A stretch of 64,000 nt of DNA. It comes from Hemiscyllium ocellatum. Its lineage: Eukaryota. Below, one piece after another: positions 1 to 64,000 of this stretch. Each line of letters begins with the position of its first letter. Position 1 is the stretch's first letter. Position numbers and translations under genes: made by a program. The notes under the pieces are model-generated. The model saw only the letters and a list, made by a program, of their open reading frames with translations, was not told where the DNA came from and did not search any database. The stretch covers positions 11,134,978 to 11,198,977 of the forward strand of contig NC_083409.1 in the NCBI RefSeq assembly GCF_020745735.1. Reading direction: 5' to 3'.

Positions 1-3000
1 AGGTCAGGGATGACTCTGATCGGCTGCAGGACATTCTGAAGGGGGAGGGTGAACAGCTAGCTGTCATGGTGCATACAGGCACCAATGATTTGATAATAAA
101 TGGGATGGGGTCCTAAAAGCAGAATTTAGGGAGTTCAGAGTCAAGTTAAAAGTAGGACCTCAGAGGTAGTAATCTCAGGATTGCTACCAGTGCCACTTGC
201 TAGTCAGTGTAGAAATGAAAGAATAGACAGGATGAATGAGTGGCTTGAGAGATGGTGCAATGGGGAGAGTTTCAGGTTTTTGGGACATTGGAACCGGTTC
301 TGGGGAAGTGGGACTATTACAAATCAGACCGTCTATACCTGGGCAGGACTGGAGCCAATGTCCTAGCGGGTGCTGTTGCTCATGCTCTTGGGGAGGGTTG
401 AAACAAATATGGCAGGGGGAAGGGAACAAAATGAGGTGGTTTGTGGACAGTAAGGAGGCAGTAAGTAAAGCCTGTAAGGAACTAGATAATGAAGTCAGCG
501 TGACGAAGGGGAAGAATAGGCAGAGGGAAGATGAAGAATGCAAAGCGACAGGTAGTCTGAGGTGCATTTGTTTTAATGTGAGAAATGTGATAGGTTAGTC
601 AGAGGAATTCAGGGATTGGATTAGTACCTGGGAGTATGATGTTATTGCTATTACTGAGAGTTGGCTGAAGGAAGGACAAGCTCAACAAATAATTATCCCA
701 GGATATGGATGCTTCAGGTTGGATAGAGACGGGGGTAAAATGGGGTGGAAGAGTTACATTACAGATCAGAGAGGATATCACAGCTGTGCTGAAGGAGGGC
801 ACTATGGAGGACTCAAGCAGTGAGGCAATATGGGCAGAGCGCAGAAATAGGAAGGATGTGGTAACAATGTTGGGGCTGTACTACAGGCCTCCCAACAGTG
901 AGCATGGGATAGAGGAACAAATATGGAAACAGATTATGGAAAGATGCAGGAGCAATAATGTGGTGGTGATGGGAAATTTTAAATTTCCCAACATTGACTG
1001 GGATTCACTGAGAGTTAGAGGTTTAGATGGAGCAGAATTTGTAAGGAGCATCCAGGCAGGTTTTATAGAGCAGTATGTAAATAGTCCATCTCAGAAAGGG
1101 GTCATATTGGACCTGGTGTTGGGGAATGAGCCCGGCCAGGTGGTTGAAATCTCAGTCGGGGATTGCTTTTGGAAGAGTGATCACAATTTCATAAGTTTTA
1201 GAATGCTCATGGATTAAGAAGAGAGTGGTCCTAAAGGAAGAGGACGAAAGTGGAAGAAGGCCAACTATCCCAAAATTTGGCAGATGATGGGAATGTAGAC
1301 TGGGAGCAAAAGTTTGAAGGTAAATCCATATTTGATATGTGGGAGGGTTTGAAAGAGAGGTTGATTAGAGTGCAGGACAGACATGTCCCTGTGAAAATAA
1401 GGGCAGAAAATGGTAAGATTAGGGAATCCTGGATGACAGGTGAAATTGTGATACTAGCTAAGAGGAAAAAAGATGCATACAGAAGGTCTAGGTGGCTGAA
1501 AACAGATGAAGCTTTGGAAGAATATTGGGAAATAGGACCAATCTGAAAAGAGGAATTAGAAAGGCGAAAAGGGGTCATCAAAGCTCATGAACAAACAGGG
1601 TTAAGGAAAATCCCAAAACCTTTTATTCATATATAAGCAGCAAGAGGGTGACTAGAGAAAGGGTTGGCCCAGTCAAGGATAAAGGAGGAAAGTTAGGCAT
1701 GGAGTCAGAGAAAATGGGTGAGATTCTGAATGAGTACTTTGTGTCGGTATTCACCAAGGAGAGGGAAAAGATGGATGTTGAGGTTAGAGATAGATGTTTG
1801 ATTACTCTAGGTCAAGTCGGCATAAGGAGGGAGGAAGTGTTGGGTCTTCTAAAAGGCATCAAGGTGGACAAGCCCACAGATCTGGATGGGATCCATCCCA
1901 GGTTACTGAGGGAAGCGAGAGAGGAAATAGCTGGGACCTTAACAGATATCTTTGTAGCTGCCTTGAACATGGCGGAGATCCCAGAGGACTGGAGAATTAC
2001 TAATGTTGTCCCCTTGTTTAAGAAAGGGAGCCAGGATAATCCAGGTAATTATGGACAGGTGAGCCTGACATCAGTGGTAGGGAAGATGCTGGAGAAGATA
2101 CTGAGGGATTGGATTTATTTACATTTGGAAGAAAATGGACTTATCAATGATAGGCAGCATGATTTTGTGCAAGGAATTTCATGTCTTACCAACTTAATAG
2201 AATTCTTTGAAGAAATGTCAAAGTTGATTGATGAGGGAAGGGCTGTCATTGTCATATACATGGACTTCAGTAAGGTGTTTCACAAAGTTCCCCATGATAG
2301 TCTGATGGAGAAATGAACGTCCCATGGGGTCCAGAGTGTACTAACCAGATGGATAGAGAACAGGCTGGGCAACAGGAGACAGAGAGTAGTAGTGGAAGGG
2401 AGTTTCTCAAAATGGAGACCTGTGACCAGTGGTGTCCCACAGGGATCCATGTTGTTTGTGATGTACATAAATGATCTGGAGGAAGGTATAGGTGGTCTGA
2501 TTGGCAAGCTTGCAGATGACACTAAGATTGGTTGAGTTTCAGATAGTGGAGGGGACCGTCAGAGAATGCAGCAGAAAATAGATAGATTGGAGAGTTGGAC
2601 AGAGAATGGGACAGATGGAGTTCAATCTGGGTAAATGCGAACTGATGAAGTTTGGAAGATCCAATTCTAGAGTGAACTATACAGTGAATGGAAAGCCCTG
2701 GGGAAAATTGATGTACAGAGAGATCTGGGTGTTCAGGTTCATTGTATCCTGAAGGTGGCAACACAGGTCGATAGAGTGGTCAAGAAGGTATATGGCCTGC
2801 TTTCCTTCATCGGGTAGGGTACTGAGTACAAGAGTTGGTAGGTCATGTTAGAATTATATCGGACTTTGGTTTGGCCACATTTGGAATAATGCGTACAATT
2901 CTGATCACCACATTACCAGAAGAATATGGATGCTTTCGAGAGGGTGCAGAGGAGGTTCACAAGGATTTCTTGGTATGGAGGGCACTAGTTATGAAGAGAG

Positions 3001-3079
3001 GTTGAGTAGATTAGGATTATTTTCATGAGAAAGTCAAAGGTTGACGGGAGATCTGCTTGAGATCTACAAAATCATGAGA

Positions 3080-3114
<35 letters not shown>

Positions 3115-3457
3115 GATAGCAAGAAACTTTTTCCCAGAGTGGGGACTCAATTCATAGGGGTCATGAGTTCAAGGTGAGAGGGGAAAAGTTTAAGGGAGAA
3201 ATGCGTGGAAAGTTCTTTACGCAGAGGGTGGTTGGTGCCTGGGACTTGTTGACAGTGGAGGTGGTAGAGGCAGGCACGATCGCACCATTAAAGATGTATC
3301 TAGACAGATACATGAATGGGCAGGGAGTAAAGGGATACAGATCCTTGGAAAATTGATGGCTAGTTTAGGTAGAGGATCTGGATTGGCAAAGGCTTGGAGG
3401 GCCAAAGGGTCTGAGTCTGTGCTATAGTTTTCTTTGTTCTTTGTTCTTTGTTCTTTG
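1..3457 (+). mobile_element. Decayed long CR1-clade LINE (ORF1 esterase tail, ORF2 endonuclease + RT, 3' UTR with tandem tail)
   Basis: ORF fragments: LLPVPLASQCRNERIDRMNEWLERW (CR1 ORF1 esterase-like), LGLYYRPPNS...VMGNFKFPNIDW (APE endonuclease), VVPLFKKG...VSLTSVVGKMLEK...YMDFSKVFHKVPH (RT). Many stops and frameshifts. Ends in (TTCTTTG)n at about 3430-3457. Confidence 0.9.
3076..3114. repeat. (GA)n microsatellite inside the CR1
   Basis: Directly visible GAGAGA run with one interruption. Confidence 0.9.
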
Positions 3458-3479
3458 AACTGAGGAACCTCAAAGGAAC

Positions 3480-4740
3480 AGCGTGATCTTGGGTGCTTGT
3501 CCACTGATCGCTGAATGTGGCAAGGCAGGTTAACAGAGTAGTGATGAAGGCATATGGTAGACTTGCCTTTGTCATTTCAGGTATTGGTTATAAAAGCAGA
3601 AGGATATGCTGCAGTTAAGCAGAATATTGGTAAGGTCACAGCTGGAGTACTGTGTGCAGTTCAGGTCACCACACTGTTGGAAGGATGTGGTTGCACTGGA
3701 TGGGGTGCAGAGGGGAATCACCAGGATGTTGCGTGGGATGGAAGTGGGATGGAACCTCTCAGTGATGAAGAGAGATTGGATCGGCTTAGGTTGTTTTCTT
3801 CAGAGCAGTGAAGGTGGAAGGGGAACCTGATAGAGGTGTATAAGGTTATGAGGGGAATGGACAGGGAGGAGAGAAAGCAGCTGTTCTCATTCATGGGAGG
3901 GTCAATAACAAGTTGGCTCACATTCAATGTGAAAGATAGGATGTTTCAAAATGATTTGATGAAAATGTTTTAAACACAGAGGGAGGATGGGGTGGTTTGG
4001 AATGCACAGCCTGGGAGAGTAGTTGAGGTGGGAAATCTCACAAACTTTAAAACGTACTTGGATGGCCAGTTGAAATGTCATAACATTCAAGCTATGGGCC
4101 TCATGTTGGAAAGTGGGACTGTATAGGATTAGTGTAGTTTGGCTGGTACACAGTTAATGGGCTGAAGGGCCTCTCTGTACTGTGTGATTTTATGATTTTA
4201 TTGCGTGCAGTTTTGGACTGATTATCCGAGAAATGATGTTCTGGCTGTGGAGGGAGGGCAGTGAAGGTTTACCAGACTGATTCCTGGATGACAGCACTTA
4301 GATCTGATGAGAAACTGGATTGGGTTGGACTATATTCACTGGAGGTTAGAAGATTGAGAGGAATCACATTGAAAGCTGTAAAATCCTAACAGGACAAGAT
4401 CGGAAAAACACAGGAAGGATGTTCCTAATGACTGGAGAATCCAGAACCAGGAATTTAACAAAAAGGGAAAGGCCATTTCAGACTGAGAGGAAGAGACATT
4501 TCTTTTGCCAGAGAGTGGGAAGCTAGTGGAATATTCTGTCACAGAAAGCAATTGAGACCAAAACATTAAATGCTTTCAAGAAGTGAATAGGTATAGTTCT
4601 TAGGACTAAAGGGATTAAAGGTTCTGGGGTGAAAGTGGGAACAGGGACGAAGTTGGATGGTCAGTCATGGTCATATTGAATGGCAGAGCCAACTCAAAGG
4701 GCTAAATAGCCTTCTCCTGCTCCTAGTTCCTTTGTTTCTA
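3480..4740 (+). mobile_element. Several decayed CR1 3' fragments
   Basis: Peptides such as LVRSQLEYCVQFRSPH...ALDGVQRGITRML, plus repeated CR1-type 3' UTR endings (gggctgaagggcct...). Confidence 0.75.
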
Positions 4741-4789
4741 TATTTGAGAGACTGTTCATAAACATGAAAACATATGGAATTATAGAGTC

Positions 4790-5930
4790 TTATAGCCATC
4801 GAGTCCTACAGCACAGAGACAGGCCCTTTGGCCCAAACTGGACCGTGCTGACCAAAATGTCCATCCATGCTAACCCCATTTCCCTGCACTTGGCCCACAT
4901 CCTTCAAACGTTTTGCTTGTCTATGTATTTGTTCAGTGGCCTGTTAAATGTTGTTAATGTACCCACCTCAATTACTTCCACTGGCAGCTCATTCCATATG
5001 GGTACCATCCTCTGTGTAAACAAGTTGCCCCTCAGGTTCCCTTTTATTCTTTCCCCTCTAACCTGAAACTGATACCCCCTTGTGCTCGATTCCCCAACCC
5101 TGACAAAAAGACAGTGCATTCACCCTATCCATATCTCTCATGATTTTATACATTTCTGTCAGATCCCCCCTCAGTCTCCTACACTCGAAGAAAAAATTCC
5201 CAGCTTGACAAACCTCTCCCTATAACTCAGATCATTGAGTATAGACAACATCCTTGTAAATTTCTCCTGTACTCTTTCCAGCTTCGTAATCTCCTTCCTA
5301 TAACAAGGTGACCAAAACTAAGCACAATACTCTAAGTGCGGCCTCACCAATATTCTGTACAACTGTAACATAACTTCCCAACTTCTGTACCCAGTGCCCT
5401 GACTGATGAAGGCCAGTGTGCCAAAAGCCTTCCTCACTGTCCTGTCTCACCGTGTCTCAACTTTCAGTGATCTCCAAGGTCCCTCTGTTCCACTACATTC
5501 CTTAAGGCCCTACTATTCACCATGAAACTCCTATCTTGATTTAACTTCTAAAATGCAAGACCTCACACTTATCTACATTAAATTTAATTTGTCATTTCTC
5601 TTCCAACTTCCCCAGCTAATCAAGGTCCTGTTGCAATACCTGATAACTTCCACAATACCACCCATTGTAATGTCATTTGTAAAGTTAATAATCATGCCTT
5701 GCAGATTCTCATCCAAGTTATTGATATCGATAACAACCTTCCACAAGTCACAGGTCTCCAGTCTGACAAGCATCCTTTCACTATTACCCTGTGCTTCCTA
5801 CCACCAAGCCAATTCAAGAAAAATATTTGTCTTTGGTCAGGTATTAGTTTGGATGTAGCAGACAGAGAGGTGTGTGCTATCTGTGTGTGCTCTCCAATGA
5901 GCAAGATGTGAATAATAGTGTCCCCAAGGA
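4790..5930 (-). mobile_element. Decayed CR1 RT/3' fragment
   Basis: Minus-strand peptides FQVRGERIKGNLRGNLFTQRMV and INNLDENLQGMIINFTNDITMGG; CR1 tail near 4790. Confidence 0.8.
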
Positions 5931-6092
5931 TTTGTGCAGGGACCTCAGCATTTCATGATATTTCTCAATGGCTTGGATGAAGGAATGGAGAGCCAATTAT
6001 CCAAGATGGTTGATCACACTGAGTGAGGTGACTTGGAGGTAATGACAGAGATAGGAAGGGTGGAGGCCAGGGAGGGATTTGAGAACAAAGAT

Positions 6093-7861
6093 GGCCTAGT
6101 GATGGGAGATAAGGAAATAGCAGGAGAACTTAACAAGTACTTTGCGTCAGTTTTCACAGTGGGAGACATGAGTAATATCCCAAAAATTAAAGGGAGTCAC
6201 AGGGCTGAGTTGAGTATGGTTGCCATTATGAAAGAGATAGTGCTAGAAAAGTTAAAAAGTCTTAAAGTTGATAAATCTCCTGGCCCCGATGGGATACAGC
6301 CTAGAGTTCTGAGAGAGGTGGCTGAGGAAATAGCAGAGGCATTGGTTGAGATCTTTCAAGAGTCACTGGAGTCAGGAAAGGTCCCAGATGATGGGAAGAT
6401 GGCTGTTGTAACCCCCTTGTTCAAGAAAGGATCAAGACAAAAGATGGAAAATTATAGGCCAATCAGCTTAACCTCGGTTGTTGGTAAAATTCTAGAATCC
6501 ATCATTAAGGATGAGGTTTCTAAATTCTTGGAAGAGCAGAGTATGATTAGAACAAGTCAACATGGATTTAGTAAGGGGAGGTCATGCCTGACAAACCTGC
6601 TGGAATTTTTTGAAGAGGTAACAAGTAGGTTGGATCAGGGAAACCCAGTGGATGTGGTCTATCTAGACTTTCAAAAGGCCTTTGATAAGGTGCCACACGG
6701 GAGGCTGCTGAGCAAGGTGAGGGCCCATGGTGTTCGAGGTGAGCTGCTGGGATGGATTGAGGATTGGCTGTCTAACAGAAGGCAGAGAGTTGGGATAAAA
6801 GGTTCTTTTTCAGACAGGCAGCCGGTGACGAGCGGTGTCCCGCAGGCTTCAGTGTTGGGGCCACAGCTATTCGCATTATATATTAATGATTTGGATGAGG
6901 GGACTGGGGACATTCTAGCGAAGTTTGCCGATGATACGAAGTTAGGTGGACAGGCAGGTAGTACTGAGGAAGTGGGGAGGCTACAGAAGGATCTAGACAG
7001 GTTGGGAGTGTGGTCCAGGAAATGGCTGATGGAATTTAACGTGAGCAAGTGCGAGGTTTTGCACTTTGGCAAAAAGAATAAAAGCATAGACTACTTTCTA
7101 AATGGTGAGAAAATTAGTAAAGCCAAAGTACAAAGGGATCTGGGAGTGCTATTCGAGGATTCTCTAAAGGTAAACATGCAGGTTCAGTCCGTGATTAAGA
7201 AAGCCAATGCAATGTCGTCTCTTATCTCAAGAGGGTTGGAATATAAAAGCAGAGATGTGCTACTGAGACTTTATAAAGCTCTGGTTAGGCCCCATTTGGA
7301 GTACTGTGTCCAGTTTTGGTCCCCACACCTCAGGAAGGACATACTGGCACTGGAACGGGTCCAGCAGAGATTCACACGGATGATCCCTGGAATGGTTGGT
7401 CTAACATATGAGGAACGGCTGAGGATCCTGGGATTGTATTCGTTGGAGTTTAGAAGATTGAGGGGAGACTTAATAGAGACATACAAGATAATACATGGCT
7501 TGGGAAGGGTGGATGCTAGGAAATTGTTTCCGTTAGGCAAGGAGACTAGGACCCGTGGACACAGTCTTAGAATTAGAGGGGGTCAATTCAGAACAGAAAT
7601 GCGGAGACATTTCTTCAGCCAGAGGGTGGTGGGCCTGTGGAATTCATTGCCACGGAGTGCAGTGGAGGCCGGAACGCTAAATGTCTTCAAGGCCGAGATT
7701 GATAGATTCTTGTTGTCTCGAGGAATTAAGGGCTACGGGGAGAACGCTGGTAAGTGGAGTTGAAATGCCTATCAGCCATGATTGAATGACGGAGTGGACA
7801 CGATGTGCCGAATGGCCTTACTTCCACTCCTATGTCTTATGGTCTTATGGTCTTATGGTCT
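6093..7861 (+). mobile_element. Young 5'-truncated CR1 LINE with uninterrupted RT reading frame and 6-bp target-site duplication
   Basis: ORF 6033-7763 is stop-free with RT motifs (YLDFQKAFDKVPH, GVPQASVLGP, FADDTK). 3' tail is (TCTTATGG)n at about 7835-7861. AAAGAT is repeated at 6087-6092 and 7862-7867. Confidence 0.95.
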
Positions 7862-8225
7862 AAAGATAAGAATTTGAAACTCGCGGTGTTGCTGGACCAG
7901 AAGCCAATGTAGACACGGGGTAGAGGGAGTTGGGGGAATGGGACTTAGTGCAAGCTTGGATATGGGCAACAGAAATTGGGATGAGCTGAAGGTTATGGAG
8001 GGCTGTGGTTTTGATGTGTATCAGCCACAACATTGGAGTGGTCATTTTTGGAGTCCCACAAACATGGCTGAAATGTTTAGTGGCTGATATGGAGATGTGG
8101 AGCTCAGATTAGACTCAAAGATGAGTCTAAGGTTGTAAAGAGTCTGGTTGAGCAGCAGACAGTGCTCAGGGAGAGGAATGGAGTTTGTACCGTGAGCTGA
8201 AGAGGATGGCTTTGATCTTCCCAAT
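7862..8225 (-). mobile_element. Old LINE (possibly L2-like) remnant, host of the young CR1
   Basis: Removing the CR1 restores the continuous sequence gggatttgagaacaaagataagaatttgaaac. Family assignment is from resemblance only. Confidence 0.4.
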
Positions 8226-8314
8226 ATGTTTCCCAGTGAGCCTGGCTCCTCAGTCCTGACTGCTCTTAGCTGCTGTGATTGTCACCGATTGGACACTTAT
8301 TATTAGAGTTTCTG

Positions 8315-8420
8315 ACCACAGCAGAAAGCCCCAGTGTAAAAAATAACTGCAAAGACTATCAGATCGCAAGGTTGAAACTTCACCAAGAGAGGAAGTGAAA
8401 GAAGGAGCTTGGAGCAGCTG
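8315..8420 (+). promoter_or_regulatory. Candidate B-cell enhancer motif cluster (RUNX, Ets-IRF composite, E-box)
   Basis: ACCACA at 8315-8320, GGAAGTGAAA at 8391-8400 and CAGCTG at 8415-8420, in an apparently non-repeat island 6 kb upstream of the V leader. Motif evidence only. Confidence 0.35.
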
Positions 8421-8684
8421 GGTGTTTGCAACTGAGATGGGAGAAAACTGTGAACCATCTGCACTCCCTGGAATCTGACAGCACAGGAGGCTGATCGTGG
8501 GATTTACTTTTTGCGGAAACAGCACAGTGATGAAAAAAGTGTCACTCACTCACTCACAAACACACATGCCTGCACTCGGAGATCAGAAACAGAATCCAAC
8601 AGCAGCTCTGTCTCCAAGCTGTGAAACCTGCACAGAATTATTCCCTCATTCTGTTTTTAACTGGCAGGATCGACCAAGCAGGGG

Positions 8685-9200
8685 AGGCAACACAGTGGTG
8701 TGTACAGTCGGAAGGGAGTTGCCCTGAGAGTCCTCACCATTAACTATGGAACCCATGAAGCCTCATGACAGCAGGTCAAACATGGGGAAGGAAATCTCCT
8801 GCTGATTACCACATAGCACCGCCCTCCACTCCAACCTCAACTGAGCAGTCAGTCCTCCTCCATGTTGAACAACACTTGAAGGGAGCACTGAGGATGGGAA
8901 TGATGCAGGATATACCCTGAGTAAGGGAATTCAAAGCCCACCATCAAGAGCTGCTCAGAAACATCACTACTGAGCAAACTGGTCACGCTCCACCTGATTC
9001 AGCTGCTAGACTGGACCTGGGGCAGGTGGTGAGGGAACCAACAAGAGGGAAAAACATACTCACTATCACCCTCACCAACCTGCCTGCTGCTGGTGTATCT
9101 GTCCAGGACAGTATCAGTAAGGGTGACCACCGCACAGTCTGTGTGAAGACAAAATCCCATCTTCATATTGAGAATACCTTACATTCTGTTGGGCAAGAGA
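8685..9200 (+). mobile_element. LINE endonuclease-domain remnant
   Basis: Peptide MVREPTRGKNILTITLTNLP...SISKGDHRTV is typical of the APE C-terminus (REPTR...SDH). Confidence 0.55.
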
Positions 9201-10483
9201 TACGGGCTGTCAGAAAGAATTTTGTTTTAAGCAGTAATTGGTAACGATTGGAAATTAGTGCCCATTCAGGTGAGACAGGAGAAGACACTCAGTGATTGCA
9301 ATGGCAGATTGGATGGGCTCTTGATGGAAATAAACCTGCAAGGCTCTGGGGGTCGAGTAGGGGAGGGGGTGGGACTGACTGGATTGCTCCATGAAATGAC
9401 AGCATTTACCTGACAGGCTGAATGTTCCCCCCCTGTGCTGGAAATAGATCTCACTCAATGAGGGGTTCACAATTAGAGAGTTTGGATGCAGTAAATACAG
9501 GACAAATTGTTTCTCCAGGCAGGAGGGTCAGTAATCAGAGGGTACACATTTCAGAAAGGGTCTGAAGCACAAGAGAGAAGATAGGAACATTTTTATCCAG
9601 CGAGTTCATGATGACTGTCTGCAAGGTGAGTGGAAGTGGATTCAAAAGCAACTTTCAAAAGGGCATTTGGAGAAATAGCTGAAAAGGAAATAATTGCAGG
9701 GTTATACAGGAAGGGCTGGGTTAATGGGACTCATTGGACTCATTTGACTGACACTCACAATAGGCCCAGTGACCTCTGTCTGTTCTGTATAAGAGCTCAC
9801 ACACACTTAGACTCACCTTTACACAAAGACTGGGAGAAACAGACAACCCTGTTTACAGAAGAGTGTTTTCTCAAGGAAAACACTCTTGAACCAACTCAGG
9901 GAACAGGCCAGACTAGATTTACTGATGTGGAATAATTCAGCAAATCAATGACAAGGGAACAGTGAACCAAAAGTGATGGCACTGAACAGGATATTCAATA
10001 GCACAACCATTGAGTGGGAAAGGGATGAAGGGCAGGAGGTCAGAGAGCATGCTCAAGGGGTCTGAAGGCTCTGCTCTCAATAGTGGGATTGAGTAAACAG
10101 CAATGGGCAGGAGACCAGAGACAGAAGATGGAAGGGGGAGAGAGGGAACGTGAGTCTGCAGCAGAACACAAAGTGAGGGAGGAGGGAGGTCATGGAGGCA
10201 ATTGACTGGCAGTGAGGTCAGGGGTCATTCTGGAATGACAAATGAATAAGACAGGGAAGGGGCCACTCCATATTAGGCAAGTTAGGGTTTATGGCTTCAG
10301 TACGCTGGGAGAGGACATTGTAATCATAGAGTTAGGGGGCAGGAAGAGCAGGAATTAGGGTTTCTGTGGTCAAGAGGCTGAGGTAGTGCAGAGACAGACA
10401 ATGTCGCTAGAGATTGAAATAAGCGACCTACGTGATGGAGAGGATATGCGGTTTGCAGCTCAGGTACTGGATGGTCTCGAGAG

Positions 10484-12240
10484 AAGGAGGCCCATGTTTA
10501 CTGGTCTCTTCTGGAGCATCCAGTGGGAAGGAGGTCCATGTTTATTGGTGTTTATTGGAGGTTCCAGTGGAAAGAGGTCCATGTTTACTGGTTCTATGGG
10601 AAGGTGGTCCATGTATATATTATCACAGAGTCATAGAGGTTTACAGCATGGGATCAGGCCCTTCAGCTCAACTCATCCATGCCGACCAAGTATCCAAAAC
10701 TGAACTAGTCCCATTTGCATGTGTTTGGCCCAATCCTCTCTAAATCCTTCCTATTCATGTTACTGTAAAAATGTCCTTGAAATGTAGTAATCCTCTCCCA
10801 TTTCCTCTGGCAGCTCATTACACATACACACCAACCTCTGAGTGAAAATGTTGCCATTCAGTTTCCTTCTAATTCTTTCCCCTCAACTTTAACCTATTCC
10901 TTTTCGTACTGGACTCTCCTACCTTGGGGAAAAGACTTTGGCTATTCACTTTAGCTTTGACCCTCATGATTCTATAAACCTCTATAAAGTCACCCCTTAA
11001 TCTCCTGAATTCCCTGGAGAAAACATCTCGGCCTATTCATCCTCGTCTTGTCATTCAAGCCCTCCAATCTTGATAACATCCCTGTTCATCTTTCTTTTAT
11101 CCAAACCAGTGTAATAACTTCCTTCCTTTGGAAGGGTGAGCAGAAATGCACACTGTGTCCAAATGTGGCCTTCCCAATGCCTTGTACAGCTCCTGTACTC
11201 CCTGATTTGACCAGTGAAAGTGAGCGTGCCAAATACCTTCTTCACCACCCTGTCTACCTGTGACACCACTTCCAAGGAACTATGTACCTGTACCCCTCAG
11301 TCTCTCTGTTCAACAACACTCCCCATGGCTCTACCATTAGTTGTGTAATTCCTGCCCTGGTTTGTCTTACCAAAATGCAACTCCTTCCATTTATCGGAAT
11401 TAAACTCCATCTGGATTTCTTGACCCACTGGCCCAGTTGATCAAGATGACATTGCACTCTTAGATAACCTTCTTCCCTGCTACAATGCCAACAATTTTAA
11501 TGTCAGCCACAAACTTCCTGACCTATTCCTGCTATTTTCTCATCCAAATTGTTCATGTAAATGATGAACAACAGTGGATCCAGGATCGATTCTTGTGACA
11601 GACAGTTGGTCACTGGCCTCCAGTCTGAAGAACAACCCTCTCTCACCAGCCTCAGCCTCCTACAATCAGGCCAATTTTATATCCAATTGGTGAGCTCTCC
11701 CTGGATCCTATATGATATAATCTTACTGAGCAGTCTACCATAGGGAACCTTGTCTAAGGCCTTGCTAAAGCCCATGTAGCCAAAGTGTACTGCTCCACCT
11801 TTATCTACCTTCTTGATTACTTCTTCAAAAACTCAGTCATCTACTCGTCTCCATCGGAAACTCCAGTGAATAGGGGGCCCATGTTTACTGGTCTCTATTG
11901 GAGGATCCAGTCAGAAGGAGTTCCATGTTTACTGGTCTCTCTTGGAGAGTACAGTAGGAAGGAAACCAATGTTTAGTGGTCTGTATTGGAGGATCCAACA
12001 GGAAGGAGGCCCATGCTTACTGGTCTCAATTCAGTGAGAAGGAGGCCCATGTCTCTCCATTGGTCAGTCCTGTGAACGGAATTCTATGTTTACTGGACTC
12101 TGTTGGGAGATTGAATGGGAAGGAAGCCCATGTTTACTGGTCTCTTTTGGGAGGTTCAATGGGAAGGAGGCCCATGTCTCTCCATTGGGCAGCTCCGTGA
12201 AGTGAAGTCCATGTTTACTGGGCTCTGCTGGAGTGTCCAG
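10484..12240. repeat. ~43-bp minisatellite (GAAGGAGGCCCATGTTTACTGGTCTC...) split by a CR1 insertion
   Basis: About 4 units at 10484-10615 and about 9 units at 11860-12240, either side of a CR1. Confidence 0.8.
10620..11830 (-). mobile_element. Decayed CR1 3' fragment
   Basis: Minus-strand peptides VVSQVDRVVKKVFGTLTF and LDQLGQWVKKSRWSL; CR1 tail near 10620-10720. Confidence 0.8.
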
Positions 12241-12699
12241 TGCATCATGGACACCATGGTGCGTGTGGGGTTCAGTTCCATTCTGTTGTAACTGTGTGAT
12301 GCTCTGACCATAATCCCAGTCAAATAGTCTGACTTAAAGACTGATCATGGAAGGGGAAGGAAAGGGGAAAGGATTGGACCATGTTGTGAATGGACAGGAT
12401 GGGTCAGTGGGTCAGAGCCTGTCCTATCCCTCCAACTGACACTGATGGCCTGAGGATCTCCTCTCTCTGCTGGGCCTTCATGGAATAAGGTTTGTGTCCA
12501 AACTAGTCCCCAGTGAGAATAGGCCAACAGCACAGAACTGCCCTTCATTTGACAAGAATCTGTCAGTCTTCCTGAGAGAGGTCAAACCCTGGTGAATGTG
12601 GGAAATGAGGCCTCACTCCAGGCAGGGGTGAAGGGTTAGCATCCATTAGTGGGGCAGAGCAGAGGGAAATTTATCGTGAATTCAACTCTCACTACCCGG

Positions 12700-13260
12700 G
12701 ACACTGACACAGAGAGAGAAGCGAGACAAGCAGAGAGGTAGAGAGAGAGAGAGATAGAGAGAGAGATCAAGGGGTGGAAGGAGGAGCATCTGAGACATTT
12801 GAGATATTTGAGGGGACCAAGAGCGAGGTAGAGGGAGGTAGAAATGGTGAGGTTGAGGGATAACGAGAGAGAACAAGATGTGACTGAGAGGGATGGAGAG
12901 AGAGAAAGAGACAGGATGGGTGTGATACCAAGAGTGAAGGGAATTAGGAGAGACAAGGTAGGGTTGCGTGTGAGAGAGAGAGAGAGACACAGACAGAGAG
13001 AGAGAGACATGAGTATGGTTAGAGACAGAATCTCAGAGAGGGAGGGAGAGAGACTTTAGATTGGGATGCAGAGAGAGAGGGAGGGAGAGAGAGAGAGAGA
13101 CAGAGGGAGGAATAAAAAGGGGTAGTTAACATTTGGAGGTATTCAATTGAAGTGAGAGATGGAGTGAGCGATGGAGACAGAGAGATTATCTGATGAAATG
13201 TGGAAGTGTGAGTGAGTTGTAGAAAGTGGCTATGAGACAGAGAAAGAGAGAAAGACAAAT
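12700..13260. repeat. GA-rich polypurine low-complexity tract
   Basis: Degenerate (GA)n/(GAGACA)n runs; yields the spurious SLSL-type ORFs in the track. Confidence 0.85.
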
Positions 13261-14180
13261 GGACAGGTTCTTGGTCACCACATTCTAGGAAGGATGTGAT
13301 TGTACTTGAGAGGGGGCAGAGATTTACCAGGATGCTGCCTGGGCTGGAGGGCCAGCTATGAGGGGCGATTGGAAGGACTGGGGTTGTTTTCCTTGGAGCA
13401 GTGAAGGTTGAGAGGGAACCTCGTAGAGAGGTATAAAATTATTTGGGGCAGTGATACAGTGGGTAGGAAGGCACTTTTTACATGAGTAAAGGAATCAATA
13501 ACCAGGGACAGAGATTGAAGGTAACACAGACATGAACACGGAGAAACTAGGAGCAGGAATAGGCCATTCGCCCTTTGAGTCTGCTCTGTCATTCACTATA
13601 ATCGTGACTGATCCGCGCTCTCAAAACCATATTCCTGTTTTTCCCCCATTCCCTTCATGCTGTTAAAATGCAGAACAATTATCTCTCTCTTTTTCTTGGA
13701 TATATTCAGTTTCTTATCCTCCACAGCCTTCAGTGGTAGAGAATTCCACAGGTCGACCACTCTCTGAGTGAAGAAATGTTTCCTCATCTCAGTCCAAAAT
13801 GGTCTACCCTGTATCCTCCTGAGACTGTGTCCCCTGGTTCCAGACTCCCCACCCAGGGGACACCTCCTCCCTGCCCAGCCCTGTTGGAATTTTATACATT
13901 TCAATCAGATCCCCTCTCATCCTTCTAAACTTCAGTGAGTCCAGGCCCAGTCAAGTTGGAGAGTGTGAGTAGAGTTGAGGAGAAATGTTTACACCCAGAG
14001 GGTGGTGGGAGTCTGCAACTCACTGTCTGAAAGGCTGGTTGAGTCACAAACTGTCGAGACATTGGGGCAGTGTTTAGATATTCCCTTGTGTTGCTGTTGC
14101 CTCCAGGGTAATGGGCCAAGAGCTGGAGGATGGGATTAGTGTCATCAGATCTTTGTTTACCAGCACAGACACAATGGGCC
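13260..14180. mobile_element. Mixed-orientation CR1 3' fragments
   Basis: Peptide GESGTRGHSLRRIQGRPFWTEMRKHFFTQRVVDLWNSLP on the minus strand; plus-strand fragments on either side. Confidence 0.7.
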
Positions 14181-14306
14181 AAATGGTCTCATTCAGTGCT
14201 GTTCACATCAATGCCTCTCTGAGACAGAGAGAGAGAAGCGGAGAGAGAGAGAGAGAGAGAGAAGAGGAAATATGAGGTACTGACATGGCTCTCCCTGCCT
14301 GATGCC

Positions 14307-14360
14307 ATTTACATACTGAGGAACACCCAGTCAGACTCTCACAGGCTGCAGCTTTATAAA
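14307..14360 (+). promoter_or_regulatory. Ig V promoter: variant octamer and TATA box
   Basis: ATTTACAT at 14307-14314 (1 mismatch to ATTTGCAT) and TATAAA at 14355-14360, upstream of the leader ATG at 14421. This matches light-chain promoter geometry. Confidence 0.7.
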
Positions 14361-14420
14361 GCAGAACCCAGTGAAGGGAGAGTTTATCAGGAACCAGGCA
14401 CAGGGACAGGAGCACACACC

Positions 14421-14941
14421 ATGATTTCACACATCCAGCTGATCTGGCCCCTGGCATTCTGTGTCGCAGGTACAAATCTCTCTCCTTCCACCTTGAATCT
14501 TTAGCTGCTCTCCATTTAACTCCAATTCCACTGACTTGTGATTGAAGGGAAAATGCTGAAACCAGAGGAATGCTCAGTGTCTCCAACAATCTCTCATTTG
14601 GCAGGCTCTATCTATGACAGTTCTGACTTCACTGTGTTTCTCTCTGACCTCTCAGGTATCAATGGGGACATCATCATGAGCCAGTCTGTCGGTGGGACGG
14701 GGCCAGACTGCAACCATCACCTGTACAGCCAGTGAAGACATTATCACTTACCTTGCTTGGTACCAGCAGCGTGAAGGTCAGAAACCCTCTCTCCTGATCT
14801 ACAATGCAGCAACTCGATTCACAGGAGTCTCCGATCGATTCACCGGCAGTGGATCAGGGACCAGTTTCACCCTGACAATCAGCAACGTTCAGAATGAAGG
14901 TGTCGCTGACTATTACTGTCAGCAGCGTTACACCAGGCCTT
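14421..14941 (+). pseudogene. IGKV: Ig kappa-type (NS4-like) V segment, frameshifted
   Basis: Leader exon 14421-14469 (MISHIQLIWPLAFCVA-G), GT-AG intron 14470-14655, V exon from 14656 ([11 protein letters not shown]). The spliced frame stops at 14733-14735. The rest of the V domain (TATITCTAS...LAWYQQ...[13 protein letters not shown]...ADYYCQQ) is in another frame, implying about 11 nt deleted in FR1 (QSPPVLSV expected). Confidence 0.95.
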
Positions 14942-14969
14942 CCCAGTGATACAAAGCCGTAAAAAAATC
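14942..14969 (+). promoter_or_regulatory. V 12-bp-spacer RSS, degenerate
   Basis: CCCAGTG (14942-14948), 12-nt spacer ATACAAAGCCGT, AAAAAAATC (14961-14969). The conserved CAC of the heptamer is changed to CCC. Confidence 0.9.
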
Positions 14970-15415
14970 TCAATACACACAGCACCACCTCCTGTACTGA
15001 CACATTCATAACTACATGTTGTATGTAATAATAGACACTCAACCCTACTTCCACTACCAATACACATAGTTAGATATAAATGAAACTTTACAAATTAACC
15101 CCATGCTGGGTTTGTCACTGTCCACATCACACTCCAGTCTCTGTGCTGTACACGACTCACTGAAGGCCTCAAGTTTCCCTCTTACACTCCATGGCCACAT
15201 GTGAAGAACAGCTGCAAGATTTAACATCGAAAAATAAAGTTCACAAATCGCCCGAGTGCAGCTGGACACATCTCATCGAGAAAAACAGAATGAGTGAAAC
15301 AGAGAGGGAGAAAGACATGAATGAGGAAGAGACAGAGAGAGGCAGGGAGAGTCTGAGGGTGAATGAGACACAGACAGGGAGAGGGTGAGAGTGATGAAGG
15401 GAAGCAGAGAGCAGA

Positions 15416-15454
15416 GGTTTTTCTACAGCTTCTACACTGGGAGCTCTCACTGTG
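15416..15454 (-). promoter_or_regulatory. J 23-bp-spacer RSS
   Basis: GGTTTTTCT (15416-15424), exactly 23 nt, then CACTGTG (15448-15454). Perfect heptamer and 8/9 nonamer. Confidence 0.95.
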
Positions 15455-15489
15455 GTACACATTCAGTAAAGGAACCAAGCTCAGACTGA
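15455..15489 (+). pseudogene. IGKJ: Ig kappa-type J segment with FGxG altered to FSKG
   Basis: Encodes YTFSKGTKLRL followed by the phase-1 donor A|GTAAGT at 15490. Confidence 0.93.
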
Positions 15490-16022
15490 GTAAGTAAACC
15501 TCAATCCTTCGTTATTAAGCACTGAAACTTTCTAAAACACAAATGCTGAATTGTAGAGTCATAAAGTCATTGCGACGTACAGCATGGAAACAGACCCTTT
15601 GGTCCAACACTTCCATGCTGACTAGATATCCCAATCCAATCTAGTCCGACCTGCCAGCACACTGCCCATATTCCTCCAAACCCTTCCTATTCATATACCC
15701 ATCCAAATGCTCTTAAATGTTGCAATTATACCACCCTCCAATTGTTGAAGGTATTAGTGGGGAGCTGCAATGAATGAAATGGTTGATTGAGGAGCACTGT
15801 ATCTAACAGGATGTACAGCTGTATGTCTGTCGTCCTATTGCCCCCAGTCAGTAAGTTTTACTCACTGTGTGGTGGAGCTCTGTCCATTTGCAGCCTGTGG
15901 TCCCATTCCTGCAGCATGGAGTGAAATCAGTGAGTAGCCTCCTGCCAGTCTCAGTGTGACAGACCCGAGTTTGATGTGAGCTCTTGCTCCCTGTCCCAGT
16001 CTCTGATCTCAATGACCTCAAT

Positions 16023-16043
16023 AGCAGCAGCAGCAGCAGCAGC
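16023..16043. repeat. (AGC)7 microsatellite
   Basis: Directly visible. Confidence 0.9.
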
Positions 16044-16099
16044 ACAGTGAGACACCGAGCTCCCACCACCCCCAGCTTTAACTCTGCTCAATCACACAA

Positions 16100-19000
16100 T
16101 CACAGAACTGTTACAGTGCACAAGGAGACCATTCTGCCCACCCTGTCTCTACTGGCTCTCTGAATGAGCAATTCACTGAGTGTCATTCTCCTGCCTTCTA
16201 CCTGTCACCCTGCACATTGTTCCTTTTCAAATAACAGTCTCATTCCCTTCAGAATGTTTTAATTGAAGCTGCCTCCACCACACTCTCAGGCAGTGCATTC
16301 CACACCTTAACCACCCACTGGCTGAAAATGTTTTTTCCTCATTTTACTTTTGTTTCTTTGAACAATTACTTTCAATCTGTGGCCTCTCGCACTCAATCCT
16401 TTTCCCGATTGGGAATATTTTCTCCGTATTTACTGGATCCAAACCCCTCATGATGCTGAATTTCTTGAACAAACCTCCTCTCAGCCTTCTCTTCTCTCAG
16501 GAACTCAGTCCCGACTTCTCCGATCCACCTTCATCACTGACGTTCCTCACTACTGGAATGAGCTTTGGTTTCTCCTGATAGCTCAAACCCTCCAGTCCCG
16601 GCAACAGATGAACAACACCTTTGCTCAGCAACACTCCACAGGGCCCGACAATTCACTGTATGGGTTCTCCCTGGTTTGGCTTTCCGAAATGCAGCATCTC
16701 ACTTTCTCTATATTGAACACATCTGCCACTCCTCCACCCATTGCCTTATCTGATCAAGGTCCCGCTGTACTCTGAAATAATCTTCTTTACTATATACTGC
16801 ATAGTATAATATACAGTTAGTAAACTCACGATTTGTCACACCTACATTCACATCCAAATCATGCTTTCAAATTACAAAAGTCAGCATCAATCCTTGTGGC
16901 ATACCACTGGTCACAGACCCCCAGTCTGAAAATTAGCTCCCTGCCAACATTCTTTGTCTCCTATCTTCAAGCTAATTTTATATCCAAATTGTACCCCTGG
17001 ATCCCATGTGATCTAACCTTTCTAACCTGTGTACTATGTGGAATCTTGTGAAATACTTTGCTGAAGTCCATGTTGAAAATGTCTGCCTTTATCAATCTTC
17101 TTTGCCACTACTTCAAAAAACCTCCATCCCTCAGAATCCCCTCAAAACAATGTACCCACCGCTGACATCAGGCTCAACGGTCTATATTTCCCTGGCTTTT
17201 CCTTACAGCCTTTCTGAAATAATGGCACAGCATTAGCCAACCTCTCCAGTTCTCTGGCTCCTCACCCATGGCTGTTAATGACACAAATATCTCAGCAAGG
17301 GGCCCAGCAATCTCTTCCCAAGATTCACACAGTATTCTGGGATACACCTGATCAGATCCCAGAAGCTGTAAAAAAATCTCAATACACACAGCACCACCTC
17401 CTGTACTGACACATTCATAACTACATGTTGTATGTAATAATAGACACTCAACCCTACTTCCACTACCAATATACATAGTTAGATATAAATGAAACTTTAC
17501 AACTTAACCCCATGCTGGGTTTGTCACTGTCCACATCCACTGTTCCCTGGCTTCCATGTCATTCTCCACAGTAAACACAGCTGCAAATTATTTGTTTAAG
17601 ATCTCACCCATCTCCTCTGTCTTACCAAAAAGCAGCACCTTGCATTTATCTGAATTAAACTCCATCTGCCATTCCTCCGCCCAATGGCCCAGTTGATCAA
17701 GATCCCTTTGTGCTCTCAGATAATCTTCTTCAGCGTCCACTATGCCACCAATTTTGGTGTCTTCCACAAATGTACTAATGATTCATCCTTTCTTCACATA
17801 CAAATCATTTATATAAATAGTGAACAACAATAGCACAAGGTTCCACAAAAAAAAACTGATGACAATCCCAAATCAGTCCTTGCCTTTCCAAATGCATGTA
17901 GATGCTGTCTCTCAGAATTCCTTCCAACAACTTACACACCACTGGTGTTAGACTCACTGGCCTGTAGTTCCTTGGCTTTTCCTCGCAGCGTTTCCTCAAT
18001 AATGGCACAACATTAGCCACCCTCGAATCAGACAGCAACTCACCCATGACTGTTGATAATACAAATATATCGGCAAGGGATACAGCAATCTCTTCTCTAG
18101 CTTCTCACATTGTCCTGGGATACACTTAGAGTCATCGATCAGATTTATCAAATTTATGCATTTTACGAGCTCCTCTTCTGTAATGAGGATTCTTGTCAAG
18201 ACATTGTTATTTATTTCCCTGAGTTCCCAAGCTTTCATGTCTTTCTCCCCAGTATATATATTCGTGAAATATCCCTTTAGGATGTCACCTGTCTTCTCTG
18301 GGCCCACACATATGTGACCTCATTTATCCTTAAGGGGTGTTATTCAGTCCCCAGCTAATCTTTTGCCCTTTTATTATTCAAAGAACACAGAACATAGAAC
18401 ATTACAGCACAGTACAGGCCCTTCAGTCCTCGATGTTGCACTGAGGTGTGGAACCCATCTGTAGCCTATCTATCCCACACTATTCCATTTTCATTCCACA
18501 TGTTTATCCAATAACCATTTCAATGCCCTTAAAGTTGGCAAATATACCACTGTTGCAGGCAGTGCATTCCACTCCCCTAATTCTCTCTGAATAAAGAAGC
18601 TACCCCTGACATCTGTCCAAAATTTATCACCGCTCAATTTGAAGTAATGTCCCCTCATGCTATCCATCACCATCTGGGGAAAAAGGCTCTCACTGTCCAC
18701 CCTTTCTAATCCTCTGATTATCTTGTATGTCTCAATTAAGTCATCTCTCAACCTTCTTCCCTCTAATGAAAACAGTCTCAAATCCCTTAGCCTTTCCTCA
18801 TAAGACCTTTCCTCCATACCAGGTAACATCCTAGTCAATCTCCTCTGAACCCTTTCCAAAGCTTCCACATCCTCCCAATAATGCTGTGACCAGAATTGTA
18901 CGCAATACCCCAAGTGCGGCCGCACCAGAGTTTTGTACAGCTGCAACATGACCTCATGGCTCCAAAACTCAATCGCTCTGCCAATAAAAGCTAACATACA

Positions 19001-22000
19001 AACCTTACGCCTTCTTAACAACCCTATCAACCTGGGTGGCAACTTTCACAAATCTATGTATATGGACACCAAGATCTCTCTGCTCATCTATACTACCAAG
19101 AATCTTACCATTAGCCCAGTACTCTTTATTCCTGTTGCACTTTCCAAAATGAATCATCTCACACTTGTCCACATTAAACTCCATTTGTCACCTCTCAGAC
19201 CGCCTCTGCAGCTTATCTATATACTTGTGTAATCTACAATATCCTTCGGCACTATCCACAACTACACTGACCTCAGTGCCATTCGCAAAATTACTAACCC
19301 ATCCTTCTGCACCCTCATCAAGCTCATTTATAAAAATGACAATCAACAATGACTCCAAAACAGATCCTTGTGTAACACCACTAGTAACTGAACTGCAGGA
19401 TGAACATTTCCCATCAACCATCACCCTCTGTCCTCTTTCAGCAAGCCAATGTCTGATCCAAACCACTAAGTCACCCTCAATCCGATGCCTCTGTATTTTG
19501 TGCAATACCCTACCGTGGGGAACCTTATCAAATGCCTTACTGAAATTCATATACATCACATCAACCACTTTACCCTCATCCCCCTGTTTGGTCACCATCT
19601 CAAAGAACTTAATCAGGTTTGTGAGACACGACCTACCCTTCATAAAACCTTGTTGAGTGTCCCAAATCAACTTATTTCTCTCTGGATGATTATAAATCCT
19701 ATCTCTTAGAAATTTTTCGAACACTTACCAACAACCGAAGTAAGGCTCACTGGTCAGGTTTGTCTCGACTCCCCTTCTTAAAATCTCCTTTTTATTCACT
19801 TTAATTCTTCCACTTCTGCCCTCAAAAGGGCTCAGGAATTGCTTGCCCTCCCTTAAGTATACTTCGACTGTTCCTGATCTATATCCCATATTATTCACCT
19901 CAGGAATTTCTTGCCAACCTTTGACTTTAGATTATTCAGAGCTGATGTGTCCTTACTCCATGGAAGTTGGTGCTTTCCCCATTTGGTCATTTTGACCCCC
20001 GAATGGCCTTTGTTCTTTTCCACTGTCTCCCTAAACTTTGCGATACAATGATCACTCTTCCCTAAATGTCCTCTCACTGACACTTGATCTACTTGAGCCT
20101 CCTCATTCCCAAAATCCAGGCTGAGCAGAGCCTCCTTTCTCATTGGATTGGAAACACACAACTGGAGAAAATTCACCTGAATACACTCCCACAATGCTGG
20201 CCAAGATCTGCCTATGACACTGCTCCAATCACAGGCTAAATTCAGATAATTAAAGTCCCCCATTATAATAACTCAGTAATGGTTCCAGTTCTCTGTAAGT
20301 TACTTGGAGATTTATTCCTCTGCATCCAGCCCACTGGTTGGTGAAACATAGACTGCACTGAGGATTCTGTGTTCATAGAGTCAGAGAGAAACAGACTCTT
20401 CGGTCCAACCCATCCATGCCGATGAGATATCCCATCCCAATCTAGTCCCACCTGCCAGCACCTGGCCCATATCCTTCCAAACCCTTCCTATTCTTATACC
20501 CATCCAAATGCCTCTTAAATGTTGCAATTGTACCAGCCTCCACCACATCCTCTGGCACCTCATTCCATGCATGTACCACCCTCTGCATGAAAAAGTTGCC
20601 CCTTTTATATCTTTCCCCTCACACCCTAAACCTATGCCCTCTAGTTCTGGATTCCCCTACCCCAGGGAAAAGACTTTGCCTATTTATCCTATCCATGCCT
20701 CTCATAATTTTGTAAACCTCTATAAGGTCACCCCTCAGCCTCCGACACTCCAGGGAAAACAGCCCCAGCCTGTTCAGCCTCTCCCAGTAGCTCAGATCCT
20801 CCAACCTTGGCAACATCCTTGTAAGTCTTTTCTGAACCCTTTCAAGTTTTGCAACATCTTTCCGATAGGAAGGAGACCAGAATTGCACGCAATATTCCAA
20901 CAGTGGCCTCACCAATGTCCTGTGCAGCCGCAACATGACCTCCCAGTCCTTGGCGTTCCTCTCTGATGTTGCATCCTGGTTTCCATAGCCCTGCCAAATT
21001 AGTTTAAATCCTCCCCAATAACACTTAACAAATTACCCCACAAGGAAATCTGTCCTAGCTCTGATCAGGAGCAATCCACCTGTTCTCTTCAAGTCCCGTC
21101 TCCCCCAGACCCAGTCCTGGTGTCCCAACAATCAAAAATCCTCCCTCCTGGATCCTCTCTCCATCCCCACAGTCACCTGACTTATCCTCCAGTTCCTATT
21201 CTCACTTGCATGGAGCACTGGAAATAATCTGGAGATTCCTACATTTTAGTTCCTGCTGCTAATTCCTTCCTGAGCTCCCTAAATTCTGACTGCAGGACCA
21301 CATCACTTTTCTCCCGCTGTCACTGGGACCGATGTGGACCATGACTGTTGCCTATTCCCCCCGCTCCCCTCAGGGTGTTGTGCAGTCGCTCAGTCACATC
21401 CTTGACCCTGGCACCAGGGAGACAACACACCATCCTGGATTCCCATCTGCAGCTGCAGAAACTCCTATCGATAGCCCTCACTCTCAAATCTCCTCTTACT
21501 ATCGCTCTTCCAGTCTTCCTTGTGCCCCCCTGGACAGCTGAGCCCCCATGGTGCCATGGAATTGGCTCTGGCTGCACTCCCCAGATGAACCATCATTCTC
21601 ATCAGGATTCTGAAATGAGTCCTGGTTGGAGAGTGGGATGCACTCAAGGGATTCCTGTACTAGCTGCTTGGTCCTTTTGGACTGTCTGCTGCTCCCCCAT
21701 TCCCTCTCTCCCTGCATACGCTGAAGCTGCAGAGTGACCACATCAAGAAACTTGCTCTCCACGGAGCTCTCAGCCTCACGGACGCTCTGCACTGACACCA
21801 GCTGCTGCTCAAGCTCCAAAACCCGGAGCTCCAACTGCTGTCACTGACCACACTTCCTGCTGTCATGGTGGGAAGCATTCAGGACCTAGCAATCTCTGTG
21901 TGAAGTACCCTCAATGACATGGCCTCCATATCTTTCTTCAGCAGTGAGTTCCACAGGTTCACAAACCTATGGTGGAAGGAATTCCTCCTTATCTCACTTC

Positions 22001-23630
22001 AAAAGGGTCTTCCCTTCACTCTGCCGTTGGGTCCCGGTCTCTTCCCCTGTTGGAAACATCTTCTCTGTGTCCACTCTAGACAGGTCTCTCAGCATTCTGT
22101 AAGTTTCAATGAGATTCCTCTCATCCTTCTGAACTCCATTGAATCCTCAACTGTTCCTCATATGATAAGCCCTTCATCCCCAAGATCATTCTTTTAAAAC
22201 TCTTCTGTACACCCTCCAATGCCTGCACATTCTTCCTTATATACAGGGCCCAAAACTGCTCACAATACATGAATTGTGTTCTGACCAGAGCCTTATACAG
22301 CTTCAGCAATACGTCCCTGTTCTTGTATTCCAGCCTTCGCGAAATGAATGCTGACATTGCATTTGTGCTCCTAACTGCCAACTGAACCAACATGCTAACG
22401 TTGAGAAAAACCTGATTATGACTCCTCAATCCCTTTGTGATTCAGATTTCTGAATCCTTTCCTCATTTAGTAAACAGTCTATGCCTTTATCCTTCCTACT
22501 AAAGTGCATAAGCTCACACTTTCCCACATTGTATTCAATCTGCCACTTCTTTGTCCACTCTCTGAGCCAGATCAACTCCTTCTTCAGATTCTCCACTTCC
22601 TCAACATGGTCCCTCCACTTATCTTTGTGTTGCCTGCAGATTTGACAGCAATGCCATCAGATCCTTTATTCAGATCATTAATTAATAATTCATTCATAAC
22701 TGTAGTCCCAGCATGGACCTTAGCATAACCACAGTAGTCACCGGTTGCCATCCTGAAAAAGATCCTTTTATCCCACTCTCTGCCTTCTGCCAGGCGGCCA
22801 AGCTTCTATCCATGCCAGGACCTTGTCCCTAACATCACGGTCTCTTCTCTTCTTTAGTAGCATCCTGTACGGCACATTGTCAAATGCTTCCTGTACATCC
22901 AAATAGATCACGTCCACTGGTTCTCATTTATCTCACTTGTTCATTCCTTCCTCCAAGAGTTCGAACAGATTTGTCAGGCCTCCCCTTGATGAAGCCATGC
23001 TGACACAGCCCGACTTGACCATACACTTCCAACTCCCCTGCAATCTCATCCTTAAACTGAAGTCTATGATCTTACTGAAGACTGAGGTGAGACTAGCCAG
23101 CCTATAATTTCCCATCTTCTGCCTCCCTCCTTTCCTAAACAGGGGAGTTACATTAACCATTTTACAGTCCTCTTGGACTCTCCCTGACTCCAGTGATTCC
23201 TGAAAGATCACCATCAATACCTCCACAATCTGCTCAGCTATCTCCTTCAAACTCTGGGATGTTGTCTATCCACTCCGGCTGATCTATCCATCTCAGAACT
23301 TCCAGCTTCCCCAGCACCTTCTCCTCGGTGATAACCATTACTCTCATCCCTGCCCCTGAATCTCTTTAAGTTCTGGTATACTACTGGTGTCTTCCACCAT
23401 GAAGACTGATGTAAAGTCACTATTCAGATCCTCTGCCATTTCCTTGTTCCCTGTTAGTACTTCTCCAGCCTCATTTTCCAGCATCCCAACATCCAGTCTT
23501 GCCTTCCTCTTAGCTTTTATATTTCAACAAAAAAAGTCTTGCAATCTTCTTTTATATTACCAGCTGGCTTACCCTCGTATTTCATCTTCTATCCCCTTAT
23601 TACATTTTTAGTTATAAGCTTACAGGATCT
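16100..23630 (-). mobile_element. Stack of nested and adjacent decayed CR1 fragments filling the J-C intron
   Basis: Minus-strand RT, endonuclease and ORF1 peptides: LVRPHLGYCVQFWS (18491-19042), GRSCLTNLIKFFE (19188-19724), MGDFNYLN (19895-20263), LLEYCVQFWSP (20619-20936), ORF1 coiled-coil/esterase ELRVLELEQQL...VCCLPGARVKDV (21320-21834). Confidence 0.85.
17363..17537 (+). repeat. 175-bp direct copy of 14954-15128 (V-RSS spacer end, nonamer and V-J intervening DNA)
   Basis: Colinear, ungapped match with about 3 substitutions. The ORF track shows the same peptide MVVEVGLSVYYYIQHVVMNVSVQEVVLCVLRFFY at both places. Confidence 0.95.
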
Positions 23631-24240
23631 GTGGGTTTTAAAATAGAGAATAAAGTATAAAAGCAAGGAACTGATGCTCCACCTCTATAAATCACTGATT
23701 AGACCAGATTTGAGGATTGTGTTCAGTTCTGAGCACCTTATTTAAAGAACAATATTAAAACCCTGGAGAGAGTTCAAAGGAGTTTTATTGGAATGATACC
23801 AGGAATGAAGGATTGTCGATACAAGGAAAGATTTGAGAGATTGGGCTTATTCTGCTCTGAGCAGAGAAGATTAAGAGGTGATCTTATAGAGTTGTTCACT
23901 GTTTTGAACAATTTTTGACAGTGTTAAGGAGGATATTCTGTTTCCATGAGTTGGTATGTCTGTAACTATGGGTAACAATTTCAAGATTGTCAGCAGGACA
24001 GCCAGGAGTGAGGTGAGGAGGAATGTCTTTACGAAGAGAGTTGTTAGGATTTGGAAACTGCTGCCTGACAGGATGGTGGAGGTGGATTCTGTTGGAGGTT
24101 TCAACGTGTATATTTGAAATTGATGAAGTTAGAGGGCAACAGAGATCAGACTGGAGAGTGGGGCTGGCTGGACAGCACTTTCTAGAACCAGGACAGACAT
24201 GATGGGTTGAATAGCCTCCTTTTGTACTGTAAATTCTATT
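23630..24240 (+). mobile_element. Decayed CR1 3' fragment
   Basis: Plus-strand LYKSLIRPDL...LERVQ-like codons and a CR1 tail near 24200-24240. Confidence 0.7.
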
Positions 24241-24979
24241 ATTCCATTTCATCCTGTCAGCTCTTTGCCTTCCTCTGGTCTTGTTCAATTTCACTCCTGC
24301 ATTTTCTATCCTTCTCTCAGCTTTCTGCAGGATTGAACACGAGATAACCAACATCACCTTCCCTGTTTGGTCTGACCTACTCTGCCTGTTTTGACACATC
24401 CCGGACTGAGAGTCTAGATTTGTACATCCCCACCCTCACCCTTTGTGGGAACAGATTCTGAATGATCTCTGTCTCGTCCTTCAAGGGCTCCCACTGCCCT
24501 GACACTGAGTTCCCGTCCAGTCGCTGTTTCCAGTCCACCTTTACCAAATCACCGCACAATTTAGTAAAATGGTTCATTTCCAAATGAAAACTTTTACCCA
24601 GGCTCCATGGTTCTCCATTTCCATCCCTAATCTCAATGTCACTAATTTCTGATCACGATCACTGAAATGCTCCCCCAGTGGTAACCCTTCCAGCTGCCCA
24701 CAGTCATTCTATAAACAATGGTCTAAAACTGTCCCTTCTCTCTCTGATGCGTCACCATCACCTTCTCAGGGGCAATTAGGGATGGGCAATAAACGCTGGC
24801 CCTGCCAGTGTCATTCACATCCCAAGAAGCAATTTGAACAATGCCTGTTCTTTTGTCTGGTTTGTTAGGTATTGACTACAAATGTTCAAATGGATTGTTT
24901 TGCCAGTTAATGTTCGAAGAGTTGAAACCCCTTTGAATTAAAATTTGAAGGGATTACAATTGTTTCTCTTGTCTTTCAG

Positions 24980-25313
24980 GTTTTGACAACCCAGCCCAAG
25001 CTGACCCTGCTGCCCCCCCCCACCCTCCCAGGAACAGGTCAATGCCAAGGGCACTGCCACCCTGGTGTGCCTTGCCAACCATTTCTATCCCGATGAGCTG
25101 GAGGTGCAGTGGAAGAAGGACGGTGCTGTCATTTCGTACAGGGTACAGACCAGCAACTACCTGCGAGCTTCGGACAGCACCTACAGTGTCAGCAGCCTGC
25201 TGACCCTCTCTGGGTCTGACTGGGAGTCCAACGCTCGTTTCTCCTGTGCTCTCACCCACGTGACCCTCACCTCTCCCCTCAGCAAGAGCATCATGAGATC
25301 TGAATGTGTGTAG
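24980..25313 (+). pseudogene. IGKC: Ig kappa-type C exon copy 1, frameshifted near its 5' end
   Basis: Acceptor TTTCAG| at 24979. The C-domain frame reads VCLANHFYPDELEVQWKKDG...FSCALTHVTLTSPLSKSIMRSECV*. Relative to copy 2 there is a -2 nt and a +7 nt indel in the first 60 nt, so the J-spliced frame is out of register. Confidence 0.93.
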
Positions 25314-25841
25314 AGTGTTGGAGACAGTCCACAGAGGAGACACAACTTTAAATAGAACCGGGCTGAGCTGGCAGGACAAAGGTCATTGTCAGCACTGAAT
25401 TTCAACTCTCTTCCTTCTCAGGACTGGCTCAGAGTCACTTCTGAGGTTCAGGAGTTAAGGCAGGTTATTGGGACAGTTTAGAGAGAGTTTCATGCTGTGT
25501 CAAACCTCATGTTGTCCTTGTCCTGGGAGTGTATGTTGGGAACAGTGTTGTGTTGCGATGCCAAGTAAAAACTTCCAAAGATGCTGAAGACTGTCAGCTG
25601 TACAAAAACAATGTGAACCTCAGAAGTCTCTGCTTCAGTAAACCAGATCTCCTTCCTGCTCAGCCGCCAGTTCCAATTTAAGGTTTTGTCACTGTTTATA
25701 GGGACAGGATTCTCATGCTGTTGAGAAAATCTCCACAAGTGTTTTCCTCAAGCTCCATTGTGGCTGTGAATTTGTGCAGCTTCCTCTGTCTGGGCTGTTA
25801 ATTGCTGACTGTTTTCTGTCAATGTCAATCTGGAAAAGGGG

Positions 25842-25853
25842 AATAACGATAAA
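25842..25853 (+). terminator. Altered poly(A) signal of C copy 1 (AATAAC)
   Basis: Aligns with AATAAA in the C2 (45763) and C3 (58773) 3' regions but reads AATAACGATAAA. Confidence 0.6.
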
Positions 25854-26177
25854 GAAGATTCAGTCTCAGTGTACTTTGGATTTTTTTTAAGTAAGAGGAT
25901 ATCTGACACTCCTGTTCTTTTACTTTATAACACCCCCACACCATCGCCTAACTGTCGTACTGCGTATATTTTCCCCAGCACCCATGTTGTGTGTATGCAG
26001 GTGTGGGACGCAGTGAAAGACACAAGGTGTACAAATCTTTATTCAATTTCCACTACCAGAAAGAAAGGAAACACCCAATTGGCCAGTGACAAGCAGTGTC
26101 CTTCTTAGAGGGCAACGCTACATGATCAAACAGTGAAGGGGAGGGCTGTGTACATTGGAAATGGACTGCTGCCCTGA

Positions 26178-26460
26178 GCTGATTGGCTGCATTTCAGCAG
26201 GTCATTGTCACAATTGGCTACATTGCCTGTCAATCAATTCCATGTCTGTTGTAGGTGATACTGACAGCCAATCAGCAATCACTTTTAAATGATCCATTTG
26301 ATCTGGAATCTGTCAAGGTTGCAAACAGTACAGAAACCGAAGGCTGTTGGGACTCAATAATTACAATCTGAGGCATTCCCTCCTCACTCTGTTGGTCCAG
26401 ACACAGCTGGTGGGATCGCACTGTGCACTCTCTGTTGTATGCCTGATAGCACCTGAAATG
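26178..26460 (+). promoter_or_regulatory. Conserved non-coding block 3' of C1 (paralog at 45828-46115)
   Basis: Alignable by eye. Shared ATTGG/CCAAT repeats, a GAAAnnGAA IRF-like motif and CAGCTG. Function is inferred. Confidence 0.45.
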
Positions 26461-26479
26461 ATGTTCAGCCTATCACAGA

Positions 26480-27325
26480 TACTGCAGGCTGTGTGTTTCT
26501 GTAAGTGTGAGTGTATTACTTAATGCTGCTTTTACATGTCTCTCTGAGGTATGAGTATGTGTGTGTGTGTGTGTATTACACAGACAGATACCAACACTAA
26601 GCACTGAGTAACACACCCACATTAAGAGAGACACCTCCAGGCAGCACTGAGTAACATGCTCATGCTCAGAGACACACCTACAGGCAGCATGGAATGTGAG
26701 CATTTTACACAGTCCTGCCAGTCTCTCTGACTGTGTGTGTTACTTAATGCAGCCTGTCAGTGTCTCTCTGAGGTATTTGTCTCTTCACGGTGGATACAGA
26801 ATGGGGCTTTGTGCTGGAGATTAAAGATTAGGCTTTAATTTTCTCATATCATGAATGAAAAACAGTTCAGCTGATTCAGTCTGAGATGGCAGCTCATTGA
26901 GATGGCCAAATTTCCCCAGCTGCCTGAGGAGAGACACTGACTGGCAGAACTGTGTAACCTGCTCACGCTCAGAGAGACACCTACAGGCAGCATGGAGTGT
27001 GAGCATGTTACTCAGTGCTGTCTGGCTCTCTCAGTGTGTGTGTTATTCTGTTCTGATCATCGATATCTCACTGAGTGTGAATGTGTTACTCTGTGATGCC
27101 TGTAGGTGTCTCTCTGAGTGGGTGTGTTATTCTGTACTGCCTGTCAGTATCCCACTGAGTGTGAGTATGCAACTCTGTGATGCCTGTAGGTGTCTCTGAT
27201 GTATTTGTCTCTTAGCAGTGGATAGAGAATGGGCTTTGTGATGGGGATTGAAGATAAGGCTTTAATCTTCTCAAATCTCAGATGAAAAACAATTCAGTCT
27301 GAGATGGCACCTCAGTGAGATGGTC
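26480..27325. repeat. Complex tandem and inverted repeat 3' of C1
   Basis: Direct copies at about 26655-26910 and 26955-27325. The motif GAGAGACACCTACAGGCA occurs in both orientations. Confidence 0.75.
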
Positions 27326-27430
27326 AAAGTTAAAAATCACACAACACCAGGTTAGAGTCCAATAGGTTTATTTGGAAGTACAAGCTTTCAGAGTGCTGGT
27401 CCTTCATCTGGTAGCTAGCAGGGCAGGATC
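27326..27430 (-). mobile_element. Short Penelope-type terminal repeat with degenerate hammerhead core
   Basis: Minus strand ccAgatgaaggaccagcactctgaaagctt...aaataaacctattggactctaacctggtgttgtgtg; same family as 41817-41910. Confidence 0.55.
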
Positions 27431-27761
27431 ATAGTTTACAGAATTTACCGTGAAATTGAGATGGTAGCTGAGAAAGGTGAATACTGAGAGTGTATTCTCA
27501 ATAAGGGAGGGACTTCAGAGTCAGTGCACACTGTGTTCCCTAATGTGTTCCCCGATTACAAGGGGATTTTCTGGAGCCAGGGTCATTGCAGTAATGGCTG
27601 CCTGCCCAGTTAATGCTGGTGAGCCATAGTCATATTTCAATGGTCTATTAGCCCTAAATTAAATGCAGCAATATTACCTTCCAGGAAGTGGAGCTGTCTG
27701 AGGGAGGGAGGTTAAACTCTTGCAGCTCCAAGAGGCCCAAACTCACACATTCCTGAACACA

Positions 27762-27933
27762 ATGGGCAATTTTAGCATGACCAATTTACCTAACCTGCAC
27801 ATGTTCGGAAACCCACACAGACACAGGGAGAATGTGCAAACTGTACAGAAGCAGTCACCTGGGGCTGGAATTGACCCGGGTCCCTAGTGCTGTGAGGCAG
27901 CAGTGCTAACCACTGAGCTACCTTGCCACCCAT
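27762..27933 (-). mobile_element. HE1/V-type SINE, partial
   Basis: Matches the head and core of the intact copy at 33119. Confidence 0.8.
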
Positions 27934-28819
27934 TAAAAAAGCCCAAAAAGTTGAGCTTTTGTTAATCTCCGTGAGCCTGAGGTGATATAAACTATAAACA
28001 CACAACCCTGTGCCAGGGAAGGTAGTGGAGGGTGGAAACCTCACAATCTTTAAATAGAATAACATTCAAGGATCTGGGCCAAGTGCAGGAAGTTGGGATT
28101 AGAGTGCCTTTTGTGGTAGCTTTGTTGGTGCAGACTCAATGAGCCAAAGGGCCTTTTCTGCTCTGTATCCATTTATGCTCCATGCTGAGAGGACAGGGCA
28201 AGTTAATGGTGACTAGGTTAGGCTGTTCCAAGATGGCAAACTCATCATCAAGTGTCAGAGGAAATGGCTCAAGCTTCAGTGAAGGCCCAACTAGGTGCTT
28301 GGAAGGAAGGTCAAGGCTAATGGAGGCAAGGCCAATGGAGACTGAGCGAGGGCACAGGGTGTTGGCTGGCATCTCCAGGAGTTGTAATGAGGCATGTGGG
28401 GACAAGAGGGGAGTGTGTCATGAGGGAGTGCAGTTTCAGATGAAATGTGACCTTCGCAAGCAGCAATGTGACCTTGCTGTCCCTGACTGTGTCAGGCTCA
28501 CTGGCTGCTCTTCGTGTGATTACACACAGCCACTTGTCTGGTCACCACGCAAAGCCTTACTCATGTCTACACTACCATCTACACCACTGTCGACACTTAC
28601 TATCTGCACCCAGCATCCACAGCCACTGCCTGCACTCTCCATTTACACCACCCATATTTCTGCTGTTGTATCCAATAATTCCATTGAGATTACTGCAACA
28701 GAAACCTGAATTTCAGAATTGGCAATGATTATCTTCAAACCCTGACCTTCAAAGTCTGTGTTCCACAATGAGCTGATTAATATTAATTACTGAATCCCAT
28801 TTGATTTCTGTGATGGCAG

Positions 28820-29270
28820 GCCTGACGTATAACGAGAGGTTGAGGTGGTAAGGATTGTTTTCACTGGTATTGAGAAGAATGAAGGAAGGAAATCTTGGAG
28901 AAAGCTATAAAATTGGAACCAGACAAGACAAATGGAGTTTGGATGTTCCCAATGGTGTGAAGTTCAGCACCAGGGCTCATAGTTTAAGGTTGAGGGGTAT
29001 ACCCTTTCGGACAGAGACGATGAAAAATGTCTTCACCCAGAGAGTGGTGAGCCTGTGGAATTCTATGTCACAGAAAGTGTTTGAGGCCAAAACATTATGT
29101 TTTCAAGAAGGAGGTAGAGATAGCTCTTGTGGCTATAGAATCAAGGCATATCGGAGTAGAGCGGAATTACAGTGTAGTGCTCAATGATCAGCCACAATAA
29201 CTTTGAATGGCAGAGCAGGCTGAAGGGGCTGAATGGCCTACTCCTGCTCCTATCCTCTATGTTTCTATGG
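28820..29270 (+). mobile_element. CR1 3' fragment
   Basis: Peptide RAHSLRLRGIPFRTETMKNVFTQRVVSLWNSM plus CR1 tail. Confidence 0.8.
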
Positions 29271-30589
29271 AGCGTAAAATAGATTGCCAGATGGAGGTCA
29301 CTCTGTCAGATGGGTAAGTATCCATTCACAGATTCCACCCACACCACTCCCCTTCCATTTTAATTGGGCCCACTCCCTCTCTTGCTATGTCTTTGTTATT
29401 TGACCAGTGACCACACCTCCCCACCAACACGTCCCACCCACGTCACCCCCCACCTCCCAACCCTGGCGGGAGCTGTGCTTGTCACCCATTGCTTGTTTAA
29501 ATTTACTAATTGGGTGATGTGATGGTGAGGTTTTCAAAGACTGGAAGAGCTGAATTCTTATCGTCCCTTGTGCTGATTTTGTTGTGTGCCTCCATAAAAA
29601 TATGGACGACATAACACTACTGCCTCACAGAGCCAGGGAGCCAGTTTCGAGAGTCATACAGCACAGAAATAGACCCTTCAGCCCACCATGTCAATGCTAA
29701 CCAACAAACACTCAACTACATTAATCCCATTTATCCGCAGTTGTCTGGAGCCTCCTATACACTGGCATCAAAAGTGCTCATCCAAATGTATTTTAAAGGT
29801 TGTGAGATTTTCAGGCTGCACCACCCTCTCAAGCAGCATGTTCCACATAGCTACCACACACTGGGTCAAAAAATACTTTCACCTTAATCTTATGACCCCT
29901 GGTCTTAAACAGGTCTGGGTGAGGAGCGGAGGCTGCAGAACAGTGTGAGAGGTCAGGAGTGGAGAGAGGGAGAACAGTGTGAGGGTGAGGAATGGAGGCT
30001 GGAGCAGGAAGATGCTTGTGTTCTGGAAAGCAGCACAAATAGGGAAGAGATCCAAGAGCTGGTGGGAATAGTCTCCATGCTTCCTAACAGTAGCTTTATG
30101 GTGGGAAAGAGAATAAATCAGGAGATAATGAGGGCCAGGAACAAAGGCTGCTCATTAATTGCAAATGACTTTAAACTTTATGTTGATTGTTTATAGACAG
30201 AATTTTCTTTTTAATTCATTCACAGAATGAGGGCATCACTGTCTCGGACAGCATTTATTACCCACCCCTAATTGCCCCAGAGGGCAGTTAACGGTTATCC
30301 ACATTGCTGTAGGATTGGATTCCCATGTAGGCCAGGTCAGGACGGCAGTTCCTTCCCTAAAGGACATGAGTGAACCAGATGGGTTTTCCCGACAATCGAC
30401 ATGGATTCATGGTCATCATTAGGCTCCTAATTGCAGATTTTTAAAATTGATTTCAAATTCCCCCATCTGCCACGGTGGGATTTGAGACTGTGACCCCGGA
30501 ACCATGTCTGGGTCTCTGTGCATTAATCACAGAAGGTTAGGGTGTAGGTACAACAAGTCATCAGGAAAGCTCATAGAACATTCTGGTGT

Positions 30590-30930
30590 GTTGTGAGGGG
30601 AAACTGAATGCAAGGCTTTATTGCAACATGCAAGATCCTGTGGGGCCTTGACCGGGTGGATGTGGAAAGGATGTTTCCTCTTGTGGGAGAATCCAGAACT
30701 AGGGATCACAGTTTAAAATTAAGGGAGAGTCCATTCAAAACAGAGATGCAGAAACATGTTTTTCCTCTCAGAGTTGTCAGTCTTTGGAATTCCCTTTCTT
30801 AAAAGGCAGTGGATGCAGAATCTTTAGATATTTTTAAGGCAGAGTTAGATAGATTCTTGATGACTGAAAGGATGGAACATTATCTGAGAATGCAGAGTTG
30901 AGGTTAAAATCAGATCAACCATCGAAGGCG
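30590..30930 (+). mobile_element. CR1 3' fragment
   Basis: Peptide GESRTRDHSLKLRESPFKTEMQKHVFPLRVVSLWNSL. Confidence 0.75.
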
Positions 30931-31123
30931 AGCGCTTATATTTTCTACCTGCAGATTAAGCTGCATGTGCAATAGGCCTCATCTGCACAGTGCATTCTCC
31001 AGCCTTTCACAATGATATGTGAAAGATTCTGCCCCCACAAACAATCCATTAACTCTGAGTTGGTTTACTTAAACAATAAAACACGTTACAAGTCATGAAG
31101 CAGACATTACAGCAAGCAATAAT

Positions 31124-31430
31124 GGGCAGCACAGAGCCTCAATGGTTAGCACTACTGCCTCACAGCGCGCGGGACCTGGGTTCGATTCCACCCTCAGGCG
31201 ACTGTATGTGGAGTTTGCACATTCTCCCCGGATCTGTGTGAGTGTCCTCTGGGTGCTCTGGTTTCCACCCACAATCTAAAGATGTGCAGGTCAGGTGAAT
31301 TGGCCATGCTAAATTGTCCATGGTGTTCGGGGATGTGTGGGTAGGTGCAGTTGTCAGGGAAAATGTCGAGTAATGGGGTGGGGGAATGGAATGCTCTTTG
31401 GAGATTCGGTGTGGACTTGTTGGGATTCTG
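31124..31430 (+). mobile_element. HE1/V-type SINE
   Basis: Head gggcagcac...aatggttagcact...gggttcgattcc and conserved core. Confidence 0.85.
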
Positions 31431-31710
31431 TGAATTGATCTCAGTCGGTGCAGCTTGCAGGCTCACAGATGATTAATTGAAAGGTGGAGTACACACACAG
31501 GGGTGGATTTTCTCAAAGGCAATATGTTCACGCACCACACAGCCACTGAACATCAAAAGGAAACTGTTATGTTCTCTCTTGTTGAAGACAGTTATTGACT
31601 GGCAGTTGTGTGGCACAAATGTAACCTTATTCATGTTCCAAGCCCACATCTCTGGCAGTAAACTGCTCTGGAACATCCTCAGGTGATAAAAAGTGCCATA
31701 CATGTGGGTG

Positions 31711-32030
31711 CATGATGGCTCAGTGGTTACCACTGCTGCCTCACCGCACCAGGGACCCACCTCATCCAGGTCTGTGTTGAATCTGCACATTCTCTCTGTG
31801 CCTGTGTGGGCTTCCCTGGGTGCTCTGGTTTCCTCCCACAGTCCAAAGATCTGCAGCCTCAGTAAATTGGCCATGCTAAATTGCCCATAGTGTCGAGGGA
31901 TATGCAGGCTAGGTGGATTAGCTATTGGAAAATACAGGGATAGGATAGGTGGCTGGGTGGAGTGCTCTTCGGAGGGGCAGTATGGACTCGATGGGCTGAA
32001 TGGCCTACTTTCAAATTGTCGGGATTCTGT
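31711..32030 (+). mobile_element. HE1/V-type SINE, diverged
   Basis: Core ggtttcctcccacagtccaaagat...tggccatgctaaattgccc and CR1-like tail. Confidence 0.8.
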
Positions 32031-32579
32031 GATACAAATGCAAATTCCTTCTTTCCATTCTAGCCCTGAAGCATGTATGTGGTTCTGTCTCATATCCACT
32101 CAAGAGATGGCAACCCTTTGAAGACAGGAGCAGCTTCTTTTCTTTTGGAAAGTACTTCTTCCACTCTGTGTCCTTCACAGCCTTGTAGACAGCAACAATG
32201 AGATCGGGAAATAACCTAAAGATAATCTTCTGGGCTCTTCATTAAACTGTGGAACCTGAAAAGTACAATTAATGTCCAAGTCAATGAAGATATTTCTCAG
32301 CAATCCCAAAATGCTGAGGTTTAGTACTCAGCAGGCCCCAGGAGGCAAAATAACCGAGTAGATCATTGCTCTGAATTGCTCATAAATGTCACCTTCACAT
32401 TTCAGGAGGTTTTGATCAGAAAGGTTGCTTACTCCTCTCCAATATACAGCTTAAACTCAGCTCCAACTCCCAACCATCCAGCTGAGAGCAGAGCCCTGTA
32501 CAAACTGGAACCTGGTCAGTGGGAGCACTGTCACCTCTGTCTCAGAAGCTTTGTCTAGTTAAAACAGAGACTTAGCTAG

Positions 32580-33700
32580 ACAATCATTTAGCACAGAAAC
32601 AGATCGTTTGGTTCAACTCATCCATGCCAACCAGATATCCGAAATTAATCTATTCCAATTTGCCAGGATTTGGCCCATATCCCTCTAAACTGTTACTATT
32701 CATAAACCCATCCAGATGCCTTTTAAATGTTGTAATTGTAATAGCCTCTGGCAGCTGATTCCATACACGCACCACCCTCTGCATGAAAACGTTGCCCCTT
32801 AGATCCCCTAAAAGTTTTTCCTCTCTCACCTTAAACATATGGCCTCTAGTTTTGGACTCACATTCTCTGGGGAAAAATACCTTGGCTATTCACCTTATCA
32901 ATGCTCTTCATGATTTTATAAACCTCTATAAGGTCACCCTTCAGTCTCCATTGCTTCAGGGGAAATAGCCCCAGTCTATTCACCCTCTCCCTATAGCTTA
33001 AAACCTCCAACCCCAGCAACATCCTTACAAATCATTTTTCTACCCTTTCAAGTTTAACACCATTGTTCCTATAGCAGGAGGACCAGAACTGAGCCCTGTA
33101 TTCTCAAGGTGTCCTCATGGGCAGCACGGTGGCACAGTGGTTAGCACTGCTGCCTCACAGCGCCAGGGACCTGGGTTCAATTCCCGCCTCAGGCGACTGA
33201 CTGTGTGGAGTTTGCACATTCTCCCCGTGTCTGCGTGGGTTTCCTCCGGGTGCTCCGGTTTCCTCCCACAGTCCAAAGATGTGCGGGTCAGGTGAATTGG
33301 CCATGCTAAATTCCCCGTAGTGTTAGGTAAGGGGTATGGGTGGGTTGCGCTTCGGCGGGTCGGTGTGGACTTGTTGGGCCGAAGGGCCTGTTTCCACACT
33401 GTAAGTCTAATCTAACCAATGGCCACTTTTGGGGCCAGCTAGAACATGACAACCCAATTCCTATACTCACCGCACAGACCAATAAAGACAAGTGTATCAA
33501 TCCCCAACTTCACTCCTGTGTTTACCTATGGCTTCACTTTCAAGAAACTGTGAATCTGCAATTCAAGGTCTCTTTGCTCAGCAACACTCCCCAGGACTTT
33601 GTCCTTATTTGCCTTACCAAAATACAACACCTTACATTTATCTAAATTATCTCCATCCACCACTCCTTATCCAATGGCCGATCTGAACAAGCATTGATCA
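32580..33700 (-). mobile_element. CR1 3' fragment interrupted by a SINE
   Basis: Peptide FKVREEKLLGDLRGNVFMQRVVRVWNQLP; the CR1 sequence resumes after 33415. Confidence 0.75.
33119..33415 (+). mobile_element. Full-length young HE1/V-type tRNA-derived SINE
   Basis: Pol III A box TGGCACAGTGG, B box GGTTCAATTCC, central conserved domain, CR1-like 3' tail ending GTCTAATCTAA. Confidence 0.9.
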
Positions 33701-33719
33701 TATATTATAAACTTGCGCA

Positions 33720-34290
33720 TATAGAAAGCATTGGGGAGGCCACATCTGGAGTATTGTGTCCAATTTTGGTCTGCTTATTTGAGGATGGATGTGGTGACAC
33801 TGGAGGCTGTTCTGAGGATGTTCCCCATACTGATTCCAGGGATTAAAGGGCTGTCCTATGAGGTGCAGTTAAATAGCTTGGGCTTGTATCGTTGGAGTTC
33901 AAAAGAATGAGGAGGGATCTGATTGAGGGAGAGAAAATTTGAAAGGGGATTGAGAAGGTGAACATTGGATAGATGCTCCCCCTTGCAGGACAGTTTTGAA
34001 CAAGAGGTCATCAATATAGAGTGAGAGGCGGTTCAAAACTGAGATGAGAAGAAACTACTTCTCCCAGAGGGTTGTGAATCTGTGAAACTCAATGCCCCAG
34101 AGTGCAGTGGAGGCAGAATCAATCAACAGATTCAAGAACGATGTGTTTCTGATGAAAAGCAAGATAAAGAGCGATGGGGAGCAGGCAGGAGAGAGGAGTT
34201 GAGACCAGGATAAGATCAGCCACGGTCATGTTAAATGGCGGAGCGGGCTCGAAGGGCTGAATTGCCTCCTCCCGCTCCTAATTCCTATGT
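33720..34290 (+). mobile_element. CR1 3' fragment
   Basis: RPHLEYCVQFWS-like codons at about 33738 and a CR1 tail near 34280. Confidence 0.75.
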
Positions 34291-35939
34291 TGAGCACACA
34301 GTCAAGGCTGACTCTGCAAAACTGAAGGAGCTGTTGTCTTTCAGGTGGGATACAAAACAGAGGTCCTGCCACAATCTATCGAACTGTACTATCTTCCCCA
34401 GTGACAAATGCTGGAATTTAAATTCAAATCACAAAGCAATCCTCATTAATGGTGACCACGATAATGATCCCTGATTGCTGTCCAGCCTCAGCCTTACCCA
34501 GTCTGGACTTCATGTGACTCCAGCCCCACAGCAATCTGGTTAACTCTTGGGTGCCTTCTGAGAGACCACAGTAAGGCCAGCAGTTCAAGGGCAATTAGTC
34601 TTGGGGAACAAATGCATATCTATGCCAGTGACACCCACCTCCCAGAAAACAGAATGCAACAGAGATTGGTGTCAGCCAAAATTGTCAGATCAGACTCCCA
34701 ATGAGATGGGGAGATGGTTAACAATGTATTCAGCTCAGTACGGAACAGGTCCCCACTTGTTTATACATCGTCGCTGACAAAATAAGTGGATAAAACAGAA
34801 AACGAAAGGTGAGAACACTCGAATGTGGGAATATCAGTGAGAATTCAGGCAACTGAAGGAAGATATGAAGAACTGCAAAGGAAGACAAAAAGGAAGCAAG
34901 AGTTACAGAAAGTGATGGAGAAAGAGACCTGCAAGGGGTCACAAGAATAACACAAATGTTTTACAGGAAAATTAGAAAATCAAGAGGGCTCCAGTGCAAT
35001 GTGAGCCCTTTAAAAACAAACTGGGAATTCCATGAATGAGACTAAGGGATTGGCTGATATGTACAATAATTCGTTGAGTCAGTCTTCACAGTCAAGGAAC
35101 GGGATAATGCAGCTTCCATTCCAGGGACGTTAGTAATGAATTGAAGACTGGACTTCATGAAACTTGATATGTGCCAGAAAACAGCATTGGAGAGTGAGCA
35201 CCTCTAAATGCTGACTGATCTCCAGGACCTCAGAGGCTTAAAGGAAGGTTGGGGGAGGGGGGGGGGGGGGGGAGGTGAGATGGGGTGGGGTGCGGAAGAA
35301 TTTTCAGAAGCTTTTCCCATCAGGTTCCAAAGCAGCAAACATTCCATTATTTTGGAAAATGTCATGCTGTAACTCCACGGGTTCAAGAAAGATGAGAGAG
35401 GGAACCGAGAAAATTATATCCTGGTCAATCTAACATCTCTTTTGAGGGTTTCATTGGAATCTATAATTAATAACTGAGAGAATGAATACGTAGAGAATTA
35501 CAAATAGCCCACATAGATTTGTGACGGTTAGGTTCTGACAAATGAACCAAATGCATGAACTAAATTAGTTGAATGGGCATATAGTCTTATCAACTTTCAG
35601 AAGTACTTAATAATTTTCCACTAAACAGTCTGCTGACTAAAGTTAAAACCCACGGGATTGAAGATGAATGTTTGGCTTGGTTCGGAGGTTGGTTTAGTGA
35701 TAAATAACAGAGAAAGAAAGTGACGAGTGGTGTTCCACAAGGATTCTGTGGTGAGGCCTTAACTACTTACTGTATGTATGAATGAGAATCATAGTTCCAC
35801 ATTGATACAAAGACTGATGGAATAGTAAGCAGTGCAGATGGTCTTTTTGTTTAAAACTCACTCTGAGGACATGGGTATTGCTGTCTAGGCCAACATTTAT
35901 TACACATTCTGTGTTGCCCTTGTGACTCATGGAATCATC

Positions 35940-36250
35940 ATACAGTGTGGAAGCAGGCCATTCAGCCCATCCAATTCATACCAACCCAACGAACAGCATC
36001 CCATCTGGACTTACCCCATTCCTGTACTGCTGCTTTTCCCACGGCCAACCCACCCAGCCAACACATCCCTCGATACTATGTGCAATTTGGCATGGCTAAT
36101 CCTCCTAACCAACACATCTATGGACTGTATGGAAGAAGCCCACACAGACATGGGGAAAATGTGCAACCTCTACACAGACAGTCGTCCCAGGGTGAAATTG
36201 AACCCAGGTCCCTGGTGCTGTGAGGTAGCAGCACTGACCACTGAGCCACA
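35940..36250 (-). mobile_element. HE1/V-type SINE, diverged
   Basis: Reverse complement of the SINE head and core. Confidence 0.75.
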
Positions 36251-36789
36251 ATTCTGCCTTTTGCAAGGTGGTGGTGAGCTGTCTTCTTGAACCACTGCAG
36301 TCCATGTGCTGTAGATAAACCCTCAATGCTCTTCGGGGGGGAATTTCAGGATTTTATTCCAGCAACACTGGAGGAACAGTAATATATTTTCAAATCAAGA
36401 TTCTATGTGGATTGGAGGGGAACCTGTTTTTGGTAGTGTTTTGTGTCCTTCTACATGGAAACGATGTGGGATTGGAAGGTGCTGTCTCAAGAGACTTGGT
36501 GTGAATTCCCGCAGTGCATCTTGTAGATGGTGCACACGGCTGTTACTGAGCATCAGTGGTGGAGGGAGTGTATGTTTATCCGTGTGGTGCCAATCAAGCA
36601 GGCTGCTTTGTACTGGAAGATATCAAGCTTCTTGATTGTTTTAGGAGCTGCCTCCATCCAGGCAAGTGGGGAGTAACCCATTACAGTCCTATCCAGAACT
36701 TAACTGATCTTTTCTAAATTCATTTACTGGATTGGGCATCACTTGCTATGTCAGCATTCATTGCCCAGAATCAAGTGGGGTGGTACAGC

Positions 36790-37025
36790 ACTGGGACCAA
36801 TGTTTAATTCCACCCTCGGGCAACTGACTGTGTGGAGTTTGCACGTTCTCCCTGTGTCTGCCTGGATTCCCTCCCGGTGATCTGGTTCCCTCCCACAGTC
36901 CACAAACATGATGGTTAGGTGGAATGGCATTGGGAAATACAAGGTTATAGGGGAGTGGGTCTGGGTGAGATGTTCTTTGGAGAAGCAGTTTGGGCTGATT
37001 GGCCTATTTCCACATTGTAGGGATG
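36790..37025 (+). mobile_element. HE1/V-type SINE, diverged
   Basis: Core gactgtgtggagtttgcacgttctccc. Confidence 0.75.
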
Positions 37026-37180
37026 CTATGAATTTCTTCACTCAGAGGGTTTTGAATCTTTGGGATACTCATCAATACTTAGGCGTTTGAATAAATTCAA
37101 GATAGAGATAATACACATGTGTGGAGGCAGTGAGTTCATGGTATCATCACTAGATTCTTAATCACAAGTGCCAAGTAATT

Positions 37181-37493
37181 TAGATTAGATTAGACTTACA
37201 GTGTGGAAACAGGCCCTTCGGCCCAACAAGTCCACACCGACCCGCCGAAGCGAAACCCACCCATACCCCTACATTACCCCTTACCTAACACTACGGGCAA
37301 TTTAGCATGGCCAATTCACCTGACCCGCACATCTTTGGACTGTGGGAGGAAACCGGAGCACCCGGAGGAAACCCACGCAGACACGGGGAGAACGTGCAAA
37401 CTCCACACAGTCAGTCGCCTGAGTCGGGAATTGAACCTGGGTCTTCAGGCGCTGTGAGGCAGCAGTGCTAACCACTGTGCCACCGTGCCGCCC
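37181..37493 (-). mobile_element. Full-length young HE1/V-type SINE
   Basis: Near-identical reverse complement of 33119-33415. Confidence 0.9.
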
Positions 37494-37523
37494 AAATGTT
37501 CTGAGGGATCTGGGATCACCGTG

Positions 37524-37834
37524 GGGCAGAACGGTGGTACAATGGTTAGCACTGCTGCCTCACAGCACCAGAATCCCACGTTCAACTTTAGCCTCGGGTG
37601 ACTGCCTTTTATGGAGTTTGCACATTCTCCCTGTGTCTGCATGGGTTTCCTCCGGATGCTCCGGTCTCCTCCCACAATCCAAAGATGTGCAGGTTAGGTG
37701 AATTGGTCACGCTAAATTGCCCATAGTCAGGGGTGAATATGGGGAATGAGTCTGGGTGGGTTACTCTTCGGAGGGTCGGGGTGGACTTGTTCGATGGAAG
37801 GGCCTGTTTACATACTGGAGGGAATCTAATCTAA
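37524..37834 (+). mobile_element. Full-length HE1/V-type SINE, head-to-head with the previous copy
   Basis: Head gggcagaacggtggtacaatggttagc; tail AATCTAATCTAA. Confidence 0.88.
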
Positions 37835-38009
37835 ATCCTGGCAATGCATGGAGTGGAATTTTAAATTCAAAAAGACTCTGGAGTTAAGAGTCTAATGACG
37901 ACCGTTGTTGGGGGAGAACCCCATCGGGCCCACTAATATCCATCAGATTGCTGTCCTTGCCCATACTGACTGACATATGACTCCAGACCCACAGCAACGT
38001 AGAATCCCT

Positions 38010-38275
38010 CCTGTGTGGAAGAAGGCCATTCAGCCCATCAAGTGCAAGCAGCATTTCACCCAGAACCAGCCCTCTCTCCTAACCCGACACTTCCATGGCC
38101 AATCCAACTAACCTGCACTTCTCTGGACTGAGAGAGGAAACTGAGGCACCCAGAGGAAACCCATGCAGACACAGGGAGAACATGCAACTTCAACGCAGAC
38201 AGTTGCCTGAAGGTGGAATCAAACCCAGGACCCTGGCGCTGTGAGGTAGTGACGCCAGCCAATGTGCCACCCATT
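38010..38275 (-). mobile_element. HE1/V-type SINE, diverged
   Basis: Reverse complement of the SINE core. Confidence 0.7.
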
Positions 38276-40139
38276 ATTCAAATCTGATCAAAATGTCTAA
38301 CCCCTTATTCCCAGACTGGGACTCTGCTTTAGAATCCCCAGGTAGGGGCACATCCTTCCAAAATCTACCTTGTCAGGGCCCTGGAGAATTTGAAATGATT
38401 CAGTGAAATCTCATCCCAGCCTTCTGAATTCTAGGTAATCCTGACCCAGTCCCCTCTCTCAACCATTAGACAATTCCTCAGCTCGTCACATGAACTGTGG
38501 CTGGGTTTGATCATCTCAGTAAGAGTTTCAAGGAGGGAAGGAGAAAGAAAGACTCTTTCTGCTTTGAATCGATGCTAAAAACTGAAAAAGCAGGAAAATA
38601 TTGTCACTAAGTATTGTTCACATACTCCTACTTTTCATCAAAGTGCTGGGTGAGGTTTCTTATGAAATTCAGGAGGTCACTGGTGGTGTCCTTATATTCT
38701 TTATTCCTGCCTTGTCTCTTGTTCATGTCATTGAGGAGAATGGAGTCAACCGAGAAGGAAATGAACAGCAGAGTTTGTTTTCCTCTTGATTAAATTCATC
38801 TTGCTTGCTCCTCTGATCACCTGAAGAAAGGGCGAGACTCTGAAAGAGTATGGTTTTAATAAACCTGTTGTTCTAATAAATCTGGTGTCAGATGATTTTG
38901 GACCTTGTCCTCTGATCACATTCAGATTATTCCCACGAGCACTGCATGTTCTTGCTTCTCCAGGCCAAGAGGTGGCGATCTTGACAATGGATTTGACAAT
39001 GGTCTCCATCAGAGAGGATCCAAAAATCAGGGACAGAGACCAGAGATTACAGGCCCCGCTCTTGCTCCTCAGTCCCAGACCCGAGCACAACGGACCCCTG
39101 GAGTCCCGGGTACCAGTTGTTGCGTCCCGGACCCTGTACATAATCCAAATGGGAAAACTGATCCTTCTGATTTTTCCCGACCTCACCAGGCCTCCACAAT
39201 CATTGAGATTCGTTAAATGCAGCCTTTGCCAATTAAGGACCCTGACTGATGGGAAACAGACTGAAATGGGTCAATAATACAGTGTTGGGGAGTTACAGAT
39301 GCAGATTGCCAAGTGGGAATCAGATGCTGTGGCTCTAACAGAGTTCGGGCGGGACTGGGGATTCCTGGATACAAGGTGTTCAGTAAAGATAGGAAAGAAG
39401 GAAAACTGCGGGAAGTGGTGGGATTGTTCTGGGCCCAGACAGGACTGACCAACATTAGGCCCTGAGATATGATGGAGATGAAGGGTGAACTGTGCCGGGC
39501 TTTAACTCACTGTTACCAGAGTAAAACAGGAATTATCCATTTCACAAGAGAGTAAATGGAACTAACATACCAGGTGCATGTGAAATATCCACCCCATCCC
39601 TGAGAGAGGGGGACAAGAACAGGGACATTCTCAGACAGAAAGGATGCTAAAAATGGTATCACCCCGAGAGTGAAGGGTGAGTGAAGACAGTGACAACGAC
39701 TCCCCCCAGAGAGTGGGGAAAGTAACACTGACACATTTAAAACTGTATTATCACAAGTGAGAATTCAAACAGACACCCACTCCATCACACGGTGCTAAGA
39801 TGCACTGTCCTCAGCAAAACACGTTTAAAAACTTCTTCACAACACGTCGGGGAGAGAAACATTGAAAACTGTATTATCATGAGTGAGAGTCCGTTTGAAA
39901 CAAAGACTATGATGTTAAATGTTCCCAGCCGTAAACAACACTGGTGTATTGACGTCATTATCTTATTAAACAATATTAAAACCTCGGTCAAACATTTTCC
40001 TGCAGACAGTGAATTTAAAATATCAAGAGGCTTTCCCCATTGTTGGTTTGATCAGTGACGTAGCAAGGAAGCAGCAGCTGCCCCATGAACTCCAACAAAA
40101 GAATGAGAACAGGCTCTTCATATGGAGCTGGCTCCCGAG

Positions 40140-41230
40140 AATCCAATTCAACAGCAGGGATCAAAGAACAAGGAGCAATACAGCACAGGAACAGGCCCTT
40201 CGGCCCTTCAAGCCTGTGCTGGCACATTGTGCCCTTCCTCACTGAAACTGTCTTCACCTACAGGATTCATATCCCTATATTCCCTTCCTATTCATGCATT
40301 TGTGCAGGTATTTCTTGAATATTTCTATTATGTCTGCTTCCACCCCTTCCTCTGGCAGTGTGTTCCAGGTATTCAACTCCCGTTGTGTGAAATACTTGCC
40401 ACGCACATCTCTTTTTAATTCCCTCACCCTTTGAACCTCTGTTCCCAATAAGTTACCCCTCCACCCTGGGGAAAAAGCCTCATATTCTCCACTCTACATA
40501 TCCCATTCACAACTTTATAAACTTCTACCAGGACATGCCTCATTTTTCCGCATTCCAGTGAAAACAAACCTTGTCTAACCAACCTTTCTTCAGGACTACT
40601 ATCCGCCATACCAGACAATATCCTGGTAAACATTTTCTGCACCATCTTCAAAACATCCACATCCTTCTGGTAGTGTGGTGACCAGAACTGAGTGCAATAT
40701 TCCAAGTGTGGTCTAACTAATGTTCAATAAAGCTGCAGCATAACTTGTCTATCCTTATAATCAATGCCCCTTCCAATGAAGGCAAGCAGGCCATAAGCCT
40801 TTTTTTATTGCCTTACCTCCCTGTGCTGCCACCTTCAGTGATCTGTCAACATACACACCCAGATCCCTCTGCATATCAATACTCCAAAGGATTCTGCCAT
40901 TCACTGTATAATTCCCACCTGTACATCACCTTTCAAAGTGCATCACCTCTCATTTGGCTGCATTAAACTACATCTGCCATTTTTCTGTCCATGCATCCAA
41001 CTGATATAATATCCTGCTGTATCCTCCGACAATCCTTCTCATTATCTGCAACTCTACCAATCTTTGTATCAACCGTAAACTTACTCATTGGACCAGCTAC
41101 GCTTTGCTTCAAATCATTTATGGACATCATGAACAGGAGAGTTCCCACCACTGATTCCTGTGGAACATCACTAGTCACAGCCCTCCATTCCGAAAAACCG
41201 TTCTTCCAGCGCTACCCTTTGTCTCCTGTG
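40140..41230 (-). mobile_element. Decayed CR1 3' fragment
   Basis: Peptides EYCTQFWSPHYQKDVDVL and DVPQESVVGTLLF...FTVDTKIG. Confidence 0.85.
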
Positions 41231-42484
41231 ACTAACCTAGATCTGTGCCCAATGCTGGGAACATTTTATACAAGACACCTTGTTGCCAGATCGTTACTGC
41301 AACTTTATCCAGTTCATTCAGAAAGAGAAAAAGGACAATGTGCAGATTGTTGAACAGGCCTCTACACCTGGGCCTGAGGCAGGGGCCCAAGCTCCAACAC
41401 ACTGGCCTCACTTCACACCAACCTTCACACAGTGTGGGGTCATGAACTCCGGCCATCAATCCCTCTGGGACCGGGACGGAGTGAGGGAACAGGGACAATG
41501 TCAAAGAGTCAATAAGGAGTAAAGCAAGATGGAGAGAGTGTGTTGGAAAGTGTTTAATGGAGGAAACATTCTTTGTGATACCGACAATACTGACAATGTC
41601 TAATGTATCATAGAATGAAAAAAAGCGCAATCTGAAGACAATCTAAAGTCACATCAATGTATTTCTCTTTGATATATCACAGCATGCAGGACATTTTCAT
41701 TGTGGTATCCTGATTCGAGAGCTGTACTCTCTAAGATTGAGCCGGTTGGATCCTCGCAGAGCCCTAGTTATTTGTACTGTTCAGTAATGTGGGGGTACCG
41801 ATGGTGAACTGGGGTACACCTGACGAAGGAGCAGCGCTTCAAAAACTTGTGATTTCAAATTAACCTGTTAAGCTGGAGCCTGGTGTTGTGTGACTTCTGA
41901 CTTTGTATTGTGCGGGCACAGTGAAACAGCTGTCTTCCAGTAACTATAGAGGACTTGCACTGATGCTGAGGATTATGGGTAATACCTCCTTCCATTAGCC
42001 ACAAACAAACCTGCAGTAATTCCAGTGGATTCCAGTGGGAATGACCTGTCAGTTGCTTCCCAGATATTACTTGGTTCACCATCGCCATCTCCAGGACAAT
42101 TCAGGAAGAGCAACAAATAACCGACTCGTCAACGCCCACCCCATCCCAGGAGAAATCAAAATAAATGGCATACAATTCAAATGGTCAAAATGGTGAGGCT
42201 TGAATTCATCTCTTTGAAAGACTGGAGCCTTGCCCAGAAACAGAGCCTTGAAATGGGTGAACCTGGTTTGTCAGACTGCAAGGTGGTGAATCTGGTTTGT
42301 CAGACTGAAGGGTGGAGTGTCCTTCGGATTAGCAGTGGGATCAGCAAAAAAAATATACGCAAAGATCCAACAAACAGCCATCAAAGCGTGCCAGCAAAGT
42401 ACAAAGATCAGTATTTGAAGCTCCACGTCTCCATCTCCATCCTTGCTTGTTGCTCTTCCAACGTGACTCCTTCCTGACGTGCTT

Positions 42485-42780
42485 TTAGATTACTTACAGT
42501 GTGGAAACAGGCCCTTCGGCCCAACAAGTCCACACCGACCCGCCAAAGCACAATTCACCCATACCCCTAACCTAACACTACGGGCAATTTAGCATGGCCA
42601 ATTCACCTGACCCGCACATCTTTGGACTGTGGGAGGAAACTGGAGCACCCGGAGGAAACCCACGCAGACACGGGGAGAATGTGCAAACTCCACACAGTCA
42701 GCCGCCTGAGGCGGGAATTGAACCCAGGTCCCTGGACTGTGAGGCAGCAGTGCTAACCACTGTGCCACCGTGCCACCGTG
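42485..42780 (-). mobile_element. Young HE1/V-type SINE
   Basis: High identity to the 37181 copy. Confidence 0.9.
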
Positions 42781-43429
42781 CTTTGATTCAAGTCTGCTCC
42801 AATGTTCTCGGATAAAGTAGTTCTGATCTGTGAGTGATCAGGGTTATGTTAAAGAGATATTGAGGCGAAGGACCGATGTCCTTTCGGGAAGGAAATCTGC
42901 CGTCCTTACCTTGTCTGGCCTACACGTGACTCCAGACCCACAGCAATGAGGTTAACTGTTAACCACCTTCTGTAATGGCCGAGCAAGGCCCTCCATTCTA
43001 ACAATCGCTAGGAAGTCTCAGAAACAGAATGAAACTTGATGGACAACCTGGCATCGACCTTGGCACCGGAAACAACATCAAACACAGCCCTGTCAATCCT
43101 GTTGCATCCTCCTTACTAATTTCTGCGGGCTAGTGTCAAATTCAGGAGAGCTGTTTCACAGACTAGACTGACAAGCAACAGCCTGACACAGTCATACTCA
43201 CATAATTATACCGAACAGTCCTAGGCACCACCTTCACCATCCCTTGTGTAGGTCCTGTCCCACCAGCAGGAAAGACTCAGAAGAAGCGATGACACAGTGA
43301 TATAGAGCCAGGAGGGAGTGACCCTGGAAATCCTCAACATTGACCCCAGGCCTGATGAGGTCACATGGCATCAGGCCAGATATGGACAAGGAAACCAGTG
43401 GGTGTCTCATCAGCGGTAGGGATACAATT

Positions 43430-44660
43430 GGAGAAAATTCCGAAGGTCGAATGAATCTCCATATTGGGGTAGTCAGCGCGGCTTTGTCAGAGGGAGTCCA
43501 TGCCCAACAAATCTTTTGGAATTTTGTCGAGAAGGTGACCAGTTGTGTGGATGAGGGAGGTGCAGGAGGTTTATATGAATTTCAGTAAGGCCTTTGACAA
43601 GGTTGTACTCGGGAGAATGATAAAGAAGATATACAAGGCTATGGGACCCATGGTAACTTGGCAAGTTGGATCCAAACTTGGCTTTGTGACAGGTGACAGA
43701 AGGTGATGCTAGAAGGCTGTTTGTGTGACTGGGTCGAGGGTGCAGTGGGATATCACAGGGATCAGTGTTGGGTCCCAAATTGCTCGTGATATACAGGAAC
43801 AATGCCGAAGGGAATGTGGAGGTGGATGATAACTGGGTTTGTGCTTGATGTGAAGATTGGTCAGATGGTTGACAGTGAAGAAGAAGGTTTTCAGTTACAG
43901 CAGGATATAACCAGATTGGTCAGATGGGCAGATCAGAGGACGATGGAATTCAAACCAGAAAAATGTGAGGTGATGCACTTTTGAAGATGTAAAATGCTAA
44001 CAGGGCAGTTATGAAGGCGATCGGGGGGTACTTGCCTTAATCATTTTAGGTGGAGACTAAAAGAGCATGGAGGATATGTTAGAGCAATACAAAACAGTAG
44101 TTAGGCCATAGCTGGAGCAATGTGTGCAGTTGTAGTCTCCGCACTGCAGGAGGGATGTGATTACACTAGAGGGGGTGCAGAGGAGATTCACCAGAATGTT
44201 CCCAGGGATGGAACATTTCAGATGTGAAGAGGATGAATAAGCTCCTGCTGTTTTCTTTGGAGCAGAGAAGGTTTGGGGAGTGGGGGGGATCCTGATGGAG
44301 GGGGACAAGGTTATGAGGGGAATAGACAGGGTGATAGTAAATAGCTGTACCCCTGACTGGGAGGGTCAAGAACAAGTTGGCTCACATTCAATGTGAAAGG
44401 CAGCAGCTTTAGAGGGGATTTGAGGAAACGCTTTTTCACAGAGGGTGGGGGTCGGGAATGCCTGGAAGGAGAGTTGAGGTGGGAAACCTCACAACCTCCA
44501 CAAAGTACTTGGATGAGCACCTGAAATGACTGAACATTTAGGATTATGGGCCCACTTCTGGAATGTGGGTGTTGTGTTGATTTAGTGTTGCGTTGGTGAC
44601 ATAGACCTGATGGGGCGAAGGGCCTCTTCTATTCTGTATGATTCTATGAATTCTCCCGCT
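43430..44660 (+). mobile_element. Decayed CR1 RT/3' fragment
   Basis: Peptides NFVEKVTSCVDEG and MEFKPEKCEVMHF; tail near 44640. Confidence 0.75.
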
Positions 44661-44909
44661 GATTACCATGTACTGTTCTCCCTCGGCTGATGAATCAGTC
44701 TCTCGGCCACGTTGAACACAGAGTGTACACTGGGTGGGGGACTTCAAACTGCACCAGCAAAAAGGGAATTTTAACAAACGGCCATTCTTTTGTTAGGTTT
44801 GTTCTGTATTGGATACAAATGTTCAAACAACTAGTTCTGCTAGTTAATGTTTGGAGAGTTGAAATCCTGCGAAATGGCAGGGACTTAAATTGGTTCTTTT
44901 GTCTTTCAG

Positions 44910-45292
44910 GCCGTGAGAACTCTCAGCCCAAGCTGACCCTGCTGCCCCCTTCCCCAGAGCAGGTCAATGCCAAGGGCACTGCCACCCTGGTGTGCCTTGC
45001 CAATCACTTCTATCCCGATGAGCTGGAGGTGCAGTGGAAGAAGGACGGTGCAGTCATTTCGGACGGGGTTCTGACCAGCAACTACCTGCTGGCTTCGTAC
45101 CGCACCTACAGTGTCAGCAGACTGCTGACCCTCTCTGGGTCTGACTGGGAGTCCAACGCTCACTTCTCCTGTGCCCTCACCCACGTGACCCCTCCCCTCT
45201 CCACTCAGCAAGAGCATCAGGAGATCAGAATATGTGTAGAGTGTTGGAGACAGTCCACAGAGGAGACACAACTTAAAATAGAACAGGGCTGA
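44910..45292 (+). pseudogene. IGKC: Ig kappa-type C exon copy 2; open from the splice acceptor, with a +1 frameshift after the second Cys
   Basis: Acceptor TTTCAG| at 44909. Reads (S)RENSQPKLTLLPPSPEQVNAKGTATLVCLANHFYP...FSCALTHVT. An extra C then gives a 33-aa tail to TGA at 45290-45292. The ancestral stop TAG is at 45237-45239, preceded by GAA TAT GTG (Cys changed to Tyr). Confidence 0.93.
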
Positions 45293-45762
45293 GCTGGCAG
45301 GACAAAGGTAATTGTCAGCACTAAATTTCAGCTCTCTTCCTTCTCAGGACTGGCTCAGAGACACTTCTGAGGTTCAGGGCTCACGCCAGTTCATTGGGAC
45401 AGTGGAGAAGGAGCTTTACTCTGAATCTAAACGTCGCTGTCCTTGTCCAGTGAGTGTTTGATGAGGACAGGGATTACTTGTGATGCCACGTACAATCATT
45501 TGAAGTTGCTGAAGACTGTCAGTTGTACAAAACAATGTGAACCTCAGAAGTCTCTGTTTCAGTAAACCAGATCTCCTTCCTGCTCAGCCGCCAGTTCCAA
45601 TTTAATGTTTTTTCACTGTTTAAAGGGACAGGATTCTCATGTTATTGAGAAAATCTCTGCAAGTGTTTTCCTCAGCCTCCATTGTGACTATGAATGTGTA
45701 CAACTTCCTCTGTCTGGGCTGTTAATTACAGTTTTTTCTGTTGATGACAACTTGGGAAAGGG

Positions 45763-45768
45763 AATAAA
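45763..45768 (+). terminator. Poly(A) signal of C copy 2
   Basis: AATAAA about 525 nt after the ancestral stop, followed by a GT-rich tract; position shared with C3. Confidence 0.7.
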
Positions 45769-45827
45769 CATGAAGATTCAGTCTCTGTCTTGTGAGTGCT
45801 TTGGAAATGTCCCACCGCCCCCTCAGG

Positions 45828-46115
45828 TGATTGGCAGAATGTCAGCAAATGATTGTCATGATTGGCTGCTTGGCCTGTCAATGAATAACACATTGGCTAA
45901 AATTTGGACTGACAGCCAATCATCAATCATTTCCAAGTGATCCCTTTCTTTGGGAATCTGTTGAGTTTACAAGATTCCAAACAAAACAGAAACTGAAAGC
46001 TGCTGGGGCTGAATCATTACAATCTGAGACATTCCCTCTTCAAACTGTTGGTCCAGACTCAGCTGGTATGATCGCACTGTGCCCTCTCTGCTGCTGCTGG
46101 GTAACACCTGAAATG
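45828..46115 (+). promoter_or_regulatory. Conserved non-coding block 3' of C2 (paralog of 26178-26460)
   Basis: Four ATTGG/CCAAT sites, GAAACTGAAA at 45989-45998 and CAGCTG at 46060-46065. Confidence 0.45.
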
Positions 46116-47232
46116 AACTTAGGCCAGTCACAGATGCTGGACGCTGCAGTCGTGACATTCACTTCTCCCACCTGACCCTGTTCCTCACAGCGACAGCTCA
46201 AAACTGAACTGAGTGAGGTCTTAATTCAGAGAGAGCATCAGTCAGGATCTCATGACATACATGCCCCTTATGGGTGTGACATTTACCCAAAACTGTCTGT
46301 TGGTATGTTGGTCAGTGTGGGTGTGACTGCCATTCAATGCTGTCTGTAGGTGTGTGTCTGTCAGTGTGGGTCCCACTGTTACTGTAACAACTGCATAGAG
46401 GCCAGTAGCCCGTCATGTGGAGGGTCCTTGACACTGACCCAGCTCCTTCAGAGGCAGCTCTCAGAGCAAACAGGATGTCTGAAACTCCTGTTTCTTTCTG
46501 ATGTGGTGTCGGACTGCGGTGGACAAGTCAGAATTCACACAACACCAGGTTATAGTTCACCAAGTTTATTTGAAATCAGGTTGCTGCTCCTTACTCATGT
46601 GAAGAATTTCAAAAAAAAATCTGTTGGACTATAACCTGGTGTCATTTGATGTGTGGCTCTGTTTATTTCTGTCAGCCATATCTCCCTGATTGGATCAGAT
46701 TATCCACCCCAATCAGGGAATTAATATTCTGTTAGATCCACTTGGCTGACATACAAGCTTGCGGACAGTACAATCGGACACTCGGATCCTCTTTCCCAAT
46801 CTCAGCCAGCTGGAGATGGTGGAGGGGAGGGGGAGCACATCTTGCTCAGGAGATGGAGCTGTATTCAATTGCCCAGCTCCTAGCCACCCAGTCTGTGAGC
46901 ATACCATACAGTATAACTGATCACACACAGGTCTTTCTGATGGGGTACACAGCATGACCAGCCTGGGCTCTCTGCTTCCAACCAGAATGATGTAGTTTCA
47001 AGGACTGTGCCAGAGATTTGGGAATGGTGTTGTGCTTTAACATTGTGATGTACACAGGAAGGGGAATCCTGCTTTCTCACACGGACAGACTTTTGGATAA
47101 GCCATTAACCCTGTCGAAACACCAGCCCTCTGAGATGAGTGGAAAACTTGCCTTGGGACTAATTTTGAAAAGCAGTGAAGGCCTCCAGTTGCCGACTGTC
47201 ATTTGTTTCTCACAGCCCACCATCATCTAGCA

Positions 47233-47508
47233 GTCTCCACCTCACTCCCCAGTCATGGAGCCTGGGCCCTGGGTCTCCCCCTCACTCCCCAGTCAAGGAG
47301 CCTAGGCCTTGGGTCTCCACCTCACTCCCCAGTCACGGAGCCTGGGCCAGAGTCTCCACCTCAGTGCGCAGTCATGGAGCCTGGACCCTGGTCTCCCCCT
47401 CACTCCCCAGTCACGGACCCTGGGCCTGAGTCTCCACCTCACTCCGCAGTCACGCAGCCTGGACCCTGGTCTACCCCTTACTCCCCAGTCATGGAGCCTG
47501 GATCTCCC
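47233..47508. repeat. 39/40-bp minisatellite, about 7 copies
   Basis: Unit GTCTCCACCTCACTCCCCAGTCATGGAGCCTGGGCCCTG(G). Confidence 0.9.
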
Positions 47509-50500
47509 TCTGTTCCCACCCCCTCCTCCTGTCACAGAATCTGGGACCGAGTCATGAAGTAACTCTCCGTGTCTTGAATGTGCCATCACAGGACAGCAAG
47601 GAAAATCCCAGTTGAAGGAGGGAATGACATGCTGGGCTGCGTTGTCTCGAGGAAGCTGTTCAATATTGAATGGAACCAGCAGGAAAAGGCTGGACACCCA
47701 AGTCTCTGGGCCGTAAGCAAATGGGAATGGGACATGGTACAGGCAGATGCCCAGAGACGGACAATCACATAGAGAAGACCAAACTAGAAATGAGACACTA
47801 ATACACAGTAGGTAGAGTTTAAAGACAGAAAGTGGAAGCTCATGCTCTTCAGTAGGCATAATCAAAATACAGATTATTATTTAAATGGAGAGAGATTCCA
47901 ACAAAGTGCAGTGCAGAGGGATCTGGGTGTTTTTCTGCAAGAAACACAAAAAGTTAGTGCAGGTGCAGCAAGTCATTGAGAATGTGAATGGAATTGAGGC
48001 CCTTATTGCTTGGCTTAGAATGTTAAAGTTGAGAAACCTTGTTATAACTACACAAAGTGTTCGTGAGTCTGCACGTGGAGTACTGTGTGCAGTTTTGGTC
48101 CCTGTACTTACGAAAGCATGGACTGGCATTGGAGTCCTCCTCCTGCTCCTATTTCCCATGGTCTTGTGTGCTCCAGTGCCATTCCCTCAGAGAGAACTGT
48201 TTTGGAGCCAGCCTGCAGTAGCAGCCTCCAGCCTCTGGGTGGTGCCTTGCCCAGCCTCCTGATTCCTCTCTGTATCCAAGGAACAGGAGATTTGACATTT
48301 TGGGCATAAGCCCTTCTTCCTGTTCCTTGGATGCTGCCTGACCTGCTGCGCTTTTTCAGCAACACAGTTTCAGCTCTGATCTCCAGCATCTGCAGACCTC
48401 ACTTTCTCCTCCCAATTCCTCTCCCCAGTCTCCTGCTGCAGCAGGTGGGGAGGTGAGATAATGGACCACTCGGTTATCCTCAATCCCTCCCCCATCTCCC
48501 AAACTCTCCAATCTGGCCTTCCACCTCATGACTGGCAGCTGTGCCTTCAGTCTCCCAGGCCCTCAGCATGGGGATTTCCTCCACAAACCCCTCTCACTTC
48601 TTCAAATGAGCTCTTTGTCTTCTTCTGGTCATCAGCTAAAACACTGTATGTGCCCGACTTTTGGATGGTTCCTACATTAAAGATGTTATGTCAATACAAA
48701 TGGTTATTGTTGCTACTACTGACTAGAAGTCATTTATTGACAGGTTTCACTGATATAAAAGGAAAGGGAGTGACCACTGGCTGTGGAGAGGTGATCATTT
48801 TCAGCCAGCTGTACCATCACCACCAACTCACCAAGCTTTCTTGAGATAGCACCTTCCATCTCAAAGGATATGGGCAACAGACATATAAGGACACCACACC
48901 CTGAAACATCCCCTTCCGGTCACTCACCACCCTGTCTTGGAAATATATCATTATTCCTTCACTGTCACTGGGAAAAAAATCTGGAATTCCCTCCCAAAGA
49001 GCATTGTGGGTCTTTCTACAGTACATGGACTGCAGCAGTTCAAGAAGGCAGTGCACCACCACCTTCACAGGGCAGCTAGCGATGGGTATAAAATGCCAGC
49101 AAAACCAGTGATGGCCACATCTCATGAATGAATTTTAAGAAGCCCCTTTGCTTCGCCATCTCCCTCCTACCCAGCCAATACTCAGGCCTCACTGACTGCT
49201 TGGGTTTTATTTTCCAGCCTCTTCCATTCTCTACTCCGTGTCCTAGCCCCAATGTCCTGGTCAATAGCTTGCTGTTATTGTGGGAGCCTGCTGAGAGTAA
49301 ATGGGCTGATGCATTCCCCACATTACAACATTGTCTCCACATCAGAAGTATTCCATTGACTGTAAACAGCATTGAACATCATGAGCTCATGAATGGTGTA
49401 ACAGAAATACAATTCTCTCTCCTTTTTGTTTCCTCTCCATGCCTTCCCATCTGTCTCCTCACAACATCCCTCCCTTGTTTAAAATCTAGACTGACTCCTA
49501 CTTCTCTGGGAAACATTACACTGCGACAACATTAGAGACTGATGACCACCTTCTCGGTGGGCTTTGAGTGTGAAGGTCAATAACACTCTTATTGGGACTT
49601 GATCTGGGTTGTCTCCAGTCAGTCAGTGTTATTGTTCTGGGGCCAGACAGGACTGACCGACCTTAGACCCTGTGATCTGACTGAGATGGAGGGTGAGCTG
49701 TACCGGGTATTGACACACGGGTCAGTATAGTGAAGCAGGGATTACCCATTTCACAAGAAAGTAAATGGAATTAACAAACCAGGTGCTGTCAAGCCCCTCC
49801 CTGACGCTGAGAGAGTTGGGGGACAGGAACAGTCACATCCTCAGACAGAAAGGATGCTCAAAATGGCATAGCCCCAAAGAGGGAGGGGAGAGGAACAACT
49901 ACACTCCCCTGAGAGAGAGGGGACAGTTACAGTGACACTCTCCAGAGAAAGGAGACAGTGACTGTCTGTTAACCAATTTCTTGTTATGTTCTGATGAATG
50001 ACCTTGGGAGATTGGTTTGGTTTATACTTTCTCAGTTGTATTTGGCTTTGATGAGGTAATTTGTAACAATGATTCCAATTCCATATTTTGTGTGGCAGCA
50101 GATCTACTGAAGGCCATACTTTCATTTGGAGGTTGCCCAGATTTCTGTCCAGGCTGATACAGCATGATCTACCAGTGCTGCTCCTATTGGGCTAATCCAT
50201 CACACACGAGGGAATCTGACAGGCACTTTCTCTTTGTGCTGGCAAAGGGAGAGATTTGCTTTTGCTGCGATGGTGTCCAGAGAAATGGGTCGGTGGAGGT
50301 AATTTTCCTTGAAAGCTGGACGTAGTGGGATGAGAATTCATACACCCACCCACTCCGTCACGTAGTGTTGAAGACGCACTGTCCTCATCAAAACATGTTT
50401 ACAAAGCTCTTCGTAACACGTAAGGGGAGAGAAACATTGAAAACTGTGTTATCACGCGTGAGGGCCCATTAACAACTAGGACCAAGATGTTAAATAATCC

Positions 50501-51433
50501 CGGCACTGATATATTTCTATCATTAGTTTGTTAAGCAATATTAAAATGTCTGTGATCAGAAAGAAAAAACAAAACATTGTGCAGATTGTTGAACAGGCCC
50601 CTACACCTGGGCCTGAGGCAGGAGACCAAGCTCCAACACACTGGCCTCACTTCACACCAACCCTCACACAGTGCGGGGTCATGAACTCTGGCCATCAATC
50701 TCTCAGGGACCGGGACAGAGTAAGGGAACAGGGACAATTGTAGAAGAGTCAATAAGGAGTAAAACAAGATGGAGAGGGTGTTTTGGAGGAGGAAATATAC
50801 TTTGTCCCACTCAGTACTGACATTGTCTATGTGTATCAGAGAATGAATAAAAAAACACACTTTGAAGCCAAACAAATCACAGAGGACATTTCATTGGGGT
50901 GGGATAAATATCCTGGTTCAGAAGCTTTTCCCCCCTCCGTCTCTCTCTCTCTCTCCTCATTTCTCCAGATTGAACCGGTTAGACCCGAGCAGGGCCCCAG
51001 TTCATTTGATCTGTTCAGGGACAGTGGAACAGCTGCCCTCTAGTGGCTATAGAGTGTTGGTACCGCTGCTGAGAACCACGCGTCAAGTCCTGGGCTATGA
51101 GCATCTGAACGAAACAGCAGCCATTCCGGTGGATTCCAGTGGGAATAAGTTATCAGTTGTTTCGGCCTTGTTCCCCAGTCAGTCAATCAGGCCATGGCTG
51201 ACCTGGAACATATTCCCACTTAATTCTGTAACCCTTACCTTCCTAGTAAATGAAAATTGGAGAGTAGACAGACACAAGACAGAGCGAGGGCTCAGAGAAC
51301 ACAGAGAGCTTTCACTCTGCACAGCAAGGCTGTCACGGGAAACATCTGGTGAAAGTCTTGGAAGGTGGTGGGAGGAGAGAGGCATGGAAAAAGAGACCTG
51401 ACAGTTCAAAGTAAAAGCTCAACACATTTTTTT

Positions 51434-51656
51434 TTAGATTACTTACAGTGTGGAAACAGGCCCTTCGGCCCAACAAATCCACTCCTAACACTATGGGCAA
51501 TTTAGCATGGCCAATTCACCTAACCTGCACATTTTTGGACTGTGGGAGGAAACCATAGCACCTGGAGGAAACCCACGCAGACAGAGGGAGAATGTGCAAA
51601 CTCCACACAGAGAGTAGCCTGAGGTGGGAATTGAATACTGTGCCACCGTGCCGCCC
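51434..51656 (-). mobile_element. HE1/V-type SINE with internal deletions
   Basis: Tail, core and head are present; two segments are missing relative to the 37181 copy. Confidence 0.85.
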
Positions 51657-54222
51657 ACATATTGCCATCATCTAATGAATTAATGTGAGAGGATTAGAGA
51701 CCCATAACAGCGAGAGTGTGGTGGACCCGAGGCTTAAAGGCAGACAGCAAAGAGCTGCATTATTCCTTCTCAGGGCATTAATATCATTGACAAGCCTCAT
51801 ATTTATTGCCATCTCCAGCTGCTCGGACTGAGTTCTTTGCTGAGGGAGTTCATGGGGCCATTAAGAATGAATCATGTCACTGTGGGACTGGGGTCACAGA
51901 CCGGGTGATGACTGGGATCCCTTGCCTAAAGAACATTTGTGAACATGACATTGAGTTTAATGGTTTTTGTTTGTACCCATCCCAGCACCTTCCTTCCCAG
52001 AATGGGAAGGCCACGTTGGGTTTGATGCTGGTTAATGAAACTGGCCAGCTATTAGATTTGGAGGTAGGTGAGCACTTTGATGATAGTGACCACAATTTGG
52101 TTTTGTTTACCAGACCAATAGAAAGAGATAGATATATACTACAGGGCAAAGGTTATTAGTGGAGGAAAGGCTACTATGATGCGATTAGGCAAGATTTAGG
52201 ATGAATAGGGTGGGGGAAGGAAACTGCAGGGGATGGGCACAACTGAAATGTGGAGCTTACTCAAGGAACAGTGACTGCATGCCTTTGATAAGTAAGCACC
52301 TGTCAGGCAGGAAGCAAGTGGCCGAGCGAGGGAGCTGTGGTTTACTAAAGAAGTTGAATCTTTTGTCAAGAGGAAGAAGGAGGCTATGTTAGGATGAGAC
52401 CTGAAGGCTCAGTTAGGGTGCTTGAGAGTTACAAGTTAGCCAGGAAAGACCAAAAGAGAGAGCTAGGAACTGCCAGGAGGGGACATGAGATGTTGTTGGT
52501 GGATAGGATTAAGGATAATGCGAAAGCTTTGTATAGGTATATCAGGAATAAAAGAATGACTAGAGAAAGATTAGGGCCAATCAAAGAGAGTAGTAGAAAG
52601 TTGTACGTGGAGTGCAAAGAGATGGGGAAGTGCTAATGAAAATTTTTCCTCAGTATTCGCACTGGAAAAAGACAACGTTGTCAAGGAGAATACTGGGATA
52701 CAGGTTACTAGACTGACAGGATTGACATTCACAAGGAGGAGGTACTAGCAATTCTGGAAAGTGTGAAAATAGATAAGTTCCCTGGTCCGGATGGAATTTA
52801 TCCTGGGATTCTCTGGGAATCCAGGAGATTACAGAGACCTTACCTTTGATCTTTATGTTGTCATTGTCTATTGGAATAGTGCCAGAAGACTGGAGGATGG
52901 CAAATGTTGTCCCCTTGTTTAAGAAGTGGAGTAGAGACAACCCTGGTAATTATAGACCAGTGAGCCTTACTTCGGTTGTGGGTAAAATGTTGGAAGAGGT
53001 GAGTAGAGATAGGATTTATAATCATCTAGAAAAGAATAAATTGATTAGGGATAGTCAACACTTTAGATCGGGCCTCATAAACCTTACTGAATTCGTTGAG
53101 AAGGTGACCAAACAGGTGCATGAGGGTAAAGCAGTTGATGTGGTGTGTATGCACTTCAGTAAGGCATTGGATAAAGTTCCCCACGATAGACTATTGCACA
53201 AAATACGGAGGCATGGGATTGAGGGTGATTTAGTGGTTTAATCAGAAGTTGGCGAGCTGAAAGAAGACAGAGCATGGTTATTGGTGGATAATGTTCATCC
53301 TGGAGTTCAGTTACTAGTGGTGTAACGCAAGCATTTCTTTTGGGGCCACTGCTGTTTTTATAAATGACCTGAATGAGGGCATAGAAGGATGGGTGAATAA
53401 ATTTGTGGATGACACTGAGGTTTGTGGAGTTGTGGATAGTGCTGAAGGATATTGCAGGTTACACAGAGACAGGGATAAGCTGCAGAGCTGGGCTGAGAGG
53501 TGGGAAATACAGAGTTTAATGCAGAAAAATGTGAGGTGATTCACTTTGGAAGGAGCAATAGGAATAAAGAGCCCTGGGCTAATGGTAAGGTGCTTAGTAG
53601 TGTAGATGAGCAGAGAGATCTCGGTGTCCATGTACACAGATCCTTGAAAGTTGCCATCCAGTTTGACAGGGTGGTTAAGAAGGCTTATGGTGGATTAACT
53701 TTTATTGGTAGAGAGGTTGGGTTTAGGAGTCATGAGGTCATGCTGCAGCTGTACAAACCTCTGGTGTGGCCACAATTGGAGTATTTCATTCAGTTGTGGT
53801 CACCGCATTAAAACAAGGATGTGGGAATTTAAGGATTCCGAGGAAATATACTAGGATGTTGCCTGGCATGGAGGGATGGCGTTATGAAGAAAGGATGGGG
53901 GACTTGTGGCTGTTTTTGTTAGAGAGAAGAAGGTTGAGAGTTGTCTTAATTGCGATATACTAAGATAATCACAAGGTTAGATAGGGTGGACAGTGAGAGC
54001 CTTTTTCCTCAGATGCTGAGAAGACATAGGTTTAAATTGAGGGGTGATGGATATAGGAGAGATGTCAGAAGTAGTTTCTTTACCCAGAGACTCGTAGGGG
54101 CATGGAATGCACAGCCTGCAACAGTAGTAGACTCGCCAACACTAAGGGCAATTAAATGGTCACGGGATAAACATATGGATAAAAATGGAATAGTGTAGGA
54201 TAGATGGGCTTCAGAATAGTTC

Positions 54223-54587
54223 TGAAAATGTGTTGCTGGTTAAAGCACAGCAGGTTAGGCAGCATCCAAGGAACAGGAAATTCGACGTTTCGGGCCAGAG
54301 CCCTTCATCAGGAATGAGGAGAGTGTGCCAGGCAGGCTAAGATAAAAGGTCGTGAGGAGGGACTTGCGGGAGGGGCGATGGAGATGTGATAGGTGGAAGG
54401 AGGTCAAGGTGAGGGTGATAGGCCGGAGTGGGGTGGGGACGGAGAGGTCAGGAAGAAGATTGCAGGTTAGGAGGGTGGTGCTGAGTTCGAGGGAATCGAC
54501 TGAGACAAGGTGGGGGGAGGGGAAATGAGGAAACTGGAGAAATCTGAGTTCATCCCTTGTGGTTGGAGGGTTCCCAGGCGGAAGAAG
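54223..54587 (-). mobile_element. Young 365-bp Penelope-like element 3' fragment with 10-bp TSD
   Basis: Minus-strand peptide FFRLGTLQPQGMNSDFSSF resembles a PLE C-terminus. The tail carries a hammerhead core. AGAATAGTTC is duplicated at 54213-54222 and 54588-54597. Confidence 0.85.
54280..54315 (-). ncRNA. Minimal type-I hammerhead ribozyme motif
   Basis: Minus strand 5'-AUUC CUGAUGA A GGGC UCUG GCCC GAAA CGUC GAAU-3'. Stem I AUUC/GAAU, stem II GGGC/GCCC, conserved core boxes, palindromic ACGU stem III and a GUC cleavage triplet. Confidence 0.8.
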
Positions 54588-54739
54588 AGAATAGTTCCCC
54601 AGGTCGGTGCAACACCGAGGGTTAAAGGGCCTGTACTGCGCTGTAATGTTTTATGTTCCAGATTTGACATTGCTCACCTCTGCCCTCTCCAGGACAATTA
54701 GGGAAGGACAACAAATAGCAGACAAATCAAAGTTTGCCC

Positions 54740-56010
54740 TGTCCCAGGAGAAATGAAAATAAACAATTCAAATGATTAAACTGGTGAGGCTTGAACTCAT
54801 TGCTTTGAAAGGCTGGAGCATCGGCCATGACATGGGTGAGCCTGCATTTTTAAATTGCAAGGTGGAGTCCCCTACGGATCAGGCACAAAATGAGTTACAC
54901 TCAAAGACCGAACAAATGGCAACCACAGTGTGTCACCAAACTGCAATAAACAGCAATTTGTCAGGAAGAACACAAGAGAAAGCCATTAGTGGGTGTAAGA
55001 GGGTAAGACAGCCAAGTGTCAGATGTCATTGAATGCACCATAAATACGTTGAAGCTGTTGGGATAGAGCAGGGCAATGGGATTAATTGAATTTTTCTGTT
55101 GACAGCTTTCCTGGTTGTAATGACTCAGAACGTTAAAGGATGAAGTGTAGCTCATATTGTAAACAATGTACTGCAGTGGGCAAGAAAGGATGTTGAGCAA
55201 CATAAATACTTAAAATTGGGAAAGAAAATCAGACAAAAGAAATGGGAAAGGCCAATGGGACTTTGGAATGAATATTGAGAGTGAGGAGATGGAGGGGAGA
55301 TTGGCCAGGACAGCTGGACTGAAGAATGGTTAGGTCACATCTGGGATATGGTGTACAGTTATGGGCTTCCACGAGGGGCAATGCAGATTGGACAGGGATA
55401 GGGGATCTAGGTTACAAGGAAATGCCAGAACAGGATCTCGAGGGGGGAGGGAGGGTATTCTGATAACAAAACTTCTTTATGAAATCGACACAGTAAATGT
55501 AGATTTACTGTCAATACTGACAAACAGAAAGGCAAAATGACACATTCTCTGGTCATTCACCAAGTACAGGAAGGAGATCAGGAAAACTAATTTGACGCAG
55601 AGATTGGAATTTAGTGAGTGCTGGTAAACTGGGTCCTCCATTCAATATGGGACAGAATTACTTCTTGGAATTTGAACAGGTCTGAAGCAAAAGAGCAAAT
55701 TAGGATCAAATAGTCATTTGACAATATTGAACTGGCCTGAAAAATGCCCAGTGTTTGGCAGCTTTTCATTTTGCCCTCATCAGGATAATTGTAAAAGTAC
55801 CAATCAAAGGAGAAAAACATGACATTGATATTGCATATGAGGAAAGTGCTGACAGACTGAGGTGTTGTCACTATGAACACGCCAGTTTAAATATTTTTTT
55901 CCTTTGCTGTGGCATTTCTTGTAAATTGTCCTGATGCATGCAAGACAAAAAGCTTCAACAAAATGTTTTGTTTTTCGCAACATTCAAATTAGGATCAGTT
56001 TGGAGAGAAA
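54740..56010 (+). repeat. Left arm of a ~1.3-kb inverted duplication (partner 61496-62898)
   Basis: Multiple colinear anchors match in reverse complement, e.g. CCCAGGAGAAAT, GAAAGGCAAAATGAC and GGATCAGTTTGGAGAGAAAG. Confidence 0.85.
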
Positions 56011-57189
56011 GAATGAAGATGGAAATGTATTAAGTTAACAATGAAAATTGATCTAAATTCAGCAGAGACCAGGATAGTTTCACCTTGAACTTAATACAGG
56101 AATTACCAGGTGAAGTTTAATCACTGGACTGAGTTAACCACCTTCCATCAGTTTGATTGTTTGAATTGTCCATCAGTTATGTTGATTACTCCTGGGATGG
56201 GGAGAGCATTGACGTGTCTGCTATTTATTGTCCTTCCCTAACTATCCTGGAGAGGGCGATGGTTAGCCATGAGTTTCTTGCTGAGGATCTGACAGAGTAA
56301 CAAGATCATAAGACACAGGAGTGGAAGTAAGGCCATTCGGCCCATCGAGTCCACTCCACTGGGCCTTAGTACAGCTGTCCCTCAGGAGAATGAGCTGTAA
56401 CACAAGGGAAAACCTGGGAGTGGTGAAAAGGCACAGGCAGACCGGCTAGGCTGCAGAGGGACAGAACCAGTTTTGATGAATGAGCTGACGTCCTTCCGAG
56501 CTGAGTTGCAGACTCAGGCTTTCAGGGCCGCACAGCTTACACTGTTACTGACCATAGCTCCGTGATTGACGAGACCTGCCCCAGGAGAACATCCACAGAA
56601 AGCTGCCTCCTGTGTGTCTGATGTGTCTGTGTGTCTCTCAGACATGACTGAGCAGCAACAAAAGATTACTCGAGTGCCCGCCCCCCCCCCCCCCGCTACT
56701 TTCACCCATCAACTTACAAACTCTTTCTGGGGAAAGGGTTCAGCACCTGCCATCGCCTGCTTCAATGTGTCCTACAACCCACCTCAAGACAACAGACCCC
56801 ACTGCCCCCTGCCCCTATCATCTGTTCACCATCTCTCTCCTGAAGGCACTATCTCTGGCTGGGAAACATCTCGAGCCTCCCCAGGTGGTCTCATTCCTCC
56901 AAGTGTGGGCTGGGATGGGGAAGCAAGGCAGGCCATTGGACTGGGAGGTATCAACCTGGTCTCAGTGGGGAGCACTCTCCCCTCACACTCACAATGTAGC
57001 AGACTGGGTGGATGAGCCATTGGGAAATGCAGGTTGCAGGGATAGTGCAGTGGTTTAGATCTGGGTGGGATGCTCTTCGGAGGATTGGTGTGAACTCATT
57101 GGGGTGAATGGCCTGCTTCAACATTGTACAGATTCCATCATTACGTGATTCTATCACTGAAGCAAATTATCAAGGCCGAGAGTGCAGTG

Positions 57190-57645
57190 CAGCGCTGAGG
57201 GAGTGCAGCACTGTCAGAGGGTCAGTACTGAGGGAATGCAGCACGTCAGAAGGACAGTACTGAGGGAGTGCCACACTATTGGAGGGTCAGTACTGAGGGA
57301 ATGTTGCCCTAATGATGGGTCAGTACTGAGGGAGTGCTGCACTGTCAGAAGGTCAGTACTGAGACAGTGCCACACTGTCAGAGGGTTCGTACTGAGGGAA
57401 TGCCGCACTGTCAGAAAGTCAGTACCGTGAGAGTGCTGCACTATCAGATATTTCATGCTGAGGGAGTGCTGCACTGCTGGTGTGTCAATACTGAGGGAGT
57501 GCAACACTGTCAGAGGTTCAGTGCTCAAAGACTATCTTTCAGATGGGATGTTCTGATGTCTGCCCTCTCAGGGGGCAGTAGAAGATGCCATGACTCTATT
57601 AGAAGAGCAGAGCAGATCCCCATGGTGTCCTGGTCAATATTTAAC
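57190..57645 (+). mobile_element. Deu-domain SINE-like sequence with its 33-bp segment amplified about 10 times
   Basis: Tandem CAGTACTGAGGGAGTGCTGCACTGTCAGAGGGT units followed by ...tctttcagatgggatgtt...ctgccctctcagg...gaagagcag...tgtcctggtcaatattt. This resembles the AmnSINE1/SacSINE1 Deu domain as I recall it. Confidence 0.6.
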
Positions 57646-58028
57646 AAATATACCTTTTAGAAAATACCTGGATGAGCGCCTGAAATATCCGAACATTCAA
57701 TGCTTTGGACCCAGTTCTGGAAAGCTGATGGAGAGTAGCTTTAGTTTTGCCTTGGTGGGACAGACATGATCAGATGAGGGACCTCTTCTACACTGTATGA
57801 TTCTCTGATTCTGTGAAACCTCTGGCTGATGACCATGTATTGTCCGCCCTCGGCTGATGAGTCAGTCTCTCCTCCATGTTGAACAGCACTTGGAGGAAGC
57901 TCTGAGGGTAGTGAGGGCACAGACTGTACTCTGGGTGGGGGACTTCAATGTCCACAATCAAAAAGGAATTTAAAAAACATCGGGTTTGTTAGGTATCCGA
58001 TACAAATATTCAAACTGATACTTCTGCG

Positions 58029-58115
58029 GTCCAACGCTCATTCTCCTGTGTCCTCACCCACGTGACCCTCCCCTCTCCCCTCAGCAAGAGCACCAGGAGA
58101 TCAGAATGTGTGTAG
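58029..58115 (+). pseudogene. IGKC: Ig kappa-type C exon copy 3, 3' remnant only
   Basis: Retains ...CVLTHVTLPSPLSKSTRRSECV* and a full 3' UTR. About 310 bp (splice acceptor plus about 80 codons) are missing relative to C2. Confidence 0.92.
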
Positions 58116-58772
58116 TGTGTTTGAGACAGTCCACAGAGGAGACACAACTTTAAATAGAACAGGGCTGAGCTGGCAGGACAAAGGTCATTGTCAGCACTGA
58201 ATTTCAACTCTCTTCCTTCTTGAGACTGGCCTCTGGGAGACTCTGAGGTTCAGGGGTTAAGGCAGGTTACTGTGACACTGTAGAGAGAGCTTCACTCTGT
58301 ACCCAAACAGTGCTGTCCCTGTCCTGGGAGTGTTTGACGAGGACAGTGTGGAGACAGCTTTATTCTGTTTCTTATCCTGTCCCTGTCCTGGGTGTTTTGG
58401 TGGGAACAGTACGGAAAGAGCTTTACTCTGGATCTGACCCTATTCTGTCCCTGTCCAGGAGACTGTTTGTTGGGGACAGTGTTGAGTTGTAATAACAAGC
58501 ATAACCTTTCAAAGATTGAAAACTGTGAGCTGTATAAAAACAATGTGAACCTCAGAAGTCTCTGCTTCAGTAAACCAGATCTCCTTCCTGCTCAGCCACC
58601 AGTTCCAATTTAAGGTTTTGTCACTGTTTAAAGGGACAGGATTCTCAGGTTATTGAGAAAATCTCCACAAGTGTTTTCCTCAAGCTCCATTGTGGCTGTG
58701 AATTTGAGCAGCTTCCTCTGTCTGGGCTGTTAATTGCTGACTGTTTTCTGTCAATGTCAATCTGGAAAAGGG

Positions 58773-58778
58773 AATAAA
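58773..58778 (+). terminator. Poly(A) signal of C copy 3
   Basis: AATAAA at the same aligned position as in C2. Confidence 0.65.
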
Positions 58779-60449
58779 GATGAAGAAGATTCAGTCTCTG
58801 TCTCGTGTGTGCTTTGGAAATGGCCCGAGCTGAAGCCTCAGGGAAAGGGTGTGTGAAGTGTTAACCTCCACCCTCAAGGCACGGGACACGAAGGGGAGAA
58901 TAGCGAGGGCAATGGGGTCCCGGGAGCAGGAGGGCATTACTACAGTTAGGGACAGAAGGGGCACTTTCAGCAGGAATGCAGGGCCCTGAGAAAATCATCC
59001 CCAATAAATGGAGTAAAGAAGGAAGGTATGTTGGAGTTTAGAAAGAACGAAGAATCATGTTGAGAGTGAGCTGAACTCAGAGTGTAGATGGGGAAGGTCC
59101 AAACCCAGAGTGGGGAGGGAACCTTTCACTCCATAACCCTCCATCCACCATGGTGGTGCTCTGAAGGGCAGTACCCATCCTGAATACCTGTGCCTGATGA
59201 ATGGAGAAGAGCTTGTGTCCATACGTGTGTGGGTGGGGAATAGGGAACATATTGAGTTATATATCATTATATCTCACCCACAGATGCATCCATCAAAACC
59301 ACTGAGACCAGCCCCCTCCAGTGGAGAACGAACTGAAGGGGTTCCTGGGGGTCTCTGTGATGGGAGGGCTATCAAAACCAGAGAGTGGAAGGGTGGGCTC
59401 CCTGGGCACTCAATGGCAGTGTATCTGAACATAATGGAGTGAGCTCACTCAGGGAGTGTTCAGAGCAGATTGGCTCATTGCTGTCGGACTGGCAGTGGGT
59501 CATTACACAGTTGGTCATTTTGAACATGTTCTGGTCCATATCGGGTCAGGGAAGGCTGAGGACCAGGACAAGTTCACCTTCACGTTTAAAGACCAACAAT
59601 ATTGATGGAGCTGCCTGTGCCAAGGGTTCCCCAATAGTCTCTCCATCTTCCAGCAGAGCGTGGCACAGGGCTGTGAGAGTTCAGGTCAGCTCCCCCAAAC
59701 AGTTTGCACAGTGTGTGGCTGACTTGCTGCTGGTTGTGGGAACTGAAGAGGAGGACGTGTCCCTTTGGGATGACAGAATTCCCAGGAGTTGCTCGGAGGG
59801 ATCCCGATGTTGATCCCTTCCCTGGAATAGCAGGTGAAAAACTGCTGCATTGCTCAGGCCTTGATGTCAAGTGCTGTCACTCTGCCCTCACCTCACTCAC
59901 ATGGTCAGGGGGAGCTCAGTCCACTGACTCACATTTATCTGAAAGAATTCCACTTGTTACTGATCAGCCCATCGGACCCTCCCAGCCCGTCTATATCCTC
60001 ATGTCATCTTGTACTGCTTCGGGACACCCCAATTCGGGAGGGTCAATAAATGGAAAGCACTAAAACTTTAATTCAGATACTGAAGACAATTACTGGTTTA
60101 ATAGAGGAATGGATATCTTTCATTTGTAAATGGGATCAACATTTCTTTATTGAGTTAAAGTGACTCAGGTTAAATACATCTGTAGTGAATGTATAAATCT
60201 ACAACAACTCCCACACAGGGTGTTTGGATTGGAGGCTAAGTTGAAAGTATTGGTGACACATCAGGGAGGTGCAGAGATACCTGGAGACTTTGTCCCAGAA
60301 GGATGTTATAAGCCTCAGGACCAGGCAGTCCAATTCCATGTGTAGTAAGGGGCATGAATATCTGACTATGAAGATGGCAGGTAAGGATTTGGAGAGCACT
60401 GTAGGACAGGAAAACCCCCCACTCTTGCTGTAGTTGTGGGTATGCTCAC

Positions 60450-61070
60450 TGAGCTGGGAAGTTGATTTGTAAACATTTTGTCCCCTGTCTCGGTGACATC
60501 TTCAGAGCTTTGGAGCTTCCTGTGAAGTGCTGTTGTGCTGTGTCTTCTGGAACTTATTTGGTTCCATTCCTGCTGTTTCCAGTTATTGGTTCCTGATGTT
60601 CATTGCAGTGGTCGGTATACTGGGTCTAGGTCAATGTGCTTATTGATGGAGCCCATGGATAAGTGTCATGCCTCTAGAAATTCTCTGGCTGTCCTCTGTT
60701 GAGCTTGTCCTATGATCATAGTGTTGGCCCAGTCGAATTTGTGGTCCTTGTCATCTGTGTGTATAGCTACTCGGGACAGCTGCTCATGGGGTTTAGTGGC
60801 TCGTTGGTGTTCATGGATGTGGATGGCTAGTTGTCTGCCTGTTTGTCCGAGGTGTTTCGTGCAAACGTTGCATGGATTCTTGTAAATTACATCTGTCTTT
60901 CACACGTTGGGTATGGGCCTTTTGTTCTCGTGGGTTGTCTGAGCGTGGCTGTCAGTTTCTGGGCAGTTTATGAGTGGTTGGAGTTCTGTGATGTTTTTAT
61001 ATAAGGTAGTGTGGCTAGTGAGTTAGGTCGTGGCATACCCTCATCGCGTTGTTTGTCTGTTATGCATCTG
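60450..61070 (-). mobile_element. Penelope-like element GIY-YIG endonuclease fragment and tail
   Basis: Minus-strand peptide DVIYKNPCNVCTKHLGQTGRQLAIHIHEHQRATKPHEQLSRVAIHTDDKDHKFDWANT...AREFLEA; stop at about 60600; degenerate hammerhead at about 60470-60505. Confidence 0.85.
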
Positions 61071-61495
61071 TGGATGAAGTTGCGGGAATATCTGTTCTTG
61101 GCAAAGTCTTTGTAGAAGTGTTCTTCTCTTTGCAGATTGGGAGTGCTGCAGTGGGTTGTAGCCCTTTAGAACAGGTTCCTAATGCAACTTCTCCTGTGTG
61201 TGGGGAGGGTATAGGCAGAGAGGAAGAGGCAGTGCAGCCATTGTGCAGCATCCATTGTCGAGTTGTCCCATTTCCAATCCCACTGCAATGTCATTGTCTG
61301 CCCTGACACCAAGCAGATGCTCCCATCACAAGAGGCTCCATGGCCCTGAGGACTGTGAGAGTGAGCCCTGTCCATTCAGCTCGATCATCAAGCTCCAGCC
61401 TTCCTGATGTGGTGGCAGCCAGGAGAATCCTGCCCATGGGAGATTCCACACACACTCCCTCCCTCCCTGCAGGGAAAGATGATTCCATGGCCCTG

Positions 61496-62898
61496 CTTTC
61501 TCTCCAAACTGATCCAAATTCAAGTGTTGCTGAAAAAAAAGAGACATTTTGTCAAAGCTTTTGTCTTGCACACAACAAGACATTTTGTAAGAAATTGCAC
61601 AGCAAAACTCTGGAGATCCCAGCGGGTCAGGCAGCATCCATGGAGAGAAAGCAAGGCAAAATGAAATGCTTTCACAAGAAGAGCTTTGTCTCACTCAAGT
61701 ATTATATTCTCAAATGACTATTTGATCCTGATTTCCTCTTTTGCTTCAGGCCTGTTGAAATTCTAAAAAGTAATTCTGTCTTTTTTTGAATGGAGCACTC
61801 TGTTTATCATCATTCATCATTAAGTTCCAATAATTGCATCAAAATATTTTTCCTGATCTATTTTCTGTACCTGGTATATGACTGGAGAATAAGTCATTTT
61901 GCCTTTCAGTTTGTCTGCACTGACGATAAATCTACATTTACTGTGTTTATTTGTTTGAGAATTTTTGAACATCAGAATACCCTCCCTCCACTGTTGAGAT
62001 CCTGTTCTGGCCTTCATAGAATCACAGAATCGAGGAATTCCTACAGAGTGGAAGCAGGCCACACAGTCCAGCAAGCTCATACAGACCCTTTGAAGGTCAC
62101 CCCACCCCGACCCACACCTACCCGACCTATCCCTGTAATCCTGCATTTTCCATGGCATTTTCCATTTGCTATCCTGCACATCTCTGGTGACCCTAGATCC
62201 CCTGTCCATGTCCCATTATGTATTGTCCCTCAAAGCAGCCTCTAACTGTGCACCATTCTAGCCATGACCTAACCATTCTTCAGGACAGCTGCCATGGTCA
62301 CTCTCCCCTCCATCTCCTTACTCTCAATATTCAATCCAAAATCACATTGACCTTTATTTCTGATATTGTTTCCAATTTAAAGGAGATCTGTCACTCCACA
62401 TCCTTTCTTGCGCGCTGCAGTGTTGTCTATAATATAAACAGCCCTTCAAGCTTTATCATTCTCAGAGGAGTTACAACCGAGAAAACCTCTTCCAGCTCTC
62501 AGTGGAGAAATTCAGTTATTCCCGTTTCCCTGCTCTATCCCAATAGCTTCCCTTTCTGTGTGACTGTGTTTCTGGTGTGTTCTACAATATCTGACACTTG
62601 CCTGCCTAATGCTCTTACACCCACTGATACCTGTTGAGGTCTCCCAGATAAATTGCTGCTCTTTGCAGTTTGGTGACCCGCTTTGATAGCCGTGTGTTCG
62701 GTCTTTGAGTGTAATTCATTTTGTGTCTGATCCCAGTGTCAATCCAAAGGACACTCCACCTTTCAGTCTGACAAACCAGGGTCACCCATGTCATGGCTCT
62801 ATTTCTCACCTAGGCTCCAGTTTTTCAAAGAGATGAATTCAAGCCTCACCAGTTTGATCATTTGAAGTGTATCTCATTTATTTTGATTTCTCCTGGGA
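61496..62898 (-). repeat. Right arm of the inverted duplication, with a SINE fragment inserted at about 62010-62250
   Basis: Reverse-complement match to 54740-56010. Confidence 0.85.
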
Positions 62899-63179
62899 TG
62901 GGCGGGCACAAAAATGGCTGCTATTTGTTGCACTTCCCTAATTGTCCTGGAGAGGGCGGTGGTGAGCCATGTAATATCTGGGAAGGAAGGCGCTGGGATC
63001 TGAACAAAAAAACCATAAAACTCAATGTCATGTTCATGAATGTAGTTTGGACAAGGGAACCCAGTCATCACCCGGTCTGTGACTCCAGTCCCACACAGTG
63101 ACGCGATTCATTCTTAACGGCCCCATGATCTGGCTCAGAACTCAGTCCAAGCAACTAGAGATGGGCAATAAATTTGAGG

Positions 63180-63900
63180 TTTAATTTACAATAGTTTATA
63201 AAATAGTTCATTCTAAAATTATTTAAAATATTTAAATCTGAGTGCACAAGGCATGGTTTCAAAATTTGCTGATGGTATGAAACTTGGATCTACTGCGACT
63301 CATGAAAAAGATAGTGTCGAACTTCAAAAAGGGTATAGGTAATGGAATGAACAAATGGTCGCAGATAGAATTTAATAGAAAGAGATGTCACTGATTCATT
63401 TTGGAAGGAAAAGGTGGAGAGACAAAACAAACTAAAGGGTACAAGTATGGATGGGTGTAGGGGCAGTAGGACCTGGATGTTTCTGTGCATCAGTCATTGA
63501 AGGTGGCAGGATAGGCAGCTGTTCTCATGGGAGAGCAGCTGATTAAAGCAGATGTCATATCAACAAGAGCATAGAATACAGCATGGCTGTGAAAAGAATG
63601 CTTCCTTTTCAGGGAGAATATAAAACTAAAATAAGTTCCCTCATTTAAGACCTAGATGAGCAGGGTTTTGATTTCTTGCAAAGGTCATAGGTCTTTGGAA
63701 TTGAAATTGAAACCTCTGAATGCTTGTAGTGAAGAAGTAGACAGTCATTGCTGATCAAAAATCTGTCAGAGTAAGGTAAGAAGGTGAATAATCAGGTCAG
63801 CCATGGGGAGCAGGCTGAAGAGGATGAATCTCCTTCATTTGTCCCTAATTCGTATGACCGTGCGTCCAGTTCCACCGTTGAAAGAACAGCGCCTTGAAAG
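63180..63900 (+). mobile_element. Highly decayed CR1 RT/3' fragment
   Basis: Codons resembling SKFADGMKLG and MEFN...VIHFG; CR1-like tail near 63800-63860. Confidence 0.6.
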
Positions 63901-64000
63901 CTTGTGGTTTTCAATAAAGCAGCTGAAGTGGCTGCTGGTTTGTGTGGGCGCGAATGGAAGGGGACTTTACCCATAATCCTCAGCAGCAGTGCAAGCGCTC

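What the first reader, a model, noticed from the sequence alone, without database searches (positions are those of the whole stretch)
17357..17537. RSS-anchored piece of V-J intervening DNA pasted into the J-C intron: possible scar of a germline break at the V signal end
Seen: 17363-17537 is an ungapped copy of 14954-15128 with about 3 substitutions. The donor begins inside the V 12-RSS. The 6 nt before the copy, TCCCAG (17357-17362), match the V coding end and heptamer start (14941-14946); 7 nt (TGATACA) are then skipped. The copy sits in an antisense CR1. Compared with the same-family CR1 at 18117-18240, about 75-80 nt of the host are missing at the site, with no TSD. Known: RAG cuts at the heptamer border, signal ends can reinsert, and shark germline-joined Ig genes have been attributed to germline RAG activity. 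Inference: a break at or near the V signal end supplied or templated this insert. Polymerase-theta templated insertion unrelated to RAG is an equally open explanation.
Basis: partly seen in the sequence, partly recalled or inferred. Interest (0 to 1): 0.7.

Follow-up and report, generated by a model that had tools for sequence, protein, structure and literature searches.

The report
Copied V-flank patch in kappa intron
A 175-base piece of the DNA just behind a shark antibody V gene has been copied into a dead retrotransposon 2.4 kb downstream in the same gene's intron. It is a real, inherited repair scar and most likely ordinary, but the copied piece lies between two recombination signals, so a germline accident of the antibody-gene recombinase stays a live minority reading.

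Summary
Window 17363-17537 is an ungapped copy of 14954-15128 with 3 substitutions, and it is the only such copy in the window. Both junctions are backed by public data from the same species.

It replaces about 85-91 nt of an old antisense LINE in the 9.5-kb J-C intron of a kappa (NS4-type) cluster. That cluster is itself a pseudogene.

TCCCAG is the LINE's own in-frame Pro-Gly codons of the SPGPD motif, not V end plus heptamer.

New here: the donor lies between the V 12-RSS and a convergent cryptic 23-RSS (15107-15145). It stops 12 nt inside one cleavage site and 17 (or 12) nt inside the other. This is the shape of a trimmed RAG-excised "signal-end" fragment. Given the left end, the chance of it is about 4-5%.

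Against RAG: the V heptamer reads CCC, the donor is still in place, and there is no TSD and no heptamer in the insert.

Verdict:
- RAG-independent break repair with a locally copied patch, about 0.55.
- Germline capture of a RAG-excised fragment, about 0.25.

An earlier scan note (s1-223323, 1.33 Mb upstream, also 175 letters) describes the same kind of thing on other DNA. I could not read that DNA.

The parts
14421..14469 (+). V leader exon (MISHIQLIWPLAFCVAG), followed by a 186-nt leader intron at 14470-14655
   Evidence: Read. The intron length equals that reported for nurse-shark NS4 genes (PMC2193156).
14656..14941 (+). V-kappa (NS4-type) exon, a pseudogene. The frame set by the leader runs into a stop. 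The frame that reads GQTATITC...WYQQ...YYCQQ is shifted, as if about 11 nt were lost in FR1.
   Evidence: Three-frame translation; sequence.
14942..14969 (+). V 12-RSS: heptamer CCCAGTG (non-canonical, CAC replaced by CCC), 12-nt spacer, nonamer AAAAAAATC
   Evidence: 1 heptamer mismatch, 2 nonamer mismatches.
14954..15128 (+). Donor segment. It extends to 15133 if a 1-nt gap is allowed.
15107..15145 (-). Cryptic J-type 23-RSS inside the V-J spacer, convergent with the V RSS: nonamer TGGGTTTGT 15107-15115, 23-nt spacer, heptamer CTCTGTG 15139-15145 (reverse complement CACAGAG, CAC intact). It is followed by CT-GTACAC, which weakly resembles the start of J.
   Evidence: one of 9 sites of this quality on both strands of the window, and 0.14% of shuffled spacers carry one. 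J-like flank, p about 0.01-0.03.
15416..15454 (+). Genuine J 23-RSS: nonamer GGTTTTTCT, 23-nt spacer, heptamer CACTGTG
   Evidence: recovered by the scan (site 15454).
15455..15489 (+). J segment (YTFSKGTKLRL; the FGXG motif reads FSKG), with splice donor GT at 15490
16677..17362 (-). Host LINE copy A, the part left of the insert. Its reverse strand reads LGSDQVYPR..EEIAGPLAEIF.., the N-terminal part of a CR1/L2-type reverse transcriptase, with stops. TCCCAG 17357-17362 is its last 6 nt.
   Evidence: 73-75% identity to relatives.
17363..17537 (+). The inserted copy of V-J spacer DNA. It carries the V nonamer and the cryptic nonamer but neither heptamer. It reaches 17541 if CACT is counted.
   Evidence: junction support.
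17538..17617 (-). Host LINE copy A resumes, collinear, with about 85-91 nt of LINE missing between the two parts. A second copy of the same LINE family (B) starts at 17618.
25005..25313 (+). C-kappa exon of the cluster. It places the insert in a J-C intron of about 9.5 kb.
   Evidence: homologues carry C1-set Ig domains.

Best explanation
This is a neutral scar of a germline chromosome break, or a stalled replication event, inside an old LINE in the J-C intron of a decaying kappa cluster. About 85-91 nt of LINE were lost. The gap was closed with a 175-180-nt patch copied from DNA 2.4 kb upstream in the same orientation. The route was synthesis-dependent end joining or template switching, or capture of a short DNA or cDNA copy of that stretch. 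RAG was not involved.

Shown: the copy, its orientation, the interrupted collinear LINE, the loss of host bases, the absence of TSD, TIR and poly(A), its presence at single-copy (homozygous-like) depth in independent data, and its youth relative to the LINE (1.7% against about 25% divergence).

Inferred: the kind of lesion, the enzymes, and that the position of the donor ends next to RSS motifs is coincidence.
For: The donor is intact and the insert is 98.3% identical to it, so a copying process from the local template explains the data without extra assumptions.

No TSD, no poly(A), loss of target bases and blunt-type junctions are the stated features of class 2 templated sequence insertions, which are read as germline DSB repair patches (PMC5110952). 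Templated insertions occur as germline variants in humans, and Pol theta drives heritable ones in C. elegans.

TCCCAG is host LINE sequence, so no heptamer-derived base is present in the insert.

The local V heptamer is CCCAGTG. The cluster also carries an FR1 frameshift and an FSKG J, so it was probably already a poor RAG substrate. The need for CAC in the heptamer is from my own knowledge of the RSS mutagenesis literature.

Earlier scan notes report 60-260-nt patches copied from 0.6-1.9 kb away inside transposons elsewhere in this genome, outside Ig loci. I did not check these.
Against: Both donor ends lie just inside a convergent 12/23 RSS pair, 12 nt and 17 (or 12) nt from the two cleavage sites. 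For a random local donor this has a chance of about 1e-3. Given the left end, and a length drawn between 50 and 500 nt, it is about 4-5% (my arithmetic on the coordinates).

Microhomology is only 0-1 nt at each junction, less than expected for Pol theta or MMBIR.

175 nt is long for a Pol-theta templated insertion.

This window holds no other young local duplicate, so I could not measure a background rate here.
Confidence: 0.55

Rival explanations
1. Germline capture of a RAG-excised fragment. In a germ-line cell, RAG paired a V 12-RSS with the convergent cryptic 23-RSS 204 bp downstream and excised a signal-ended 204-bp fragment (14942-15145, or its equivalent in an allele or close paralogue). 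The linear fragment lost about 12 nt from each end, meaning both heptamers, and was ligated by end joining into an unrelated break in the J-C intron. The donor seen today is either the untouched copy (source in trans) or was restored by homologous gap repair.
For: The insert runs from 12 nt inside the V heptamer border to 17 (or 12) nt inside the cryptic heptamer border, and it keeps both nonamers.

The pair obeys the 12/23 rule and is convergent. The cryptic site has CAC intact, 6/7 heptamer, 6/9 nonamer and an exact 23-nt spacer. It is one of only 9 sites of that quality on both strands of the window, the real J RSS included.

In mouse pro-B cells, Ig-kappa fragments excised between RSS/cRSS pairs, including 'signal-end insertions' from convergent pairs, are inserted into RAG-independent breaks (PMC5339680).

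In thymocytes, 26 of 48 reinserted RSS ends had lost RSS bases. The stated ranges are 2-12 nt, and no TSD was found (PMC2118463).

Germline RAG activity in this lineage is implied by germline-joined VJ paralogues at single-copy depth (joint 14941 to 15462 plus ACG) and by Lee et al. 2000, who asked whether the excised DNA is reinserted.

Junctions without microhomology fit ligation of a physical fragment.
Against: The local V heptamer is CCCAGTG. With only about 0.9% divergence per lineage since the event, it most likely already read CCC, so a different source copy with CAC has to be assumed.

The donor is retained.

Neither heptamer is in the insert, so no diagnostic RSS end survives.

This is a single event, and the second coincidence is only about 4-5% once the left end is given.

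The cryptic RSS was found after the fact, and its resemblance to a J duplicate is weak.

Germline reinsertion of excised V-J DNA was not reported in the papers I could search.
Confidence: 0.25
2. A single RAG cut at the V heptamer border produced a signal end. That end, with TCCCAG as a surviving trace of the V end plus heptamer and 7 nt lost internally, supplied or templated the insert.
For: TCCCAG is identical at 17357-17362 and 14941-14946. A hexamer match within 30 nt has a chance of about 1-1.5%.
Against: TCCCAG is the reverse complement of CTG GGA. It lies in frame at the Pro-Gly codons of the LINE's SPGPD motif and continues the collinear host sequence. A related LINE reads TCCTGG there, 4/6 identical with two transitions.

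A signal end would start CCCAGTG, not T-CCCAG followed by an internal 7-nt gap. No direct repeat explains such a gap.

The match depends on the CCC heptamer, which should be a poor RAG substrate.
Confidence: 0.04
3. Two-step origin: a 2409-nt tandem duplication (14954-17362), followed by a deletion of about 2.3 kb that left only its first 175 nt and also removed about 90 nt of LINE.
For: The start-to-start spacing is 2409 nt and the repeat is direct. The left junction is what the joint of a tandem duplication would look like.
Against: It needs two independent events where one template-switch or patch event suffices. Nothing remains of the rest of the supposed duplicate.
Confidence: 0.05
4. Artefact or mobile element: an assembly chimera, or the 175 nt is an ordinary interspersed repeat present at both sites.
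For: None beyond the general risk in repeat-rich Ig arrays.
Against: Independent contigs from two studies match the right junction exactly, and the left-junction 31-mers are held by several samples.

The window has only two copies. There is no TSD or TIR, and no Rfam or tRNA match.

Summed depth over 14985-15121 is only about 4-5 times single copy, whereas the V exon bins are tens of times single copy.

A paralogue contig runs uninterrupted across the donor's right boundary (15070-15201).
Confidence: 0.02

Closest known systems
Class 2 templated sequence insertions (DSB repair patches; Onozawa and Aplan, PMC5110952)
   Same: A stretch copied from elsewhere in the genome fills a break. There is no TSD and no poly(A), target bases are lost, the junctions are of end-joining type, and the change is inherited through the germ line.
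   Different: The template is only 2.4 kb away in the same transcription unit rather than distant. The target loss (about 90 nt) is larger than a microdeletion. An RNA intermediate was not tested.
Pol-theta-mediated end joining, SD-MMEJ and MMBIR templated insertions (PMC4490562, PMC2943611, PMC8421209)
   Same: A nearby template, insertion combined with deletion, and occurrence as a germline variant.
   Different: 175-180 nt is long for this class. Microhomology is only 0-1 nt at both junctions. The orientation is direct, whereas the MMB-TI signature searched for in PMC8421209 is inverted and lies within 100 bp.
RAG-mobilised Ig-kappa fragments inserted into RAG-independent breaks ('signal-end insertions', Rommel et al. 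2017, PMC5339680)
   Same: The donor lies between a V-kappa-type 12-RSS and a nearby convergent cryptic RSS. It was inserted at an unrelated site without a TSD.
   Different: That work concerns somatic events in mouse pro-B cells and human tumours. Here the event is germline, both heptamers are missing, the V heptamer is CCC, and the donor is still present.
Chromosomal reinsertion of broken RSS ends or excised episomes (Curry et al. 2007, PMC2118463; Vanura et al. 2007, PMC1820826)
   Same: RSS ends trimmed by up to 12 nt and the lack of a TSD are documented there.
   Different: Those events often fuse an RSS end to a cryptic heptamer at the target. Here the heptamer-like CACTGTT at the right junction may be partly donor-derived, so this feature is unresolved.
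Germline-joined shark light-chain genes (Lee et al. 2000, PMC2193156)
   Same: The same gene family and layout (186-nt leader intron, V-J spacer of about 500 nt). Joined paralogues exist in this species. Both are read as traces of RAG in germ cells.
   Different: Those are coding joints with the spacer removed. This would be the fate of the removed DNA, which that paper posed as an open question.

Membership tests
RAG transposition | Insert bounded by two intact RSS ends with the heptamers at the junctions | tested here: not met
   The insert starts 12 nt and ends 12-17 nt inside the two RSSs. No heptamer is present.
RAG transposition | Short target-site duplication (about 5 bp) | tested here: not met
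   The longest word shared by the 20-nt flanks is 4 nt, and it is not at the junctions. About 85-91 nt of target are deleted instead.
RAG-excised fragment inserted at an unrelated break (signal-end insertion) | Donor delimited by a convergent RSS/cRSS pair that obeys the 12/23 rule | tested here: met
   V 12-RSS 14942-14969 and cryptic 23-RSS 15107-15145. The donor ends lie 12 and 17 (or 12) nt inside the cleavage sites.
RAG-excised fragment inserted at an unrelated break (signal-end insertion) | Cleavable heptamers (CAC) at both donor RSSs | tested here: not met
   The cryptic heptamer keeps CAC, but the local V heptamer reads CCCAGTG. The state at the time of the event, or in another source copy, is unknown.
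RAG-excised fragment inserted at an unrelated break (signal-end insertion) | Donor copy deleted (cut and paste) | tested here: not met
   The local donor is intact. A trans source or homologous gap repair cannot be tested with these tools.
Trans-V(D)J reintegration of excised DNA | RSS end fused precisely to a cryptic heptamer at the target | tested here: inconclusive
   CACTGTT, a 23-nt spacer and ACAGTAAAC start exactly at 17538. However, CACT also equals donor 15130-15133, and LINE relatives read CTGA or CTAA there. The end facing this motif is also not the V RSS end.
Class 2 templated sequence insertion (DSB patch) | No TSD, no poly(A) or poly(A) signal, end-joining-type junctions with loss of target bases | tested here: met
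   definition.
Pol-theta / MMBIR templated insertion | Microhomology at the template-switch junctions | tested here: not met
   The left junction has 0 nt. The right junction has 0-1 nt, or 4 nt only with a 1-nt slip. A 6-nt TCCCAG priming model leaves a 7-nt skip unexplained.
LINE-mediated retrocopy (class 1 TSIP, transduction, RT template jump) | TSD, poly(A) tail, and the same age as the LINE insertion | tested here: not met
   There is no TSD or poly(A). The insert is 1.7% diverged from its donor, while the host LINE is about 25% diverged from relatives and full of stops.
Interspersed repeat / transposon | Many dispersed copies with shared ends, TIR or TSD | tested here: not met
   Two copies in the window, low summed depth, and no TIR or TSD.

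The most novel reading that the evidence does not exclude
The insert is the first fossil of the other product of germline V(D)J recombination. On this reading it is a fragment cut out by RAG between a V 12-RSS and a cryptic 23-RSS in a shark germ cell, trimmed to nonamer-to-nonamer, and pasted into a nearby break. It would show that RAG-excised DNA can re-enter the inherited genome.
Probability: 0.25. Interest if true: 0.8.

Novelty: new member of a known kind. Interest (0 to 1): 0.42.

Why it matters
If the ordinary reading holds, this is one more locally templated repair scar in a dead gene copy. Its value is as a dated marker (about 1.7% divergence) for the history of this kappa cluster.

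If the minority reading holds, it answers a question put in 2000 when germline-joined shark genes were found: is the excised DNA ever reinserted? That bears on how RAG, a domesticated transposase, can still reshape inherited genomes and create new split genes.

The useful outcome here is a sharper test. Look not for heptamer traces but for misplaced spacer fragments bracketed by 12/23 RSS/cRSS pairs across the roughly 200 kappa clusters of this genome.

Tried and rejected
- **Paralogous or orthologous J-C introns and V-J spacers via proteins.** The search for homologous proteins found nothing usable with the LINE piece, with the 100-aa ORF that spans the left junction, or with the C exon. The only hits were short contaminant contigs. 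No spacer tree could therefore be built.

- **Cross-species presence or absence of the insert.** Related organisms B and C hold about 0.16 of the words of the 901-nt stretch and none of the 4 left-junction words. With about 5% divergence that is uninformative. The read laying listing showed no contig of B or C over 17308-17685, and it shows only a selection.

- **The search of earlier findings by sequence and by relatives.** A look-up outside the window's coordinates is not accepted.

- **A pseudo-J behind the cryptic RSS.** Local similarity to the real J has p about 0.01-0.03. A sliding alignment scan of the window did not rank the site among its top hits; that scan's end-gap setting was faulty, since even the self-match scored 63 of 74. 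I treat this as unproven.

- **TCCCAG as a 6-nt priming microhomology.** This would place TGATACA in the insert. No repeat explains its loss, so it is kept only as an unexplained 1-1.5% coincidence.

- **A cryptic RSS at the target as the source of the recipient break.** Ambiguous, because CACT may be donor-derived.

- **Rfam and tRNA scans of 14000-18500.** Nothing found.

- **Pfam on the longer LINE-containing representatives.** These turned out to be chimeric gene models. CR1 versus L2 assignment of the host LINE was not resolved.
Full report
**1. What is there**

The window holds one unrearranged kappa-type (NS4-like) light-chain cluster on the + strand:
- leader exon 14421-14469
- a 186-nt leader intron
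- V exon 14656-14941
- V 12-RSS 14942-14969 (heptamer CCCAGTG, 12-nt spacer, nonamer AAAAAAATC)
- a 513-nt V-J intervening stretch
- J 23-RSS 15416-15454 (GGTTTTTCT, 23-nt spacer, CACTGTG)
- J 15455-15489
- the C exon near 25005-25313

The 186-nt leader intron and the spacer of about 500 nt equal the figures given for nurse-shark NS4 genes (PMC2193156).

The cluster is decaying. The V frame set by the leader runs into a stop, and the frame reading [17 protein letters not shown] is shifted. The heptamer has CCC where CAC is expected. The J motif reads FSKG instead of FGXG.

**2. The observation**

Window 17363-17537 equals 14954-15128 without gaps and with 3 substitutions: 1.7%, Poisson 95% interval 0.35-5%. 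These are the only two copies in the window, and this is its only young local duplicate. The copy starts at nt 6 of the 12-RSS spacer, 12 nt from the RAG cleavage site.

The surrounding sequence is an old LINE on the reverse strand. It reads LGSDQVYPR..EEIAGPLAEIF.., with stops and frameshifts. It aligns to LINE-derived proteins whose consensus is ..IKVDKSPGPDxVYPRxLxEAREEIAGPL.., and it is 73-75% identical to relatives.

The LINE continues collinearly to the right of the insert. Compared with a second copy at 17618-18340 and with a related element from a public contig, it lacks about 85-91 nt. There is no TSD, no terminal inverted repeat and no poly(A), and no RNA family or tRNA.

**3. Is it real DNA?**

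Contigs built from public runs of the same species in two studies cover 17378-17637 and 17388-17637 with no differences. They cross the right junction and include two insert-specific bases, at depths that fit a single-copy homozygous locus once the shared k-mers are allowed for.

All four sampled 31-mers of a 73-nt stretch centred on the left junction are held by samples of two studies. One of these samples may be the source of the assembly. An assembly artefact is very unlikely.

The summed depth over 14985-15121 is only about 4-5 single-copy equivalents. A paralogue contig also runs straight across the donor's right boundary. The 175 nt is therefore native spacer DNA of a few close clusters, not an interspersed repeat.

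**4. The TCCCAG detail**

But TCCCAG is the reverse complement of CTG GGA. It sits exactly in frame at the Pro-Gly codons of the LINE's conserved SPGPD motif and directly continues GGA TCT GAT CAG GTG TAT CCC. A related LINE reads CCA GGA there, which is TCCTGG on the + strand: 4 of 6 identical, with two transitions, in a copy that is 25% diverged overall.

So TCCCAG belongs to the host. The match to the V end also exists only because the V heptamer is CCC rather than CAC.

Using TCCCAG as a priming microhomology does not work either. The product would contain TGATACA, and nothing explains its loss.

**5. Junctions**

The left junction has 0 nt of microhomology. On the right, CACT (17538-17541) equals donor 15130-15133 after skipping one A. 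LINE relatives read CTGA or CTAA before GTTCCC. The copy may therefore be 180 nt with a 1-nt slip, or CACT may be diverged LINE. Either way microhomology is minimal. That is more like ligation of a patch than like classical Pol-theta or MMBIR switching.

**6. A new fact that bears on RAG**

I asked what the RAG idea predicts for the other end of the donor. In mouse pro-B cells, Ig-kappa fragments that get inserted into unrelated breaks are excised between an RSS and a nearby cryptic RSS (PMC5339680).

Scanning for such motifs found a J-type cryptic 23-RSS inside the V-J spacer, convergent with the V RSS:
- nonamer TGGGTTTGT at 15107-15115
- an exact 23-nt spacer
- heptamer CTCTGTG at 15139-15145 (reverse complement CACAGAG, with CAC intact)

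Only 9 sites of this quality or better exist on both strands of the 64-kb window, one of them the real J RSS. Only 0.14% of shuffled spacers contain one.

RAG cutting at this 12/23 pair would release 14942-15145, which is 204 bp. The insert is that fragment minus 12 nt on the left and 17 nt on the right, or 12 if CACT is counted. It keeps both nonamers and lacks both heptamers.

Trimming of reinserted RSS ends is documented in thymocytes: 26 of 48 events had lost RSS bases, the stated ranges are 2-12 nt, and no TSD was found (PMC2118463).

Germline RAG activity in this species is implied by contigs of germline-joined VJ paralogues at single-copy depth (joint 14941 to 15462 with ACG between). 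This matches Lee et al. 2000, who explicitly asked whether the excised DNA is reinserted.

**7. Weighing**

For a random local donor, the chance that both ends fall this close inside a convergent 12/23 pair is about 1e-3. The finding was selected for its left end, however, and the genome is fixed. Given the left end, and a length drawn between 50 and 500 nt, the right end falls in the 18-nt zone about 4-5% of the time. This is my arithmetic on the coordinates.

Points against RAG:
- The local heptamer is CCC. Since only about 0.9% divergence per lineage has passed, and the cluster carries several independent lesions, CCC probably predates the event. A different source copy has to be assumed.
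- The donor is retained. Homologous gap repair, or a source in trans, could explain this but adds a step.
- No heptamer survives in the insert.
- There is a single event.

Earlier scan notes say that 60-260-nt patches copied from 0.6-1.9 kb away occur inside transposons elsewhere in this genome (unchecked). That supports a generic process.

My odds:
- RAG-independent break repair or template switch: about 0.55
- germline capture of a RAG-excised fragment: about 0.25
- tandem duplication plus deletion: about 0.05
- artefact or repeat: about 0.02

**8. A lead I could not follow**

A first-stage note (s1-223323) reports a 175-letter 'templated copy of the V1 RSS flank captured inside the J-C intron' 1.33 Mb upstream on the same sequence. 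The equal length suggests the same insertion carried along by a cluster duplication. An independent event would change the verdict in favour of RAG. That DNA is not readable with the tools given.

**9. Novelty**

As a repair scar it is a new example of a known kind. In the papers I could search there is no report of germline reinsertion of excised V-J DNA. The minority reading would therefore be new and would matter. It can be tested directly on the full assembly.

Noticed in passing
window 14656-14948, 15455-15489: The cluster looks like a pseudogene. There is an FR1 frameshift in V (the leader frame hits a stop and the V-domain frame is shifted, as if about 11 nt were lost at a repeated GCCAGTCT). 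The V heptamer is CCCAGTG, and the J reads FSKG instead of FGXG.
   Followed up: partly
window 15107-15180: A cryptic 23-RSS lies in the V-J spacer and is followed by CT-GTACAC..TCACTGAAGG, which weakly resembles the J segment. It may be a decayed duplicate of J with its RSS (p about 0.01-0.03).
   Followed up: partly
window 14919-15466 (contigs of public runs laid): Contigs join the V end directly to J. In the window's species the joint is 14941 to 15462 with ACG between, at single-copy depth in two studies. In a related species the joints are 14919 to 15466 and 14926 to 15458, with 29 and 16 letters between. These are germline-joined VJ paralogues.
   Followed up: partly
window 44890-45256 and 58029-58132: There is a second C-kappa exon copy (89% identical) and a partial third (90%). 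BLASTN found no further V or J in the window, so these may be orphan or broken clusters.
   Followed up: no
window 33118-33415, 37185-37494, 42485-42773, 51432-51485: A roughly 300-nt interspersed repeat family at 93-96% identity occurs in both orientations, with a 51-nt piece at 51432-51485.
   Followed up: no
window 17538-17576: The sequence right of the insert reads CACTGTT, then 23 nt, then ACAGTAAAC. This cryptic-RSS-like motif starts exactly at the junction. Motifs of this loose class occur about once per 2 kb per strand, but its CACT may come from the donor.
   Followed up: partly
window 16677-18340: Two copies of the same LINE family lie head to tail (A at 16677-17617, B at 17618-18340) at 75-82% identity. 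Another antisense LINE with an RVT_1 ORF follows at 19188-19724.
   Followed up: partly
window 24990-25010: An in-frame stop lies a few codons before the conserved PPSQEQ start of the C domain. The splice acceptor of the C exon was not located.
   Followed up: no
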